Of a stretch of 64,000 nucleotides of DNA, positions 1 through 64,000 are shown one piece after another (the first letter of the stretch is position 1; every line of letters starts with the position of its first letter). Made by a program: the position numbers and the translations under genes. A model generated the notes under the pieces. That model saw nothing but the letters and a program-made list of their open reading frames with translations, searched no databases and was not told where the DNA came from. The stretch is from an uncultured Mycoplasmatota bacterium (GTDB taxonomy: Bacteria > Bacillota_I > Bacilli_A > Mycoplasmatales > Mycoplasmoidaceae): positions 9,883 to 73,882 of the forward strand of contig CATEWF010000001.1 in the NCBI GenBank assembly GCA_949527715.1. Direction: 5' to 3'.

Positions 1-4
1 TAAA

Positions 5-277
5 ATGACACATACATTAGTAGTTTTATATGATGGTTTCCAACATAATAAAGAATTGGAAATTAAACTAAATGTATTGGGTGATTCTTATATGATATGG
101 AAAAATACATATATCATTAAAACTGAATTTAATCCAAAAGAACTTTATGATAATTTAAAACGTAAAAGTTCTGATTATCGTAACATTTTCATTGCTGAAA
201 TTATTAATGAAGAAGATAGTGGCTACTATGGTTTTATGCAAAAAGAAGTATGGGATTGGCTAAAAGATAAACAATGA
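5..277 (+). CDS. hypothetical protein (90 aa)
   Basis: ATG ORF on the dominant coding strand; no motif recognised. Confidence 0.6.
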   Translation: MTHTLVVLYDGFQHNKELEIKLNVLGDSYMIWKNTYIIKTEFNPKELYDNLKRKSSDYRNIFIAEIINEEDSGYYGFMQKEVWDWLKDKQ

Positions 278-305
278 TGTTTTTAATATTATTTAATAAT
301 AAAAA

Positions 306-337
306 TTTGGATAATACGGAAATTATCGTTACCTTTG
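306..337 (+). promoter_or_regulatory. Bacteroidota-type promoter (-33 TTTG / -7 TAnnTTTG)
   Basis: TTTG 306-309, TAccTTTG 330-337, 20-nt spacer, followed by GCAtcGTCAAA; 29 nt upstream of ATG 366. Confidence 0.7.
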
Positions 338-365
338 CATCGTCAAACAAAAAATAATAGATAAT

Positions 366-659
366 ATGAAAGGAAAAGTACGAGTATTTAAACATTCTTT
401 TATGGGTATCAATGCCATAGATAAGGAGAATAAAGTTTGTTATTTGTTTAGAGGTAACAAATATCAAGTAGTCCCATTTTCTATAATAGAAGAAGTGTGT
501 CAGGAATATAAAGGAGTGAATGTTGTTTATAAACCTTATAATATCCTATGCTATCAGCAATATGTTAAAACTTCTAACTATGGTATAAAGGGAGAAGATG
601 TTAATAGAGAAGAATTTATTGAAAGTCTTAAAGATTATGAAAAAGTTGAATTAAAATAA
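366..659 (+). CDS. hypothetical protein (97 aa)
   Basis: ATG ORF directly downstream of promoter cassette. Confidence 0.65.
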   Translation: MKGKVRVFKHSFMGINAIDKENKVCYLFRGNKYQVVPFSIIEEVCQEYKGVNVVYKPYNILCYQQYVKTSNYGIKGEDVNREEFIESLKDYEKVELK

Positions 660-665
660 AAAAAT

Positions 666-962
666 ATGACATTACCAGTTTGTATCATAATTATTTGCAT
701 TATATTAATCATATTTTGCGGTTATCGCATACTTTATAGAGAAGAAGATAATAGAGAAGATAAAACTATTTCTCTTTTAAATATTATATTACTTACTATA
801 ATATTTACAATATCATTTTTAGATCTGCTTGCTATAAATTACCCAAAACCGACAGCCATAGATGTATATCGTGGAAAAACAGAATTAAATGTAACTAAAA
901 CATTTGCTAATGATAGTATTATTAAATGTGATAGTTCGGTAGTGTTTAAAACTTTAAAATAA
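666..962 (+). CDS. small membrane-anchored protein, paralog of 3287..3586
   Basis: N-terminal hydrophobic segments; C-terminal PTAIDVYRGKTELNVTK..DSIIKCDSSVVFK aligns with PTTLDVYNGKTTLQVTT..DSIVKTDTIVVFK of 3287..3586. Confidence 0.7.
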   Translation: MTLPVCIIIICIILIIFCGYRILYREEDNREDKTISLLNIILLTIIFTISFLDLLAINYPKPTAIDVYRGKTELNVTKTFANDSIIKCDSSVVFKTLK

Positions 963-969
963 TAGGATT

Positions 970-1107
970 ATGATGTACATTGCAGAAATACTTTCTATTA
1001 TATTTGCTATTATGTCCCTTATACTTGACGATGTTAGTTACGCTTGTCTGTTTTTATTGTGGGCAATTTTATTTCATCTTTACGATGATAAAAATAGAAA
1101 AGATTAA
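970..1107 (+). CDS. possible small membrane peptide (45 aa)
   Basis: ATGATG start, hydrophobic sequence, below ORF-track cutoff; hand translated. Confidence 0.35.
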   Translation: MMYIAEILSIIFAIMSLILDDVSYACLFLLWAILFHLYDDKNRKD

Positions 1108-1127
1108 CTTTTATTAATACCAAATAT

Positions 1128-1158
1128 TTTGTTGTTTCCTATTTTCTTTGTATCTTTG
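1128..1158 (+). promoter_or_regulatory. Bacteroidota-type promoter
   Basis: TTTG 1128-1131, TAtcTTTG 1151-1158, 19-nt spacer; inverted repeat TTTCCTATT/AATAGGAAA (about 1135-1173) brackets the -7 box. Confidence 0.6.
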
Positions 1159-1189
1159 CAATGAGAATAGGAAACTTGTTTTTTAATAT

Positions 1190-1816
1190 ATGGCAAAAAA
1201 TAATTCATTGTCTTATATAAGACGATATCTAAATACTTTTGAAAATGCGAAATGTAGTCGTGGTGTGAATAGTTCATATCACATTATTGATGATGTGCAT
1301 ATTAGGGTAAGTAACCATAATAAGAAAGTTACTAAGGACTATAATAAAAACGATATAGATATTGTATCTGCTATCAATAATGATAAATTTTATATTGTAT
1401 CAGTTAAAAATAGTTTAGGTAATATGATTTTGGATTTGAATGGTACAAAAGAATTTATCCGCAATTATATACTAATAAAGAAGTTAAATATCTACAATAA
1501 AACCGAAATTTTTAATGGTAGTGGAGAGAAGAAAAATGAAGAATTTGGTTTAACAAATAGTGATAAAATTTTTGAAGTTGATAGACACGCATTTGGAGAA
1601 TTTTTAACTAAAAAATATAAATGGTATACATATTTAACCGATGGAGCAAGAAAACAACTAAAAATGGCTCTTTTTAGTAAAAAAGATTTAACGATTGGAG
1701 GTTTAGATACTTTTTTAAATTCAAATTTAAATGAAATGGTTAAAAAGAAAATTCGTTTAAACAAAAAAATTGTAACAGAGGATATTATGAGTTGTTTTAA
1801 AATTGAAAGTAAATAA
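1190..1816 (+). CDS. hypothetical protein (208 aa)
   Basis: ATG ORF downstream of promoter; no motif recognised. Confidence 0.7.
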   Translation: MAKNNSLSYIRRYLNTFENAKCSRGVNSSYHIIDDVHIRVSNHNKKVTKDYNKNDIDIVSAINNDKFYIVSVKNSLGNMILDLNGTKEFIRNYILIKKLNIYNKTEIFNGSGEKKNEEFGLTNSDKIFEVDRHAFGEFLTKKYKWYTYLTDGARKQLKMALFSKKDLTIGGLDTFLNSNLNEMVKKKIRLNKKIVTEDIMSCFKIESK

Positions 1817-1822
1817 ATTAAT

Positions 1823-2005
1823 ATGAGAACAATTAAATAAGACGAATGGATAAAACTTAAAAGTTACCATTGTGATAAAGGAAAACATAAGTTTAGAATA
1901 AATGAATTTGGTATCACTTGGTGCGTAATATGTGGTTCTCTTGGAAATTATAATTCAATAAGTAAACCATTGGAAGAAGAAGATAAACTATTAATTAGCA
2001 AATAA
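1823..2005 (+). pseudogene. Cys/His zinc-ribbon-like ORF with an in-frame TAA after codon 5
   Basis: ATG 1823, TAA 1838-1840, then the same frame stays open to TAA 2003-2005 encoding ..HCDKGKHKFRINEFGITWCVICGS..; no in-frame ATG after the stop. Confidence 0.3.
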
Positions 2006-2099
2006 GTTATGGAAATAGGATATGTTATATTCATTTTGATTGTCCTTTATGGGGTATCTATGTATTATTTAAACAAATAACATTTATTAACTAAAAATA

Positions 2100-2131
2100 T
2101 TTGGTCATCTCAAATAATATTATTACCTTTG
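2100..2131 (+). promoter_or_regulatory. Bacteroidota-type promoter
   Basis: TTAAC upstream, TTTG 2100-2103, TAccTTTG 2124-2131, 20-nt spacer, GCAgTATCAAA downstream. Confidence 0.7.
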
Positions 2132-2174
2132 CAGTATCAAATTAAAAACAGAAACAATTTAAAGATATAAAGTT

Positions 2175-2843
2175 ATGAGATACTCAGTTAGAAAACATAG
2201 TTATAACGGAAATAATTGGGACACTTTTGACAAAGTAATGGAATATTTTGCCGAAAAGTATGTCAATGGTTCTATTGATGATGCTAAATGTTTCTTATAT
2301 GACTTTGGTGAATATCTTGAGGAAGAAACAAGATTTCCTTGTGATAGAATTGTTCTTAACATATTCAATGGGTATAATGATAGGTTTGATTTGATATTGC
2401 AGTATAATGGTGAAAAAATTGTATGGTTGCAGATTAAACTTGAAAAATATGGTTTGATTAACCTTTGTAATTTTAGATACGAAAATGAAGGTTTTAAAAA
2501 GACTTTTCATAATTGTATTGAACAATATATTGATTCAATCAATAATAATATCTTTAATGATTGGTTGCGTAAGTGCAAGGTTAAATCTGAAGGTGATAAC
2601 TCTATCAAACTTGTAAAATATGAAGATTATAAAGTGACTGATACAATACAGACTATTGTAGGCACTATTGAGCATATCTTTGATGTATATACTTCATTAA
2701 ACGATAGATTGCGTTATTGTAATGGTACTTATTGGAGATTTGTTGATAATAACATTGATAGTCTTTATCATATATTTGTTAAAAAATTCAAGGGAAATTA
2801 TTTTCTTATGAACGCAGTTAATCGTGGAGCATTGATTGACTAA
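2175..2843 (+). CDS. hypothetical protein (222 aa)
   Basis: ATG ORF downstream of promoter. Confidence 0.7.
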   Translation: MRYSVRKHSYNGNNWDTFDKVMEYFAEKYVNGSIDDAKCFLYDFGEYLEEETRFPCDRIVLNIFNGYNDRFDLILQYNGEKIVWLQIKLEKYGLINLCNFRYENEGFKKTFHNCIEQYIDSINNNIFNDWLRKCKVKSEGDNSIKLVKYEDYKVTDTIQTIVGTIEHIFDVYTSLNDRLRYCNGTYWRFVDNNIDSLYHIFVKKFKGNYFLMNAVNRGALID

Positions 2844-2872
2844 TTAGTAAAAAAATCTTAAAATATAAAAAT

Positions 2873-3229
2873 ATGCTTACAAAGGAAGAACTTGTTAAAA
2901 TCGGTGTCAATGTAGATAACTTAACATATCCGAATGGTGAAATGAATGTAATTGTTCAATGTTTTGGATTTAGCGAAGAAGATATTGAAAATAATGAACG
3001 CACAGAACTTTCACCTGATATTTATCATCCTCGTAAAAATAGTGTTTGGTGTTGTAGCTATAATGGCGATAATATTCCATTTGCTAATAAAGAAGAAAAA
3101 GAAGATTGGGTTAAACATCTTAAAGATTCTGCTGAAAGACTTAAAATTATGTCATACTATCTTTCAAAACAAGCAGAAGAAATTGAAAAATTTGGTTATC
3201 CTAAAACAAATTGTTATTATCCAGAGTAA
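2873..3229 (+). CDS. hypothetical protein (118 aa)
   Basis: ATG ORF, coding strand. Confidence 0.65.
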   Translation: MLTKEELVKIGVNVDNLTYPNGEMNVIVQCFGFSEEDIENNERTELSPDIYHPRKNSVWCCSYNGDNIPFANKEEKEDWVKHLKDSAERLKIMSYYLSKQAEEIEKFGYPKTNCYYPE

Positions 3230-3286
3230 TATTACTTTATTTAATATATTTGTGATTGACTAAAAAAAAATGAATAATAAATTAAT

Positions 3287-3586
3287 ATGGAAACAGGATT
3301 AATTGTAATTATAATTGCTTTAGTAGCAACAGCATTAGGAACTGCCATTGGTTTTTCTTGCGAAGATAAAACTTATGGATGGATTAGTTTAGTATTATTA
3401 GCAATAAATTGTTTTTCTTTAACAACGTATCTTCGTAATAAAGATAATGAAATAAAAGAAGAGACTACTTCGTCAGTTCCTACGACACTTGATGTTTATA
3501 ATGGTAAAACTACCTTACAAGTTACTACTATTATGGAAGGTGACTCAATAGTAAAAACTGATACTATTGTGGTTTTTAAAAAGTAA
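3287..3586 (+). CDS. small membrane-anchored protein, paralog of 666..962
   Basis: Two N-terminal hydrophobic segments plus the conserved C-terminal domain shared with 666..962. Confidence 0.7.
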   Translation: METGLIVIIIALVATALGTAIGFSCEDKTYGWISLVLLAINCFSLTTYLRNKDNEIKEETTSSVPTTLDVYNGKTTLQVTTIMEGDSIVKTDTIVVFKK

Positions 3587-3590
3587 ATTG

Positions 3591-3857
3591 ATGAGTAAAA
3601 AAGTTAAACATAAATGTACTACATTTAGCCATATTGATGAAGATGGTAACATAGTCGAAAAAAATAAAATATGTTATGATACAGATAAAGAAGCGATTGA
3701 AGCCGCTAGACGAGTTAATCTAAAAGAAAAAACTATACATAAGATGGTCGCTTATAAATGTGATGTGTGTCATAAATGGCATATAGGAAAAAGCAAACGT
3801 ATTTTAACAGAAAAAGATAGAGAACATTACAAAAATGTAAAATCAAAACTTATATAA
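3591..3857 (+). CDS. zinc-ribbon protein (88 aa), paralog of the N-terminus of 20429..21133
   Basis: ATG at 3591 preferred over the track start 3567; ..AYKCDVCHKWHIGKS resembles ..AYFCQSCCGWHITSK in 20429..21133. Confidence 0.6.
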   Translation: MSKKVKHKCTTFSHIDEDGNIVEKNKICYDTDKEAIEAARRVNLKEKTIHKMVAYKCDVCHKWHIGKSKRILTEKDREHYKNVKSKLI

Positions 3858-4060
3858 TGAACAAACGTAGTTTTAAGAAGAAAAATAAAGATAACTTTTA
3901 TAATCTTTATTATTTTAAGCAATATCTTGAATGGCTTAATTTATATAAGAGAGAAAAGCAGATGATAAGACTGCAAAAACAAGGAAGATATAAAGATAGA
4001 CTTTTCTTTATTGGGATAACTGAATATTATATACAATGGTGGAAAAATAAAATTAATTAA
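3857..4060 (+). CDS. hypothetical protein (67 aa)
   Basis: ATG overlaps the previous stop (TAATG), suggesting translational coupling. Confidence 0.5.
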   Translation: MNKRSFKKKNKDNFYNLYYFKQYLEWLNLYKREKQMIRLQKQGRYKDRLFFIGITEYYIQWWKNKIN

Positions 4061-4063
4061 TAT

Positions 4064-4468
4064 ATGTGTTCGTTTATTAAAAATATTATTAGTTTATTTA
4101 GAAAGAAAGATAAATGTAATACCTATAATATAGTATCTCGCCCTAAAAATAATATTAAAGATATTATTAATAAGATTAAAAAGGAACGAGAAAGACTATA
4201 TAAATTGGATTGGATGGAAGATGACTATTGCCGAATTAGTGAATGGGAATGGAGAAATATTGAGAGAAGTTTACATAAAATAGAAGATGGTAAATATTCT
4301 CTTGGTGGACATACTTTTAAAGTAGTTAATAATGAGAATGATGATACTTTGGAAGTTAGATATGAGGGTGGAATGACAGGTTATAGAAGGGGTGATATAA
4401 GTGAGGAAGAAGCAGTAATTAAGGTTTATTTAAGTATGTTAGATACTTCACACTATTTCCTATCTTAA
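4064..4468 (+). CDS. hypothetical protein (134 aa)
   Basis: ATG ORF, coding strand. Confidence 0.65.
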   Translation: MCSFIKNIISLFRKKDKCNTYNIVSRPKNNIKDIINKIKKERERLYKLDWMEDDYCRISEWEWRNIERSLHKIEDGKYSLGGHTFKVVNNENDDTLEVRYEGGMTGYRRGDISEEEAVIKVYLSMLDTSHYFLS

Positions 4469-4485
4469 AAATTAAATTAATTAAT

Positions 4486-5013
4486 ATGGGTGTTTTTATT
4501 AAGGCAGTTAAGCCATTAGATTTATTGATAGAAACTGAAAAGAATAATATCAATTTTGAACGATTGAATAATGCAGAAGAAACAACAGGTAATGATACAA
4601 TTATTGTTTTTTCGTTAGATTTTAGTCCATTGGAACATCTAACCAAATTCAAGTATGGTTTGTATGTAGAGGGTGAACATGGCGAAAATGATTGCAGTAT
4701 GGCATATAGCACTTATAATGCTTTTCGTGCTTCCATTTGTAAAATGGTAACTAACGAAGAATATAATGATTATTGCCGTAAAATTATGATGAATGAGATA
4801 GATTCATCAGAGCCATTTGTGGAATTTTTTTGGTTTGCCGATAATGAGGGTTGTTTCGATTATGCAGTTGCAGAAAAACTATATAAAGATTTTGAAAAAT
4901 ATTATAATACAGCATCTGAAATGCTTGATAGTCATTTTTTCAATTATTATAAATCTTATATGGCAGTCCTAAAAGATTGTATTGAATTAAAAGGGGTAGT
5001 TGAATATAGATAA
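4486..5013 (+). CDS. hypothetical protein (175 aa)
   Basis: ATG ORF, coding strand. Confidence 0.7.
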   Translation: MGVFIKAVKPLDLLIETEKNNINFERLNNAEETTGNDTIIVFSLDFSPLEHLTKFKYGLYVEGEHGENDCSMAYSTYNAFRASICKMVTNEEYNDYCRKIMMNEIDSSEPFVEFFWFADNEGCFDYAVAEKLYKDFEKYYNTASEMLDSHFFNYYKSYMAVLKDCIELKGVVEYR

Positions 5014-5042
5014 ATCGTTTTTACATTTATTAACTGAAATAA

Positions 5043-5074
5043 TTTGGTAGTGAATAAAAAATTCACTACCTTTG
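5043..5074 (+). promoter_or_regulatory. Bacteroidota-type promoter with embedded 10-bp hairpin
   Basis: TTTG 5043-5046, TAccTTTG 5067-5074, 20-nt spacer; GGTAGTGAAT(aaaaa)ATTCACTACC hairpin fills the spacer. Confidence 0.65.
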
Positions 5075-5205
5075 TCTTATAATTAAGAGATAATAAATTA
5101 TGAGGTATAAAACTATATTAAAGCATTTAAATAAGGCTTTTAAAAAAGCATTGGGGTGAAATATGTAAAGAATTTAAGTATTTATTCTCCAATAAAAAGT
5201 TTTTA

Positions 5206-5547
5206 ATGTGGAGTTTAATAGTAGGTATATTATCAATAATAACATATAATTATCCTGCTGAAGTTTTTATATTCCTAATAATATCTTGTTTGTTGATATT
5301 AACAATGTGTTTTATGTTTGGTGTTTTTATATGCGTACCTATTATGTTTACTATTTATGTCTTTACATCAATGTGTGTAGATATATGTAAAACAAAGGTA
5401 TATAAACAAATACCTTATATTATAAATTCTTTGATTGCAATATCTAGTATAGGAATAGGTGTAGGGTTTATTTATTATGTAATTAACATTGTTAAGTGGT
5501 ATTGGAATACTTTTGGGCTATCTAATTTAGTGATGAATATTTTTTAA
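5206..5547 (+). CDS. multi-pass membrane protein (113 aa)
   Basis: Almost entirely hydrophobic segments. Confidence 0.6.
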   Translation: MWSLIVGILSIITYNYPAEVFIFLIISCLLILTMCFMFGVFICVPIMFTIYVFTSMCVDICKTKVYKQIPYIINSLIAISSIGIGVGFIYYVINIVKWYWNTFGLSNLVMNIF

Positions 5548-5565
5548 TTTAAAATAAGAAATATA

Positions 5566-6096
5566 ATGAAGAAAGAAATGTTACCATACAGCCATTTAGT
5601 CCTTTATGCAAAAGGTTGGCTTAGATTTCCGTGGATTAAAGAAACTGATTATTATAGGGAATTAAAGGTTGTATTGAATATGTGTGGTTATTGTGTAACT
5701 ACAGAAGAAGATGTATTAAACCATATTCTTAATGCTGTTGATAACTTAAAAGAATTTTATTCTAAAAGAGGAATTAGTTTTATATGGGGATTAAATACCT
5801 ATTTGGAATTAATAAGTGAAGCAAAAAAGTATCAGAGAATTTATGATATTAAAACATTTGAATTAGCATTAATACTTCATTGTATTTCTTGTTTAAGACA
5901 AATTGATTTACATAAACTTAATTGCCTTGTTTATAACATTGATTATAGGGTATATAGGGTTAAGTTAGAAACTTCAAAAGAAGCAATGACATATAAAGAG
6001 TGTCAAAAACATTTCTTTAAAAGTTTTAGTGATATGTTGTCGGGACAATCATACGATGAACAATGGTGGATTAAAAATTTAAAATCAATTCGTTAA
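5566..6096 (+). CDS. hypothetical protein (176 aa)
   Basis: ATG ORF, coding strand. Confidence 0.7.
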   Translation: MKKEMLPYSHLVLYAKGWLRFPWIKETDYYRELKVVLNMCGYCVTTEEDVLNHILNAVDNLKEFYSKRGISFIWGLNTYLELISEAKKYQRIYDIKTFELALILHCISCLRQIDLHKLNCLVYNIDYRVYRVKLETSKEAMTYKECQKHFFKSFSDMLSGQSYDEQWWIKNLKSIR

Positions 6097-6099
6097 AAT

Positions 6100-6693
6100 A
6101 TGAATTTTTTTATTATAACAGATTATTCTTTTAATGTTAAGGAACGTATTACGCCAGCGTTATTTGGTGTGAATTTTCTTTATGAGGTCAATGAAGTAAA
6201 GGTTAGAGATTACCTAAATAAAAGTGCTGATATATTAAAGAAACGAAATAAAGATTTCAATGTTGAAAGTACATTGAAATTTATTAAAGAAAATGTTTCT
6301 TATGTATTATCACACGATTATACAAAACATATAATTGATGTTCCCGAATTATCATATAGAATTATATGTATTGATAGCAAAGAGAGTGAAACACTATATT
6401 TTGAAGATGAAATAAATAAAGAAGATTATTTAGTATATTTTACTTCAAATTGCGGTTATAACATTATTGGTAATGATGTTCTTGTTAGTGGTGCTGTATT
6501 ATCTGCTTTTATTGACGATGGTGTATGTGAATGGAAAGTAGAAAATATGCCATACGTTAAAATTATTGATTGTTTTGATGATATAGAAGAATTAATTGAG
6601 TTAGTTTATTTCAATAATGATAAGAAATATATTAAGGTAGTTAGTGAAGATAAATTTGGAGAATTATTTCTACTTAAAAATTATGTTCATTAA
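6100..6693 (+). CDS. hypothetical protein (197 aa)
   Basis: ATG ORF 4 nt after the previous stop. Confidence 0.7.
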   Translation: MNFFIITDYSFNVKERITPALFGVNFLYEVNEVKVRDYLNKSADILKKRNKDFNVESTLKFIKENVSYVLSHDYTKHIIDVPELSYRIICIDSKESETLYFEDEINKEDYLVYFTSNCGYNIIGNDVLVSGAVLSAFIDDGVCEWKVENMPYVKIIDCFDDIEELIELVYFNNDKKYIKVVSEDKFGELFLLKNYVH

Positions 6694-6724
6694 AAATGAT
6701 ATTAGTATTCTTTAACAAAAATAA

Positions 6725-6756
6725 TTTGGTACTTTAAAATAAAAGTGATACCTTTG
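6725..6756 (+). promoter_or_regulatory. Bacteroidota-type promoter
   Basis: TTTAAC upstream, TTTG 6725-6728, TAccTTTG 6749-6756, 20-nt spacer, GCActATCAAA downstream. Confidence 0.7.
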
Positions 6757-6784
6757 CACTATCAAAATTAAAAGATAAAACAAT

Positions 6785-7195
6785 ATGGAAAAAAGATTTT
6801 TTAAAATCATTAGCAACAAAATTGATTCAATCAATAATGATATCGCAAATCTTCGTGAAGATATTAGTAAGGAACAAGACACTATTATGTTTGTAAAGAA
6901 CCTTCAAATGAATACCGAAGAAGTGTTTGAATTGTGTCGTTATTTGGACTTGCTGACACGTTTGAAGGTATATGTTGAAAATTATATCAGTAGAGAAGAA
7001 AATAAGGATTATAATATCATTATGGTGTTGGAACAAGCAAAAAACCGATATATGAATGACATGTTAAATCTTAAAGTTAATGCTTCTACTAGTAGTGTAA
7101 TGTATAATCTACACGAGATGTGCCGAATGACAGCATATCAGAAGTTAATTAAGTTTATTAATCAACTGATTAGAACTTTAACATCAATTAACTAA
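6785..7195 (+). CDS. hypothetical protein (136 aa)
   Basis: ATG ORF downstream of promoter. Confidence 0.7.
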   Translation: MEKRFFKIISNKIDSINNDIANLREDISKEQDTIMFVKNLQMNTEEVFELCRYLDLLTRLKVYVENYISREENKDYNIIMVLEQAKNRYMNDMLNLKVNASTSSVMYNLHEMCRMTAYQKLIKFINQLIRTLTSIN

Positions 7196-7200
7196 AAACA

Positions 7201-7232
7201 TTTGGATAATTCATATATTCTTACTATCTTTG
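7201..7232 (+). promoter_or_regulatory. Bacteroidota-type promoter
   Basis: TTTG 7201-7204, TAtcTTTG 7225-7232, 20-nt spacer, GCActATCAAA downstream. Confidence 0.7.
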
Positions 7233-7248
7233 CACTATCAAATAAAAT

Positions 7249-7509
7249 ATGAACAATATGAAAGGAATTAAAACTAAATTGTTGAAGATGCTACCTAATA
7301 ACAAGTATGTATCATTCAAGAATAGTCATAGTTTTTCTATTGATGAAGTAACATATCTGTTATGGGGTATTGAAAGAGAAGGTAAGAACATTTGGGTTGA
7401 TATGGAAGATGATAGCGGATTTATGAGCGGAAGGTATTATTATCCTTTTGTTGATATTGATGAGAGATTATATCCATATATTATGAAGTATCTTGAAAAT
7501 GTAAAATAA
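7249..7509 (+). CDS. hypothetical protein (86 aa)
   Basis: ATG ORF downstream of promoter. Confidence 0.65.
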   Translation: MNNMKGIKTKLLKMLPNNKYVSFKNSHSFSIDEVTYLLWGIEREGKNIWVDMEDDSGFMSGRYYYPFVDIDERLYPYIMKYLENVK

Positions 7510-7529
7510 AAATATGAATAAAAAAAGCA

Positions 7530-7805
7530 TTGATTACTAAGATTAATAATCTTTATAACAAGTTTATTACAGAACGTGGTCATGAACCATTTTATGTAGA
7601 ATGTAATGTAAAGTTTAAAGATGATGATGAGATAGAGGAAGGTGTAATCATTTCTTTCAAGGATTTTAATCCTGATACAGATGAATTTATCTTTTATTAT
7701 TGTGAAGATATAAACGATTTGGTTTATATGACTTCAGAAGAATGTGAAAGTGATTTCTATATCGTTGATGTTGTTGAATTTCTCGGCACAATACATAATG
7801 CTTAA
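7530..7805 (+). CDS. hypothetical acidic protein (91 aa as drawn; start uncertain)
   Basis: The frame has only a TTG start at 7530; an ATG at 7514 is out of frame by one base across an A7 run (7520-7526). Confidence 0.55.
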   Translation: MITKINNLYNKFITERGHEPFYVECNVKFKDDDEIEEGVIISFKDFNPDTDEFIFYYCEDINDLVYMTSEECESDFYIVDVVEFLGTIHNA

Positions 7806-7824
7806 CATTCTTTAACTAAATAAA

Positions 7825-7856
7825 TTTGCTCATTATAAATAAATTCACTACCTTTG
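7825..7856 (+). promoter_or_regulatory. Bacteroidota-type promoter
   Basis: TTTAAC upstream, TTTG 7825-7828, TAccTTTG 7849-7856, 20-nt spacer. Confidence 0.7.
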
Positions 7857-7881
7857 TAGTATCAAAATAAAACAATAGAAT

Positions 7882-8472
7882 ATGGAAAAGAAAATTTATC
7901 AAATTGAGGTGCTTAAAGCAACAAAGCAGGAATTGGTTGATAATATCATACCTGATGGTCTTTATTCATTTGATGTTTTTGAAACAAAGGAAGAAGCCGA
8001 GAAATGGATGAGCGTTTATGGATATGGTAGCGGTGTCATTGATTACAAAATAGTTGAATATAACGAAAGTGATATTGAAGACTATAATATCGTAACCGCT
8101 CCGACCGAAGATGATATTTGTGATGAGTGGTGTCCTCATTGTGGAAGTGAAGTTCAACTGAAATGTGAATTTAAAGTACAAAGATGCCCTGAATGTGGAA
8201 AACTGATTGTGCCTTGTAATCTTTGTAATCACGATTTATGCGATTGTTCTAAGTGCAAACTAAATAAGCGTTGTTCTTCAAGCAATAAATGTATTGATGT
8301 GCAGTTAAAGGGAAAATATAAACTTGTTATTTATGAATTTTCTTATGGTTTAAGGGGAGATTTATATGAAATGATTGAACCTAATAAGTATGTAAAGACA
8401 AGTTCCGCAAAATTCTATAATAGTGATTGTGATGCAACTGAATATCGTGTAAAAGAATATTTTGGTTTTTAA
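7882..8472 (+). CDS. Cys-rich zinc-ribbon protein (196 aa)
   Basis: CPHCGS..(n)..CPECGK..CNLCNHDLCDCSKC cluster in the central part. Confidence 0.65.
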   Translation: MEKKIYQIEVLKATKQELVDNIIPDGLYSFDVFETKEEAEKWMSVYGYGSGVIDYKIVEYNESDIEDYNIVTAPTEDDICDEWCPHCGSEVQLKCEFKVQRCPECGKLIVPCNLCNHDLCDCSKCKLNKRCSSSNKCIDVQLKGKYKLVIYEFSYGLRGDLYEMIEPNKYVKTSSAKFYNSDCDATEYRVKEYFGF

Positions 8473-8492
8473 CCATATTTAACTAAAAAATA

Positions 8493-8524
8493 TTTGGTGG
8501 TTTAAGAAATTATTCTTATTTTTG
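8493..8524 (+). promoter_or_regulatory. Bacteroidota-type promoter
   Basis: TTTAAC upstream, TTTG 8493-8496, TAttTTTG 8517-8524, 20-nt spacer, GCAatATCAAA downstream. Confidence 0.7.
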
Positions 8525-8551
8525 CAATATCAAATCAAAAATAATATAACA

Positions 8552-9007
8552 ATGAAAGTATCTTTTTCAAAAATTACATTTGAGCAATTTATCAAACTTC
8601 TTGGTACAATGAATAACGCAGAATTCTGTAATTTTATTAATTGTTTGATGGAAGTCTGCCAAACTGACTACACTTTGTTTAATAATAACAAAATGTTTAA
8701 TGGTAAACACGAATGGGAATGTTATTTCATAGACGATGATGGTACTTTGTTTGATGAAAGTATGTCAAAAATCATTGATAAGTTAAACAAGTTCAAGAAT
8801 GACTATGATTTTTCCCTATTGACAGATAAAAATGAAATTATTTTTTATAAGAATGATAATTTCAAAAAAGAAATAATGGAACTTCCTATTATTAAAAAGT
8901 GTTTTGAAGATAAAGATGCTTGGGCAAATGAAAAACATACGACTGGTTATAGTTGTGATTGTTATCAGTATATAATGGAATATTGCGATATATCTGTTTT
9001 ATTTTAG
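8552..9007 (+). CDS. hypothetical protein (151 aa)
   Basis: ATG at 8552 preferred; the track start 8522 is a TTG lying inside the promoter. Confidence 0.65.
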   Translation: MKVSFSKITFEQFIKLLGTMNNAEFCNFINCLMEVCQTDYTLFNNNKMFNGKHEWECYFIDDDGTLFDESMSKIIDKLNKFKNDYDFSLLTDKNEIIFYKNDNFKKEIMELPIIKKCFEDKDAWANEKHTTGYSCDCYQYIMEYCDISVLF

Positions 9008-9031
9008 TTATTTGTTTTTTTAAATTTTTTA

Positions 9032-9063
9032 ACGTGGAATATTTGGTTATTCCACGTTTTTTT
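9032..9063 (+). terminator. intrinsic terminator hairpin whose loop carries the next -33 box
   Basis: ACGTGGAAT (9032-9040) pairs with ATTCCACGT (9049-9057), followed by a T7 run. Confidence 0.7.
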
Positions 9064-9073
9064 ATTACCTTTG
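9042..9073 (+). promoter_or_regulatory. Bacteroidota-type promoter
   Basis: TTTG 9042-9045 (in the terminator loop), TAccTTTG 9066-9073, 20-nt spacer, GCAttGTCAAA downstream. Confidence 0.7.
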
Positions 9074-9101
9074 CATTGTCAAATTAAAAACAGATATAAC
9101 A

Positions 9102-9416
9102 ATGAATACAATGGTTTTAAAAAAGGAGAGAGAAATTATTAAGTCAGCAAAGAAAGTAGCACTCAAGGATGGCTATGAACAAATTATTTATCTTCAAAGT
9201 GAAAAATATAGCGAGGGACTAACAGAAGAAGAACGCTATTCTTTTAGCCGATTATATAGTAATTTAAATTTGTTTAATTCAAGAGAAGATTTAGTTATCG
9301 GTATCGTTGATATAACTTACAATATATATGGTTGTCCCGTAGTAGAATATATTTCGGCAAGAAAATTTCCTGAGAAAATTAAGAAGATGTTAAAGAATTA
9401 CAATGTTGCTTTTTAA
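9102..9416 (+). CDS. hypothetical protein (104 aa)
   Basis: ATG ORF downstream of promoter. Confidence 0.65.
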   Translation: MNTMVLKKEREIIKSAKKVALKDGYEQIIYLQSEKYSEGLTEEERYSFSRLYSNLNLFNSREDLVIGIVDITYNIYGCPVVEYISARKFPEKIKKMLKNYNVAF

Positions 9417-9435
9417 CATCAATTAACAAAAATAA

Positions 9436-9467
9436 TTTGGTGGTTTCAGAAAAAATGACTACCTTTG
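9436..9467 (+). promoter_or_regulatory. Bacteroidota-type promoter
   Basis: TTAAC upstream, TTTG 9436-9439, TAccTTTG 9460-9467, 20-nt spacer. Confidence 0.7.
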
Positions 9468-9494
9468 CAATGTGAAACTTAAAAGACAAAGAAT

Positions 9495-9683
9495 ATGATA
9501 ATACTTGGTTTTGATAAAGAACAATACAAGAAAGAAGAACTTGATAAACTTAACAAAAAGTATCTTTATGAGGAGGCTTGTGATAATGATATGGTCATAA
9601 TCCTTGAAGATATTAAAGATTTTCAAGATTATCTTAATTCAGTTACTAATCATTCAAACGAATATTGGTGGTATTTCATTTAA
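9495..9683 (+). CDS. hypothetical protein (62 aa)
   Basis: ATG ORF downstream of promoter. Confidence 0.55.
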   Translation: MIILGFDKEQYKKEELDKLNKKYLYEEACDNDMVIILEDIKDFQDYLNSVTNHSNEYWWYFI

Positions 9684-9713
9684 ACATTAAACAAATTAAA
9701 AAACAAACAGATT

Positions 9714-10232
9714 ATGGAAAATAAGAATAGTATCTTTGCAGAAGTAGTAATTGATTTTTTTGATGATATTAAAAATCATTGGACTGTTGACACTTGGAAA
9801 ACCGATGACGATAACGAAGAAGGTGTTGTCGTTGCAAGAATTAATCTGAAAGGTGAAATTGAGTGGGAAGTAGAAGAAGCAAAGAATGACCCCTTTGTAA
9901 AAGAGGAATTGGAGCGTTTCTTTGACGATAGACTTTTCTCCGTTAAAGATGAAAATCGTATCAATGACGAAATTGTTAAATACATTAAGTCAATGAGCAA
10001 TAACGATGAAAAGGGATGGTCAATTCTTTCAAAAGATGGAAATTGTCAATATGATATTGAAAAGAAGTACATCCTAGGCACATATAAACATTGCGCTGGT
10101 TTCGATGGCTGTGATATATTCAGAGTTGAAGAACTATCAAGAGATGATGATTATGAAAGATTTGCCGATTGGATTTTGGAAGATATTAATACAGGTACAG
10201 GAGAGGAATATGTAATTCAGTTGGATTATTAA
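9714..10232 (+). CDS. acidic hypothetical protein (172 aa)
   Basis: ATG ORF rich in D and E. Confidence 0.65.
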   Translation: MENKNSIFAEVVIDFFDDIKNHWTVDTWKTDDDNEEGVVVARINLKGEIEWEVEEAKNDPFVKEELERFFDDRLFSVKDENRINDEIVKYIKSMSNNDEKGWSILSKDGNCQYDIEKKYILGTYKHCAGFDGCDIFRVEELSRDDDYERFADWILEDINTGTGEEYVIQLDY

Positions 10233-10251
10233 TATTTTTTAACAAGAAATA

Positions 10252-10283
10252 TTTGGTAGTGAATTTTTTATTCACTACCTTTG
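10252..10283 (+). promoter_or_regulatory. Bacteroidota-type promoter with embedded 10-bp hairpin
   Basis: TTTG 10252-10255, TAccTTTG 10276-10283, 20-nt spacer; same GGTAGTGAAT/ATTCACTACC stem as at 5046-5070 but with a TTTTT loop. Confidence 0.65.
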
Positions 10284-10329
10284 CATTAACAAATAAAAAA
10301 GTAATAACAATTAAATAATATTTTAAAAT

Positions 10330-11388
10330 ATGTGTTTATGTAGTCATAATGTTAAGCCTTTTGTAAGTGATAAGGATATTGTAGTTTATAAACGATTTGT
10401 TAAAGATGATGATGGAAAGTTTATAACTCCACATCAAATGAAACTTATCAAACTTGGTGAAGTAATGCAAGCAAATGGTACTTTGCCAGAGTTGCCATTG
10501 GATTATTCTGATAATCAAATTGGCGAGGGTGTAATACATGCTTATATTAAAGATGATATTATTGAAAGTGTAAAAAATTGTGGACTTTTTGCAAAAGCAA
10601 TTATTAAGGCAGGTACACCTTTTTTTGTTCAATTTGATATGGAAGAAATTGCATCTCGTGAACTTTTTATTACCGATGAAATTGTAGAGGATAATGGTCA
10701 TTATGATGAAGTTTTTACCAATTTGAAAGAAACTCGTGAGGTTATTTATAATCTTATGAGAGAACAAATTAGTTCAAATAATGGTGTTAAGGTTGGTGAT
10801 GTACTTTTATCTGATAAGAAAACTTTTGTGACCCCTGATAATATCAAGAAAGATATGAAGATTATTGGTGTCGTAAGTTATATTCATACTAATGGTCAAC
10901 CTCATATTATTTCATTGAAACAAGAATGTCGTAGTTGGTATAACGATAGGTATTGTGATACTTTGGTTAATGTAGTTAATTCTTATAATGAAGCGGTTAA
11001 TGATTTTAACGGAAAGGAATATACTGAACGACTTCTTAAAGAAGTTAAGAATAAGTTAAGCGATTATCCTGCCCTTGAATATTGTGCCGAATATTTTACC
11101 GAAGGAACACAGAAAGGTGATTGGGTATTTGATTCAACAGGTGAGATATTGCAAACAATTCGTAATGCCTATTTGGTAAATGTTACTATTGATAAAATTA
11201 ATGAGATTAATCCAAATATTAAGGCAGAACCAATTATCTATGGGACGTATTATTGGGCTTCAGCAGAGTACAGTCAGACGAGTGCTTGGAGTTGCAACAC
11301 TGGCTATGCGTATGTCGGCTACAACTTCAATAAGTGGCATAGCTATTACGTCCGTCCGTCTCTCGCTCTTGACGTAGCGCAAGCGTAG
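10330..11388 (+). CDS. hypothetical protein with DUF1566-like C-terminal domain (352 aa)
   Basis: C-terminal YYWASAEYSQTSAWSCNTGYAYVGYNFNKWHSYYVRP matches the YWSS..AW...G......VRpV pattern of DUF1566/Lcl C-terminal domains. Confidence 0.6.
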   Translation: MCLCSHNVKPFVSDKDIVVYKRFVKDDDGKFITPHQMKLIKLGEVMQANGTLPELPLDYSDNQIGEGVIHAYIKDDIIESVKNCGLFAKAIIKAGTPFFVQFDMEEIASRELFITDEIVEDNGHYDEVFTNLKETREVIYNLMREQISSNNGVKVGDVLLSDKKTFVTPDNIKKDMKIIGVVSYIHTNGQPHIISLKQECRSWYNDRYCDTLVNVVNSYNEAVNDFNGKEYTERLLKEVKNKLSDYPALEYCAEYFTEGTQKGDWVFDSTGEILQTIRNAYLVNVTIDKINEINPNIKAEPIIYGTYYWASAEYSQTSAWSCNTGYAYVGYNFNKWHSYYVRPSLALDVAQA

Positions 11389-11426
11389 TCTTTCTTATTG
11401 CATTTTGCAATTACTTAATTCTCTTT

Positions 11427-11464
11427 ATCTTATGACTTTTCAGAGTCATAAGATATTTTTTATT
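11427..11464 (+). terminator. intrinsic terminator
   Basis: ATCTTATGACT (11427-11437) pairs with AGTCATAAGAT (11444-11454), then ATTTTTTATT. Confidence 0.7.
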
Positions 11465-11497
11465 TAACAAAGAATTAGCATCTTTTAACAAAAATAA

Positions 11498-11529
11498 TTT
11501 GGATAATAAGGAAAATAGTATTACCTTTG
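11498..11529 (+). promoter_or_regulatory. Bacteroidota-type promoter
   Basis: TTTAAC upstream, TTTG 11498-11501, TAccTTTG 11522-11529, 20-nt spacer, GCAttGTCAA downstream. Confidence 0.7.
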
Positions 11530-11568
11530 CATTGTCAATTTAAAGATAATAATTAAAACAATAAGATT

Positions 11569-12150
11569 ATGGGACAAAGAACACAGATTTTGGTAGTAAG
11601 AGAAAATAACAAAGGCGAAAAGAACGCTAAGTTTTATCATCATCAATGGGGTTTTGGCAGAGTTATGTACCTTGCTCTTATGGATGCCTATATGAATGAT
11701 TATAATAAGGAGTCTTTTAAGAGTGGCTATAATTTCCTTAATAACAAGGATTTTACTACCAATGGTAAAATTTATGATGTAACAACAGAGGTACCTAAAG
11801 AAGTATTAAGTGTCGTTGATGTAACTGATTTTGAAACAATTAAAAATGTTTTTGAATTCGGTGACAATAATAATGGAGGTCTTGTTATTTCAATTAAAGA
11901 AGGCACTAAACATTATGATGGTGCAGATTTTAAGATTGGTTTCCTTTTGGGTGAAGAAGATAGTTACACCTATGATAGTAAGACTAATGAACGAATTGAC
12001 ATTGAAAAGCCTTTTTCACGTTATTTGACACCTCAAGAATATGGAAAAATGAATGGCGGTTGTTCATATTCAGACGAGAAATTTGTGAAAATGTTTACTG
12101 ATTTTTGTGAATATTTTGGTATTGAATATTTGTCTAATGTTAATGAATAA
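11569..12150 (+). CDS. hypothetical protein (193 aa)
   Basis: ATG ORF downstream of promoter. Confidence 0.7.
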   Translation: MGQRTQILVVRENNKGEKNAKFYHHQWGFGRVMYLALMDAYMNDYNKESFKSGYNFLNNKDFTTNGKIYDVTTEVPKEVLSVVDVTDFETIKNVFEFGDNNNGGLVISIKEGTKHYDGADFKIGFLLGEEDSYTYDSKTNERIDIEKPFSRYLTPQEYGKMNGGCSYSDEKFVKMFTDFCEYFGIEYLSNVNE

Positions 12151-12154
12151 AGAT

Positions 12155-12274
12155 ATGAAAGATTGTTTTGATTGCAAGTTTATGAAATGTTGTGGTTATA
12201 AGTGTTATATGTGTACTTTACATGACGAACAAGTCAGTAGCGGTCATAAATGTGACGATTTTGAAGAAGAATAA
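12155..12274 (+). CDS. possible Cys-rich mini-protein (39 aa)
   Basis: Hand-translated MKDCFDCKFMKCCGYKCYMCTLHDEQVSSGHKCDDFEEE; 9 Cys; below the track cutoff. Confidence 0.35.
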   Translation: MKDCFDCKFMKCCGYKCYMCTLHDEQVSSGHKCDDFEEE

Positions 12275-12297
12275 TTTTTAATTAAAAAACTTTTGTT

Positions 12298-12648
12298 ATG
12301 AATATAGCATATTATATAATATCTATTTATGTATTGCTTTTTATTGTATATATTATATTGTTTTATAATAGTACATTTTATAATATAGTTTTTAATAGGG
12401 AAGAATATAAAATATTAAAGGAATTAAATCATCTTGATATTAGTGAATTTAGTCATGTTGATATTTTTATGTTTCATAATGAGCAATGGCATAAATTTAA
12501 ATGTAATAAATATCCTAATTGGAGCATTAATGTAGTTAATAATCAACCTGCATTTATTTCAGATGAAAAAACGCATGAATGTATTGTGTCTGATTTTTAT
12601 AAAAAGGGTTATAATAAACTAACTAAAAAATTAATGGCTGTAATTTAA
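12298..12648 (+). CDS. membrane-anchored hypothetical protein (116 aa)
   Basis: N-terminal hydrophobic helix. Confidence 0.6.
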   Translation: MNIAYYIISIYVLLFIVYIILFYNSTFYNIVFNREEYKILKELNHLDISEFSHVDIFMFHNEQWHKFKCNKYPNWSINVVNNQPAFISDEKTHECIVSDFYKKGYNKLTKKLMAVI

Positions 12649-12655
12649 TGATTAT

Positions 12656-12895
12656 ATGTTTGGAATAATGACAGATAAAACAATAATAAATTCACAAGAA
12701 GAATTAAATTTTTATATTAAACAAATAGAAAATGGTGAAATTTATGGTGATAAATTTCTATATTATGGTGATTATTATGCTGAAAAATTTCCTTGTGTTC
12801 TTGGTTTAACTATTGATTTTAATGACTATAGTATGCAATATTCTGCAACTGCCTATGGTGTTATTGTATATATGGATGATTTTAACATCAATTAA
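12656..12895 (+). CDS. hypothetical protein (79 aa)
   Basis: ATG ORF, coding strand. Confidence 0.55.
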   Translation: MFGIMTDKTIINSQEELNFYIKQIENGEIYGDKFLYYGDYYAEKFPCVLGLTIDFNDYSMQYSATAYGVIVYMDDFNIN

Positions 12896-12904
12896 CACGA
12901 AATA

Positions 12905-12936
12905 TTTGGTAGTTTCAAGAAAAATGGCTACCTTTG
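12905..12936 (+). promoter_or_regulatory. Bacteroidota-type promoter
   Basis: TTAAC upstream, TTTG 12905-12908, TAccTTTG 12929-12936, 20-nt spacer, GCAttGTCAAA downstream. Confidence 0.7.
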
Positions 12937-12980
12937 CATTGTCAAATTAAACAAACAAATAACTTTAAAAATAAGAAATT

Positions 12981-13541
12981 ATGGGACAGTATTTTAAACC
13001 ATGTGTATTGAGTAAGAATTACAAAACAAACAAGAAAACACCTGTTATTGCAAGTCTTACTTCTTGGGATTACTCGAATGGTGCTAAACTTATGGAGCAT
13101 TCATGGGTAGGTAACAGATTTGTCAAAGCTGCAATTAAACTAATTGCAATGTATAAAGCACATCCGTTTGTGTGGTGTGGTGATTACGCAGACGAAATCT
13201 TTATCAATCAGGATAACAAAGAGTGTAATGCTTATGAAATCGCCAATTCTTTTGATGTTGAGCGTTTTGACGAAATGACAAAGGAGCATAATGTAGAAGA
13301 AGAATATAAGTATATTATAAATTACACAAAACGACAATATGTAGAAATTCCAGATTATGATGAAAATGTTTGGACTATACATCCGCTTCCGCTTCTTTGT
13401 GCTGATGGAAATGAACGAGGCGGTGGTGATTATCACGGAATTAATATGGATGTTGTTGGTAGTTGGGCATATGACAGAATTGGAGTAACTAATAAGCGAC
13501 CTCATTATAAGAAAATCAAGGTTGAATTTAGCGAAAAGTAA
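12981..13541 (+). CDS. hypothetical protein (186 aa)
   Basis: ATG ORF downstream of promoter. Confidence 0.7.
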   Translation: MGQYFKPCVLSKNYKTNKKTPVIASLTSWDYSNGAKLMEHSWVGNRFVKAAIKLIAMYKAHPFVWCGDYADEIFINQDNKECNAYEIANSFDVERFDEMTKEHNVEEEYKYIINYTKRQYVEIPDYDENVWTIHPLPLLCADGNERGGGDYHGINMDVVGSWAYDRIGVTNKRPHYKKIKVEFSEK

Positions 13542-13563
13542 ATGAGTTAATAATTTTACATTT

Positions 13564-13606
13564 ATCTTATGGTTTATTTTATAAATTTAAGCCATAAGAT
13601 ATTTTA
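13564..13606 (+). terminator. intrinsic terminator
   Basis: ATCTTATGG (13564-13572) pairs with CCATAAGAT (13592-13600), then ATTTTAATTT; stem sequence is related to the terminator at 11427. Confidence 0.6.
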
Positions 13607-13613
13607 ATTTAAT

Positions 13614-14018
13614 ATGAAGTTATTTCATTTATCGGAAGTAAACCATAATAATAAAGTATTTAAACCGAGAGTACCATATTCAGTTTTAAGTAATGGTTGG
13701 GGTAGCATCACTGAAGATGTTAAAACTAAAAGAGTTTGTTTTTCAAAAACAATTACGGGAGCATATTATGCTATAAATTTTGAAGGTGGGTATAATACCT
13801 TATATGTTCACGTTCCTGAAAACCTTAATGAAATTATTGCAAGGAATAAAATATATAAACCTACTGAAAAAGAAGTGCAAGATGCTGACTATACAGATGA
13901 AATATGGGTAAAGTGTCCTGTCAAGATGAAATGTATTGGAAAAATACAAATTGGATATACGTTAAATTATTATGAAAATCGCCCAAAAGTTCATTTTAAA
14001 TATTTGGAGAGATATTAA
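13614..14018 (+). CDS. hypothetical protein (134 aa)
   Basis: ATG ORF, coding strand. Confidence 0.65.
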   Translation: MKLFHLSEVNHNNKVFKPRVPYSVLSNGWGSITEDVKTKRVCFSKTITGAYYAINFEGGYNTLYVHVPENLNEIIARNKIYKPTEKEVQDADYTDEIWVKCPVKMKCIGKIQIGYTLNYYENRPKVHFKYLERY

Positions 14019-14037
14019 GATTTATTAACTATAAAAA

Positions 14038-14069
14038 TTTGCATAGTTCAAAAAAAGTTCATATCTTTG
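14038..14069 (+). promoter_or_regulatory. Bacteroidota-type promoter
   Basis: TTAAC upstream, TTTG 14038-14041, TAtcTTTG 14062-14069, 20-nt spacer, GCAttATCAAA downstream. Confidence 0.7.
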
Positions 14070-14096
14070 CATTATCAAAATTGAAGAGGATATAAT

Positions 14097-14384
14097 ATGA
14101 AAAAAGAAAACAAAAAAGTATATATCTTGACTAGAACCTATAACGGAAGTGATGCTGATGTTTTGGGTGTATATGAAGACAAGGATGCACTATTTAATGA
14201 CTTGAATAATTGGCTATCAGAATATTATATTGAACAAACCAATGATGAAGAAGATGAATATTTGTCTAAGGATGAGTATGTTGAAAACATCATTGATGGT
14301 TTGAAAGAATGTGATAAATACTATGAAGAATTATTTGATGAAACATTCTTTATTTCAGCCCAAGATATGAATACAATGTATTAA
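14097..14384 (+). CDS. highly acidic small protein (95 aa)
   Basis: D/E-rich, for example NDEEDEYLSKDEYVENIIDG and YYEELFDE. Confidence 0.65.
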   Translation: MKKENKKVYILTRTYNGSDADVLGVYEDKDALFNDLNNWLSEYYIEQTNDEEDEYLSKDEYVENIIDGLKECDKYYEELFDETFFISAQDMNTMY

Positions 14385-14406
14385 CAATATTAATTTATAT
14401 AAAAAT

Positions 14407-15108
14407 ATGGAACATAGAACGTACACAAAAATCAACACGCTTTATAAGCGTTATTGTGAGGGTGAACTGAAGAATTGCATTATTATCGGTGATTATTCTG
14501 ATAAGGAAACAGAGTATTTGAAAGATAATAAGTGGCTTTGTTACGAAAAGATTGATGGTACAAATATGTCTTATTATTGGGATGGGCATAATATGGAAAT
14601 TCACGGAAAGAGTGAAAGCGCACAAATCCCTGCTCACCTACTTAATAAGATGAAAAGTATCATTACTTCTGAAATGTTGGCAGATGTATTTCCTATTAAG
14701 TACGATGAGAATGGAAATGAAATTCCTATGAATATTCGTATCTATGGAGAAGGATATGGCAAGAAAATTCAAAAGGGTGGTGGACGATATATTAGTAATG
14801 ATACTGATTTTATTGTATTTGATATTAATATTGATGGATGGTGGCTTTTGCCTGATGCGGTAGAAGAAATCGCTAAGAAACTTGGTTTGAAGGTTGTTCC
14901 GTTTATTGGTGAAATGACTATTGGAGAAGCCGAAGAATACGTTAAAAACGGATTTAAGTCTTGTATTTCAGAAGATAATACATTGATGGCAGAAGGACTT
15001 GTATGCCGTCCTAAAGTTCCTCTATTCAAGCGAAATGGTGAACGTATTATTGTAAAGATTAAGACTTGTGACTATGAAGCATTAAAGAAAAAAAGTGAAA
15101 AATTTTAA
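14407..15108 (+). CDS. ATP-dependent RNA ligase-like nucleotidyltransferase (233 aa)
   Basis: Ligase motifs in order: I EKIDGTN, III FIVFDI, IV EGLVCRP, V IVKIKT; size and N-terminus fit minimal Rnl2/Rnl5-type RNA ligases rather than DNA ligases. Confidence 0.7.
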   Translation: MEHRTYTKINTLYKRYCEGELKNCIIIGDYSDKETEYLKDNKWLCYEKIDGTNMSYYWDGHNMEIHGKSESAQIPAHLLNKMKSIITSEMLADVFPIKYDENGNEIPMNIRIYGEGYGKKIQKGGGRYISNDTDFIVFDINIDGWWLLPDAVEEIAKKLGLKVVPFIGEMTIGEAEEYVKNGFKSCISEDNTLMAEGLVCRPKVPLFKRNGERIIVKIKTCDYEALKKKSEKF

Positions 15109-15120
15109 CACTAATTAAAT

Positions 15121-15306
15121 ATGAGACTATTGATTGCAAAAATTATTTTAGGATATGCAATATTTGGATTTATATTTGCTATCACTATTTTAGGTATGTG
15201 TTTATGCGGATATGAAGTAAGTCCAAAACTTTTAATGGCATCTTTAATTATTAATGGCTCTGCACTTGTATTTAATCTATTGAATATGTCAATACCATAC
15301 GAGTAA
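15121..15306 (+). CDS. small membrane protein (61 aa)
   Basis: Two hydrophobic helices. Confidence 0.55.
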   Translation: MRLLIAKIILGYAIFGFIFAITILGMCLCGYEVSPKLLMASLIINGSALVFNLLNMSIPYE

Positions 15307-15315
15307 AATATTATA

Positions 15316-15347
15316 AAGGTACGAATAAAACTCGTACCTTTGTTTTT
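15316..15347 (+). terminator. intrinsic terminator
   Basis: AAGGTACGA (15316-15324) pairs with TCGTACCTT (15332-15340), then TGTTTTT. Confidence 0.65.
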
Positions 15348-15369
15348 ATAAAATAATAGTTAAAAAAAT

Positions 15370-15549
15370 ATGATATTACCGATTTTTATTTTAGGTTATT
15401 TAGCCGTTGTACTTATTACATTTTTTACTATAACGAAAAAGGCAATAGATAAAACCAATAAAAACTATAAATTTACAATATGTTTATATTGGTTGTGTGT
15501 TGTAATGTATTTTATTGCTTTTTTATATCTTGTATTTATCATTTTTTAA
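15370..15549 (+). CDS. possible small membrane protein (59 aa)
   Basis: Hand-translated MILPIFILGYLAVVLITFF...; two hydrophobic helices; just below the track cutoff. Confidence 0.45.
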   Translation: MILPIFILGYLAVVLITFFTITKKAIDKTNKNYKFTICLYWLCVVMYFIAFLYLVFIIF

Positions 15550-15558
15550 CTAAAAATG

Positions 15559-15590
15559 TTTGCATAGTTCAGTTATTATTCTTATCTTTG
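15559..15590 (+). promoter_or_regulatory. Bacteroidota-type promoter
   Basis: TTTAAC upstream, TTTG 15559-15562, TAtcTTTG 15583-15590, 20-nt spacer. Confidence 0.7.
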
Positions 15591-15616
15591 CAGTGTAATT
15601 AAAAAACAGATATAAT

Positions 15617-16171
15617 ATGACACAGAAAGAAAAAGTTGAGTTGTTTTTGAATTGGTTAATGGATAATAATTACTTTAGTAAGTATTGTAATCAGTTGACA
15701 ATTCAATATAATATCAGACATAATGGATATAGTGGTCTATTAAATAAATTAAATGAAACTAATTATCAAGATTTTGTAGATATCCTTATGAATGATAAGG
15801 AACAAAAGAAAGACTTTGATTTACAAATGATGGTATTGGATTGGAAATCTTTTTATGAAGGGAATGAAGTCCTTAAAACTAAGATAGACTTTGTAAAAGG
15901 TGATTATATTTGTTATGTGTTAGATTCGTATGGTGTTAGAACTGAATATGTAAGCATAGTAAAATCTTGTGAAGATAACTATATTGAAGAATGTTGTAGT
16001 GTCATAAGAAAGTCAGAAGATGAAGAACTTATTGATAATATAAGTTTTAACGAAGGCTTTGATATTTGTGATAAAATTAAGCATTTAAGAAAAGCAACCG
16101 ATGAAGAAAAGAAATGGCTTGATGATTTTCTTTTAGAAGATGGTGTGAAAATAAATGAATTAATTGGATAA
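15617..16171 (+). CDS. hypothetical protein (184 aa)
   Basis: ATG ORF downstream of promoter. Confidence 0.7.
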   Translation: MTQKEKVELFLNWLMDNNYFSKYCNQLTIQYNIRHNGYSGLLNKLNETNYQDFVDILMNDKEQKKDFDLQMMVLDWKSFYEGNEVLKTKIDFVKGDYICYVLDSYGVRTEYVSIVKSCEDNYIEECCSVIRKSEDEELIDNISFNEGFDICDKIKHLRKATDEEKKWLDDFLLEDGVKINELIG

Positions 16172-16181
16172 ATAAAACAAA

Positions 16182-16409
16182 ATGGAGTATACTGTAAAAG
16201 ATTTAATTTTATCCTTAATTGAGGATTGTGATGGTAATCTTAATATGCCATTAAAAGGTATTAGACAGATAAATACACCAAATGAACAAGGTACATTATT
16301 TCATTATCATAATATTGGAATTGAACGAGTAAATGATACTGATTTTGAAGGAAACCCCATAATAACACTTGCGTTAGTTAGTGGTGGTAATAATATTAAA
16401 AGAAATTAA
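16182..16409 (+). CDS. hypothetical protein (75 aa)
   Basis: ATG ORF, coding strand. Confidence 0.55.
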   Translation: MEYTVKDLILSLIEDCDGNLNMPLKGIRQINTPNEQGTLFHYHNIGIERVNDTDFEGNPIITLALVSGGNNIKRN

Positions 16410-16411
16410 TT

Positions 16412-16585
16412 ATGACGATTGGATTAGCATTTCTTCTTTTCTGGATACTTCGTATTTTTGGTAAAGTTATTTACATTATTGAAGAAAAAAATGGTGGCAC
16501 TAGTTGTGGTTCATTTATTATGGGTACAATAATCCTTATCATTTCAATTTGGTTTGTTGTTAGGTTTTGGAATGTTCCATTTTAA
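16412..16585 (+). CDS. possible small membrane protein (57 aa)
   Basis: Hand-translated MTIGLAFLLFWILRIFG...IILIISIWFVVRFW; two hydrophobic helices. Confidence 0.45.
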   Translation: MTIGLAFLLFWILRIFGKVIYIIEEKNGGTSCGSFIMGTIILIISIWFVVRFWNVPF

Positions 16586-16605
16586 TATTTTTTAACTATA
16601 ATAAA

Positions 16606-16637
16606 TTTGGTAGTTGTAAAAAGATTCATTAATTTTG
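16606..16637 (+). promoter_or_regulatory. Bacteroidota-type promoter
   Basis: TTTAAC upstream, TTTG 16606-16609, TAatTTTG 16630-16637, 20-nt spacer. Confidence 0.7.
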
Positions 16638-16673
16638 CATTGTGAAACTTGAATAAACAATATATTAATTAAT

Positions 16674-16919
16674 ATGACAAAGGAAGAACTTATAGATAAG
16701 TGTCAGCAACTTTTTGACCAAGTTACTGAAAGTATGCCGAAAGACTTAGAGAAACTTTTAGCAAGTGGTGGTGTTAATTATGAGGATGCAGATAATGATT
16801 TTATCTTACCTAAAAAGATATTGTGTGCTATTTTAATGGAAGAACAATTCCAATATAAACCACTATCTTCTGACCGAAAGGCAAAAAAGGAAATAGAAAA
16901 TTATTATGCAATGATTTAA
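16674..16919 (+). CDS. hypothetical protein (81 aa)
   Basis: ATG ORF downstream of promoter. Confidence 0.6.
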   Translation: MTKEELIDKCQQLFDQVTESMPKDLEKLLASGGVNYEDADNDFILPKKILCAILMEEQFQYKPLSSDRKAKKEIENYYAMI

Positions 16920-16940
16920 TGTTATTAAAATAAGTTAGTT

Positions 16941-17576
16941 ATGGTTGTATTATATGGTAAAAGAAACGATTTTTTGAAAGACAATGGTTTTATACCAATG
17001 AAAACAAAAAATAAAGAAGGTAAACTTGTTGTAACATCTTACTTTATTAATTCTAACGGAGATATTGTTAGACGGGACGCAAATAGTCAAAATGGTTATA
17101 AGTTTTTAGATTATATTCCTGATAAGAATGGTTATGACCGACAAGGTTATAATGTTTGTGGGGTTAATATGATGAAACGTAGAAATATTCTTGTAGCAGA
17201 AAATTTTATCCCTAATCCAAATAATTATCCGCAAGTAAATCATATTAATCGTAATGTACGAGATAATCGAGTATGTAATCTTGAGTGGGTTACAAATAAA
17301 ATGAATAGTGAACATGAAAAACGGACAAGACATTTACGAGTATCTGTACCCGATTATCCAATCATACAACTTAAACAAGTTAATGAGAATGAATTAGTTT
17401 TTATCAAACGTTTTAATTCTAAAAAAGATATTCCAACATATATGGATAATAATCCGCATAAGATACAAAAATGTAATATTATTGCGGTATGTAATAATAC
17501 AGATGAATTTAAACATAGAAAAACTTATAGAGGATATGTTTGGATGTACGAACAAGATTATTTAAAAAAGTTTTAA
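16941..17576 (+). CDS. free-standing HNH homing endonuclease (211 aa)
   Basis: VNHINRNVRDNRVCNLEWVTNKMNSEH is the HNH_3-type motif (NH..N....NLEWvT...N.eH) seen in phage homing endonucleases. Confidence 0.75.
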   Translation: MVVLYGKRNDFLKDNGFIPMKTKNKEGKLVVTSYFINSNGDIVRRDANSQNGYKFLDYIPDKNGYDRQGYNVCGVNMMKRRNILVAENFIPNPNNYPQVNHINRNVRDNRVCNLEWVTNKMNSEHEKRTRHLRVSVPDYPIIQLKQVNENELVFIKRFNSKKDIPTYMDNNPHKIQKCNIIAVCNNTDEFKHRKTYRGYVWMYEQDYLKKF

Positions 17577-17595
17577 TATCAATTAACAATAAAAA

Positions 17596-17627
17596 TTTGG
17601 TCAGTTCAAAAAATCTTCTTACCTTTG
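17596..17627 (+). promoter_or_regulatory. Bacteroidota-type promoter
   Basis: TTAAC upstream, TTTG 17596-17599, TAccTTTG 17620-17627, 20-nt spacer, GCAgTATCAAA downstream. Confidence 0.7.
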
Positions 17628-17672
17628 CAGTATCAAAATTAAAAACTAGTATTAATATAAAATTTTACAGAA

Positions 17673-18572
17673 ATGGATTTGAATCTCGAACTTTACAAAG
17701 ATGTAACAAGTGACAAAGAAGCAATTACACCTGAAATCGCACAGAAATGGCTTGAAGAAGGATTAAGTGAAAATCGTGATATCAGAAATGGTACGGTAAA
17801 ACGTTACATCAAAGACTTGCAAAATAATAGATGGTTTCTTAATGGTGAAACTTTTGTAGTCGGAAAAAGTGGTAAGTTGCTCAATGGCTATCATCGTTGT
17901 TCTGCGATTGTTGCAAGTGGTATTTCTATTGTAAGTATTGTTGTTCGTGGTGTTGATGATGACGCATATAAAACAATGGATGGCGGTACAAATCGTAATC
18001 CTGCTGATATTCTTAAAGCTTATGGTGTGTTGTCCTATACAAGAGAAAAGGCTGGTTCAGTATCAAAATATCTTTCATTCCTTTGTGGCAAGAGATGTAT
18101 TATTAGTGCTGTCGGTGATACTAATTTGACCGCTTCAGGTAAAATCGGTAATCGTAATATGCAAGTGCTTGATACATATACAGAAAATCAAGAAATCTTT
18201 GATGATGCTATTATGTTTGCCCTTAATATCAAAAAGGCTAATAAAAATTCATTTAGTATGATGAGATTAACCCCTGGTGATATTTCTGCTCTTATTGTTT
18301 ATTTGCATAAAAATATGGGGTATCCTGTGGAAAAAGTAAAAGAGTTTTTCAATGAACTTTATGAAATGGATGGAAAAAGTGATAAACTCTTTATGAATGA
18401 CTTTTGCAATATTATGCGTGATGATTTTAAAAATATAAATAAAATGCTACCTAAAACACGTCAAAGTTTTCTTGCAAAGGCTTGGAATATGTATAACGGC
18501 AAAATTCTTAGTAAAAATAATATGCTTATGCTTACAAGAGAAGAAGAAAAACAAGGAGTTTCTTTTATGTAA
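17673..18572 (+). CDS. ParB N-terminal-domain-like (ParB/Srx superfamily) protein (299 aa)
   Basis: GKLLNGYHRCSAI resembles the DGxHR..A core of ParB-like nuclease/NTPase domains. Confidence 0.5.
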   Translation: MDLNLELYKDVTSDKEAITPEIAQKWLEEGLSENRDIRNGTVKRYIKDLQNNRWFLNGETFVVGKSGKLLNGYHRCSAIVASGISIVSIVVRGVDDDAYKTMDGGTNRNPADILKAYGVLSYTREKAGSVSKYLSFLCGKRCIISAVGDTNLTASGKIGNRNMQVLDTYTENQEIFDDAIMFALNIKKANKNSFSMMRLTPGDISALIVYLHKNMGYPVEKVKEFFNELYEMDGKSDKLFMNDFCNIMRDDFKNINKMLPKTRQSFLAKAWNMYNGKILSKNNMLMLTREEEKQGVSFM

Positions 18573-18593
18573 AGAATAGGTTATACGTTATTA

Positions 18594-18635
18594 AAATCTG
18601 ATACACCTTGTTTAAGTATATCAGATTTTTTTGTT
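18594..18635 (+). terminator. intrinsic terminator
   Basis: AAATCTGATA (18594-18603) pairs with TATCAGATTT (18619-18628), followed by a T-run. Confidence 0.7.
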
Positions 18636-18650
18636 TTTTAACTAAAAACA

Positions 18651-18682
18651 TTTGGGTGTTTCAAATAAAAGTGTTACATTTG
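18651..18682 (+). promoter_or_regulatory. Bacteroidota-type promoter
   Basis: TTTAAC upstream, TTTG 18651-18654, TAcaTTTG 18675-18682, 20-nt spacer. Confidence 0.7.
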
Positions 18683-18731
18683 CAATGTAATTAAGAGAAA
18701 CAAATAGCAACAAATTAAAACATTACATAGT

Positions 18732-19025
18732 ATGAAAGAACATTATAATATTGGTGAAATTACGGCAGAAGATAAGGAAGAAATCTTTAAAGGTATGCCA
18801 AAGGAACTTAAATATGCTGTATTATATGATAAGATGTATCATGATTGTGGGGAACGAATAACAACAAGGTATGGCTTTCCTACTATGGAAAAATATGATA
18901 ATGGAGAAGTAGCATTTCAAGAGACGGATTTTTATGCTACAATGAAAGAAGCATCCGAAAGGTGTTCTATTATCCCAAAGATAACAAATGTAAAATATAG
19001 AAATGCTTTTATTGTAACACGTTAA
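18732..19025 (+). CDS. hypothetical protein (97 aa)
   Basis: ATG ORF downstream of promoter. Confidence 0.6.
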   Translation: MKEHYNIGEITAEDKEEIFKGMPKELKYAVLYDKMYHDCGERITTRYGFPTMEKYDNGEVAFQETDFYATMKEASERCSIIPKITNVKYRNAFIVTR

Positions 19026-19037
19026 TAATAAAAATAT

Positions 19038-19199
19038 ATGGCAAGTAAAAATAAATTTAAAAAAGCACGTAATTCATATTGTTCAAATGCTTTAAAGTTT
19101 GGTAATGATAAACTAAAAAGACTTTATTTCTATACTTCGACACAACGGAAACATATTAAAAATATTGATATGAGTGAAGTGAATGATAAGGATTTTTAA
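19038..19199 (+). CDS. possible small basic protein (53 aa)
   Basis: Hand-translated MASKNKFKKARNSYCSNALKFGNDKLKRLYF...; below the track cutoff. Confidence 0.4.
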   Translation: MASKNKFKKARNSYCSNALKFGNDKLKRLYFYTSTQRKHIKNIDMSEVNDKDF

Positions 19200-19216
19200 A
19201 TAAAATAAAAATAGAT

Positions 19217-19516
19217 ATGGAAACAATTATTACTCGTCAAATGTTTGTGGATAATCCTAAGTTTTATGAGATTATTGAAGAAGAAATTAACAGAACACTT
19301 GGTGAAACTCTTAATGATTTTGTAGAATGTCCAACTACATATCTTAGGTTATTTCTTTCAAAAGTAAATGCTACTTTTTTATCTCCTAAAATGGAAAAGA
19401 AAATTATAGAAATTCTTGTAAAGAAGCATAGTTTTAAAGAGAATGAAATTACAAATGTATATAAATCTTCTGATACTTTTCCTTGTGTAATAGTTGATAT
19501 TAATTTGGATATGTAA
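19217..19516 (+). CDS. hypothetical protein (99 aa)
   Basis: ATG ORF, coding strand. Confidence 0.6.
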   Translation: METIITRQMFVDNPKFYEIIEEEINRTLGETLNDFVECPTTYLRLFLSKVNATFLSPKMEKKIIEILVKKHSFKENEITNVYKSSDTFPCVIVDINLDM

Positions 19517-19540
19517 TTTTACATTCTTTAACTAAAATAA

Positions 19541-19572
19541 TTTGGTTATTCAAGAAAAAGTTTATATCTTTG
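19541..19572 (+). promoter_or_regulatory. Bacteroidota-type promoter
   Basis: TTTAAC upstream, TTTG 19541-19544, TAtcTTTG 19565-19572, 20-nt spacer. Confidence 0.7.
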
Positions 19573-19627
19573 CATAGTCAAAAAGAAATAAAAACGATTG
19601 TTTAATAAATAATAAATTTAATGTATT

Positions 19628-20014
19628 ATGGGAATGTTTTCGTGGTTTACACAAGATACTAATCATCGTATTGTCAATGGAGAAAGACATACAGTCTACA
19701 TGACCGATAACAATGGTAATTCTTATAAAGAAGAATGTTATGAAGGTTATGGTGTATTCGGTGGAAAAGATTATTACGAACTTCTTGCTGAAATGAATGG
19801 TTATCCGTCTGATAGGGATAAAGGTATCGAACTTGCTTTTGCTGATGGATATAGCAATGGTGATAATCCTCACGTATTTCATCCATCATTAACGGAACTT
19901 AAACCTGAATATATGGATGGTGTTGCCCCTGAATCCGACCCAGATCAAGGTTTTCCTTATGACGAATGTGAAGATGAATATGATTATGATGATTATAATG
20001 ATGAGGACGAATAA
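19628..20014 (+). CDS. hypothetical protein with poly-acidic C-terminal tail (128 aa)
   Basis: C-terminus is DECEDEYDYDDYNDEDE. Confidence 0.65.
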   Translation: MGMFSWFTQDTNHRIVNGERHTVYMTDNNGNSYKEECYEGYGVFGGKDYYELLAEMNGYPSDRDKGIELAFADGYSNGDNPHVFHPSLTELKPEYMDGVAPESDPDQGFPYDECEDEYDYDDYNDEDE

Positions 20015-20025
20015 AATTTTCTGTT

Positions 20026-20442
20026 ATGTTTAAAAATCCTAAGTTTATTAAAATATCTGAATTATACAATAAGATTATTAATGATTTTAATCTTGATGAT
20101 GTATATATTACAGATTTTTATCATCCGAGATGCGTTGAACGTGTTTTGTCGATACCTGTTAAAATTGAAGTTGAAACTTATGAAAGTAATGACGATGAAA
20201 TAATTTTTACTTGGGTTGAATCAGACCATTTTTATGGTACTTCTACGTTTCTTGCTGAATATAATAATGTTGATGATGCAATTTTAGATAGTATTATTGA
20301 TTCTTTGAATAACGCATATAACAATTATAAATTGATTAATAATGAAGTAAGTAATTTACTTAAAAATGTTGGTAAAAAGGAATACACTTCTAAAATTGTA
20401 ATGAATGTTCTAAACAAAAGATTTAGAGATGAAACCATCTAA
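20026..20442 (+). CDS. hypothetical protein (138 aa)
   Basis: ATG ORF, coding strand. Confidence 0.65.
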   Translation: MFKNPKFIKISELYNKIINDFNLDDVYITDFYHPRCVERVLSIPVKIEVETYESNDDEIIFTWVESDHFYGTSTFLAEYNNVDDAILDSIIDSLNNAYNNYKLINNEVSNLLKNVGKKEYTSKIVMNVLNKRFRDETI

Positions 20443-21133
20443 AAATAAAGTGCATTGCTATGATTGTGGCAGAAATAAAATGCTATTTGAAAGCGAGAAA
20501 AAGGCTTTGAATTTTATCAAGTTCAATAGTGAAAACATTGAAGAAGAAAATGGTATAAAGCCAATTAGAGCGTATTTCTGTCAATCTTGTTGTGGATGGC
20601 ATATAACAAGTAAACCTGAAAAAACATATAAGAATACACCAACTGAAAGGGTGATAGAACTTTATAATAAAGAAAAGGAGGCTAAAAAGAATGAAGCATT
20701 AAAAAAGAAAATGAATATATCTGAACGTATTGAAAAAGGTAAATTCACATATATAGGATTATTTCTTAATGAAGAACAAAGGGAACAATTAAAAGAAACA
20801 TTTTTTCATTTAATTCCACTTGAATCTAAATTATATCTTGACCATTGTACTATCTTACATAAAAATCAGATAGAAAACCCTAAAAGTCAAGAAATAATAG
20901 ATTATGTTTTGTCTTCTTTTTCCAAAGAGGAAGAAGTAAAGATTACTCATATAGGTATGAGTTATAAAACAATGGCTTTTAAGGTAGAAATTAATGTGCC
21001 TTGTGCAAATGATACACCACATATTACAATCTGCACTATTAATGATGGCAGACCTGTTGATAGTAATTATATTACTAATTGGAATAAATTAAGCAAACCA
21101 ATTAATTTGAAATTGGTATGGAAATTAATGTAA
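20429..21133 (+). CDS. zinc-ribbon / 2H-phosphoesterase (LigT/CPDase-like) fusion protein (234 aa)
   Basis: N-terminal CYDCG..(n)..CQSCCGWH ribbon; C-terminal half carries two H-x-T motifs (DHCTILH and PHITICT), the hallmark of 2H phosphoesterases. Confidence 0.5.
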   Translation: MKPSKNKVHCYDCGRNKMLFESEKKALNFIKFNSENIEEENGIKPIRAYFCQSCCGWHITSKPEKTYKNTPTERVIELYNKEKEAKKNEALKKKMNISERIEKGKFTYIGLFLNEEQREQLKETFFHLIPLESKLYLDHCTILHKNQIENPKSQEIIDYVLSSFSKEEEVKITHIGMSYKTMAFKVEINVPCANDTPHITICTINDGRPVDSNYITNWNKLSKPINLKLVWKLM

Positions 21134-21399
21134 TTAATCAATTTAATATGATTAAAGAAATTTATAATAAGTATAAAGGTAAATTAATTCCTTGTTTAGT
21201 TAATAATGAGTGTGGAAATTTAGTCAATGGTTATGGGGTGGTTTGTGGTTATAAAGAACAATGGTTAGTGTTAGGCTTTAATACAGAAACGGAAGGGTGC
21301 ATTAAGTCATTTACTAAATCAGTATTTATTGATAATCCAAATATGCTTTCGTATAGATTTTGGAATGTTAAACATTTAAAAGAAAAAAATGTAAATTAA
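21118..21399 (+). CDS. hypothetical protein (93 aa)
   Basis: ATG ORF overlapping the previous gene by 16 nt. Confidence 0.55.
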   Translation: MEINVINQFNMIKEIYNKYKGKLIPCLVNNECGNLVNGYGVVCGYKEQWLVLGFNTETEGCIKSFTKSVFIDNPNMLSYRFWNVKHLKEKNVN

Positions 21400-21401
21400 A
21401 A

Positions 21402-21620
21402 ATGGATAAAGAACTATATGATTGGTTAAAAAGAGAATTTATATATTCCAACTTGCCAAAGTATCATAAATTGTTTAAAGTATGGGTCAGCAACATTAAT
21501 AAAGATCAAATAGACGGATTTACTAAGCAAATGGCAATTCAGAAAGAAAAACTGATAGGTAGTGAACGATGGGGCATTATATCTCAAATTAATCTATCTA
21601 AATATAAAAATATGGATTAA
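21402..21620 (+). CDS. hypothetical protein (72 aa)
   Basis: ATG ORF, coding strand. Confidence 0.55.
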   Translation: MDKELYDWLKREFIYSNLPKYHKLFKVWVSNINKDQIDGFTKQMAIQKEKLIGSERWGIISQINLSKYKNMD

Positions 21621-21639
21621 CTTTTATTAACGCAAATAA

Positions 21640-21671
21640 TTTGGTAGTCATAGAAAAAATGACTACCTTTG
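21640..21671 (+). promoter_or_regulatory. Bacteroidota-type promoter with embedded 9-bp hairpin
   Basis: TTAAC upstream, TTTG 21640-21643, TAccTTTG 21664-21671, 20-nt spacer; GGTAGTCAT/ATGACTACC stem in the spacer. Confidence 0.65.
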
Positions 21672-21687
21672 TTGTATAATAATAAAA

Positions 21688-22638
21688 ATGATTATGGCAG
21701 ATATACAATACTTTTATCTTGGCAAAAATAGCCGTTCTAATAAGTTGGAAGGTACTTCTTTCAAAGCCTATAAGTATAAGGATAAAGAAACGAAGAAAGT
21801 TACTTTTTATCCTATTATTCCAGAGTTTAATAATGAATTGCCGAAAGAAATCTTTATATATGACATTGGATGGAAAAAAATCGGTAAAAATATGGTAGAA
21901 ATACCTATTTTTGATAATAATTCAGAGCATTGGGATGAGTATATAGACAAATATGGTGTTTATTGTCTGTTTTATTCTATTGATGGGTCAGATTATGGTA
22001 CAAGGGATTGTTGTGCTATCAAAAAGCAAACAGAATTTAATTCGATTGTTAAGTATGGAATTACAGATTATGTAGGTTTTATGAACAACTTTATGGAATT
22101 TCATAAAATTCAAGTAAGCACAATCAAAGATAAGTATTTGCCTTTAATTAAGGAGTATGGCAGTACATATAAACCTGAATGTGAATTGATAAATGAGTAT
22201 CAATTTACACCTTGTTATACTATGGTATATTCGTTCTTTTCAATGAAATATAGTCCAAATGTATTAGTTGATGATGAACGAATGGAAAAACTTTATAGGG
22301 ATTATAGAAAAGCAGAATTACGCTCTAAAAGCGATATGTATAAAGAATATATCGCTTTGGAGGATTTATGTGTTCAAAAGTATAGAGAATTAACTGAAAA
22401 ATATGGTAGTTCTTTCAGTTATTATACTGATGATAAGAATGTTATAGAATATCTTAATGTTAAAGATAAGACACATAAGTTATTTTGTGAGGTAGAGGAT
22501 ATTATTAATACGCAAATTAACAAGGAAATAGACACAGATAATGATGTATTTCCTACATCTGTTAATGATAGAATTGGTTATTTGTTTGGTAATGAAGCAC
22601 AAATGATATACTCTGATTTAGTTAAAAATTATCTTTAA
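21688..22638 (+). CDS. hypothetical protein (316 aa)
   Basis: ATG ORF downstream of promoter. Confidence 0.75.
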   Translation: MIMADIQYFYLGKNSRSNKLEGTSFKAYKYKDKETKKVTFYPIIPEFNNELPKEIFIYDIGWKKIGKNMVEIPIFDNNSEHWDEYIDKYGVYCLFYSIDGSDYGTRDCCAIKKQTEFNSIVKYGITDYVGFMNNFMEFHKIQVSTIKDKYLPLIKEYGSTYKPECELINEYQFTPCYTMVYSFFSMKYSPNVLVDDERMEKLYRDYRKAELRSKSDMYKEYIALEDLCVQKYRELTEKYGSSFSYYTDDKNVIEYLNVKDKTHKLFCEVEDIINTQINKEIDTDNDVFPTSVNDRIGYLFGNEAQMIYSDLVKNYL

Positions 22639-22658
22639 CATACTTTAACTCGAAATAT

Positions 22659-22689
22659 TTTGCATAATCAAATATTTTTGTTATCTTTG
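22659..22689 (+). promoter_or_regulatory. Bacteroidota-type promoter positioned for a leaderless transcript
   Basis: TTTAAC upstream, TTTG 22659-22662, TAtcTTTG 22682-22689, 19-nt spacer; only 4 nt (CAGT) separate the -7 box from ATG 22694. Confidence 0.6.
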
Positions 22690-22693
22690 CAGT

Positions 22694-22945
22694 ATGAAAA
22701 CGATAGAGAAATTTCAGAAAATAGCACATAAGATTACTTGTGTGTTGCACGAAATAACAGGTATTTATCATCCGTTGTTTGTTAAGGGCATCAATGGTGT
22801 CTATTATTTAGTAGATGAAAATACTGGTGATATTTGCTGCGGAATATGTGAAATAAGTAATGTTAAAGGATATAGTGAAAATGATTTTGAAGCATATCTG
22901 AATAAGTTACTTGTAAATTTTGAAAATGTTAAAAGTAAATTTTAA
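22694..22945 (+). CDS. hypothetical protein (83 aa)
   Basis: ATG ORF immediately after the -7 box. Confidence 0.6.
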   Translation: MKTIEKFQKIAHKITCVLHEITGIYHPLFVKGINGVYYLVDENTGDICCGICEISNVKGYSENDFEAYLNKLLVNFENVKSKF

Positions 22946-22951
22946 TACGTT

Positions 22952-23476
22952 ATGTGTGTTCTTAAAAGCGGAATGGGTGTTATTCTCTCCAATGGAGAAA
23001 AGTTAATTGTAGTTAATGATATGTTAATTAATGAAAACGTATGTATTAACTTAAATAGTTATAAGAATTATGTCAATACATATAATTCACATTTGAATAT
23101 TGAAAAGGTTTATAAACATGTGTCTGATAAATTTAATGTAATTAATTATGGATATATGTATGGTATCTTGAAAGATATTGAAAAAAGTGAATTGATGTTC
23201 AGTTATGATAAGTATATCATCAAGCTATTGGATTACTCATACGAAATAGGGGAAAAGGAATATGTTTGTACTTCTTTAAATGAAGCAATCGAAACGTATA
23301 ATAAGGTAGTTAAAGAAGTAATGAAATATAAAGATAAATTTCCGTTAAATAGTTGTATCCTAGTATCTGATGATATTGGCTATAAGGCAACTATTGTTAC
23401 TTCTGATAGTAAACATTTAGAATATTCGGGAAAAGTGGACACATATATTTCAGTTATAATGAAGAAGGTAGGATAA
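22952..23476 (+). CDS. hypothetical protein (174 aa)
   Basis: ATG ORF, coding strand. Confidence 0.7.
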   Translation: MCVLKSGMGVILSNGEKLIVVNDMLINENVCINLNSYKNYVNTYNSHLNIEKVYKHVSDKFNVINYGYMYGILKDIEKSELMFSYDKYIIKLLDYSYEIGEKEYVCTSLNEAIETYNKVVKEVMKYKDKFPLNSCILVSDDIGYKATIVTSDSKHLEYSGKVDTYISVIMKKVG

Positions 23477-23499
23477 ACAATAATTAAATTATATAGAAT

Positions 23500-23715
23500 A
23501 TGAGAAAGTTAATTGGTACGATTGTAATCATTTTGGTATTGTGGGTAGGATTTTTTGGTTGTGAAAAGTATAATATTGAACCGTTTATTCTTAATTGGTT
23601 TAATAGTGATGAACCTGCAAAGTTGGAGAAGAAAATCAAAAAGGTTAATAAAGTTTTGAAGGAAAAAGAAGATACATTCAAAAATGTAACAGAAAGCATT
23701 AATATTGAAGAATAA
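23500..23715 (+). CDS. small membrane-anchored or secreted protein (71 aa)
   Basis: N-terminal hydrophobic segment LIGTIVIILVLWVGFFGC. Confidence 0.55.
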   Translation: MRKLIGTIVIILVLWVGFFGCEKYNIEPFILNWFNSDEPAKLEKKIKKVNKVLKEKEDTFKNVTESINIEE

Positions 23716-23724
23716 TGATTTTTA

Positions 23725-23742
23725 TGTACTCAAATGAGTACA
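23725..23742. repeat. palindromic motif TGTACTCAAATGAGTACA (copy 1 of 2)
   Basis: 8-bp inverted arms around AA; overlaps ATG 23734; the 19-nt string TATGTACTCAAATGAGTAC recurs at 26495-26513. Confidence 0.6.
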
Positions 23743-24159
23743 AGAGGATATTTTATAATAAGAAAAATAGATAAGATGAAAAATAAATTTTGGGATATAA
23801 TTGAAGAACTTGATTGGAAAGGTGCTTGTAAAGAAACGGAACGTCCGTATATAATTACACGTGAAAGATTTGAGAATATTATTGCAAAATTTGATAGTAC
23901 ATTTGGTTCTGAGATTGAAAAGACTGCAAAAGCATATCGCCAAATTTTGCTTGTAAAACTAAGAGAGTATTCATTTGAAAAATATGATGACAGATATGTA
24001 TTTCCACGAGTAAGTGATGATAGTTTGTGGGATTTAACTGCTCATATCGTTGGTTTGGGTGAAAAGGTCTATAATAATATTATGGAACATCCCGAACAAA
24101 TAGTTGATTATCTGAATGAATATCAAGAGAATTTTGAATACACTTTCAATATTAAGTAA
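23734..24159 (+). CDS. hypothetical protein (141 aa)
   Basis: ATG ORF, coding strand. Confidence 0.65.
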   Translation: MSTRGYFIIRKIDKMKNKFWDIIEELDWKGACKETERPYIITRERFENIIAKFDSTFGSEIEKTAKAYRQILLVKLREYSFEKYDDRYVFPRVSDDSLWDLTAHIVGLGEKVYNNIMEHPEQIVDYLNEYQENFEYTFNIK

Positions 24160-24167
24160 AAAGTATT

Positions 24168-25049
24168 ATGGCAGAATTTAAAGATAAATTATTGGAAAAG
24201 TATAAAGATAAACCATTTTCCGTTGGTGATGATGTTAAAATAAGCCGTAGTTTGTTTACTAACAGCAATAATGATATAGAAAAACTTGTCAATGTTAAAA
24301 TTGTAGATGTTTTAGACAATAACAAATACAAAGTACAACAAGTTAATAAGTATGAAACTTATGGCTTTTCAGATGTTGTTATTGTTGATAAAGATGATTT
24401 GCATAAAGACTTTTATACTATCGGTCATAACCCATTTAAATTTAATAGATATTTGAGAAAACTTGAGAGAGTTCAATTTGACCTTTCTGGAATTTTGTTA
24501 GATTTGAATATTTCTTCAAAAGTAGATCCTTATAAGAAACACGAATATGTAATTAAGGGTTTTACAATTCCTGAATATAATGACAATCCTTACATTTATG
24601 ATGAGAATGGTAATAAAGTTTATTATCAGCGAGATTATGTGTGGTCAGTAGAGGATGAACAACTTTTTATTGAAAGCATTTATAATGGACTTGATTGTGG
24701 TAAAATCGTTATTCGCAAGCACGATTGGAGTTATCTTGAAAAGTGTGTAGTTAATGGTAATACCGAAGGTTTGGCTTTCAAAGATATTGTTGATGGTAAA
24801 CAACGTATTCACACACTTAAAAGATTTTTGAATGACGAATTTAAGGACTTGCACGGATGCTATTATTCAGATTTATCAAAACAGGCAATGCACCAGTTTG
24901 ATAATAGTACAAGTTTAACATATCTTCGTCTTACAGAAGATGCCACAGATAAAGATGTCATTGAAACATTTCTTATGGTTAATTTTAGTGGTAAACCTAT
25001 GTCAAAAGAACATCTTGACTATGTACAGAAAATTAAGGTTAAAGGTTAA
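24168..25049 (+). CDS. DUF262 (ParB-like superfamily) domain protein (293 aa)
   Basis: C-terminal half has YQRDYVWSVEDEQLFIESI..(n)..IVDGKQRIHTL, the QR.yvW / DGqQR signature of DUF262. Confidence 0.55.
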   Translation: MAEFKDKLLEKYKDKPFSVGDDVKISRSLFTNSNNDIEKLVNVKIVDVLDNNKYKVQQVNKYETYGFSDVVIVDKDDLHKDFYTIGHNPFKFNRYLRKLERVQFDLSGILLDLNISSKVDPYKKHEYVIKGFTIPEYNDNPYIYDENGNKVYYQRDYVWSVEDEQLFIESIYNGLDCGKIVIRKHDWSYLEKCVVNGNTEGLAFKDIVDGKQRIHTLKRFLNDEFKDLHGCYYSDLSKQAMHQFDNSTSLTYLRLTEDATDKDVIETFLMVNFSGKPMSKEHLDYVQKIKVKG

Positions 25050-25078
25050 TTCTTTAACTTTAATTATGATAAAATAAA

Positions 25079-25109
25079 TTTGGTTATTCCATAAGATATG
25101 GTATATTTG
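25079..25109 (+). promoter_or_regulatory. Bacteroidota-type promoter
   Basis: TTTAAC upstream, TTTG 25079-25082, TAtaTTTG 25102-25109, 19-nt spacer. Confidence 0.6.
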
Positions 25110-25123
25110 TAGATGTATATAAT

Positions 25124-25441
25124 ATGGTGAAAACTAAGGGTATAAAGAATATCAATTTCAAATTGATTGATAATAAACAGAAATGGTGTTGGATAAACGA
25201 TGATGATGTTGATGATAACATGTTAACACGTTTGTTTAGGGCATTGTATTCCGCAACAACTTATAATGCGCAAGAAGAACTACTATCAAAGGTAACAATA
25301 AATGAAGGACGTAATAGTTCGGCAATATGTACGTTGCAGTTTAATTGTAATGATAGAAATGTAATGGTTCAAGAATGTAAGTATGTGAAGAACGAGAATA
25401 AATATAAACGAGGAAAAAATATTGGAGTAATTAAAATTTAA
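25124..25441 (+). CDS. hypothetical protein (105 aa)
   Basis: ATG ORF downstream of promoter. Confidence 0.6.
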   Translation: MVKTKGIKNINFKLIDNKQKWCWINDDDVDDNMLTRLFRALYSATTYNAQEELLSKVTINEGRNSSAICTLQFNCNDRNVMVQECKYVKNENKYKRGKNIGVIKI

Positions 25442-25447
25442 TAATAA

Positions 25448-26023
25448 ATGAGTAGTAATATTTCATATAAAATAAACTTTAACATTATTGGAGATACTAA
25501 ATCAGTATTAGAAAAATATATTATTGATAGTCTGTTTAATATCGTATGGCTGAAAAGAGAACATATTGATATACCAACTGCACAATATTGTGATAATATT
25601 CGAGAACTTAAACGTAAGTATCACGGACAAACGTACATGTTCTATTCGTTTAAGATTGTAAATGATAAAATCACCCTCTGTGATGACGATGAAGATAGCG
25701 ATGGAATAATTCTTGTTTCCAAGAGAGATGCAAGAGAACGGAATCATATTCTAAAATATGATAAGATAAAAAATGTTAAAGATTATGTAAATGATGAAAT
25801 TGAAAAATTTGTTAATTTTATTAATTGCTTCTTAACTTCTTCCACAATATGTTGCTCTTGTGAAATATTAGATAAAAATAATAATGTATTAGATAACATA
25901 TCAGATATTATCGCTGCTAATGAAGATGAAATGAAAAGGTCAATTCTTAATAAAACTAAAATAATTGAAAAAGAATTTGATGATTTTATAAATACAACTA
26001 ATTTTAGATTTGATTTTAAATGA
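25448..26023 (+). CDS. hypothetical protein (191 aa)
   Basis: ATG ORF, coding strand. Confidence 0.7.
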   Translation: MSSNISYKINFNIIGDTKSVLEKYIIDSLFNIVWLKREHIDIPTAQYCDNIRELKRKYHGQTYMFYSFKIVNDKITLCDDDEDSDGIILVSKRDARERNHILKYDKIKNVKDYVNDEIEKFVNFINCFLTSSTICCSCEILDKNNNVLDNISDIIAANEDEMKRSILNKTKIIEKEFDDFINTTNFRFDFK

Positions 26024-26024
26024 A

Positions 26025-26489
26025 ATGAATAAAAAGTTTATTAAAAATTTAGTATGTTATTTGATAATGGCATTGGTAATGCTGTTATCTTGTTACATGT
26101 TATGTCATATAAACAATAACAAACAAAAGTGTAATGAGCATTGTGAACTAAATCACATTTCAATTGGAATGGATTCTTTAAGTGCGGTCAATGTTCTTAA
26201 AGAAAAATGGTATAAGACTTGTCAAGTAACTGAATGTTATATTCCTTTTGAAATTAAAGGTGATAGTATTGGATATACTTACTATAAAGATAATGAATCA
26301 TTTTTCATTAAAATAAAGAATAGCAAAGTATATGATATTTCATTTAGTACAAATAGTAAAAATAAATTGAATTATTTAATCGCTGATAGTATGATAGTGG
26401 TGAAGAATGATGAACCATTTAAATACATCGGAAAACATATTATAATTGAGTATAATGGTAAGAATACTTACCATTTATATGAAAAATGA
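26025..26489 (+). CDS. membrane-anchored hypothetical protein (154 aa)
   Basis: ATG at 26025 preferred over the TTG at 26010; N-terminal hydrophobic helix. Confidence 0.6.
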   Translation: MNKKFIKNLVCYLIMALVMLLSCYMLCHINNNKQKCNEHCELNHISIGMDSLSAVNVLKEKWYKTCQVTECYIPFEIKGDSIGYTYYKDNESFFIKIKNSKVYDISFSTNSKNKLNYLIADSMIVVKNDEPFKYIGKHIIIEYNGKNTYHLYEK

Positions 26490-26496
26490 TACTCTA

Positions 26497-26513
26497 TGTA
26501 CTCAAATGAGTAC
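26497..26513. repeat. palindromic motif GTACTCAAATGAGTAC (copy 2 of 2)
   Basis: The same 19-nt string as at 23723-23741; lies 16 nt upstream of ATG 26530. Confidence 0.6.
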
Positions 26514-26529
26514 TTTAATGTATTAAATT

Positions 26530-26976
26530 ATGGATAATAATAAATGTATTGTAAATTGTTTTATACGTAAGAATACTGAAAAGTTACGTAAAGAGTTAAT
26601 AAAACTAGGTTATAAGCAAGTAGAGAATGGTGTCGCAGAATGGCATATTCCAATAACAGAACTTTCATATCTGGAAACTGGCTATAGTAAAAATAATGGT
26701 AATTACTTTATGGGAGTTAATGGATATTGGTATAAAGGTATTGTTAACTGTGAAGATAATGAAGTCTTGTTTCTTGCTCTTGCTGCCTTACGGGAAAATG
26801 ATGATTATATGCAATGGTTCACAGATGGTGTTCATTGGGAAATATATCCATTACAAGGAACTATAACACAAGATATGATTAATAAATGGAAAGTACGATA
26901 TGCTGAATTAAATCATACATATATTCCACATAAAGCAACAATCGGAGAAATTGTCAAGCATTTTAAAAGCACATAA
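26530..26976 (+). CDS. hypothetical protein (148 aa)
   Basis: ATG ORF, coding strand. Confidence 0.65.
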   Translation: MDNNKCIVNCFIRKNTEKLRKELIKLGYKQVENGVAEWHIPITELSYLETGYSKNNGNYFMGVNGYWYKGIVNCEDNEVLFLALAALRENDDYMQWFTDGVHWEIYPLQGTITQDMINKWKVRYAELNHTYIPHKATIGEIVKHFKST

Positions 26977-27027
26977 AAATTTTTATTGTAAAAGAAGTTT
27001 TATATAGAAATTAAAATCATAAATTCT

Positions 27028-27426
27028 ATGAGTGAAGTAATAAATCGAGTTAAAGAAATGTTTACAAAGACAGAAGAACCACTTACAGCACAAAGAGCGT
27101 GGATAGAAACAACCTATGGTTCAGGTTCGTATCGTCCAATTGAAAAAAGAATTACTGAGAAACAGGAATACATTAAAAATATTATTAAAGGAAAGTTTTC
27201 CGATGGAGTAAGCGTAGGAAACGTAAGTTCAAGGTCATATCGTTGTGTAATTGATATTGATGAAGACCTTAAAGACCATACAAATGAAATATTTGAACCT
27301 TTTATTAGTGGTGGATTTAATATTATTAATCTATCTGATTATATTGAAGAAGTAAAAGATGAGAATGTATTTCTTATCTCTTGGAAAAATGCGTTTGATA
27401 AGCACGAAGAAATTTTGAAAAAGTAA
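27028..27426 (+). CDS. hypothetical protein (132 aa)
   Basis: ATG ORF, coding strand. Confidence 0.65.
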   Translation: MSEVINRVKEMFTKTEEPLTAQRAWIETTYGSGSYRPIEKRITEKQEYIKNIIKGKFSDGVSVGNVSSRSYRCVIDIDEDLKDHTNEIFEPFISGGFNIINLSDYIEEVKDENVFLISWKNAFDKHEEILKK

Positions 27427-27432
27427 AAATAT

Positions 27433-28035
27433 ATGACACAATTTTATGGTAATATTTGTACCTTTACAATGGTAAAGGGTGATTATCTTAGAGATACAAA
27501 TGATAATACTAAGAAAATATGGAATGATGCTCTAACAAATGGGTATAAGGATATAGTAGATGTTACTGAGAGTGATGATAAGGAAAAAGTATACCTTGTT
27601 GATACATCAGTTTATCATCAATTATTGGAAGCATCAAGAGAAGGAAAAGATATTGACCCATATGGTATTCCGAATGTTAATTTTAGTTTGATTGAACGGA
27701 CTGATGAGAGATGGCAAGCATATAAAGAACAACGTTTGACAAGAGGATTTGACAATAGCGAATTGTGGAATTTAGATACTACAATTGTTAAGTTTATTTT
27801 GCCAAGATTAAAAGTTTTCAGAAGTTTTGAATGTGGACATCCAGGACATATTGATACAATGGAAGAATGGAACGAGATTCTTGATAAAATGATAAAAGGT
27901 TTTGAATATTATCTTGATGAAAATCTTGGTGAAGATAAGAACTTAACTTTTAAGGAAAACAATGCTAATCGTGAAAAAGTTATATCTGAAGGATTAGATT
28001 TATTTCGTAAATATTTCAGTAATTTATGGAATTAA
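27433..28035 (+). CDS. hypothetical protein (200 aa)
   Basis: ATG ORF, coding strand. Confidence 0.7.
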   Translation: MTQFYGNICTFTMVKGDYLRDTNDNTKKIWNDALTNGYKDIVDVTESDDKEKVYLVDTSVYHQLLEASREGKDIDPYGIPNVNFSLIERTDERWQAYKEQRLTRGFDNSELWNLDTTIVKFILPRLKVFRSFECGHPGHIDTMEEWNEILDKMIKGFEYYLDENLGEDKNLTFKENNANREKVISEGLDLFRKYFSNLWN

Positions 28036-28040
28036 AAAAA

Positions 28041-28065
28041 CTATTTATATATAATATATAAATAA
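28041..28065. repeat. perfect 25-bp palindrome CTATTTATATAT-A-ATATATAAATAG
   Basis: All 12 arm positions checked by hand; lies between the stop at 28035 and ATG 28077. Confidence 0.8.
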
Positions 28066-28076
28066 GATAATTAAGA

Positions 28077-28997
28077 ATGAATTTATTTGAAAGTTATTTA
28101 AAAAGACTTGTTAATGAAACGGTTAAAGAATTTTTAAGTGAGAAACGTTTAATTACATTTGATAACAGAGTATATCCTAAATTTGGATGGTGTGTTATCT
28201 TAGCAGGCGGTGGTGGAAGTGGAAAAGGTTATATAAATTCACATAATTTACCGATTGATGGTAAAGTCATTAATGTGGATGACTTCAAAAAATTATATGC
28301 AAGATTAAAAAAGGTAGAATATAATTCGCACAATCCAGAAGATGTCGCTCGTTTACATAAAATGGTATCACAAGCAGATATAAAAGGTATGTATACTGAT
28401 AACATATTTAATCCTGAGGCACATAATACTGAAAGATTACCTAATGTTATCTTTGATATGACAGGTAGAGACCCAGAGCATAATGTTACATATATTGCCA
28501 GATATGCAAAAGAAATGGGTTATAAGACTTGTGTAGTATGGGCTGTTGCTAACAGACATGAAGCATTATTAAGAAATCTAAGAAGAAGTCGAACAGTTCC
28601 TGATAATATCATTCACTCTATACATAATAATCTTGCAACTAATATGCCACCATTTTTAGAAAGTCAGTTAGCAGTCGATTATTTAGATGATGCGTGGATT
28701 ATATTCAGTTCAACTGATAATCTTACTCAATCAGATTTAAGTGGTGATGAAGCAAAAGATATGGCAGTTCATTTAGATAAAAGTAACAATGGATTTATCA
28801 TTTCAAATGATACTTTTGCACGAATAAATAAGTATGTTGGTAAACTTGAGAAAAATCCTTTACACCCAGAAACTTATTTAAGCAGTAAAGAAATTGCTGA
28901 TAAATATGGTACACCACAATTTGATAAAAACGGTAATCAAAATGGCTATGAATTTGATAGAAGCCAATTCAATAAAGATAGTAATTTTTATCGTTAA
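28077..28997 (+). CDS. P-loop kinase, zeta-toxin/AAA_33-like (306 aa)
   Basis: Walker A VILAGGGGSGKGY and Walker-B-like VIFDMTGRD; the family includes small-molecule and polynucleotide kinases. Confidence 0.5.
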   Translation: MNLFESYLKRLVNETVKEFLSEKRLITFDNRVYPKFGWCVILAGGGGSGKGYINSHNLPIDGKVINVDDFKKLYARLKKVEYNSHNPEDVARLHKMVSQADIKGMYTDNIFNPEAHNTERLPNVIFDMTGRDPEHNVTYIARYAKEMGYKTCVVWAVANRHEALLRNLRRSRTVPDNIIHSIHNNLATNMPPFLESQLAVDYLDDAWIIFSSTDNLTQSDLSGDEAKDMAVHLDKSNNGFIISNDTFARINKYVGKLEKNPLHPETYLSSKEIADKYGTPQFDKNGNQNGYEFDRSQFNKDSNFYR

Positions 28998-29016
28998 TTC
29001 TTAAAAATAAAGATAA

Positions 29017-29652
29017 ATGGAACATACATTAAAATTAATTAAACCGATAGAAAATGAATATGATTGTGATTATGTTGGTAATGCACAGTCTTTAATTCAT
29101 CCTATAAATAAAGAAATAACATCATTATTTAAAGATGAATTATATAAGATGATTTTGAATAAGATAAATCATTTTCCTGATATATTTTTATATTTGTCAA
29201 TTAAAAAGGAAGAAGAATATGTAACAAAAATTACGATAAATTTTGATTATGTAGAAAATCTTAATTCAAATAAAAAGGTAATATTTGAAAATGAAGATAT
29301 TATACAAGAATGCTTAAATGAGTTAATGGCAAAGAAAAGTCTTGTTATGCGAGAAAATGAAGAACCCGCATATTATATGTATTCTAATTTAAAAAGGCTA
29401 ATCCCAGAAATAGGTGAATATTTTTCTTCGGTAAGAGAAGATTTTTATAATTTACATACTTCATTGGTTAATCAAATTATACGTTTTTGTAAGGAGCATG
29501 ATTTGAATATCTCAGATTTTTATCTTAGTGCAGATGGTGTTGAACCATCAATAGAAAATGGTGAATGGGTACCATATACTGATAGTAGTTTTGGTATTTA
29601 TGAAACAGATTATAAAAATTTTAAAAAGTATCCCGTTTTATGCTCTATGTAA
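29017..29652 (+). CDS. hypothetical protein (211 aa)
   Basis: ATG ORF, coding strand. Confidence 0.7.
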   Translation: MEHTLKLIKPIENEYDCDYVGNAQSLIHPINKEITSLFKDELYKMILNKINHFPDIFLYLSIKKEEEYVTKITINFDYVENLNSNKKVIFENEDIIQECLNELMAKKSLVMRENEEPAYYMYSNLKRLIPEIGEYFSSVREDFYNLHTSLVNQIIRFCKEHDLNISDFYLSADGVEPSIENGEWVPYTDSSFGIYETDYKNFKKYPVLCSM

Positions 29653-29675
29653 TAATAAATTATACTTATATTTAA

Positions 29676-30143
29676 ATGAAAGAAATATTAACGACAATAT
29701 ATTCGCAACCTTCAATAGAACCGCTTAAAGAATTGGTTAGCAGTTTTTTAACTACATTTGGAATATATGATATATCAATTGATGATATGTTTTATTATAA
29801 TATATTCTGTTCAGCATCTACATATGCCAATTATAATTGGGAATATCTTATTCAAAATAGTGTAGATTTTGATATTCCATTTAATTTATATGCACCTTGT
29901 TCAACATCAGATGAAAGAATAGATTATGTTGAAACTATTATAAAGGATGTACTTTTAGGTAATATAAAAAAACCAGAATGGATGATTTATATTGAAATGG
30001 AAAGTCATTGTGATAATTCACTCTGTGAACAGCAACCATCCAATTTTTTACGACTATTACCAAAAGATGAAAAATATGAAGTAATCGGTAAATCTCTTAT
30101 AAAGTTTCTTTACTCTCCTAATAGAACTTCTGTAGTTTATTAA
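29676..30143 (+). CDS. hypothetical protein (155 aa)
   Basis: ATG ORF, coding strand. Confidence 0.65.
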   Translation: MKEILTTIYSQPSIEPLKELVSSFLTTFGIYDISIDDMFYYNIFCSASTYANYNWEYLIQNSVDFDIPFNLYAPCSTSDERIDYVETIIKDVLLGNIKKPEWMIYIEMESHCDNSLCEQQPSNFLRLLPKDEKYEVIGKSLIKFLYSPNRTSVVY

Positions 30144-30162
30144 TGTTTTTTAATAAGAAAAA

Positions 30163-30194
30163 TTTGTGAGGTACGATAAAAAATCGTACCTTTG
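30163..30194 (+). promoter_or_regulatory. Bacteroidota-type promoter with embedded hairpin (Sir2 operon)
   Basis: TTTG 30163-30166, TAccTTTG 30187-30194, 20-nt spacer; AGGTACGAT/ATCGTACCT stem in the spacer. Confidence 0.65.
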
Positions 30195-30223
30195 TTATAT
30201 ATAAACATTAAACTTTAAAAGAT

Positions 30224-30934
30224 ATGAGTAATAAAAAGAAAATAGTCGTATTAACAGGTGCTGGTATATCAAAAGAATCTGGTATTCCAACATTTCGTGA
30301 TGCTGTTGATGGATTGTGGGAAAATTATGATATAAATGATGTTTGTACGGCTGAAGCGATAAAACGAAATCCAGAATTGGTTCATAATTTTTATAATGAA
30401 CTAAGAGCGAAGTATAAAGATGCTAAACCAAATGAAGCACATAAATTGCTTTATGAATTGGAAAAAGATTATGATGTTGAAATTATTACACAGAATGTGG
30501 ATAATTTACATGAACAAGCAGGCTCTACCAAAGTTCTTCACTTACATGGCGAGATAATGAAATGTCGTGATACTGGTAATACTAATTACATTTTTGATAT
30601 ACCTTGTGATGAAGAAGGTAATTACAATACATATCATGGTATGAAAATAGATGGACATACTGTACGTCCTCATATTGTATTTTTTCACGAAGATGTACCA
30701 AATATAACAAAGGCTGCTTCTTTGATGAAAAAAGCTGATATTTGTGTAGTAATAGGTAGTTCAATGCAAGTTTATCCTGCTGCTGGTTTAATTGACTATG
30801 TTAATGTTGGTAATCCAATATATTATATTGACCCATTTCCATCAATTGACCAAGTATCATATCCTGATGTTCAAGTAATTGATGAAGTAGCAACGAAAGG
30901 AATGGAAATATTAACTGAAAAATTAAAGAAATAA
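30224..30934 (+). CDS. cobB: NAD-dependent protein deacylase, Sir2/CobB family (236 aa)
   Basis: Canonical sirtuin motifs GAGISKESGIPTFRD, QNVDNLHEQAG and catalytic His in HLHGE; only two Cys where the usual four-Cys zinc module sits. Confidence 0.85.
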   Translation: MSNKKKIVVLTGAGISKESGIPTFRDAVDGLWENYDINDVCTAEAIKRNPELVHNFYNELRAKYKDAKPNEAHKLLYELEKDYDVEIITQNVDNLHEQAGSTKVLHLHGEIMKCRDTGNTNYIFDIPCDEEGNYNTYHGMKIDGHTVRPHIVFFHEDVPNITKAASLMKKADICVVIGSSMQVYPAAGLIDYVNVGNPIYYIDPFPSIDQVSYPDVQVIDEVATKGMEILTEKLKK

Positions 30935-30946
30935 CAAGATAAAAGA

Positions 30947-31267
30947 ATGAAGAATTGGTCATATTATAAAAAAGGTTGGTCTATATCGTGGTATAATTTT
31001 AAAAACGAATTAGATGATTCATATGCTAAAACATTTAATGAAGCCTATAAAAATAACCCAGATAAATATTTTAAGAAAGTATTTCATTTATTGAGAAATG
31101 AATATGGCATAGAGTATGTCCACATGTGGAATACTTCTCATTTATTGTGGCAAACACCAAAAAATATATATTGGTTTAAGTTTAGAGTTTCTGACAGATT
31201 TGATAAGAAAGGAAAATGGAAGTTTAAAGTTATGAAAACCACTAATGACCATGTAAGTTGTGGTTAA
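30947..31267 (+). CDS. hypothetical protein (106 aa)
   Basis: ATG ORF between the Sir2 and GmrSD-like genes. Confidence 0.6.
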   Translation: MKNWSYYKKGWSISWYNFKNELDDSYAKTFNEAYKNNPDKYFKKVFHLLRNEYGIEYVHMWNTSHLLWQTPKNIYWFKFRVSDRFDKKGKWKFKVMKTTNDHVSCG

Positions 31268-31302
31268 AATATAATATAACATTTTAAATAAAAAGAATAT
31301 AA

Positions 31303-33021
31303 ATGAAAGACAGTAGAACATTTCACGAAATTTTTGGTATTTATGTAGAAAAACCGTATCAATTGGGTGTATTACGGGCTAAACAAAGAAATTATGAATG
31401 GCGCAGAATTGAGATATTGCAATTATTAAATGATATTTCAGAATTAGCAGAAACACATGATCCTCTTGGATATTTTGTAAATACGGTTGCAATTTTTGAA
31501 AATGTAAAAGAAAATGTTGAAGAAATAATTGATGGTAATCAAAGATTGACAACAACATTATTAATATATCTTACAATAAAAAATTTTATATTAAATAATA
31601 ATTTGGGAAAACAGTATGAGTTTATTCTTAATGATATAGATAGAAGAATTTATCGGCACTATGATAAACGTGTAATTTTAAAACCAATGCCTGTTGATAA
31701 GCCTATTTTTGAGGATGTATTGAATAATTGTCATGAAAAGATTCACAGCAACAATTATGAATATAAGACAACAAGAATTGCTAAAGCCTATAAGTTCATT
31801 TATGAATATTTTACAAATTGTTGTATTGAAAAGGGTTATAATTATATAAATTCATTTTATATGGGTGGGCTTTATAATCTTCGTACCTTGATATTAGAAC
31901 CTCAGAGTGAGAAGGAAGCCGCTAATTTGTTTCAGAAATCTAATACTTGTGGTTTAGAACTGAATAACAATACAAAAATTACAGTTTTTGTAAATCAGAT
32001 TCTTGCGGACTATGTTGATGATAATGATTTACCATTAGAAAAGTATGTAGAGTATAATACAAAATTTGCTAACGCTGTGGATAGTGTAAAAGATTTTAAA
32101 AAATCTTTTGTCTATTTTTTATATTATTTAAATAACACTTATGTTACATATACAAGAATTTATGATTCATTTTATAATTATTTGAATAATGTCCTTGTTT
32201 ATGGTAAACAAAAATCAGATAAATTTAGTAATATATTCGAATTAATTGATAAATTCTGTTATTTTACCAACTTCATTTATTCGTTACAAAACAATTATTT
32301 TGAAAATGAAACTAAAAAGATAAACTATTTGTTAAGTTTGTGTGGTACTTGTGTCTATACTGAAATCGCTATAATAGATATGTTTAGTGATAAATATGAT
32401 TATGCCTTTAGTAACACAGAAAAATATAATATTATTGAAATGTTAATGATAATAACATTTCGTAGTAAATATCTCGTTAGTGGATTAAGTCATCCAGAGA
32501 AAAGAATGGCTTGCTTGATTAACAAATGTTTGGAAATTAACAGTAAAACTAATGAAAGAATAGATAAAATTTTTAAAGAATATATTATAAATAGTGGTCT
32601 TTTAGAAGAAATGGGATATGTTTCTGATGAAACTTTTGTAAGAGGTATTATTTATAAACCAATCTATAATAAACGTATTACTTCAGTTTTAAAATATGTT
32701 TTAACTAAATTAAATAATTATTTTGGTGATGAACAAATTATTTTTGGAACCAATATAGATAATACTATTGAACATGTAATTCCACAAATAAATAATCAAA
32801 ATGAAAAATTGTTACATACAATAGGTAATTTGACTGTTTTATCAAGAAGTAATAATTCTTCATTAAAAAATGAAACATATGTAAATAAAAAATCAACATT
32901 AAATAAAAGTTCAATTCATTTAAACCAGTACTTTATAGATAAAGACGATTTTAATTGGACTGATGTTGAAGAACGTAGCAAATATTTAGCACCAATAATG
33001 TGTGAAATTTTTAAAATATAA
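31303..33021 (+). CDS. GmrSD-like DUF262/DUF1524 protein, candidate type IV (modification-dependent) endonuclease (572 aa)
   Basis: N-terminal DUF262 signature (..YEWRR.., IIDGNQRLTT); C-terminal DUF1524 His-Me signature (IEHVIPQ..(n)..IGNLTVLSRSNNSSLKN). Confidence 0.75.
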   Translation: MKDSRTFHEIFGIYVEKPYQLGVLRAKQRNYEWRRIEILQLLNDISELAETHDPLGYFVNTVAIFENVKENVEEIIDGNQRLTTTLLIYLTIKNFILNNNLGKQYEFILNDIDRRIYRHYDKRVILKPMPVDKPIFEDVLNNCHEKIHSNNYEYKTTRIAKAYKFIYEYFTNCCIEKGYNYINSFYMGGLYNLRTLILEPQSEKEAANLFQKSNTCGLELNNNTKITVFVNQILADYVDDNDLPLEKYVEYNTKFANAVDSVKDFKKSFVYFLYYLNNTYVTYTRIYDSFYNYLNNVLVYGKQKSDKFSNIFELIDKFCYFTNFIYSLQNNYFENETKKINYLLSLCGTCVYTEIAIIDMFSDKYDYAFSNTEKYNIIEMLMIITFRSKYLVSGLSHPEKRMACLINKCLEINSKTNERIDKIFKEYIINSGLLEEMGYVSDETFVRGIIYKPIYNKRITSVLKYVLTKLNNYFGDEQIIFGTNIDNTIEHVIPQINNQNEKLLHTIGNLTVLSRSNNSSLKNETYVNKKSTLNKSSIHLNQYFIDKDDFNWTDVEERSKYLAPIMCEIFKI

Positions 33022-33034
33022 TATAGGTTTGTTT

Positions 33035-33652
33035 ATGAAAATAGGATTATATTTTGGTAGTTTTAACCCGATACACGAAGGACATATCTTTGTGGTAAAG
33101 AAAGCATTGGAAACAGGAATAGATAAGTTATTCCTTGTTGTTTCACCCCAATCTCCATTCAAACCATTATCTGAACTTGCTTCTTTTAAGGACAGATTGG
33201 AAATGGCAAAAATTGCTATAAAATCACATAATATTGAAGATAAAGTTGAAGCCGTAGATTGGGAAGAATATATGTATCCATCATATACGGCACATACATT
33301 ACAGAAGTCTGTACCAATGTTACAAGAAAATGATACAACCATTTTTATGGGGTTAGATAATTTCCTTACAATAGATAAATGGAAAGAACCTAATTACATT
33401 CTTGAAAATTATGGAATACATATTATTCCAAGAGGTGATGATTTTGAAGAACGATTAATTACCGATAAGATAAAACAATTGAGGGAAAATGTTACTCCTA
33501 ACCTTAAAAGTGTTACATTTTCTATAATTGAACATACAATTAACATTTCTGCAACAGAGATTAGAAATAGAGTCAGAAATAATGAAAAAATTGAAAATAT
33601 TATAGACTGTAATGTATTAAACTACATCATTAATAATGATTTATATAAATAA
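33035..33652 (+). CDS. nadD: nicotinate/nicotinamide mononucleotide adenylyltransferase, NadD family (205 aa)
   Basis: GSFNPIHEGH (HxGH), PSYTAHTL and ISATEIR motifs; ATG at 33035 preferred over the GTG at 33002. Confidence 0.85.
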   Translation: MKIGLYFGSFNPIHEGHIFVVKKALETGIDKLFLVVSPQSPFKPLSELASFKDRLEMAKIAIKSHNIEDKVEAVDWEEYMYPSYTAHTLQKSVPMLQENDTTIFMGLDNFLTIDKWKEPNYILENYGIHIIPRGDDFEERLITDKIKQLRENVTPNLKSVTFSIIEHTINISATEIRNRVRNNEKIENIIDCNVLNYIINNDLYK

Positions 33653-33671
33653 GAATTTTTAACATAAAAAA

Positions 33672-33703
33672 TTTGTTTTATTGGAATAAAAGTGTTACCT
33701 TTG
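33672..33703 (+). promoter_or_regulatory. Bacteroidota-type promoter
   Basis: TTTAAC upstream, TTTG 33672-33675, TAccTTTG 33696-33703, 20-nt spacer. Confidence 0.7.
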
Positions 33704-33722
33704 TAACATCAATGAAAAAGAT

Positions 33723-33860
33723 ATGAATATGATAATTTTTTTATTATTTTTGATAGCCATATTAATCGGAATTATATGGTTTTATCGTTTGGTTGCTGAA
33801 TGCAATCATGATGAAAGAATATATAAATTGTTATATACCATATTTTTTATTAATTTGTGA
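33723..33860 (+). CDS. possible small membrane peptide (45 aa)
   Basis: Hand-translated MNMIIFLLFLIAILIGIIWFYRL...; below the track cutoff. Confidence 0.4.
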   Translation: MNMIIFLLFLIAILIGIIWFYRLVAECNHDERIYKLLYTIFFINL

Positions 33861-33902
33861 TATAGTAATATTAATTTTTTTAATTGTTAATTTAATAATA
33901 AA

Positions 33903-34445
33903 ATGAGTAAAAACGTTATTACAACAATTGTTATTGTGGCAGTATTTGCCATTGTGGGATTTACATTGTTCTCAATGGGTGTATCTTATCAGAATCAAGA
34001 GGTACGTTATGTAAATCAGTTTAAGGCAGAAAATCAGAAGATTGAAGCCGTGTATGATAATATGTGGAAATCTATCAAGCAGATTGCTGAAGTTTCTGAC
34101 AAGTATCAGGATTCGTTTAAGGACATTTATGTACAGATTACTGATGCAAGGTATAATAAAGATAATGGTGTACTTATGAAGTGGATTACAGAGTCCAATC
34201 CTAATTTTGACCCATCTTTGTATCAGAAACTTGCTGGCGTAATTGAGGTAGAACGTAAGCGTTTCCTTAATGCACAGACTAAAATTATTGACATTGTAAG
34301 AGAACATAATAATATGCTTGATGTCATTCCATCTAAATGGTTTTTAAGTGGACGAGAATATCTTGAGTATGAAGTTATTTCTTCAAGTCGTTCTAAGCAA
34401 GTAATGGATACTCGTATGGATGATGATGTTCAAGTATTTAACTAA
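33903..34445 (+). CDS. LemA-like membrane-anchored protein (180 aa)
   Basis: N-terminal TM helix, helical body, and C-terminal ..ERKRFLNAQ..(n)..EHNNMLDVIPSKWF resembling the LemA E.R.YN....yN....P end motif. Confidence 0.45.
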   Translation: MSKNVITTIVIVAVFAIVGFTLFSMGVSYQNQEVRYVNQFKAENQKIEAVYDNMWKSIKQIAEVSDKYQDSFKDIYVQITDARYNKDNGVLMKWITESNPNFDPSLYQKLAGVIEVERKRFLNAQTKIIDIVREHNNMLDVIPSKWFLSGREYLEYEVISSSRSKQVMDTRMDDDVQVFN

Positions 34446-34457
34446 AGTCAAATAAAA

Positions 34458-34844
34458 ATGACAAAGAAAGAATACATCAAATTTATTGATAAGTTATTTA
34501 ATAGTACAAGTGAAATATATAATATTTACATAACATATTATGATAAAATAACAAGTAAAGTAGCATATAAGGTCATCAATTCACCAAGAGGTATAATTGG
34601 TGAACCTTATGTAAATCAATTAAATATACTTATTGACCCAGAGTCTATATTTGATGTAATTAATCCTAATACTGATATAGAAATTAACGGGAATAATATT
34701 TTATTTCATTGTGGAAAAAGGATAAGACAAAAACAAGAAAAAATATTGAATGGAATAAAATATAACGGAATGGTTACAGTAGGCTATGAAACCTATAATT
34801 TTTCAATTAACAGTAAATATATTGTAAAATATCATATAAATTAA
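34458..34844 (+). CDS. hypothetical protein (128 aa)
   Basis: ATG ORF, coding strand. Confidence 0.65.
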   Translation: MTKKEYIKFIDKLFNSTSEIYNIYITYYDKITSKVAYKVINSPRGIIGEPYVNQLNILIDPESIFDVINPNTDIEINGNNILFHCGKRIRQKQEKILNGIKYNGMVTVGYETYNFSINSKYIVKYHIN

Positions 34845-34851
34845 ATATATA

Positions 34852-36015
34852 ATGATTTGGTTTAGTTTATTCATACCTTTTATTTTATCAATTCTCTTTC
34901 TTCTTTATTTTAATAAAGATAGTTTTAGTGATAGATTTAATTCAGATGAGTTAAAATTTAATTTGGTTGTATTATTTGTGCCTACTTTGATTGTTGGTAT
35001 AGTTATGTTAATTATGAACTTGGCTATGATTAGTAATAATACTGATGATGTAGAATATCTTTCATATTACTATACTAAAATATATCACGAAGATAAGTGG
35101 AATGAAAGAGTATGGGTAACTAAGACCAGAACCGTTACTGATAGCAAAGGAAATACACATACAGAAACCTATCAAGAACGAGAAACACGCACCCATCCAG
35201 AAAAATGGTATGGATATTTGAATAATGGTTCGGAGTTATCATTAACACCAAATGAGTATAATAATATTAGAAAACGATGGAATGTACCAGAACATTTTAT
35301 TGACAAACATCGAAATTATTATACGATTGATGGCGATGCACAAGAATATATATGGGATAAGAATAATGAAACCATAAAAACATATGTTAAGAAACATCAT
35401 TATACTAATAAGGTAATTGGTACAGAAACTGCTTTTAAATTTAATGAAATAACACAAGAAGAAGCAAAAACATTGGGTTTATATGATTATCCTAACATAG
35501 ATAATAATGATGAACAAGACCCGATAATAGGTTACAAAAAGTTTATATCATTTAATGATATTAAACAAATTAAATTGTATAATGCGCTTAATGGTTATAA
35601 AAAACAAATAGGTGTTTATGTTTTAATATATCCAAATTCTTCTTCAAGCATTGTAGAAGACCAACGTTCTTATTGGCAAGGTGGAAATAAAAACGAATTT
35701 GTAATATGTGTTGGAATTGACTCATTAACAAATAAAGTACAATGGTCACAATGTTTTAGTTGGCTTGATGATATTACAATGGAAGTAGAGTGCCGAAACT
35801 TTATTAACAGTCAAGATAAGTTGAATATCACCGTTTTAAATAATTGGTTAGAAAAAAACAGTAATCTATGGAAACGTAAAGAATTTAGTGATTTCAATTA
35901 TCTTAATGTAAGTTTAAGTGATAGTCAGGAAATTACGATTTTATGGACGGTCATTATATTATCATTGATAATGGCAATATCTGGGGTCATAATGATTAAA
36001 TCAAATGATTTATAA
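34852..36015 (+). CDS. membrane protein with N- and C-terminal TM helices (387 aa)
   Basis: Two N-terminal and one C-terminal hydrophobic helices flank a large soluble domain. Confidence 0.7.
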   Translation: MIWFSLFIPFILSILFLLYFNKDSFSDRFNSDELKFNLVVLFVPTLIVGIVMLIMNLAMISNNTDDVEYLSYYYTKIYHEDKWNERVWVTKTRTVTDSKGNTHTETYQERETRTHPEKWYGYLNNGSELSLTPNEYNNIRKRWNVPEHFIDKHRNYYTIDGDAQEYIWDKNNETIKTYVKKHHYTNKVIGTETAFKFNEITQEEAKTLGLYDYPNIDNNDEQDPIIGYKKFISFNDIKQIKLYNALNGYKKQIGVYVLIYPNSSSSIVEDQRSYWQGGNKNEFVICVGIDSLTNKVQWSQCFSWLDDITMEVECRNFINSQDKLNITVLNNWLEKNSNLWKRKEFSDFNYLNVSLSDSQEITILWTVIILSLIMAISGVIMIKSNDL

Positions 36016-36190
36016 TTAACATATAATAATAGGAATACACTGAATGGGAGACTGATGCCACAACAGTTGCAGGAAGTTGCGAAAGCACAATATAATAGCA
36101 CAAATGTTAGCAGAAGAGTGCGCCCTAATGTCTGTTGAACAAACTATATACAGAAGGTAAGTGTTATTTCTATTATTTTTTTTTATTAAT

Positions 36191-36874
36191 ATGAAAAAAG
36201 ATAATCCAAGTCAACAAAAGATTGTTGATACTATTTCCTTAAAACAAAGGAAAGATAGTCATAAAAAATATAAAATAGAAAGTCTTGAATCGCTTAAAAC
36301 TTTAAGAACACGTTGGTTTAATGAAACCAACTATTATTATAGGGATAAAGATAGTTTAAGTGATAAAAGAGAAGTCTTTAATTTTATGGTTGAACATATT
36401 AATCATAGTAAAGATTGGTATGCTAACTGTTTTACTTCTTCTGATAGAAAATTATATAAAACATTAATTAGATTAGATTATAGTAGAGAATATAATAAAG
36501 AAAAACCATCTTCTATTTCGTATGTTCATTGGGATTACGAAAAATTTGGTTTTGGTGATGCTATCATTCTTAATAAACGAAACAATAGAAGAAGTTGGTT
36601 TATAACTGATAATGAATGGAAAGAAATTATTAAAACTGTGAAACATATTGCTCCGTGGGTAAAACGGCTTATCTATGCAAGTAATAATAATTACGTTTCT
36701 AAAAAGGATATAAACAATATTATCAATAGTGGTTGTGAATTAATCGGGGAAACAAATGCCAAAATATATAGACGTTCATTTGATATAGAAATATTCGGAG
36801 GTTGTGAAGGTAGATATATTAAACATATACCAGAGGAGGTAAAAGAATTTAAAGGTTATGAATTTATTATTTAG
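36191..36874 (+). CDS. hypothetical protein (227 aa)
   Basis: ATG at 36191 preferred over the GTG at 36161. Confidence 0.65.
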   Translation: MKKDNPSQQKIVDTISLKQRKDSHKKYKIESLESLKTLRTRWFNETNYYYRDKDSLSDKREVFNFMVEHINHSKDWYANCFTSSDRKLYKTLIRLDYSREYNKEKPSSISYVHWDYEKFGFGDAIILNKRNNRRSWFITDNEWKEIIKTVKHIAPWVKRLIYASNNNYVSKKDINNIINSGCELIGETNAKIYRRSFDIEIFGGCEGRYIKHIPEEVKEFKGYEFII

Positions 36875-36894
36875 CAATATTTAACACAAAAATA

Positions 36895-36926
36895 TTTGTT
36901 TATATTAAAGAAAAATCGTACCTTTG
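36895..36926 (+). promoter_or_regulatory. Bacteroidota-type promoter (Thg1-like / RNA ligase unit)
   Basis: TTTAAC upstream, TTTG 36895-36898, TAccTTTG 36919-36926, 20-nt spacer. Confidence 0.7.
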
Positions 36927-36954
36927 CATTGTTAAATATAAAAATCATAAGTAT

Positions 36955-37779
36955 ATGAAATTCGATAGTTTAAAAGAAAAATGTGAGTATTATCGTGGTC
37001 TTAACGATTCAAGGCTTGTACCAAATTCATATGTGATGGTAATGCTTGATGGCAGGTCGTTTTCAAAAAACATTAAAAATCATTTTAAGAAACCTTTTGA
37101 TGAAGATTTTATTGAAATGATGAATGAAACGGCTAAATATGTTTGTGCAAATGTACAAGGTTGTAAGATGGCATATACACAAAGTGATGAAATTAGTCTA
37201 ATTATTACTGATTTTGAAGATATTAATACAGATTCATTCTTTGGTTTACGTAATAATAAACTACATTCAATCATTGCTTCCCTTGCTACTTCAAAATTTA
37301 ATCAACTTATGATAGAGTATGCCTTTGAAAATGCAGCAATTGTTAAAGCAGAATTTAATCTTAAAAATATTAAGAATATAATTAATGCAACTAAACTTTA
37401 TCAGTTTGATTGTAAATGTTGGAATGTACCTTCTTGGAATGATACATTTGCTTGGTTGCTATATCGTCAAATTGATTGTATTCGTAATTCAAAACAGCAA
37501 GCAGCACAGTCTTATTTATCACATAAAGAATTAGTAGGTAATGAATGTGATAAACAAATTGAAATGCTTAAAGATGCACATGGTATTGATTGGTATACAG
37601 AATATAATGATGGTATGAAATACGGACGTTTTATTTATCGTGATAAGGAACATTTTGTATCTGATAAATATGGCGAATACGAAAGAACTGTATGGAATAG
37701 TCATTATGCATTTCCTTTAATGGAAGACGGTGGGAAAGAGCGTTTTAATGAACTTAATTTAATACCAAAGTTGTCATGA
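36955..37779 (+). CDS. Thg1-like protein (tRNA-His guanylyltransferase family 3'-5' nucleotidyl polymerase, 274 aa)
   Basis: VMVMLDGRSFSK..FKKPFDEDF..(n)..AYTQSDEISLI matches the conserved Thg1/TLP catalytic core (R.DG..F...f.kP.D ... qSDEiS). Confidence 0.8.
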   Translation: MKFDSLKEKCEYYRGLNDSRLVPNSYVMVMLDGRSFSKNIKNHFKKPFDEDFIEMMNETAKYVCANVQGCKMAYTQSDEISLIITDFEDINTDSFFGLRNNKLHSIIASLATSKFNQLMIEYAFENAAIVKAEFNLKNIKNIINATKLYQFDCKCWNVPSWNDTFAWLLYRQIDCIRNSKQQAAQSYLSHKELVGNECDKQIEMLKDAHGIDWYTEYNDGMKYGRFIYRDKEHFVSDKYGEYERTVWNSHYAFPLMEDGGKERFNELNLIPKLS

Positions 37780-37973
37780 AAGTAATTATAACAGAAGTTA
37801 AAATAGGATGGTTCAAGAATGAATATTCTAAAATTAGAGAGTTTGATGAATGGAAATATGAATATCTTCCTGTAATAGATGATGTATTGTTTATTAATGA
37901 TGAACAATATAAAGTTCTTCAAAGAAGTTTTCATTGTATAGATATAGTACAAATTTATGTAAGAAAGGTCTAA
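37776..37973 (+). CDS. hypothetical protein (65 aa)
   Basis: ATGA overlap with the Thg1-like stop codon. Confidence 0.5.
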   Translation: MKVIITEVKIGWFKNEYSKIREFDEWKYEYLPVIDDVLFINDEQYKVLQRSFHCIDIVQIYVRKV

Positions 37974-37979
37974 ATTATT

Positions 37980-38657
37980 ATGAAAAGATACGATTCAATA
38001 GATAATGTAAGATATGACAAAACCCTTATGGGTGAAGAAGTTTGGGCTTTTAACAAACTTGATGGACAAAATTTTGGTGTTAAGTATTCACCTAAAAATA
38101 AAGAGTTTACAGATTTTACATCAAGAAATTGTAATGTCGATGAAACACATTCTCAATTTGGTGATGCTGTAAAGTATTTTAAAGAACATTATGCTGATAG
38201 ACTGAAAGAAATTATTAATAGTAATTCTGGTAAAAATCAAATTTTCAAGGGAGTTGAAGAAATAATGTTTTTCTTTGAGTGGTATGGTGAAAACTCATTT
38301 GCTGGTTTTCACACCGAAGGTGATGAACTTAAACTTGCTTTGATTGATGTCTTTATGAAAAAGAAGGGTTATATAGAGCCAAAAGAATTTTATGAATTAT
38401 TTTGTAATGATCCAATAATTCTAACTCCAGAAGTAATTTATAAAGGCAAATTAACACAAGAGTTTATTAATTCTATTAATGAAAATGATTGGACACAGGA
38501 TGGCTGTCAATACCCTAATGTAAAAGAAGGTGTAGTTATTAGACGTTCTACTAGAATGAAAGGTCAAAGAATGCCTAAAACGAAAACAAAGACTAAATGG
38601 TGGATAAATAAATTACACGAGAACTTTACTGAGGAAGAATGTAAGAAATTGGAGTAA
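37980..38657 (+). CDS. ATP-dependent RNA ligase-like nucleotidyltransferase (225 aa)
   Basis: Motif I NKLDGQN, motif IIIa-like FFFEWYGENSFAG, motif IV EGVVIRR, Lys-rich motif V KTKTKTK. Confidence 0.7.
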   Translation: MKRYDSIDNVRYDKTLMGEEVWAFNKLDGQNFGVKYSPKNKEFTDFTSRNCNVDETHSQFGDAVKYFKEHYADRLKEIINSNSGKNQIFKGVEEIMFFFEWYGENSFAGFHTEGDELKLALIDVFMKKKGYIEPKEFYELFCNDPIILTPEVIYKGKLTQEFINSINENDWTQDGCQYPNVKEGVVIRRSTRMKGQRMPKTKTKTKWWINKLHENFTEEECKKLE

Positions 38658-38685
38658 TAAACTATTACATTAAGAAGTTTTAAAA

Positions 38686-38961
38686 ATGGAAGTTAAATCT
38701 AAAAGAGCCGAAGGTGTTTTGAAAGAAATACTTGATAAAATTGATGAAGTAGAACTTACAAGAACCCGTAAACGTATGATGTTAGCAGTAAAGATTAGTG
38801 AAGCAATGATTAAATGTGGCTATAGTAAAGAACAATTCGCTCATCTTATGAACAAGGATGTATCTATTATTTCAGATTGGTTATCTGGCGATGAAAATTT
38901 TACGATTAACACTTTAATGGATATCGAGAATATTCTTGGAATAAAACTTCTTAATGTATAA
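38686..38961 (+). CDS. XRE-family helix-turn-helix protein (91 aa)
   Basis: ..YSKEQFAHLMNKDVSIISDWLSG..NFTINTLMDIENILG.. is a typical HTH_3 pattern. Confidence 0.65.
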   Translation: MEVKSKRAEGVLKEILDKIDEVELTRTRKRMMLAVKISEAMIKCGYSKEQFAHLMNKDVSIISDWLSGDENFTINTLMDIENILGIKLLNV

Positions 38962-39388
38962 TTTTTTTATTATGGAATATATTGTAGAAAAAGAGTTTCT
39001 ATCTAAATTAGGTAGAATGAATGGAAAAGTACGAGAAGAAATTGTTAAAAAATTTCCTGAAATATACAATGATGAGGCTAAATTTTGCTATATTGGTCAA
39101 ATAATTTATTCAAAGAAAAAAGAATCCTTTTATACTATTGTAAAAGTAAAAAATGAAATAAAGTTTCTTAATATTACTAATAGTAGTTTTTGGAAGAATA
39201 CTATAAAGTTAGATTACGATAAATATCCGACATATACTCCTGGTAGTGATGATGATAAGATTATAACTAAAGGTATGTTCCGTGATTTGTTAGGAGAATT
39301 TTCTTATAGATTTGAAGAATTTATACCAATTAGAAATAATGATATGCTTCGTTTAAGAAATAGCCTTATGACTGATAAAAATTGTTAA
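38954..39388 (+). CDS. hypothetical protein (144 aa; alternative ATG at 38972)
   Basis: ATG ORF overlapping the previous stop. Confidence 0.6.
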   Translation: MYNFFIMEYIVEKEFLSKLGRMNGKVREEIVKKFPEIYNDEAKFCYIGQIIYSKKKESFYTIVKVKNEIKFLNITNSSFWKNTIKLDYDKYPTYTPGSDDDKIITKGMFRDLLGEFSYRFEEFIPIRNNDMLRLRNSLMTDKNC

Positions 39389-39393
39389 GAATA

Positions 39394-41052
39394 ATGAGTC
39401 GAATTAGTATTACAGATAGCAAAGGATTTCGTTATACAGTTGATGATACGAAATCTATTGGTAGTGGTGGAGAAGCCTGCATTTATTCGTTAAATAATGG
39501 TAATGTAGTTAAACTTTATCATAACATTTCAGATGCAATTTCTCCTAAGAAAATAAATGAATTAACTGTACTTGATGACACTTTATTTGTAAAACCATTA
39601 ATGCCAGTACATGGTGATAAGAATGGCTATATAATGAAAGAATTAGATTTAAGCAAATATTACCCTATCTATTCGTTATATAGTTCATCATTTGTACTTA
39701 AAAATGGTTTTCCACGAGATTATAAGAAAGTTATATCTGAAAAGTTAGTTAAAGCGGTTAAAAATGCCCACGACAATAATATTGTTATTGGAGATTTAAA
39801 TCCATTCAATATTATGGTGAATAATCAATTGGATGTTAAGTTTATTGATGTTGATTCATATCAGACAATATCATATAAACATAATGATAAATTATTAGAA
39901 GATATACGTGATTATTACTATAATGGAAAGGTATCAAAGGAAAGTGATTATTTTTCGTTATCAATCATAGTATTTTGTTTATTCACTGGTATTCATCCAT
40001 ATAAAGGAATACATAATGTATATAGGGATAAACTAAAAGATAGGGAAATAAATAACATATCACTTCTTAATGAAAAAGAAATCAATAATATAAAAGTACC
40101 TAAATTTTATGTCCCGATTGATAATTCATTAAAGGATATGTTCTATCAATTGTATCAATTGAATAAACGTTTCCTTATCAATATGGAAGGAAAAACAATC
40201 GCTGATGTTAAGTTCGATGCCATTGTTGCTTCAAATGAATTGCTCATTCGCAGTCTATTTAAAGGTAATATTTTAAATGTATGCTGTTCTAACAAGTTTA
40301 TGGCAATATTCAATGATAAAGATACTCAACTTTATTCATTGGAAAGCAAAGGTATAATTGTAAGAATTGGAAATATTGACAAAAAATATCCTTTAATATT
40401 AACAGATAAGAATATATTCACAATATATAATAATCATTTATATCTATGTAATGTTAAAGAACAAAAATTTACTGCATTTAAATCATTAATGTTCAATAAT
40501 GTTTATCTAATAAAACAATATGAAAATATATTGGTAGTGATTACAAAAGATGATAAACGTTATACAATTTATCTTGATGAGATATTTGCCAATAACATAA
40601 GATATACAGTAGATGATGTTTATCATAAGACGTTTACCAAAGTGAACGGTTTGATACAACGGATAAATAACAGTTCTACAAATATATTTTATAATTCAAA
40701 TGGTAAGTTGATGCAGAATATGATACCTGAAAAGGTAGTAGATATTATACAAAATCGTAATACTGGTATTTATACTGTTATTGAGAATAATAATGTAATT
40801 CATAAACTATTCTATATTAATCAGTATGGAAACATGAAGACTAAATCATTGACTGAAATGTACCCATTTACATCTAATGATAAGTTTGTAATTCTATATT
40901 GTGATGATAAATTACATTTCCTTGATAAAGAAACCTTAAATGAAGTAGTATCTTTTGAAGCCAATGGATTGGATAATTGTCAAATAATGTCAACACAATC
41001 TGGCATTGTAACATTTAATAATAGTGAATGTCAGATTTTAAATACTAAATAA
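39394..41052 (+). CDS. eukaryotic-type Ser/Thr protein kinase with large C-terminal repeat-like domain (552 aa)
   Basis: Gly-loop GSGGEACIY, Lys in VVKLY, catalytic loop IVIGDLNPFNIMV, DFG-like FIDVDSY, ESDYFSLSI; ATG at 39394 preferred over the TTG at 39382. Confidence 0.7.
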   Translation: MSRISITDSKGFRYTVDDTKSIGSGGEACIYSLNNGNVVKLYHNISDAISPKKINELTVLDDTLFVKPLMPVHGDKNGYIMKELDLSKYYPIYSLYSSSFVLKNGFPRDYKKVISEKLVKAVKNAHDNNIVIGDLNPFNIMVNNQLDVKFIDVDSYQTISYKHNDKLLEDIRDYYYNGKVSKESDYFSLSIIVFCLFTGIHPYKGIHNVYRDKLKDREINNISLLNEKEINNIKVPKFYVPIDNSLKDMFYQLYQLNKRFLINMEGKTIADVKFDAIVASNELLIRSLFKGNILNVCCSNKFMAIFNDKDTQLYSLESKGIIVRIGNIDKKYPLILTDKNIFTIYNNHLYLCNVKEQKFTAFKSLMFNNVYLIKQYENILVVITKDDKRYTIYLDEIFANNIRYTVDDVYHKTFTKVNGLIQRINNSSTNIFYNSNGKLMQNMIPEKVVDIIQNRNTGIYTVIENNNVIHKLFYINQYGNMKTKSLTEMYPFTSNDKFVILYCDDKLHFLDKETLNEVVSFEANGLDNCQIMSTQSGIVTFNNSECQILNTK

Positions 41053-41135
41053 ATTTTGTTTTATCAAAAATAAAACGTATATTTGAAAAGTAATAAAAAA
41101 AAAATATTGTTTAACAGAATAAAAATTTTTGGATA

Positions 41136-41627
41136 ATGAGAAAATTAACACTTATCGGAAGAATCGTTGCAGATGCCGAAAAACAAGTAACAAGTAATGG
41201 TCGTGAATATCTTACATTCAGACTGGCTAATAATGAATTTGCTGACCCAAAAGACTCTGATGGAAAACAGACCCCTTATTGGTTTAGAGTAACTTCTTGG
41301 GAGGCAAAACATATTAATCTAACTAAGTATTTGACTAAGGGAAAGCCTGTAATCGTTATTGGTGATTATAAGGATAGTATCTACGAAAGTAAGAATACAG
41401 GTAAATGGGAAATCAGTCGAGATATTATCGCTGATAGCATCAACTTTGTTGAGGGTTCTGCAAGTAATAATGGAACACAACCAACGACTACTACACAGAA
41501 GAATGATGCAGCACCTGTTAATACGACAAAGACTACAATCCCACAAGTAACTTCTACACCAGTTACTCCACAGGTTATTATGACAAACACATCTAATAGT
41601 AATGACGATGATGAATTGCCATTCTAA
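41136..41627 (+). CDS. ssb: single-stranded DNA-binding protein (163 aa)
   Basis: OB-fold N-terminus (LIGRIVADAE..YWFRVTSW), low-complexity T/P/Q linker and acidic tip DDDELPF. Confidence 0.85.
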   Translation: MRKLTLIGRIVADAEKQVTSNGREYLTFRLANNEFADPKDSDGKQTPYWFRVTSWEAKHINLTKYLTKGKPVIVIGDYKDSIYESKNTGKWEISRDIIADSINFVEGSASNNGTQPTTTTQKNDAAPVNTTKTTIPQVTSTPVTPQVIMTNTSNSNDDDELPF

Positions 41628-41639
41628 TATAAAAACTAT

Positions 41640-41762
41640 ATGATTAATAGTATGAAAAATAAGAAAATGATTTCTTTCAATTGGGAAACTAAGGAAATAC
41701 GTAATGCAGAACGTATTGGTGCTATGTATTGTTTTAAACGTTGTGATGTAAATCAGAATTAA
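41640..41762 (+). CDS. possible mini-protein (40 aa)
   Basis: Hand-translated MINSMKNKKMISFNWETKEIRNAERIGAMYCFKRCDVNQN; followed by a terminator. Confidence 0.35.
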   Translation: MINSMKNKKMISFNWETKEIRNAERIGAMYCFKRCDVNQN

Positions 41763-41792
41763 TTTTGTAGCCGATTGAAATTAAGTGTGTTA

Positions 41793-41830
41793 AAAGGAAT
41801 AACTCTTTCGTTATTCCTTTTATATTTTAT
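41793..41830 (+). terminator. intrinsic terminator
   Basis: AAAGGAATAAC (41793-41803) pairs with GTTATTCCTTT (41810-41820), followed by a T-rich tail. Confidence 0.7.
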
Positions 41831-41852
41831 TAGTTTAATTTAACACAAAATA

Positions 41853-41884
41853 TTTGGTTATATAAAATTTTTGTAGTAACTTTG
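41853..41884 (+). promoter_or_regulatory. Bacteroidota-type promoter
   Basis: TTTAAC upstream, TTTG 41853-41856, TAacTTTG 41877-41884, 20-nt spacer. Confidence 0.7.
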
Positions 41885-41908
41885 TATTATAAAATAAAAG
41901 AAGACAGT

Positions 41909-42352
41909 ATGGTAGAAAAAGATTACACATATTTGTTTGATATACTTGTAAATGGTAAATCAAATACAAAAGTTAGTGATGATAAACGAAATCACATTAA
42001 AATGGCAATTACAGAAATGAATAATTGGTATGATTTATTCATTAAACGTATTGAAGAAGAAAAAGATAAAAAGCAATTTATGCGAAATATGGGAGATAAA
42101 CCTATTTCTAATATAACGGATATTCAATTTGAAGAAGATAAATTCTTTAAAGATGATAATGAAATTAAACAATTAATTGTTTATCATTGGTTTGCTTATC
42201 TATTGCGTTATAGATTGCCGAGATTTCCTGATGGTAAAACACTTAGAGCAAATAGAAAAAAGTTGCTTAAAGAACTAAGTGATGGAAAAATGACAACTAC
42301 AAAAACAATTGAAATGCTGAATTCAATATATAGTCAATTAAAAAATATTTAA
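41909..42352 (+). CDS. hypothetical protein (147 aa)
   Basis: ATG at 41909 preferred; the track start is a TTG inside the -7 box. Confidence 0.65.
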   Translation: MVEKDYTYLFDILVNGKSNTKVSDDKRNHIKMAITEMNNWYDLFIKRIEEEKDKKQFMRNMGDKPISNITDIQFEEDKFFKDDNEIKQLIVYHWFAYLLRYRLPRFPDGKTLRANRKKLLKELSDGKMTTTKTIEMLNSIYSQLKNI

Positions 42353-42363
42353 TACATTTGTAT

Positions 42364-42777
42364 ATGAAAGAAATTATTAAAGGAACAAAAGAACAACGCA
42401 TTAATCGAATGACAAGAATGGCACTTGAGTGGCAAGATGATGCAAGAACACCAAGTCAGTTAAAAAATAGTTCTTACTATTTTAGAAAATACCATATCGG
42501 TCCTTATAAGGTTGATTTTTTTGATGACATCAAGACAGCCAATATTAACCGAGAGTGGGTACTAAATAAGATGCAAATATGTTCTGAACATAAAAGACTT
42601 CTTAAACATAAATTGATACAACGTAAGTTAAATGAAGTTCAGCAGCCTACATTGTTTGATGAAATTAATAAAGAAGAAAATGTAGAAGTCGTTTCAAATA
42701 GTCTTGAAAAATACAATGATTTAGAGTTAATAGATGAATTGAAAAGACGTGAGTATATGGTTTTTAAAAAGTGTTAA
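42364..42777 (+). CDS. hypothetical protein (137 aa)
   Basis: ATG at 42364 preferred over the TTG at 42358. Confidence 0.65.
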   Translation: MKEIIKGTKEQRINRMTRMALEWQDDARTPSQLKNSSYYFRKYHIGPYKVDFFDDIKTANINREWVLNKMQICSEHKRLLKHKLIQRKLNEVQQPTLFDEINKEENVEVVSNSLEKYNDLELIDELKRREYMVFKKC

Positions 42778-42808
42778 AAATATAATAACAATTTTTTAAC
42801 ATTAAAAA

Positions 42809-42840
42809 TTTGGTTATGTAGAAAATTTTCCATACCTTTG
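42809..42840 (+). promoter_or_regulatory. Bacteroidota-type promoter
   Basis: TTTAAC upstream, TTTG 42809-42812, TAccTTTG 42833-42840, 20-nt spacer. Confidence 0.7.
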
Positions 42841-42895
42841 TATTGTAATTAAAAAGAAGAAAATAAATAGTATTAACAATTAAAAAAGAGAAATT

Positions 42896-43678
42896 ATGAC
42901 AAACGCAATGTTGATTGTAGACATGCAGAATGATTTTGTCTGCACAAATGGCACACTTTCAGTTCCAGGTGCCGAAGAAGATGCAAAAAGAACAGCTGAT
43001 TTTATTAAAAAAAATGCTCGAAACATTTATCATATTTCAGCAACTCTTGATAGTCATCACCCTATTCATATAGCAAATGCTATTTTTTGGAAAGATGCAA
43101 ATGGTAATCATCCTTCACCATTTACTACCATTACTGCACAGGATATTAAGGATGGAAAATGGCAAACAGCATTTAATCCTCAGTGGGCTGTACATTATGT
43201 TGAGGAACTTGAGAAAAAAGGGAAAATTCTTACTATATGGACTGATCATTGCATTATTGGAAGTGAAGGATGGGCTTTGTATAAAGATATTGCTAATGCA
43301 TTGATCGATTGGGAAAAGGAAACTTCACGTCCTTATCATCTTGAGTTTAAGGGAAGCAATTGGTATACTGAACATTATAGTATCTTTAAGGGTGAAGTAG
43401 AAGTTCCTAATTGTCCTGAGACACAGTTGAATCAGAATCTTATTAATATTCTTAATAAATTTGACCGAATATTTCTTTTGGGTGAAGCATCCTCAGTATG
43501 TGTAAAAAATTCACTTAACGACCTTAACAACTATGCTCCTGACCTTGTAAGCAAGTTGGTTATTCTCGAAGACTGTATGTCACCTATCGGTCCTTGGGAT
43601 ATTAATACTGATGCCGTTTATCAGAAAGCAGTATCTTTGGGTGCAAAGATTATGAAATCAACAGATGTTACATTTTAA
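42896..43678 (+). CDS. pncA: isochorismatase-family cysteine hydrolase, probable nicotinamidase (260 aa)
   Basis: MLIVDMQNDF (catalytic Asp), His cluster LDSHHPIH, and nucleophile Cys in GEASSVCV. Confidence 0.6.
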   Translation: MTNAMLIVDMQNDFVCTNGTLSVPGAEEDAKRTADFIKKNARNIYHISATLDSHHPIHIANAIFWKDANGNHPSPFTTITAQDIKDGKWQTAFNPQWAVHYVEELEKKGKILTIWTDHCIIGSEGWALYKDIANALIDWEKETSRPYHLEFKGSNWYTEHYSIFKGEVEVPNCPETQLNQNLINILNKFDRIFLLGEASSVCVKNSLNDLNNYAPDLVSKLVILEDCMSPIGPWDINTDAVYQKAVSLGAKIMKSTDVTF

Positions 43679-43684
43679 CTTAAA

Positions 43685-43948
43685 ATGAGTGCTAAATGTA
43701 TAAATAAAAATACTTGTATATTATTAATACATTTTCCAGTTTCTTTATTGCCAGTAGAACAAATGGTAGATTTTACAGAAGATTTACATCGTTATTGTGA
43801 TGATACTGTATTTCCATTTGTAATCGCTGACAATGTTGAGAAAGTTGAAATCGAATTTATTAATAATGAAACTCTTTCAGAAAAAGAAAGAGAAAAGTTA
43901 AATACAACAATAGAGAATTTATTAACAAAAAATAAAAATAAAGAGTAA
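43685..43948 (+). CDS. hypothetical protein (87 aa)
   Basis: ATG ORF; stop overlaps the next start (TAATG). Confidence 0.55.
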   Translation: MSAKCINKNTCILLIHFPVSLLPVEQMVDFTEDLHRYCDDTVFPFVIADNVEKVEIEFINNETLSEKEREKLNTTIENLLTKNKNKE

Positions 43949-44637
43949 TGGACGAATTTAATTTTATGTCAAGTATGGGATTGAATTTTACTAACTTTAA
44001 TCCCGAAAATATTCAGGTATCGGAAACAATTAATGTAACTTTTGTAATTGATAAGTCTGGTTCAGTTAATAATTATGTTGATGACCTTAACAATATTCTG
44101 AACGAGTTTTTGCACGAACTTCAAAGGTCACATGTTGCTGACCGCGTAATGGTTTCGGTAGTTGAATTTAATGAGAACATTGATGTTGTTTCAGCCTTCC
44201 ACCCTATTGCAGATGTTAAGGATTTTGAGATTAAGCCTGGTGGTATGACCAATCTTTATGGTGCAACGCTTTCTGCTCTTGAAAATGCAATTGCCTATAA
44301 GGAAGAACAGGAGAATAATGGTTTGACTTCTAAATCTCTTGTATTCATTATTACTGACGGTATGGATAATATGAATGCAACTAATGCTTCTAATATCGCA
44401 CAGAAACTGCGTGAGATTTATTCAAACGAAATGAATAGTTTCTCTTTCTCAGTTATTATGTTCGGTCTTGGTAATGAAGCAGATTTTGATAGTGCCCGTA
44501 ATGCAATGGGTATCAAACCTGAAATGCTTGCTAAGTTGGGTACTACTGCAAAGGAACTTCGTAAGATGGTTGGCTTTATTTCTTCTTCAGTTTCTTCAAG
44601 TGCCGCTGGTAATAGTATCAGTGCAGTCACTTTCTAA
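43948..44637 (+). CDS. von Willebrand factor A (vWA) domain protein, TerY-like (229 aa)
   Basis: MIDAS motif VIDKSGS, then T in GGMTNLY and D in IITDGMDN. Confidence 0.7.
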   Translation: MDEFNFMSSMGLNFTNFNPENIQVSETINVTFVIDKSGSVNNYVDDLNNILNEFLHELQRSHVADRVMVSVVEFNENIDVVSAFHPIADVKDFEIKPGGMTNLYGATLSALENAIAYKEEQENNGLTSKSLVFIITDGMDNMNATNASNIAQKLREIYSNEMNSFSFSVIMFGLGNEADFDSARNAMGIKPEMLAKLGTTAKELRKMVGFISSSVSSSAAGNSISAVTF

Positions 44638-44667
44638 GAAATGACAATATATTTTCTTAGTTTTCAT

Positions 44668-44700
44668 AAATCTACTCATTGTTTAATGGGTAGATTTTTG
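44668..44700 (+). terminator. intrinsic terminator
   Basis: AAATCTAC (44668-44675) pairs with GTAGATTT (44690-44697), running into a T-run. Confidence 0.6.
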
Positions 44701-44741
44701 CTATTTATAACTACTTATAAATATAGAATTTTTTAATAGAA

Positions 44742-47444
44742 ATGAAGTTATTTTGTGATTTAAATAAAAAGACTATTGTCATATCAGATAAGCAACAAAA
44801 AATAATAAATGAAACGATTGCTTATCACGGTTCAAAAGCAAATTTTGAAGAATTTAATATTGCGTACATTGGTTATGGTACTGGTGCGCAAGAGTTTGGC
44901 GAAGGTATATATCTTACATTCGATAAAGAAACTGCTTATAGTTATGGTGGAACTGTCTATACAGTAGAAATACCAGACATCAATGATGGAAATTATATCT
45001 ATTACGATAGACCTGTATCAGGAGAGATTTTTCCTTCAATTGTTGATGGCATTATTGCAGATTTAAAATATCAGTATCCTGATGAATATGAAACAGAAGA
45101 AAGTATTAAAGAAATTAGAAATGAATTATATGAGATATTAAATCCTTCGGAAGGAAGGTATCTTATGTATAATATACATAGATATGTAGATGACCCAGTA
45201 GTCATACCTAAAATATTAAAAAGGGCTGGTGTTACAGGGTTTATATATAATAATGGTAAAGTAACTAATGTCGTAATGTTTTCTTCAAAAGATGTTAAAA
45301 TACTTAATAAAGAACATATAGAAGAAAATAAACATTATAATGAAGACTATTTCAATCCATCTGAATTATTATCTGAAAGTAAAACATATTATGCTAATAT
45401 GGATGAAAAATTGATAATTAAAGATGGAAGAACTGCAATAAAAACTACACCGACACAATTAGAGGATAAGATAAAAGAAATTTGGAAACTTAATAAAGAA
45501 GATGAATATACTAAACTTAAATATGCACTTCATCAATTAATGGCATATCCAAAAGGTAAAAAAGGCTTGGAACAATATGCAAAAGATATTTCAAAAATAA
45601 AGTTTGATGGTGAAAATTTTGAAATAATTGGCGATATAAGGACAAATAATAATGGTATATCTTATATTATTGCTGAGTCTGGCGGTGATTGGGAAATTCC
45701 TTTGTTAGTCTTTATCTATTTTGATGGAAAACATATCAGAGGATATATACCCACATATGGTAATTGTTTTGACCAAGATAAGAAAACGGCATTTGGTAAC
45801 GGAGATGACTTAGATTATGAGTTTATTAAAAATGAATTTAAAGATGAAAAAGCAAGCCCTTATGATATAAAAAATCATTTGAAATTTAATATTGATGCTT
45901 GTATTAAAGATTTTAATAAACATATTAAAGTTACTAAAGGTAAATTAAAAGAAAGCAGAAATATCATTACAGAATGTACATTTAGAGATTTATTGATTGA
46001 AGCCGCAACAATACAAGATATATATTCAAAATACTATTCAGATATACCAGAAGATGAATTTCAACAGATAATTCAATCTGACCCTACGTGGCGAGAAGAT
46101 AAACCAGATAAAATGGGAAAGTATGGTAAATGGTTGCTTAATTTATATAAACAAAATAAATTAAAAAATGAAGATTTATATAAAGCAAAAGATTATTTAT
46201 CTTATTTTGTTAAATATTATAATAAAGTATCTGAAAAAGATATTAATAAAATAAGTGATTTACCTTCTTTATATAATATAATTCAACAATTCAAAGAAGC
46301 ATCTGATAACGGAGAAGAAATTGCTACCTCTAAATCTGATGAAGTACGAAAGATTAAGAAAGATGCCGAAAAGTTTTATGAAGATGATACTTGGTTAGTT
46401 GTAATTCCACATACACAAGAAGCATCTTGTTATTACGGAAAGAATACCCAATGGTGTACTGCTGCTACTGATAGTTATAATATGTTTCATCAATATTATA
46501 AAGATGGTTTACTTTATATTAATATAAATAAGAAAACGAACCATAAATATCAGTTCCATTTTGAAGATGCACAATTTATGGATGAACGAGACCAATTTAT
46601 TAATACACCCATTGCAAAATCTATTGGTTTAACTAGTGGTTTACTACAAGCATATATATCTAAATATGGTGGTAGGGCAGCAATAGCATTGACTTGTACA
46701 GTTGATTGGGATGCAGACGAACCAATAGAAGGTGATGACCCATTTTATGTATATGTAGATTATGATGGCTATTATCATATAGTTCAAGTAAATGGTATAA
46801 ATGTTATGCCGTGTAAAGGCTTAACAACTGATAGTCTAACTTATGATAATGATGTAAGATATTTAGGTAATGGCATTTTCTATTATCACGACTATGAGGA
46901 AAACGAATATTATGATGAAGAAACTGATGAGTATTATATTGATGGAGAATATTCTGTTAGTGATGATTGGATAATGTTTGATGCTAAAACACAAAAACGC
47001 ATTAATCTATCTGAAAATGTTGGAAGTATTACACCAATAAATGATAGTTATTTTCAATATAGAGAGAATAATATTTATCATGTATTATCTTTCTATAATA
47101 TGCAAAAATGTTTTGAAACCAAAGAATTAGTGCAATCAACAAAGTATTTTATGGAATCATACAGATACCGAAATCCTAATCGTAAATTTACTCAATATGA
47201 TGATGACCTTATTGTATTAAGAAGTTATACTAAAGATGGTAGTCAAAATAAAATTTATAATATATATGAACAAAAATATATAATACCACCATTTAAAGAC
47301 TGGTATGTAAGTATTGAACTTGATGAAAATGGTTATGAATATATTGCATTCAGAGAATATAGTCCTGGTAATGGACATTCCAATTATTGTTTACTATTAT
47401 CAGACGGAACATTAAGTCAAGTTTATGACAAAATTAATAAATGA
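44742..47444 (+). CDS. large multidomain (polyvalent-like) protein (900 aa)
   Basis: Longest ORF in the window. N-terminal AYHGS..F..F....G.GIYLT...AYSYGG.VYTVE is reminiscent of ART-like modules of phage polyvalent proteins. A central conserved Cys/Trp module reads SCYYGKNTQWCTAA. Confidence 0.75.
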   Translation: MKLFCDLNKKTIVISDKQQKIINETIAYHGSKANFEEFNIAYIGYGTGAQEFGEGIYLTFDKETAYSYGGTVYTVEIPDINDGNYIYYDRPVSGEIFPSIVDGIIADLKYQYPDEYETEESIKEIRNELYEILNPSEGRYLMYNIHRYVDDPVVIPKILKRAGVTGFIYNNGKVTNVVMFSSKDVKILNKEHIEENKHYNEDYFNPSELLSESKTYYANMDEKLIIKDGRTAIKTTPTQLEDKIKEIWKLNKEDEYTKLKYALHQLMAYPKGKKGLEQYAKDISKIKFDGENFEIIGDIRTNNNGISYIIAESGGDWEIPLLVFIYFDGKHIRGYIPTYGNCFDQDKKTAFGNGDDLDYEFIKNEFKDEKASPYDIKNHLKFNIDACIKDFNKHIKVTKGKLKESRNIITECTFRDLLIEAATIQDIYSKYYSDIPEDEFQQIIQSDPTWREDKPDKMGKYGKWLLNLYKQNKLKNEDLYKAKDYLSYFVKYYNKVSEKDINKISDLPSLYNIIQQFKEASDNGEEIATSKSDEVRKIKKDAEKFYEDDTWLVVIPHTQEASCYYGKNTQWCTAATDSYNMFHQYYKDGLLYININKKTNHKYQFHFEDAQFMDERDQFINTPIAKSIGLTSGLLQAYISKYGGRAAIALTCTVDWDADEPIEGDDPFYVYVDYDGYYHIVQVNGINVMPCKGLTTDSLTYDNDVRYLGNGIFYYHDYEENEYYDEETDEYYIDGEYSVSDDWIMFDAKTQKRINLSENVGSITPINDSYFQYRENNIYHVLSFYNMQKCFETKELVQSTKYFMESYRYRNPNRKFTQYDDDLIVLRSYTKDGSQNKIYNIYEQKYIIPPFKDWYVSIELDENGYEYIAFREYSPGNGHSNYCLLLSDGTLSQVYDKINK

Positions 47445-47929
47445 TAAATAAATATGTTTTTATGTTTAAAGAACTTATACAATTAATCAAGTGGCTTTTT
47501 AGTGGTAATCCAAATGATTACGAAGGACTTGAGTTAGTCCAAATGAAATATTTCCCATTTAAAAATTATTCTGCAATGTCTTGGTGTGGTAGAATAATTA
47601 CTCGTGAACCAGATAAGATAGACGATGTAACAATCAATCATGAAACTATACACCTTAAACAAGCACAATGTTATGGAACTTGGTTTTCATATTATCTTCG
47701 TTATTGTATCGAATGGTTAAAGGGAAATCCATTTACTAAGCCATTTAGGTCTGCTTATTATACAATACCTTATGAGGTTGAAGCATATGCTAACGAGAAT
47801 GATTTTAATTATGCATTTGTATATAATCCCGATTTAATTAGATTAAAATATAATTTAAAAAATCGAAAGAAATTATTTAAGAGTTTCAAAACCCTTAGAG
47901 AGTGGAAACAATATATTAAAACTTTATAA
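47441..47929 (+). CDS. putative HExxH zinc metallopeptidase-like protein (162 aa)
   Basis: INHETIHLKQ (HExxH) and downstream YEVEAY; ATGA overlap with the 900-aa ORF. Confidence 0.5.
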   Translation: MINKYVFMFKELIQLIKWLFSGNPNDYEGLELVQMKYFPFKNYSAMSWCGRIITREPDKIDDVTINHETIHLKQAQCYGTWFSYYLRYCIEWLKGNPFTKPFRSAYYTIPYEVEAYANENDFNYAFVYNPDLIRLKYNLKNRKKLFKSFKTLREWKQYIKTL

Positions 47930-47935
47930 GACAAA

Positions 47936-47973
47936 AGAGAGTAAGATTTGAGACTAGTCTTACTCTCTTTTTT
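47936..47973. terminator. bidirectional intrinsic terminator at the strand switch
   Basis: AGAGAGTAAGA (47936-47946) pairs with TCTTACTCTCT (47958-47968), flanked by AAAA on the left and TTTTT on the right. Confidence 0.75.
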
Positions 47974-47983
47974 TATCATATTG

Positions 47984-49918
47984 TTACTTACTATAATGTT
48001 TTATCAGTTTATCCGTAATATCTGGTAGTGATATTTTTTCATAATTTCCATCGTTTTTAAGCCATATTAGTTTTCTGTCAATTACTTTATATCCTAAATT
48101 CATTAACATTAGTGCATAGGCAGATAATTGGAATGTATAATGTGATTTAGGTTCATCAATAAAATTATCAAATGGTGATAACATTGTTACATTAAAATTT
48201 TGATTATAATCGTTTATAATAGTCTTATTTGTATTATGTGTCACAAGCATATCATAACCACAACAATATGTGTGTGTTGGACTGTCAACTTCTATACATT
48301 TAGTTTGTACAGTTTCACAATATTCAACAGACTTTATATTTCTAAAGGTATTTCTTATACTTTTTTTGTTACTAATTTTTAGTCGTCTTATTTTAAAAGG
48401 ATATATATCAGTAGCAAAACTAATATCCCACTTATCAAATATTTTTTTATTTTTACAATTATTACATTTACCTTTTGCTTTAATAACGGTTGGCTTTATA
48501 CCTAAAGAATAAAGCAGTTTCATACTAAATTCAATTTGTTCTAACTTAGTTGTTGTTAACACATATCTATTTCTGGTAGCATTATAATATCCATCAGTAT
48601 CCATTAATCCTCTAAGGATATCTAATCTTTGTTCATAAGAAGCCCTAAGATATATATTAGGAATGTGTTTATTACCTAATAAACCAAGTAATTTTAATTG
48701 GTGTGCCAACCCAAAGATAGTTCTGGTTTGTGCTTTACCAGAGCCACCCTGTGAAACATCTTTTCCGATACTATAGCCGCATTTTATTATTTCATCCCAC
48801 AATTCTTGATACATATTAGTAACTTTCCCATCTATTTTATTACCATCACCTAACCATATTCCTAACACATACGGATGAATCGGTAAATCTACTTTAGGTA
48901 ATTCTATTGGTTTAGAATTCAATATTTTAGGTACTAAATGAGGTTTTAAATTTTTTTTACCTGTTTTTTTGTTAATAGTAAAATTATTTTCATTATGTAT
49001 AAAATTAAACAATTCTTTACCTGTCATTACAATAGTTTTAAAATATCTTTCTTTAACACCATTTGGAAATCTTTCTTGAAAAAATGAAATTTCCCATCTA
49101 TGTTCTTCATCACAAATTATTTCCGTATTATTATCAAATTTGATTTTTAAACATGGATTGTTATGTATTTGAGATACATTTAATACTTTTGTTGGTTGTC
49201 CATTTTTATCAAAAACAATATCGTTTTTCTCTATATCACCCATATTTTTCCATCCATCAATTGTAGCAATGGGTGTATCAAGTGGTAGTCCTTTATAATC
49301 GTGTAAAAGAATACACCATTCACCTTTATATTTCATTGCAAAAGTAATATCAGCAGTACCACAATATAACTTTTTAATACCAAATTTATTATCCTTTGGC
49401 ATATACATTTTTACTTCAGGTATTAAAGGATAGATTTCATTAATTTTAAATATATCTTCCCAGTATTTAGATATAGCCTCTTGTTTAGAAGCACAAGGTA
49501 TTAAATATCCTTCTTCATATTGTTTAATACATGAATTACAAAATGTAGATGGTTCTAACCCACGAACAAAATTCATATAACTTTCACCAAATTCATGATG
49601 TTGGGTACCTGAATTGGTTGCTTTTAAGTTAGTTTCTCTCCATCTTCGTTTAATTACCTCAACAGGTACATCTTCTCTAATTGCAACATTTTCGGCTTTT
49701 AAATCCCAATCAACATAAGGTTCAAACTCTTTTATTAAACCACTTACTGAAACAGGGGTATCAACGCTTCCATCTTCATTGTGAATGTAATATTTATGTC
49801 CTTCTTCAATAAATTCAAGATTACTAAAAGCAGATAAAATATTTTCTCTCATTTCAGTAACTTCTTTTGGTTCAGGATTTTTCTTTAATCGTTCTTTTAT
49901 ATCAGTTATATTTATCAT
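47984..49918 (-). CDS. PD-(D/E)XK (RecB/Cas4-like) nuclease interrupted by an intein (644-aa precursor)
   Basis: Exteins carry GTADI..(n)..LLHDYK | TNKT and QLSAYAL (D...DxK...QxxxY nuclease motifs); residues about 210-562 are an intein. Confidence 0.8.
   Translation of the reverse strand: MINITDIKERLKKNPEPKEVTEMRENILSAFSNLEFIEEGHKYYIHNEDGSVDTPVSVSGLIKEFEPYVDWDLKAENVAIREDVPVEVIKRRWRETNLKATNSGTQHHEFGESYMNFVRGLEPSTFCNSCIKQYEEGYLIPCASKQEAISKYWEDIFKINEIYPLIPEVKMYMPKDNKFGIKKLYCGTADITFAMKYKGEWCILLHDYKGLPLDTPIATIDGWKNMGDIEKNDIVFDKNGQPTKVLNVSQIHNNPCLKIKFDNNTEIICDEEHRWEISFFQERFPNGVKERYFKTIVMTGKELFNFIHNENNFTINKKTGKKNLKPHLVPKILNSKPIELPKVDLPIHPYVLGIWLGDGNKIDGKVTNMYQELWDEIIKCGYSIGKDVSQGGSGKAQTRTIFGLAHQLKLLGLLGNKHIPNIYLRASYEQRLDILRGLMDTDGYYNATRNRYVLTTTKLEQIEFSMKLLYSLGIKPTVIKAKGKCNNCKNKKIFDKWDISFATDIYPFKIRRLKISNKKSIRNTFRNIKSVEYCETVQTKCIEVDSPTHTYCCGYDMLVTHNTNKTIINDYNQNFNVTMLSPFDNFIDEPKSHYTFQLSAYALMLMNLGYKVIDRKLIWLKNDGNYEKISLPDITDKLIKHYSK
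48233..49291 (-). mobile_element. intein with LAGLIDADG homing endonuclease domain, class-3-like
   Basis: Block A GLPLDTPIATIDG (Gly in place of Cys1), block B DEEHRW, LAGLIDADG motifs LGIWLGDGN and LRGLMDTDGY, block F KCIEVDSPTHTY, block G LVTHN followed by Thr+1. Confidence 0.75.
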
Positions 49919-49944
49919 AAATTATTAATTTTTCTTTATATTAA

Positions 49945-49976
49945 CAAATATACAATAAAAAATTGGTATTGCCAAA
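49945..49976 (-). promoter_or_regulatory. Bacteroidota-type promoter for the nuclease gene
   Basis: On the - strand: TTTG (49976-49973), TAtaTTTG (49952-49945), 20-nt spacer, 27 nt upstream of ATG 49918. Confidence 0.65.
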
Positions 49977-49991
49977 CTAACAATACCAATT
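49961..49991 (-). terminator. terminator hairpin with the -33 box in its loop
   Basis: AATTGGTATTG (49961-49971) pairs with CAATACCAATT (49981-49991), an 11-bp stem; a T-run follows on the - strand. Confidence 0.6.
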
Positions 49992-50023
49992 TATATTTTT
50001 TGCTAAGATATTATTTACCTAAC

Positions 50024-50353
50024 TTACTGCTTAATACAGAAATCATATATTTTTTCTACATGTTTTAAAAAATCCTCTTTCTGTAAAGTATGTTTCATAT
50101 AATTACAAATAGTACAACACGGAACACAGTTATCTTTTTGATAGCCTATATTAGGATTTAGTCTGTCTATTCCATTATAGGCAATTGGTGGTTGATGTGT
50201 ATCACCTCTTCTTTTTAGAATTTCTTTAGTCACCATTTTTGGTTCTATACCACAATAATGACAAGGTTGACTTATTAAATTATCAAATTCTTCAAAATTA
50301 AGATTAAAAGAATGATTTCTCTTATGTGCATTCCTTTTAGTAGTTCTATACAA
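50024..50353 (-). CDS. HNH endonuclease (109 aa as drawn; no ATG start)
   Basis: ..HSFNLNFEEFDNLISQPCHYCG..(n)..GIDRLNPNIGYQKDNCVPCCTICNYMKH is a phage HNH family pattern; the frame starts at a TTG and is open back to the tnpB stop codon. Confidence 0.7.
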   Translation of the reverse strand: MYRTTKRNAHKRNHSFNLNFEEFDNLISQPCHYCGIEPKMVTKEILKRRGDTHQPPIAYNGIDRLNPNIGYQKDNCVPCCTICNYMKHTLQKEDFLKHVEKIYDFCIKQ

Positions 50354-50560
50354 CCATTTTCTTAACCGTATATAAAAATCTAAGAAAAACTATGAGTTTA
50401 ACTTAGTTTCCATTTCTTGCTTCAACGAACCACTGCTTTTTAGGTTGTTTTCACAACGGTCATCCACTGTTGGGTTCTCCACAAGCGTTAATTCGGCAGT
50501 ACGGCTACCTACTAATATCTTATTCCCCTCAATCAATATGTTAATCGCAGCATTCAAATC
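50354..50560 (-). ncRNA. predicted TnpB omega-RNA (reRNA) region; boundaries not determined
   Basis: By analogy with characterised TnpB systems, the guide RNA scaffold overlaps the 3' end of tnpB and runs to the element right end; this stretch is locally GC-richer. Confidence 0.3.
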
Positions 50561-51646
50561 TCTGTCGTGATGTTCTCCACACATAGGGCAAGTCCACTCT
50601 CGCTCACCAAGTGACAAGTTCTTGTAAACATAACCACATTCGTGACAAGTTTTGGAACTCGCAAACCATCGGTCAACTTCGATAATAAACTTATCATTCA
50701 ACATTGCCTTATTCTTCAATGTATTCTTGAATGTGTAAAACCCAAGGTCTTGAATGGCTTTCGCCAATTTGTGGTTTTTCAACATTCCTTGAACATTGAG
50801 ATTTTCCATAAAAACATAATCATATGTTTTAAGTAGTGAATTTGCAATGAAATGGATATAGTCTAAACGTTGATTACTTAAATGTTCAAATACTTTCGCA
50901 AGTTTCCTTCTTGCTTTATTTCTGTTATTTGAACCTTTGGTTTTCTTGGAAAGTTGACGTTGGAGTTGCTTAATTTTATCTTCACTTCTTTTAAAGAAAT
51001 GTTTATTTTCAAACACTTCTCCATCAGAAGTTATAACAAAATCCTTGATGCCAAGGTCAATACCAACACGATTATCAGTATGTCTGAATTGTTTGAATTC
51101 CTTTTCGTTCATTGATAAAAGGACTGACAAAAAGAAATTACCACTCTTGGTTTTCGATAAGGTAGCACTCTTGATATTGTCTTTATATCTTTGCAATCTC
51201 TCAAAATAGAGATTTGAACAACGGAATTTAATGTTTTTCAGACTTTTGGTTAAGGAAATATGTTTCGTTTCAAATGTATTTGATTTGGATATTGCTTCAC
51301 AAGGGAACAATGCTGAGTTATTATCATGTTTGGACTTGAATTTTGGAAACCCTTTACCAAGTTTAAAGAAGCCGTCATAGGCAGATAACATTTGTCTTAT
51401 GGCTTGTTTCATCACTTTGGTATTTTGTTCTTTTAACCAAACATAATTTTCATCTTTCAGTAAAGTTCCATGAAAATATTTAGATAAATCAGTTAAACCT
51501 AAATTTGTTTTATTTTCGTTATATGTATTTTGTTTAAGAGCGAGCATTTGATTATAGACAAAACGATAACTACCAAGCACCTTATTAAGTGTTTGTTCTT
51601 GTGTCTTGTTAGGGTATAATCTTATTTTAACTGCTCTTAACATCAT
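50390..51646 (-). CDS. tnpB: TnpB RNA-guided endonuclease (IS605 OrfB family, 418 aa)
   Basis: N-terminal MLRAVKIRLYPNKTQEQ.L, RuvC-I VGIDLGIKDF, RuvC-II VFMENLNV, zinc finger CHECGYV..(n)..CPMCGEHHDRDLNAAINI containing the RuvC-III Asp. Confidence 0.9.
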   Translation of the reverse strand: MMLRAVKIRLYPNKTQEQTLNKVLGSYRFVYNQMLALKQNTYNENKTNLGLTDLSKYFHGTLLKDENYVWLKEQNTKVMKQAIRQMLSAYDGFFKLGKGFPKFKSKHDNNSALFPCEAISKSNTFETKHISLTKSLKNIKFRCSNLYFERLQRYKDNIKSATLSKTKSGNFFLSVLLSMNEKEFKQFRHTDNRVGIDLGIKDFVITSDGEVFENKHFFKRSEDKIKQLQRQLSKKTKGSNNRNKARRKLAKVFEHLSNQRLDYIHFIANSLLKTYDYVFMENLNVQGMLKNHKLAKAIQDLGFYTFKNTLKNKAMLNDKFIIEVDRWFASSKTCHECGYVYKNLSLGEREWTCPMCGEHHDRDLNAAINILIEGNKILVGSRTAELTLVENPTVDDRCENNLKSSGSLKQEMETKLNS

Positions 51647-51718
51647 AAATCAAACAAATGGGTTGATAACCCTTTCTATATATAAATATATTGTTAACAT
51701 AAAAAATGCCAAAAATTA

Positions 51719-52009
51719 TCAATTTTTCTTAATTTTTATGTTAACAGTTCTTAACCCTAATTGATGTTCTTTATTAAATTTAGCATCAACTCTTTCCTTC
51801 AATTTATAAAGATAACACCCTTGACTAATATATTCTTGACCAGTGTTCATATTAATACACTTCCACTTAGTTATAAAACATTTATTTGTAGGTATTCTAA
51901 TTTCTTCTATTACTTTATATACACCAAACACATCTCCAATTTTAACTGGGTATTTTAAAGCATTTTTCTTTATACTTCTATAATTAACACATGATTGTTG
52001 ATTTTCCAT
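51719..52009 (-). CDS. hypothetical protein (96 aa)
   Basis: ATG ORF ending 72 nt upstream of tnpB. Confidence 0.55.
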   Translation of the reverse strand: MENQQSCVNYRSIKKNALKYPVKIGDVFGVYKVIEEIRIPTNKCFITKWKCINMNTGQEYISQGCYLYKLKERVDAKFNKEHQLGLRTVNIKIKKN

Positions 52010-52032
52010 AATCAGGTTTAAAAATACTATTT

Positions 52033-52473
52033 TTATTCTTCATAATTGAAATCATTTTTAATCATATCATCTATATCATCTTGGTCTATTCCCCAATCTT
52101 GTATGAAACCATTTTCATCAATCGTCATTAAAACATAATCACCATATCCGCTATCGTCAATAGCGAAACAATCTGGAACATAAGAACTTATTTTCTTGAT
52201 TACATTTTTGTTCTCGTCAAATAGGGTATATTCACCATCATCACACACTTTATAATGTGTACAAGCAGTATTTCCTTTAACCCAGTTAAGTATCTGACCG
52301 TTATCAACATTAATCTCTAATACCCATCTATCATCTTCAATACAAGGCATTTTTGGTTCATCTGCATCATCTTCTTTACCATTTAAATAAGCATCTTCCC
52401 AATATCTAACACCAAAATCGGCTTTAATATATTTTAAATCATACTCTTTTTTAATTTTAAGTTCAACTTTCAT
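52033..52473 (-). CDS. acidic hypothetical protein (146 aa)
   Basis: ATG ORF on the - coding strand; D/E-rich. Confidence 0.65.
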   Translation of the reverse strand: MKVELKIKKEYDLKYIKADFGVRYWEDAYLNGKEDDADEPKMPCIEDDRWVLEINVDNGQILNWVKGNTACTHYKVCDDGEYTLFDENKNVIKKISSYVPDCFAIDDSGYGDYVLMTIDENGFIQDWGIDQDDIDDMIKNDFNYEE

Positions 52474-52476
52474 AAT

Positions 52477-52719
52477 TTATTCTACTATTTTAATATTATT
52501 TATAACTTCTTCTGGACTATCAAAAAGTACCTTTTCAGAAATTAAAGACTTTGACGGAATAAAATTTATCATTCCACTATGTGCAATAATTTCATATTTA
52601 GTTTCAATTGCATCTATATCTACAAAAATATGTATTTGCTTAATAGTTACTTGATAAATTGAATTATCAAGAATTGTATATGCTTTATCGTCAATATTAT
52701 ATTTTGTTTTAATATTCAT
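52477..52719 (-). CDS. hypothetical protein (80 aa)
   Basis: ATG ORF, - coding strand. Confidence 0.55.
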   Translation of the reverse strand: MNIKTKYNIDDKAYTILDNSIYQVTIKQIHIFVDIDAIETKYEIIAHSGMINFIPSKSLISEKVLFDSPEEVINNIKIVE

Positions 52720-52722
52720 ATT

Positions 52723-53091
52723 TTAATTAATTTTAATCGTTATTTCGCAATCTGAATTAATGTATTTGTGTCTTAATGTAATAATAAAACATACAAAATC
52801 ATCTATTATAACCGTATCATTAAAATAATATGTAGAATATTTACTGCTATAATGTTTTTTCTTTATTTCATAATCAAAATGATAGTCATATAGGTTGTCT
52901 TGAATGATTTTGTCTATTATATTTTCAATAAATACAAATGTTTGTGACATTATTGCTGTACATAATAATGAAGAAATATTATTACATATATCATAATATA
53001 CTTGATAATATAGTTCTTCATTATTTTTATATTTGTCGTTAATTATCAAACCAAAAGACTGCTCGGCATTCATATTCACCTGATAACTCAT
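52723..53091 (-). CDS. hypothetical protein (122 aa; start uncertain)
   Basis: Overlaps the upstream gene by 53 nt (35 nt if the second ATG at 53073 is used). Confidence 0.55.
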   Translation of the reverse strand: MSYQVNMNAEQSFGLIINDKYKNNEELYYQVYYDICNNISSLLCTAIMSQTFVFIENIIDKIIQDNLYDYHFDYEIKKKHYSSKYSTYYFNDTVIIDDFVCFIITLRHKYINSDCEITIKIN

Positions 53092-53695
53092 AACCTTTCA
53101 TTGTATTTAATAAAGCAACCCATTCTATATAATCACCATTCCAATTTCCATTTTCATCTTTGAAAATTTGGTTTATACATTTTTCCATTTCTTCTGTCGT
53201 ACACCATGAAGGTGAATGTGCATCTGGGTCAGAAACTAAATATTCTTCATCATTTTCACCTGTTCGTATATCAGTTAAATATACCTTAGTAGAATAACCT
53301 TTTTCAAGCCATTCATTTGCTATTTTTTGAGAAACATATCCATTATCTTCAGCCCAATCTGGCAATTCTTCATCTTTATCCCATATTTTTACTGAATAAC
53401 ATTCCTTTGTGTGATTACAGGCATCAATTGGAAATCCTCTATCTTCAAGTGGTTTTAGTTCATTTTTCCATTGATTTCGAACATTATTTAATAGTGCAAA
53501 CATACCATAGCATCTATCTCCCCACGTATTATCACTATCGAAAATATAACAATTATGCCACACTTTTGATGAACGAATACGACTGATTTCTTTTCTAATC
53601 ACATTTCCATTTTCATCTTTTTCTTCTGGAAGAATAACTACTTTTTTATCTTTTTTTAATCTTCTTTCAAGTCTTAAATGTATATCACATCCCAT
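53039..53695 (-). CDS. hypothetical protein (218 aa)
   Basis: ATG ORF starting MGCDIHLRLERR. Confidence 0.7.
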   Translation of the reverse strand: MGCDIHLRLERRLKKDKKVVILPEEKDENGNVIRKEISRIRSSKVWHNCYIFDSDNTWGDRCYGMFALLNNVRNQWKNELKPLEDRGFPIDACNHTKECYSVKIWDKDEELPDWAEDNGYVSQKIANEWLEKGYSTKVYLTDIRTGENDEEYLVSDPDAHSPSWCTTEEMEKCINQIFKDENGNWNGDYIEWVALLNTMKGYELSGEYECRAVFWFDN

Positions 53696-53696
53696 A

Positions 53697-54713
53697 TTAG
53701 CATCCTGTTTGCTCTGTTATAAAATTAATGTTTCCTTTGCCAACTACATGAACAGAATCATTTTCCCACTTTTGACCTTTTTTGTGCCAACTTGTATCAT
53801 CTTCATATATACCTTCATGATGATGGACTTCAAACCATACATCACCTGTGAAATTTTCAATAACGGTTGTTGTCCATTTTTTATCAAGATATTCTTTAAA
53901 GTCTGGGTTATATGCCAATACTTCGTCAAGAATAAATACCCCTACCATACCAGCATCAGCACAAAATTCACCGATTGCTTCATTTGTATCACTATTAAAT
54001 GTTGTACATGACCAATCACCATATATAGTACTTCTTGCAATACCGTTCAAACCAATAGCGGATAAGTTTTCTCCCCATTCACATTTATCCCAATCATTTG
54101 TTGGTACATAATTTTTGTCACATTCATCCCAATATTCTTCTTGTTTAGAATGATACTCTCGATTACTTTTTCGTACTTCATACGCTTGTTCAAGAGTTAA
54201 ATTGTTTTCATCCCATCCATTTTCTTTAACAACGTCACGTTTTTCTATTACTTTGGTTTCATCTTCATCAACTGTTGTTGGACGTTCTTTCTTAACTACA
54301 TAGCAGGGGTCAGTAATGATAATAGTCTTATTATCAATATGCATTTTTTGTTGATTTTTCATAGAATTATTAATAATATAAGTAAAAATTTGAGTTAATG
54401 TATCACATATTTGGAACAAATCACATCCATATTTAAAAACTAATTTTTTTAAGGTGATTTTTTCATTTTCTTCAGTTGTGAATACGATAATATTGCCCAA
54501 AATAGTTTCAATAAAATCTTTTCTAAACTTTGTTAGTTCAATTGACTTAATTTTCAAAGGTTTAGCATAACTCATAGATATGAAACTTATTGGTCTTTTA
54601 AAATCATGTTTAGTTAGATTTGATTGAACAAGTAAATTAAATATGTAATCTACATAATCTTCATATGCATTTTTAAAATTACGGTCTAATTTAAATATAT
54701 TTTTTTCAATCAT
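53697..54713 (-). CDS. hypothetical protein (338 aa)
   Basis: ATG ORF, - coding strand. Confidence 0.75.
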   Translation of the reverse strand: MIEKNIFKLDRNFKNAYEDYVDYIFNLLVQSNLTKHDFKRPISFISMSYAKPLKIKSIELTKFRKDFIETILGNIIVFTTEENEKITLKKLVFKYGCDLFQICDTLTQIFTYIINNSMKNQQKMHIDNKTIIITDPCYVVKKERPTTVDEDETKVIEKRDVVKENGWDENNLTLEQAYEVRKSNREYHSKQEEYWDECDKNYVPTNDWDKCEWGENLSAIGLNGIARSTIYGDWSCTTFNSDTNEAIGEFCADAGMVGVFILDEVLAYNPDFKEYLDKKWTTTVIENFTGDVWFEVHHHEGIYEDDTSWHKKGQKWENDSVHVVGKGNINFITEQTGC

Positions 54714-54715
54714 CT

Positions 54716-55030
54716 TTATTTCTTTAATAAATCTTTAATATCATAAATTCTTAAACCATATATATTAGCAGTAAATCGTTCAACTTGACAACCCTTAGAT
54801 TTCTGCCAACCTTCAACTGATACGATACCATCACATTCCATTAGTTTTTCGATTTCTCGACCCATATAATATGAATCTGGTTTGTTCTTTTCAAGATTAA
54901 TCTCAAATGGTGTGATAAAATCAATTGATGGGTATTTCTCGCTTAATTGCTTCTTATATTCTTTACATAGAACCTTTGCAGTTTCTTCTTGTCCTGTAAT
55001 AGGAATGCTTATAAAAAATTTCTTATTCAT
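54716..55030 (-). CDS. DUF4406 / nucleoside 2-deoxyribosyltransferase-like protein (104 aa)
   Basis: FISIPITGQ..(n)..ECDGIVSVEGWQKSKGCQVE fits the iaGPitg ... cDai..l.gWe.S.Ga..E pattern. Confidence 0.5.
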   Translation of the reverse strand: MNKKFFISIPITGQEETAKVLCKEYKKQLSEKYPSIDFITPFEINLEKNKPDSYYMGREIEKLMECDGIVSVEGWQKSKGCQVERFTANIYGLRIYDIKDLLKK

Positions 55031-55304
55031 CTTTATTTTCTTTTTTATTTTTTAAATGTTCTATAAATAAATTTATTTCATCTCTCATTAAAATCATTTT
55101 ATTTAAAAAATCTTCTTCGGTGTCATATTCTGCTTTATGTATATTTGCTATATGATAACAATCAGAAATTTTAAAAAATTGACTTATATATGGTTTACCG
55201 TCAATAGTTTCAATACCATCAAAAGCGATTATATTACCTGTAGATGGACTATTATTTGGATTTAACCATACTCTTTTACTATAAAAAGTATTAACAGTTT
55301 CCAT
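55023..55304 (-). CDS. hypothetical protein (93 aa)
   Basis: ATG ORF, - coding strand. Confidence 0.55.
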   Translation of the reverse strand: METVNTFYSKRVWLNPNNSPSTGNIIAFDGIETIDGKPYISQFFKISDCYHIANIHKAEYDTEEDFLNKMILMRDEINLFIEHLKNKKENKDE

Positions 55305-56052
55305 TGCTACTTAATCTATTTAATGCATATTTACATTGTTCTGATGATATTTCACTACCAATATAGTTCAATTTCATCATTTTACAAGCAACTGCCGTTG
55401 TCCCTGTTCCCATAAATGGGTCATATACAATAGAATTAGGAAGAGCGTATATATCAAGTAATTGTTTACATAAATCACTTGAGAAAGTCGCTTGATTTAA
55501 TGTACATTTTCCATCATTATTTGCTGCTTCAATATGATTATATTTTACTTCATAATATTTTTGTCCAGTTTTTTCAGAAATAGATTTGACTTGTCTATTT
55601 GTATTAAATGTATTAGTTTCATTTTTCCTTGCGAATACAAATATATTTTCAAATAAACGAGATAATCTTCTTTTATTAGCAGGAAATGGAATACCATTTT
55701 TCTTTTTCCATATAATCGTATCAACAAGACTAAAATTAGTCATTTTATCTATCTCACAGATTACTTTATATGGTAATATCGGATTTTCAATTGAATAATT
55801 TATATTAAAAATAATGACACCATCTTTTTTCAATACATTATCAATTTTATTGAAAATTGATACCATCCAATTGATATATTCTTCTTCTGTTTTCCAATCT
55901 TGATAGACATCATATCTTCCAGTATCTGCATATCCACCTTTACGTTTTGTCATATTATAAGGCGGTGATGTTAAAACAATATCAATAGAATTTTTATCGA
56001 ACCTATCTAAAGTTAATATACAATCTTCATTATAAATCTGATTTATTTCCAT
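55291..56052 (-). CDS. DNA methyltransferase, beta-class N4-cytosine or N6-adenine (253 aa)
   Basis: Motif IV DIVLTSPPYN precedes motif I VYDPFMGTGTT, which is the beta-class order. Confidence 0.85.
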   Translation of the reverse strand: MEINQIYNEDCILTLDRFDKNSIDIVLTSPPYNMTKRKGGYADTGRYDVYQDWKTEEEYINWMVSIFNKIDNVLKKDGVIIFNINYSIENPILPYKVICEIDKMTNFSLVDTIIWKKKNGIPFPANKRRLSRLFENIFVFARKNETNTFNTNRQVKSISEKTGQKYYEVKYNHIEAANNDGKCTLNQATFSSDLCKQLLDIYALPNSIVYDPFMGTGTTAVACKMMKLNYIGSEISSEQCKYALNRLSSNGNC

Positions 56053-56062
56053 TTATATAATT

Positions 56063-56939
56063 CTATTTTTTATAATTTGTTATGAATACCTCATCAGTTG
56101 TAGTTTCCTTATTTTTACCGTGATAACTGCAATTTGAATAACTATTATTTAAATGGTAAACAACATAGTTATTGTTTTCTATCCATTCATTTAATATTGT
56201 GTTTTGTTTACCTTTATTTTCAAGAACGTTAGACAAACCAAAATATACACCTTTTTCGTCTAATGTGTCAAGTAATTTTAATAAATCTCTTTCATCATTC
56301 TCATTCCACCCATCTTTTTCATTATAAGATGCACAAGTAATTAAATATGGCGGGTCACAATACACATAATCACCTTTTTTCAGATTATGTACTTTTAATT
56401 TTCTAAAATCAATTGAATTAAAATTCACTTCTTTTATAGCATTATGGAATTTTAACAAGTTATTTTCAATTGTTTTGTTATAACAACTACGTTCTTTACC
56501 AAACGGCATATTAAATTCACCTTTTGAATTAAAACGTATTTGATGGTTAAAAGAAAAACAAATCAATATGAACAAATCCAATGGATTTCTTATTTCACTT
56601 TCATTAAAATGTTTTCTAAATAAGTTATAACCCTCAGTATTGCTAATGGTTAAATCATATTCTTTAATCTTTTCATTAATATATTTAATAATATCATCGA
56701 CAGTAGAACTTTGAAAAGACTTATAAATATTTACAACATTGCTATTAATATCATTAGCATATAATTTATAGCCATTAATGTTTGCAATTACATTTGCTCC
56801 ACCAGTAAATAAATCTATAAATGCTTGATTACCAATCATTTCGTCCGATGGGGGGGGGTAACAATGGAATTATTTGTGGTAATAGTTTATGTTTACCACC
56901 TGTATAATTTAATGGAGATTTAATAAAATTATTTTTCAT
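56063..56939 (-). pseudogene. dam: Dam-like (D12-class) N6-adenine DNA methyltransferase interrupted by a frameshift in a C9 tract
   Basis: ATG 56939 encodes MKNNFIKSPLNYTGGKHKLLPQIIPLLPPP, then stops at 56831-56829. The body (56839 downward) encodes IDLFTGGANV..VYCDPPYL. Removing one C from the C9 run (56850-56858) joins both parts in frame. Confidence 0.8.
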
Positions 56940-56954
56940 ACTTTTTTATTATAT

Positions 56955-57134
56955 TTATGCCATACTATCTTTTTCATTTTCAACTTTAATTACTATAGGT
57001 ATATTTCTTCCTCGAACACCAAAACTACACCTATAATATTCACCTTCATAATTAAAAACGCATCCACTCATTATGCCTGCATAATTTCCATCACCTAAAC
57101 TTGTAATGTGAGGTAATTTTTCAAAATCAATCAT
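56955..57134 (-). CDS. possible small protein (59 aa)
   Basis: Hand-translated MIDFEKLPHITSLGDGNYAGIMSGCVFNYEGEYYRCSFGVRGRNIPIVIKVENEKDSMA; just below the track cutoff. Confidence 0.45.
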   Translation of the reverse strand: MIDFEKLPHITSLGDGNYAGIMSGCVFNYEGEYYRCSFGVRGRNIPIVIKVENEKDSMA

Positions 57135-57146
57135 ATTTTTTTCTTT

Positions 57147-57746
57147 TTAATTATTTTTATTTATTATTTCCCATTCTGGTATTATATCATTATAAAATAA
57201 TTTACCACATGGTTCAGATACTTTGAACGGCTTAGAAAATGCTTTTTTCATTCTTCGGCATATATTACAACAATAAATTAAAGAATCTTTTTTTGAATAG
57301 CGATTATAATCATAGTAAATATCCTTTACTGTTTTATCATATTTACAAAATTCTTTTTCAATAAAATAGTCTTTATTTTCTTTATTATCATCATTGTAAC
57401 ATATATAATATATTTTACTATCAATATAATATTTTTCTATATTATCATAATCCAATTCAGAACCAAGTGCTATTGTAGAACTAAAATATTTTCTTTTATC
57501 TTCTTCATATTCTTTTTTTATTTTGTCCATTCTTTGTAATAAATCATCGGTAAATTTATCACATTTAATTGGTATATGTGTTAAAATATCATCTTTTGGA
57601 ACATTATTTAATAATGCCTTATTGATTATTTCTTTACATCTTGGACAATAATTTTCATCATTTGTTTCTCTAAAACATCCATTACCACTTGCTTGATAAT
57701 GGTATACTTTATCACAATATTTACAACGTTTTAAATGAATATCCAT
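57147..57746 (-). CDS. zinc-ribbon-containing hypothetical protein (199 aa)
   Basis: CKYCDK..(n)..CPRCKE near the N-terminus, plus further Cys pairs. Confidence 0.65.
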   Translation of the reverse strand: MDIHLKRCKYCDKVYHYQASGNGCFRETNDENYCPRCKEIINKALLNNVPKDDILTHIPIKCDKFTDDLLQRMDKIKKEYEEDKRKYFSSTIALGSELDYDNIEKYYIDSKIYYICYNDDNKENKDYFIEKEFCKYDKTVKDIYYDYNRYSKKDSLIYCCNICRRMKKAFSKPFKVSEPCGKLFYNDIIPEWEIINKNN

Positions 57747-57752
57747 ATCTAT

Positions 57753-58334
57753 TTATCTATATTTTCCACCATTTTTTATATACTCTTTAGTATGTTCAAC
57801 AAACATATCAAATTCATTTTCTCTATTAATGTAAACACGATTAGGAAATTCTTTACCTGTTCTAAAAGATGTTCTTCTTAATCTATCAGAAATTAAATAA
57901 GAAATAGATTTATCTGGTCTAAATTTATCATCCTTATAAGTAATATATGAAATTATATCCGAATAAACCATTAAATCGTTAAATGCTTTATGTCTTTCTT
58001 CTATATTTAGAGTTTCATCACAAATTGTCGTAAAATTATTTTTACATTTTAAATAAAAATTATCTAAATTTTCATTACCATCTATTTTTAGTTGATATTC
58101 TTTAAGAATATATAATAATTCCTTAATAATGGCTATTAAATTTTCCTGTGTATGTTGACGAAATTCTATACAAGGAGGTTCTCCAATATTTTGGTTAATA
58201 TTTAATCTATTACCAAGACATTCTTGTTCTTTTTTTAACAATGGTATTAAGATATTATTTTCATAGTGTTTTGCCATATTTTCATTATCAAAACACATTC
58301 CATCAAATGTTTTATAATAGATAAGTTTTTCCAT
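57753..58334 (-). CDS. hypothetical protein (193 aa)
   Basis: ATG ORF, - coding strand. Confidence 0.7.
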   Translation of the reverse strand: MEKLIYYKTFDGMCFDNENMAKHYENNILIPLLKKEQECLGNRLNINQNIGEPPCIEFRQHTQENLIAIIKELLYILKEYQLKIDGNENLDNFYLKCKNNFTTICDETLNIEERHKAFNDLMVYSDIISYITYKDDKFRPDKSISYLISDRLRRTSFRTGKEFPNRVYINRENEFDMFVEHTKEYIKNGGKYR

Positions 58335-58347
58335 TATCCTTATATTT

Positions 58348-58671
58348 TTATAATTGAAAGGTTAAATACATATGCATCCGATTTGCGAAATGATAATGAT
58401 GTTTTTTCAAAATTTCTTCAAAAATATTTTTAGATTCATTGTTCAATGCCCAAAAATTATAAGAATAGTTTCGATACTTAACATCATTAATCGTCAAACC
58501 AGAATTTTTAACATATACAGTACATACATCAGAATCAGAAATATATATAATAAATTCAACAGTTTCTTGATTGATATTAGGAATTGTTTCTATAATATCA
58601 TTACATAAAGCATCTATCGTATGTTGCCAAATTAGCCAACTATATTCAGTTTCTTTAATAGTAATCTTCAT
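58348..58671 (-). CDS. hypothetical protein (107 aa)
   Basis: ATG ORF, - coding strand. Confidence 0.6.
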   Translation of the reverse strand: MKITIKETEYSWLIWQHTIDALCNDIIETIPNINQETVEFIIYISDSDVCTVYVKNSGLTINDVKYRNYSYNFWALNNESKNIFEEILKKHHYHFANRMHMYLTFQL

Positions 58672-58687
58672 TTTATTTTAATTAATT

Positions 58688-59314
58688 TTATCCACCAATC
58701 AAAACAATATTATAGTGCTTCCAATCCATCATATGATATATATGGCATAAATTAACGATACCTAATGAAAAACTCCAAGATTTCGTTGCACACCACTTAT
58801 TTTTAAAAACTTTATCTATATAGTCCGCATCAATTTTTAACATATCAAGGCTCATTAAATCATTTCTGAAATTTTCAACCAAGACATCAATGACCGTTCT
58901 TGTTTCACTATACCGCTCATTATATCGTATGATAACTTCATCATCAAGATGTTCTTTTAAATCTTTCCTTCTATATTCTGGGAGAGATAATTTTTCTTTT
59001 CTTTCAATATCATTTTGACAAAATTTTTTAATAATATTTTCAAATTGTTGTTTATCAACAACTCTAAAAAGCATATCCGTTCCAAGAATATTCTCAGATG
59101 CAAGTTTAGTACAATAATTTTTGTTATCAGATAATTCAAGAAACCAATCTGTAAAACAATCATAAACAATTTCTTCTTTACTACAAGTACTATATATTTT
59201 ATCAAATGTTTCGGAAACGGCTTCTTTTAAATTTGTATCTGTATCTCTTGCCAACTTCTTTAATTCTCTTATGTCTTTCTTTTTGACGTTGTATAAACTA
59301 ATTCTGAATCCCAT
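58688..59314 (-). CDS. hypothetical protein (208 aa)
   Basis: ATG ORF, - coding strand. Confidence 0.7.
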   Translation of the reverse strand: MGFRISLYNVKKKDIRELKKLARDTDTNLKEAVSETFDKIYSTCSKEEIVYDCFTDWFLELSDNKNYCTKLASENILGTDMLFRVVDKQQFENIIKKFCQNDIERKEKLSLPEYRRKDLKEHLDDEVIIRYNERYSETRTVIDVLVENFRNDLMSLDMLKIDADYIDKVFKNKWCATKSWSFSLGIVNLCHIYHMMDWKHYNIVLIGG

Positions 59315-59326
59315 AATAACAGTTGT

Positions 59327-59977
59327 TTAATTAGCATTTTTAAGTTTAGTTTGAAGTAATTTAAAAAGAGCACTACACTTATTTTCAAATTCATCAAGTT
59401 CTATATATTTAGCGGTTTCGTTTAACCATTCACTTTCAGTTTTCTTTTGAATATTTATAAATGTATGTTCAACAGTAAGATTACGTACTAATTCTTTACT
59501 ATGTGTTATAATCAGAACACCTTTATTATCTTTTAATATTGTTGGAAGTTTATCACTTAAAAATTTTCCAACTGATAATTGAAGGTCTTGAGACATACCT
59601 ATTTCTGGTTCATCAAGGACAACAAAACGGTCTGTAATTCCATTCAGAATACTTTTAAGAAAACCTAAACTATTTGATGAAGTTGCACACCAACTAGTAT
59701 CACGTAAAAATACACCGCCACCACCTAATTCAGAATGTAAACCTGTACGTCTTTCCATTGAAATATCAGATACTTTAATTGTATTATCATTTTCTCTTTC
59801 TCTTAATGTTGTACATAATACTTTTCTTATTAAAGATTTACCAGACCCATTATCACCTGTAAGAACTTGTATTTGTCCTACTTTGATTTGGTTAAGTGCA
59901 TCTAAAATATTTTGGAATGTTTGTTCTGCCCATTCTGTATAAACATTTTTGGTGGTATTATCTTTATTATCTGTCAT
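59327..59977 (-). CDS. small ABC/AAA-like P-loop ATPase (216 aa)
   Basis: Walker A LTGDNGSGKS, Walker B VVLDEPEIGM, followed by LIITHS. Confidence 0.7.
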   Translation of the reverse strand: MTDNKDNTTKNVYTEWAEQTFQNILDALNQIKVGQIQVLTGDNGSGKSLIRKVLCTTLRERENDNTIKVSDISMERRTGLHSELGGGGVFLRDTSWCATSSNSLGFLKSILNGITDRFVVLDEPEIGMSQDLQLSVGKFLSDKLPTILKDNKGVLIITHSKELVRNLTVEHTFINIQKKTESEWLNETAKYIELDEFENKCSALFKLLQTKLKNAN

Positions 59978-60012
59978 TTATGTTTTTTTTTATTTTACTT
60001 CATTTTATAATG

Positions 60013-60044
60013 CAAATATACAAAATAATATTGAACTAACCAAA
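60013..60044 (-). promoter_or_regulatory. Bacteroidota-type promoter
   Basis: On the - strand: TTTG (60044-60041), TAtaTTTG (60020-60013), 20-nt spacer, GCA downstream. Confidence 0.65.
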
Positions 60045-60050
60045 TAAATA

Positions 60051-60094
60051 AAAAGAAAAATCACCATATTAAACATTTTTAACATAGTGATTTT
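60051..60094 (-). terminator. possible imperfect terminator hairpin
   Basis: AATCAC (60059-60064) pairs with GTGATT (60087-60092), with extra interrupted pairs; a T-rich tail follows on the - strand. Confidence 0.35.
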
Positions 60095-60111
60095 CTATAA
60101 AGTTATCTTAT

Positions 60112-60396
60112 TTAGTCTCCTTCATAAAAATGATATTCTTTTCCATTTACAATAATTGAATGTTCTTTCTTATCATCTTCGTCTAAATATTCCCAAAGGT
60201 CTTCCTCGTCATCAAAATCTGGACCGTCAGTAATTAATAAACCACTCCATCCATCTCTTCCACCTAAATAATGCTCAAACTTATGCATCCATCCAGCATC
60301 ATCGAAATATCTAATATATTTAAGTCTTTCTTCTTCTACATCTAAGGCTTTAAGCACTTCAAGTGCTTCTTCTCGTCTATCATTCTCCAACCACAT
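60112..60396 (-). CDS. acidic hypothetical protein (94 aa)
   Basis: D/E-rich, for example DFDDEEDLWEYLDEDDKKE. Confidence 0.6.
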   Translation of the reverse strand: MWLENDRREEALEVLKALDVEEERLKYIRYFDDAGWMHKFEHYLGGRDGWSGLLITDGPDFDDEEDLWEYLDEDDKKEHSIIVNGKEYHFYEGD

Positions 60397-60709
60397 ATTC
60401 AGTTCTTTTTATTTCATTATCACAATCTAAAATATCTTCTCCTATATTCCATTCAGAATAAATTTTACCATTAATATGTTTTATATTTTCATATGGAAAA
60501 CTTTCAAAATTAACCGTATATACTTCATATAATGCATCATAGAATTTTTTTGTAATACTAATAATTCTATCATATAACCAATCTAAAGTAATACCTTTAA
60601 CAATATAGACATTAGTTTTTTTATAACTAAAATTAAAATCTTTTGAAGATTTCTTTATACCATGTAGTATATTTTTCTCTTTGTCGATTGTAAAACAAGT
60701 ACCATACAA
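60380..60709 (-). CDS. hypothetical protein; no ATG, frame open upstream to 60865
   Basis: The track start is a TTG; the same frame is open for 52 more codons upstream and overlaps the end of 60844..61227 across an A8 run. Confidence 0.55.
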   Translation of the reverse strand: MYGTCFTIDKEKNILHGIKKSSKDFNFSYKKTNVYIVKGITLDWLYDRIISITKKFYDALYEVYTVNFESFPYENIKHINGKIYSEWNIGEDILDCDNEIKRTEYVVGE

Positions 60710-60843
60710 ATTAACTGAATATGTTTTATTCGTTTCTGTTAACCATTGATAAAAATCTTCTTCCTGTGGTATAGCATTTTCATTTTTATTATATTCAGTA
60801 TCGTGAAGTTCAAGAAATATAAGTTTATCTTCTGTTACACTTA

Positions 60844-61227
60844 CTAAAATATCGTTTTTTTTAATTCAACATTTAAATGTGTATCATCAACATAATAAAG
60901 CGGTGTTATTTCCTTAACACGTAGAGATGAAGCATAAAGTTTATAAAGTTTAGATACATTATTTTTATAATCATAATATGCCAATCTCAATTTTTTAGCA
61001 TCATATGGGTTAAGAAAATCTTTAAATATCCATTCTTCATTTTTAGTATCACGGTATTTCATATGAGATAATGGACCGTGATATGAATGTACTGGCATTA
61101 TATTATAATATTCAGCTTTTACATCACCCTCACCTGGATAATCATAATAAATATTAAATACTAATTTTAAATTTTCTTTTTTCAATCTAACATCACCAAG
61201 ACAAATCTCATTTGCATTTTTTTCCAT
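60844..61227 (-). CDS. hypothetical protein (127 aa), possible upstream part of a frameshifted or fused gene
   Basis: ATG ORF ending ..GAA TTA AAA AAA ACG ATA TTT TAG. Confidence 0.6.
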   Translation of the reverse strand: MEKNANEICLGDVRLKKENLKLVFNIYYDYPGEGDVKAEYYNIMPVHSYHGPLSHMKYRDTKNEEWIFKDFLNPYDAKKLRLAYYDYKNNVSKLYKLYASSLRVKEITPLYYVDDTHLNVELKKTIF

Positions 61228-61228
61228 A

Positions 61229-62248
61229 TTAATTTAATAATTTTTTATATTCATTAAAAATATTAAAATATTCGTTTCTATTAGAATAATTTTTCCAACG
61301 ATATTTTGATTCTCTTTGTAACTTGTCTAAACTATAACCTAATATTTTATAAAATTGTTTTTCCGCATACAATGTACTTGAATTTATTCTTGTACGAAGT
61401 TTTTTTACACAATCGTTATATGTGAACTTTTTATTTTTATAAAATGGATTATCTTGATAAATTTTACTTATATTTTTACCAACTGTGTCAATAAATTTTT
61501 TATTCTTATAAAAATCAGGATTATTATATATAATTGATAAATCTTTTAAATGTTTAAGTATGTCATAACCAGGTATAACATTTAAATATTCTTTGTAATT
61601 CTTAAAATTAATTTCTTTATGCTTTTCGAGATATGGTATCATTTCATTTAAATGAGAATTAATTTCATTAATATCTGTAAAATATAAAGTATTTTTAATC
61701 ACTTGAAGAATTTCTTGTTCATTTTCTCTTTTATTATATAAATCACGATAATTCTGTTCTTTGTAATTTATTTGGTCGGAAATTTCTTCATTTTTTAATA
61801 CTTGGTATTGACGATATATATGTTGCATTTCATGCCATAAGCATTCTTTTAAAAAATCCTCATTTATATTTGGGTATTCTTTAGTTGTTTCATAATACGT
61901 TATAAAAACATTATTAAGTTTATTATTATCATAATAACAATTTCCTAATTTTGAAACGGCATCAGAAATACTATTTTCATCCCATATAATGTTTAATGTA
62001 GGTTTATTCAAAAAAGTATTATCAATTATAATATTTTTAGATATTATTGCATCACAATTATTTTCTTTATATGGTATGGCATATTCTAAAGAAATTGTCA
62101 TTGTGTCTATAATTGTTTTAAAAGCATCATAGTTTGTACCACGTGCTTCAAAAAGTTCAGAAATGAATAATGACTTACCATTATTGTCTAATAAATTTTG
62201 TAAGTCATTTTCATATTCTTCAAAAATTTTATTAAAAACGTCAATCAT
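61229..62248 (-). CDS. hypothetical protein with HExxH motif (339 aa)
   Basis: ECLWHEMQHIY is a possible metallopeptidase motif; nothing else recognised. Confidence 0.65.
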   Translation of the reverse strand: MIDVFNKIFEEYENDLQNLLDNNGKSLFISELFEARGTNYDAFKTIIDTMTISLEYAIPYKENNCDAIISKNIIIDNTFLNKPTLNIIWDENSISDAVSKLGNCYYDNNKLNNVFITYYETTKEYPNINEDFLKECLWHEMQHIYRQYQVLKNEEISDQINYKEQNYRDLYNKRENEQEILQVIKNTLYFTDINEINSHLNEMIPYLEKHKEINFKNYKEYLNVIPGYDILKHLKDLSIIYNNPDFYKNKKFIDTVGKNISKIYQDNPFYKNKKFTYNDCVKKLRTRINSSTLYAEKQFYKILGYSLDKLQRESKYRWKNYSNRNEYFNIFNEYKKLLN

Positions 62249-62250
62249 TT

Positions 62251-63369
62251 TTATTTATTAATTGCATTTTGTGTATTATTGGAGATAACATTGCAAATAA
62301 CGTGTTGAGGATTAAAGTCCATAACATCTTTAACATTGCAATAACTCATTGCAGAACACAAATAAGAAGCCATATTATCTACCCATTGAGGTACAGTACC
62401 ACTTACACGAAAATCTTTATGTATTCCTTCAGAAGTCTTGGTCTTTTTACCATTGATTGAACATTGTCCTTCTTTTGAAGCCATACCATAAAATTCTTTC
62501 ATTATGACATTTTTTTCATTTAGTTTCAGGAACGAATTCCAATCAGTATTATATTTTAAACGACCCCAAGAATATGTACTGCCATCTTCATATAAACGAT
62601 ATGTTTCACCTGCGCTTTCAATACATGAAGCAAACAAACCACCAATCATTACATAATCTGCTCCCAAAGATAATGCCTTAATTACATCGGAATAGTTTCG
62701 TATTCCACCATCAGCAATAATTTTAGGCATTTCATCCCATTCTTTTTTCAAATAGTTATTGTTATGATACGTGTTCAATTTCAATTCATATGCTTCATTT
62801 ATAAGTGAAGCCATTGGATAATGAATTGATGTATTACTTGAAGTGATACACCCAGAACCACCACCAATACCACATCTTACATAATCAATATCATATTTAT
62901 AACATTCAAAATAAGTTTCTGGATTAGCGATATTTCCTATCATAACAATAAGTTTATCTTTACCATGTAACTTTTTGGCATATTTAACTGCCTCATATAA
63001 CTGTTTCATATGTCCATTTGCCACATCAATAAGAACTTTCCAAGGAGTTTCGTGAATACTATCATATTCGTTAAAACACAATTCCTTAAATTCTTTTAGT
63101 GAAAACGCAGCCCATTTACCTGATTTAGCATAATTTATTCTTGTTACCAAATCAATATTTCTTGGTAAAATACTGTAAATACCATTATCCTCAAAATATT
63201 GACAATTTAAAGTATCTACCACAGTACTCATTGGTGCAGTAAATATAGGTAGCATTTTATTTTCCTTATCAATATAAGGATTACATTCTTTTCGTGAATT
63301 AATTTCAGATAGAACACAAGGTTCTACCATAATATCATTATATGAATATAGAATTTTTGTATGTAGCAT
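62251..63369 (-). CDS. IMP dehydrogenase / GMP reductase family enzyme without CBS insert (372 aa)
   Basis: Catalytic loop GIGGGSGCITSS, phosphate-binding IADGGIRNYSDVIKALSLGADYVMIGG; size fits GMP-reductase-like members. Confidence 0.8.
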   Translation of the reverse strand: MLHTKILYSYNDIMVEPCVLSEINSRKECNPYIDKENKMLPIFTAPMSTVVDTLNCQYFEDNGIYSILPRNIDLVTRINYAKSGKWAAFSLKEFKELCFNEYDSIHETPWKVLIDVANGHMKQLYEAVKYAKKLHGKDKLIVMIGNIANPETYFECYKYDIDYVRCGIGGGSGCITSSNTSIHYPMASLINEAYELKLNTYHNNNYLKKEWDEMPKIIADGGIRNYSDVIKALSLGADYVMIGGLFASCIESAGETYRLYEDGSTYSWGRLKYNTDWNSFLKLNEKNVIMKEFYGMASKEGQCSINGKKTKTSEGIHKDFRVSGTVPQWVDNMASYLCSAMSYCNVKDVMDFNPQHVICNVISNNTQNAINK

Positions 63370-63411
63370 AATTACGTTTTTGTTTAATTAATATTTAAAA
63401 TAAATCTATTG

Positions 63412-63442
63412 CAAATATACAAATTATATGTTGAAAAACAAA
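63412..63442 (-). promoter_or_regulatory. Bacteroidota-type promoter
   Basis: On the - strand: TTTG (63442-63439), TAtaTTTG (63419-63412), 19-nt spacer, GCA downstream. Confidence 0.6.
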
Positions 63443-63474
63443 AATATTTCTATTAAAAAAATCTAACCGAATAA

Positions 63475-64000
63475 TCTTAATGAAGGATCTGCTTTAACTT
63501 CTGTTTTTTCATAACTACCATTCATTATAAGTGGTTGTTCATTGATTAGTTCTTTTGTGATTAAACTATTGAAATTATCAATATGTTCTTCCAATGAATA
63601 TGAAGATACTTTCTCAGAAAAAGCATAACAATTAGCATTATATGTGTCATAAAAAAATTGTGCTAATTTATTTTCATCACCACCAACATATTCAATTGAA
63701 CGATTAAAAACAAGGTCTAATTCTTGTAAAAATATCCAATATTCACTTATTAAGATATTTTTGATTTTTTGATAATTGACCCATGTTTCACGTTCACTTT
63801 CAATTGTACCACCAGCAATCGGATTACAGATACTTATTCCATTACTTACTAAATGTTGATTATCGGCAATCTTTAAACTAATCCATTTATTGACCTTTTT
63901 ATTGTTAGTGCCTCTATATGTTTCAAATTTTTCTTTAAATTTAACACATATTATACTAACATTTTGTGTTTTGTAACGTTTAATAGAAAAATCTATAATA
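63475..64000 (-). CDS. hypothetical protein, 5'-truncated by the window edge
   Basis: Hand translation of the - strand frame is open from 63999 (..IIDFSIKRYKTQNVSIICVKF..) to TAA at 63477-63475 (..TEVKADPSH*); not in the ORF track. Confidence 0.6.

What the first reader, a model, noticed from the sequence alone, without database searches (positions are those of the whole stretch)
48233..49291. LAGLIDADG intein with class-3 (WCT) hallmarks and Gly at position 1, inserted after the catalytic Lys of a PD-(D/E)XK nuclease
The 644-aa ORF reads ..LLHDYK / GLPLDTPIATIDG...LVTHN / TNKT.. The flanks reconstitute a RecB/Cas4-like D..DYKT nuclease motif, so about 353 residues form an intein. It has two LAGLIDADG motifs (LGIWLGDGN, LRGLMDTDGY) and ends in HN followed by Thr+1. 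It begins with Gly where class-1 inteins need Cys or Ser. It carries Trp two residues after the block-B His (DEEHRW). It has Cys at the block-F position normally occupied by Asp (K-C-IEVDSPTHTY), and Thr just before the terminal HN. This W / C / T combination defines class-3 inteins, which splice through a block-F cysteine branch. I confirmed the GGA Gly codon on the reverse strand at 49291-49289. I do not recognise an intein in this type of phage nuclease with Gly1.
Basis: partly seen in the sequence, partly recalled or inferred. Interest (0 to 1): 0.65.

Follow-up and report, generated by a model that had tools for sequence, protein, structure and literature searches.

The report
Class 3 intein in phage nuclease

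Summary
ORF 47984-49918 (-) encodes 644 aa. Residues 210-562 (window 49291-48233) form a 353-aa insert, DYK|GLPLDT...VTHN|TNK. More than 100 intein-less homologues read DYK|T(S/N)N, and the closest is exactly 291 aa, which fixes both junctions.

The insert is a HINT plus LAGLIDADG intein. Its best solved relatives are the class 3 DnaB inteins 6bs8 and 6rix. Gly1, Asp61/His64 (DxxH), Trp66, Cys332, Thr351-His352-Asn353 and Thr+1 map onto Ala1, Asp62/His65, Trp67, Cys118, Thr137-His138-Asn139 of Msm DnaBi1. All are invariant in 119-120 of 120 homologues. The spliced extein folds as a RecB-type PD-(D/E)XK nuclease (MGME1, AddAB, RecE).

It is not new in kind. Class 3 LAGLIDADG inteins at motif III of phage Cas4/RecB-like exonucleases have been surveyed (Kelley 2016; a 2025 preprint). 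Catera gp206, at this site, splices experimentally. GenBank examples (Traft412 gp72, Frankenweenie gp79) also start with Gly. Hundreds more occur in metagenomic phages.

Local additions are a divergence patch around the site against a near-identical intein-less genome, a relative with a decayed endonuclease but intact splicing residues, and Gly1 conserved through all four codons.

Verdict: new member of a known kind, low-to-moderate interest.

The parts
47984..49918 (-). Precursor ORF, 644 aa plus stop: N-extein, intein, C-extein
   Evidence: The identical protein is found on at least 5 contigs.
49292..49918 (-). N-extein, aa 1-209, ending in nuclease motif III D207-Y-K209. Motif II is Asp190.
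   Evidence: D190, D207 and K209 are invariant in 70 intein-less homologues. The AF2 model has pLDDT 96 and matches MGME1, AddAB, RecE and Cas4-family folds.
48233..49291 (-). Intein, 353 aa: HINT splicing domain split by a LAGLIDADG homing endonuclease domain
49289..49291 (-). Gly1 codon (GGA), a non-nucleophilic first residue
   Evidence: Gly is found in 120/120 protein homologues and at 24/24 D-x-K sites in IMG/VR, encoded by GGT, GGG, GGA and GGC.
49151..49153 (-). Cys47, aligned with Cys48 of Msm DnaBi1, the disulfide partner of the catalytic Cys there
   Evidence: Alignment. At least 90% conserved in A3. The role in DnaBi1 comes from PMC6195587.
49094..49111 (-). Block B core D61-E-E-H64-R-W66: the class 3 DxxH motif plus Trp at B:12
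   Evidence: D, H and W are invariant in 120/120. They align to Asp62, His65 and Trp67 of 6bs8.
48839..48865 (-). LAGLIDADG motif 1, LGIWLGDGN, with candidate catalytic Asp149
   Evidence: W146, G148, D149 and G150 at least 90% conserved. Fold match to PI-SceI.
48587..48616 (-). LAGLIDADG motif 2, LRGLMDTDGY, with candidate catalytic Asp233
   Evidence: Pfam PF14528, E 4e-8. G228, M230, D231 and G234 are invariant and D233 is at least 90% conserved.
48296..48298 (-). Cys332 at block F position 4, the predicted initiating nucleophile
   Evidence: Aligns to Cys118 of 6bs8, which is the initiating nucleophile there. Cys in 119/120 homologues; the remaining one is a truncated sequence.
48233..48241 (-). 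Block G end Thr351-His352-Asn353: Thr at G:5, penultimate His, cyclising Asn
   Evidence: 119/120
47984..48232 (-). C-extein, 82 aa plus stop, starting with Thr+1-Asn+2 and containing the RecB-family QxxxY motif (Q244, Y248 of the spliced protein)

Best explanation
The gene encodes a RecB-type PD-(D/E)XK exonuclease of a large AT-rich phage. It is made as an inactive 644-aa precursor, because a 353-aa class 3 intein separates the catalytic Lys209 from Thr+1 of the D-Y-K-T-N motif.

Inferred mechanism, by residue-for-residue homology with MP-Be DnaB, Msm DnaBi1 and Catera gp206:
1. The thiol of Cys332 (block F:4) attacks the Lys209-Gly1 peptide bond directly. It is helped by the block B Asp61/His64 pair and the Trp66 packing core. 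This gives the class 3 block F branched thioester.
2. The N-extein is passed to the hydroxyl of Thr+1, giving the block G branched ester.
3. Asn353 cyclises, assisted by His352 and Thr351, and releases the intein.
4. An O-to-N acyl shift restores the Lys-Thr peptide bond and with it the nuclease active site.

The freed intein is a two-motif LAGLIDADG homing endonuclease. It is expected to cut intein-less alleles at the DYK/TN coding sequence during co-infection, so that repair copies the intein together with flanking extein DNA.

Shown here: the junctions, the fold, the residue identities, their conservation, the presence/absence polymorphism and the mosaic flanks. Inferred: the chemistry and the endonuclease activity.
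For: Junctions: more than 100 intein-less homologues are collinear with the spliced product and read DYK|T/S/N-N.

Class:
- The top solved relatives are the class 3 inteins 6bs8 (E 1e-15) and 6rix/6riy, ahead of the class 1 gp41-1 at E 6e-7.
- G1, C47, D61, H64, W66, C332, T351, H352 and N353 align to A1, C48, D62, H65, W67, C118, T137, H138 and N139. The roles of these residues in DnaBi1 are described in PMC6195587.
- DxxH is a recognised class 3 block B variant.

Selection:
- G1, D, H, W, C, T-H-N and T+1 are invariant in 119-120 of 120 homologues that are only 45-68% identical.
- Gly1 uses all four codons.
- In P0150 the endonuclease has decayed: both LAGLIDADG Asp residues are lost and there is a roughly 38-aa deletion. 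Every splicing residue is kept.

Structure: the AF2 intein model has pLDDT 95.8. It matches PI-SceI, TliVMA and PI-PfuI over the full length, and 6bs8/6rix at target-normalised TM 0.8. The AF2 extein model has pLDDT 96 and matches MGME1, AddAB, Exo5, RecE, ACE1 and Dna2.

Precedent:
- Catera gp206 (ELK|S...PTHN|T) is a class 3 intein at the same motif and 'spliced efficiently'.
- Surveys report 40 and 138 such nuclease inteins.
- Traft412 gp72 and Frankenweenie gp79 share Gly1.

Mobility:
- The near-identical intein-less contig L010 is 100% identical over gene nt 1-480. It diverges in a patch from about -150 to +180 nt around the insertion point, and the C-extein is 84.6% identical against 95-98.5% in the flanks.
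- Intein identity (median 53%) exceeds extein identity (median 34%) across 119 hosts.
Against: - There is no experimental datum for this intein or for any Gly1 member that I could read.
- The only Gly1 intein discussed in the literature I could read, Arsp-FB24 Arth_1007, is a splicing-dead pseudogene. It lacks His B:10 and Cys F:4, which this one has.
- The divergence patch next to the site could reflect recombination unrelated to homing.
- The class assignment by nearest neighbours and a rough NJ tree is not a supported phylogeny.
Confidence: 0.87

Rival explanations
1. The intein splices by a class 2-like (KlbA-type) route. Thr+1 attacks the Lys209-Gly1 amide directly, and Cys332 is only structural.
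For: Position 1 is non-nucleophilic, as in class 2 inteins.
Against: Class 2 inteins are confined to archaeal KlbA, begin with Ala1, use Cys+1 and lack the WCT triplet. Here W, C and T are invariant and Cys332 aligns to the proven initiating nucleophile Cys118 of DnaBi1. A Thr hydroxyl attacking an amide directly has no precedent in the papers read.
Confidence: 0.04
2. The insert is a splicing-dead relic, either a pseudogene or a tolerated insertion domain. The nuclease would then be non-functional or would work with the insert in place.
For: A Gly1 class 3-like intein, Arsp-FB24 Arth_1007, is a pseudogene. There are no experimental data for this member.
Against: All catalytic residues are intact and invariant over 120 diverged homologues. 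They are kept even where the endonuclease has decayed. The insert splits the invariant D-x-K|T-N active-site motif, so an unspliced product should be inactive. The ORF is intact and identical on at least 5 contigs.
Confidence: 0.05
3. It is a class 1 intein whose true N-terminal junction lies at a nearby Cys or Ser rather than at Gly.
For: None beyond the rarity of Gly1. A Cys is present at -6 (EWCILLHDYK).
Against: Intein-less alleles continue through ...C-I-L/I-x-x-D-Y-K and resume at T/S-N. Any shift of the junction would delete conserved active-site residues or change the length from 291 aa. Block A (G-L-P-L-D-T-P-I) aligns position 2 to position 2 of the class 3 structures.
Confidence: 0.01
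4. The intein splices, but its homing endonuclease is no longer active. It would persist only by vertical descent, and the divergence patch near the site would come from ordinary phage recombination.
For: Endonuclease decay does occur in this lineage, as in P0150. Phage genomes are mosaic anyway, and the same pair of contigs differs by other indels.
Against: Both LAGLIDADG motifs and their acidic residues are intact and conserved here. The only strongly diverged stretch between two otherwise 95-100% identical contigs is centred on the insertion point.
Confidence: 0.2

Closest known systems
Class 3 LAGLIDADG inteins of actinobacteriophage Cas4/RecB-like exonucleases (e.g. Mycobacterium phage Traft412 gp72, Streptomyces phage Frankenweenie gp79; surveyed in PMC5050341 and bioRxiv 10.1101/2025.01.02.630785)
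   Same: Same insertion point, after the Lys of motif III: D-Y/W-K|G...T-H-N|T. Same Gly1, DxxH-x-W, Cys F:4 and Thr G:5, and same two-motif LAGLIDADG domain of about 330-350 aa. They fall in one clade with the window intein in a rough NJ tree.
   Different: Only 35-37% identical. The host phages are high-GC actinophages, whereas this window is 27% GC. The extein here has no Pfam hit and lacks any conserved Cys cluster, so it is RecB/MGME1-like rather than Cas4 proper.
Mycobacteriophage Catera gp206 intein (class 3, experimentally splicing; Tori & Perler 2011 as cited in PMC3196547)
   Same: A class 3 WCT intein with a LAGLIDADG domain at the same nuclease motif (E-L-K|...P-T-H-N|T). Intein-plus and intein-less alleles coexist in related phages.
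   Different: It begins with Ser1, not Gly1. It groups with terminase inteins rather than with the D-x-K/Gly1 clade, which suggests a separate invasion of the site.
Msm DnaBi1 (PDB 6bs8) and Mch DnaB1 (6rix/6riy) class 3 mini-inteins
   Same: These are the best solved relatives (E 1e-15). All catalytic positions correspond, including the Cys48-equivalent Cys47.
   Different: They have Ala1, no endonuclease domain and Ser+1, and they are inserted in the DnaB P-loop of bacteria.
Class 3 inteins in phage terminase large subunits (Tarkin gp10/Cjw1 gp8, Vibrio 489E54-1, Synechococcus B23)
   Same: 31-34% identical over the full length, with the same WCT, THN|T and LAGLIDADG architecture. They are also inserted after a catalytic Lys followed by Thr.
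   Different: They sit in the Walker A G-K|T motif and almost always have Ala1. Ala is found at 30 of 35 non-nuclease sites in IMG/VR, and a few have Gly1.
MP-Be DnaB intein (class 3 prototype, PMC2807308)
   Same: It defines the mechanism invoked here: WCT triplet, Thr+1, no N-terminal nucleophile, LAGLIDADG-containing, phage-borne.
   Different: It has Pro1 and Ser at B:7, and its host is a helicase.
PI-SceI / VMA-type inteins
   Same: Overall two-domain architecture. These are the top full-length fold matches, E 1e-17.
   Different: They are class 1 (Cys1, Asp F:4), larger, and carry an extra DNA-recognition region.

Membership tests
Class 3 inteins (Tori et al. 2010) | HINT splicing domain with blocks A, B, F and G | tested here: met
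   phmmer to 6bs8/6rix covers blocks A-B and F-G. Foldseek target-normalised TM is 0.8 to class 3 DnaB inteins.
Class 3 inteins (Tori et al. 2010) | No Cys/Ser/Thr nucleophile at intein position 1 | tested here: met
   Gly1, codon GGA at 49291-49289. The junction is fixed by intein-less alleles.
Class 3 inteins (Tori et al. 2010) | Trp at block B position 12 | tested here: met
   Trp66, two residues after His64, aligns to Trp67 of 6bs8. Present in 120/120 homologues.
Class 3 inteins (Tori et al. 2010) | Cys at block F position 4 | tested here: met
   Cys332 aligns to Cys118 of 6bs8. Present in 119/120 homologues.
Class 3 inteins (Tori et al. 2010) | Thr at block G position 5, followed by His-Asn | tested here: met
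   T351-H352-N353.
Class 3 inteins (Tori et al. 2010) | Thr or Ser (rarely Cys) as first C-extein residue | tested here: met
   Thr+1 here, and Thr in 119/120 homologues.
Class 3 inteins (Tori et al. 2010) | Splicing through a block F branched thioester that depends on Cys F:4 | not testable with these tools
   Needs expression and mutants. Precedent exists only in relatives: MP-Be DnaB, DnaBi1, Catera gp206.
Class 3 inteins (Tori et al. 2010) | Grouping with the class 3 clade, reported as monophyletic | tested here: inconclusive
   The nearest solved and annotated relatives are all class 3, and the NJ tree places it among them. No class 1 outgroup and no support values were computed.
LAGLIDADG homing endonucleases (intein-borne, two-motif) | Two LAGLIDADG motifs, each with a conserved acidic residue, in an I-DmoI/PI-SceI-like fold | tested here: met
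   PF14528, E 4e-8. Motifs at intein residues 143-151 and 226-235 with D149 and D233. Fold matches to PI-SceI and I-DmoI.
LAGLIDADG homing endonucleases (intein-borne, two-motif) | Site-specific cleavage of the intein-less allele | not testable with these tools
   The only evidence is indirect: the mosaic patch centred on the site against L010.
RecB-type PD-(D/E)XK nucleases | Motif II Asp, motif III (D/E)-x-K, and the QxxxY motif | tested here: met
   D190, D207, K209, Q244 and Y248 are invariant in 70 homologues. PHROG 298 'exonuclease', E 5e-15.
RecB-type PD-(D/E)XK nucleases | Restriction-endonuclease-like fold | tested here: met
   The AF2 model has pLDDT 96. Foldseek matches MGME1 (E 3e-4, prob 1.0), AddAB, Exo5, RecE, ACE1 and Dna2.
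RecB-type PD-(D/E)XK nucleases | Match to Pfam PDDEXK_1 (PF12705) or sequence match to a solved member | tested here: not met
   The spliced extein has no Pfam hit even at E 10. The family profile finds no PDB sequence. Membership therefore rests on motifs and fold.
Cas4 proper | Four conserved Cys residues binding an Fe-S cluster | tested here: not met
   No Cys is among the invariant or at-least-90% conserved columns of the extein family. The extein should be called RecB/MGME1-like, not Cas4.
Class 2 inteins (KlbA type) | Ala1, Cys+1, no WCT triplet, archaeal KlbA host | tested here: not met
   This intein has Gly1, Thr+1, a WCT triplet and a phage nuclease host.

The most novel reading that the evidence does not exclude
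Position 1 of class 3 inteins is not a free, 'anything but a nucleophile' position. It is tuned to the N-extein context. The whole D-x-K nuclease clade keeps Gly1 under purifying selection, with all four codons used across lineages as distant as actinophages and this AT-rich phage. The P-loop (G-K) clade keeps Ala1.

In addition, the conserved Cys47/Cys332 pair, equivalent to Cys48/Cys118 of DnaBi1, could make maturation of the phage nuclease redox-conditional. Neither point is discussed in the papers I could read.
Probability: 0.25. Interest if true: 0.4.

Novelty: new member of a known kind. Interest (0 to 1): 0.25.

Why it matters
This is a clean, fully intact class 3 intein with an apparently live homing endonuclease, in a phage lineage far from the actinobacteriophages where such nuclease inteins were described. 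It shows that the D-x-K|Gly1 clade is widespread:
- 596 protein clusters.
- At least 581 IMG/VR loci, counting the whole family including relatives at other sites.
- 525 GenBank phage records for the wider family.

The natural series found here could serve as material for studying the homing cycle and the role of residue 1 in class 3 splicing. The series consists of an intein-less near-identical genome, an intact intein, and a relative with a decayed endonuclease. It does not reveal a new mechanism.

Tried and rejected
- A megablast of 8 kb around the gene against GenBank phages found nothing, so the phage itself is uncharacterised.
- Pfam gave no family for the spliced extein, and a 70-sequence profile found no solved structure by sequence. 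The nuclease assignment therefore had to come from motifs, PHROG 298 and predicted fold.
- A shifted junction at a Cys or Ser was considered and rejected on the intein-less alleles.
- A class 2 mechanism was considered and rejected on WCT invariance.
- I considered whether the 167-aa in-frame extra segment of the neighbouring 900-aa ORF might be a second intein. It has no intein motifs and only a non-significant ART-PolyVal hit.
- Supplementary Table 1 of Tori et al. 2010, listing position-1 residues of 34 class 3 inteins, and the full text of Tori & Perler 2011 were not available. I could not establish whether Gly1 with an intact WCT was already tabulated there.
- The exhaustive representative search and the third homology search were not used, because three independent collections already gave consistent censuses.
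Full report
**1. Observation**

The window carries a 644-aa ORF on the minus strand, 47984..49918. Reading the reverse strand gives ...GAT TAT AAA GGA CTA CCA CTT..., which is D-Y-K-G-L-P-L, with GGA at 49291-49289. Further on it gives ...GTG ACA CAT AAT ACA AAT AAG..., which is V-T-H-N-T-N-K, with the Asn codon at 48235-48233. The insert is exactly 353 aa and the remaining extein is 291 aa. The window is 27% GC.

**2. Junctions**

A search with the conceptually spliced 291-aa protein found 178 relatives.
- The best, P0001, is 92% identical, covers 100% of the query and is itself 291 aa long.
- In a 14-sequence alignment the intein-less proteins run straight from D-[YFW]-K into T-N, or S-N in P0001 and N-N in P0089. 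The window protein has 353 extra residues at precisely that point.
- No shifted junction is compatible with this, so the intein starts with Gly.
- The identical 644-aa protein is on at least five contigs, so the Gly codon is not an error.

**3. What the insert is**

- Pfam sees a LAGLIDADG_3 domain (E 4e-8).
- Against PDB sequences the best hits are the class 3 DnaB inteins 6bs8 (Msm DnaBi1, E 1.1e-15) and 6rix/6riy (Mch DnaB1). These are well ahead of the class 1 gp41-1 intein at E 6e-7.
- The HMMER alignments put query residue 2 on chain residue 2. They pair HRW with HQW, TKCIEVDSPTHTY with VRCVEVDNPEHLY, and VTHN with PTHN.
- In DnaBi1 these residues are Ala1, Asp62/His65 (a DxxH block B), Trp67, the initiating nucleophile Cys118, and Thr137-His138-Asn139 (PMC6195587). 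DxxH is described as the class 3 form of block B (PMC12245125).
- An AlphaFold2 model built on 70 homologues has mean pLDDT 95.8. It matches full-length intein endonucleases (PI-SceI E 9e-18, TliVMA, PhoVMA, PI-PfuI). Its HINT part matches 6bs8/6rix with target-normalised TM about 0.8.

**4. What the host protein is**

- The spliced extein has no Pfam hit, and its family profile finds no PDB sequence.
- It does match PHROG 298 'exonuclease' (E 5e-15).
- Its 70-member family has invariant D190, D207, K209, Q244 and Y248. These are motif II, motif III (D-x-K) and the RecB-family QxxxY motif.
- Its AF2 model (pLDDT 96.2) retrieves MGME1, the AddAB nuclease domains, Exo5, RecE, the Cas4-family ACE1 and Dna2.
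- The intein therefore does sit directly after the catalytic Lys of a RecB-type PD-(D/E)XK nuclease.
- No Cys is conserved in the family, so it is not a Cas4 in the strict Fe-S sense.
- The nearest annotated phage relatives of the extein are exonucleases of Flavobacterium and Bacteroides phages, at about 30% identity.

**5. Conservation**

The intein has 596 relatives in the protein collection.
- In all 120 listed, the context is D-[Y/W/F]-K|G-L.
- Gly1, Leu2, Asp(B:7), His(B:10) and Trp(B:12) are invariant in all 120. Thr-x-Cys(F:4), Thr-His-Asn, Thr+1 and Asn+2 are present in 119 of 120. The one exception is a truncated sequence.
- These proteins are only 45-68% identical to the query in the intein. 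The median is 34% in the extein against 53% in the intein.

In an independent collection (IMG/VR), 581 loci encode relatives. Among 59 that I read at the DNA level:
- All 24 D-x-K sites have Gly1, encoded by GGT, GGG, GGA or GGC. That pattern is purifying selection on the amino acid.
- Sites in P-loop-like contexts (G-K|) have Ala1 in 30 of 35 cases and Gly1 in 5.
- GenBank terminase inteins read G-K|A-L....

A rough NJ tree puts all D-x-K/Gly1 inteins, including the window's, in one clade. There are no support values.

**6. Evidence for mobility and for selection on splicing**

Comparison with contig L010 (Logan ERR10101910):
- L010 carries the intein-less allele P0001 in the same gene neighbourhood.
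- The flanks are 95-98.5% identical.
- The first 480 nt of the gene are 100% identical.
- Differences are concentrated from about 150 nt upstream to about 180 nt downstream of the insertion point, with 10-11 differences per 30 nt right at the junction. The C-extein is 84.6% identical.
- This is the pattern expected if the intein arrived by recombination with co-conversion of flanking extein DNA. It does not prove endonuclease-driven homing.

Comparison with P0150, on a 238-kb contig:
- Its exteins are 54-59% identical to the window's.
- It carries the same intein lineage, with HINT parts 73-81% identical and the first 70 residues nearly identical.
- Its endonuclease domain is only 32% identical, has a roughly 38-aa deletion, and has lost the acidic residues of both LAGLIDADG motifs.
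- Gly1, DxxH-x-W, Cys F:4 and THN|T are all retained.
- Splicing residues, including Gly1, therefore stay under selection after the endonuclease dies. That argues against a splicing-dead relic.

**7. Mechanism**

By homology the intein should follow the class 3 pathway established for MP-Be DnaB (PMC2807308) and DnaBi1.
1. Cys332 attacks the Lys209-Gly1 amide to form the block F branched thioester.
2. Thr+1 takes over the N-extein.
3. Asn353 cyclises.
4. An O-N shift restores D-Y-K-T-N.

The released intein is a LAGLIDADG endonuclease with Asp149 and Asp233 in place. The chemistry and the DNA cleavage are inferred, not shown.

**8. Comparison with what is known**

Class 3 inteins were defined by a non-nucleophilic residue 1 co-varying with the WCT triplet and Thr/Ser+1.

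Inteins in phage RecB/Cas4-like exonucleases are published:
- Kelley et al. 2016 found 40 in cluster C1 mycobacteriophages, with a single insertion point in the PD-(D/E)XK motif.
- A 2025 preprint counts 138 class 3 LAGLIDADG inteins in actinobacteriophage Cas4 exonucleases, at RecB motif III (E-F-K-T). It argues that they derive from terminase inteins by 'extein switching'.
- Catera gp206 reads ...E-L-K|S-L-A-C-S-T-P-I...P-T-H-N|T. It is cited as a class 3 intein that splices efficiently, and intein-plus and intein-less alleles of it coexist.

A tblastn of the window intein against GenBank phages hits 525 records. The best annotated ones, at 35-37% identity, are Cas4/RecB-like exonucleases of Traft412, Dexes, Zeeculate, DiMaria and Frankenweenie.
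- Traft412 gp72 reads V-V-D-Y-K|G-L-D-L-D-T...P-T-H-N|T.
- Frankenweenie gp79 reads L-V-D-W-K|G-L-A-L-D-T...V-T-H-N|T.
- An unannotated human-faecal phage scaffold (MT835539) has a 47%-identical copy at D-H-K|G.

So Gly1, the site, the class and the architecture all have deposited and surveyed precedents.

I did not find Gly1 itself discussed in the papers I could read. The only mention is the Arsp-FB24 Gly1/WDT intein, a pseudogene.

**9. Verdict**

The finding is real and correctly interpreted, and it is ordinary in kind: a new, distant member of a known intein clade in an uncharacterised AT-rich phage. The modest points of interest are three:
- The strict Gly1 conservation specific to the nuclease-site clade.
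- The conserved Cys47, which corresponds to the redox partner Cys48 of DnaBi1.
- The natural intein-less, intact and decayed-endonuclease series.

Noticed in passing
window 50111-52922 (TnpB ORF 50390-51646, minus strand): A segment of about 2.8 kb is absent from the otherwise 96-98% identical contig L010. It contains an IS605-type TnpB (OrfB_IS605 plus the Cas12f1-like TNB domain, PHROG 506 E 1e-114), the start of an HNH/endonuclease-VII-like ORF (50024-50353) and three small ORFs. The junctions share only a short ATTTGTA-like stretch. This looks like a recent mobile-element insertion next to the intein gene.
   Followed up: partly
window 44838-45338, inside ORF 44742-47444 (+): The 900-aa ORF has a 167-aa in-frame segment that the L010 orthologue (733 aa) lacks. 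It lies between ...AYHGSK and NEDYFNPS... It has no intein motifs and only a non-significant hit to ART-PolyVal, an ADP-ribosyltransferase of polyvalent proteins (E 0.17).
   Followed up: partly
L092 3001-4845 (protein P0150, 238-kb contig): This is an orthologous intein whose splicing domain is 73-81% identical to the window's. Its LAGLIDADG domain has decayed: both catalytic Asp residues are lost and there is a roughly 38-aa deletion. It represents a late stage of the homing cycle in the same lineage.
   Followed up: yes
window 49151-49153 (intein Cys47): Cys47 is at least 90% conserved in the family. It aligns with Cys48 of Msm DnaBi1, which forms a regulatory disulfide with the catalytic Cys118 and is needed for splicing there. 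A redox-sensitive splicing switch is conceivable here.
   Followed up: no
L042, L074 (IMG/VR) and L037-L039: These class 3 inteins sit in Walker-A-like contexts (R-K-N-G-K|G-L-A-L-D-T, and A-K-K|G-L-A-L-D-T) and also begin with Gly. Gly1 is therefore not exclusive to nuclease hosts. In the NJ tree they fall outside the D-x-K clade.
   Followed up: partly
L010 1976-2428: The intein-less relative has an extra 150-aa gene with no family match between the nuclease gene and the 162-aa gene. This gene is missing from the window, so this neighbourhood is a hotspot of indels.
   Followed up: no
window 55291-56839 (-), 36955-37779 (+), 62251-63369 (-): There are two adjacent DNA methyltransferases (N6_N4_Mtase and a D12-class Dam-like enzyme), a Thg1-like tRNA-His guanylyltransferase and an IMPDH/GMP-reductase-like gene. 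Thg1 and the nuclease are also neighbours on the 238-kb contig L092, and extein relatives lie on contigs up to 379 kb. This suggests a large or jumbo phage lineage.
   Followed up: no
L004 11999-13762 (Catera gp206) versus L008 (Tarkin TerL): Catera gp206 sits at the same nuclease motif but groups with terminase inteins rather than with the Gly1 nuclease clade. This is consistent with two independent invasions of the D/E-x-K|T site, as the 2025 preprint proposes. The tree is rough.
   Followed up: partly
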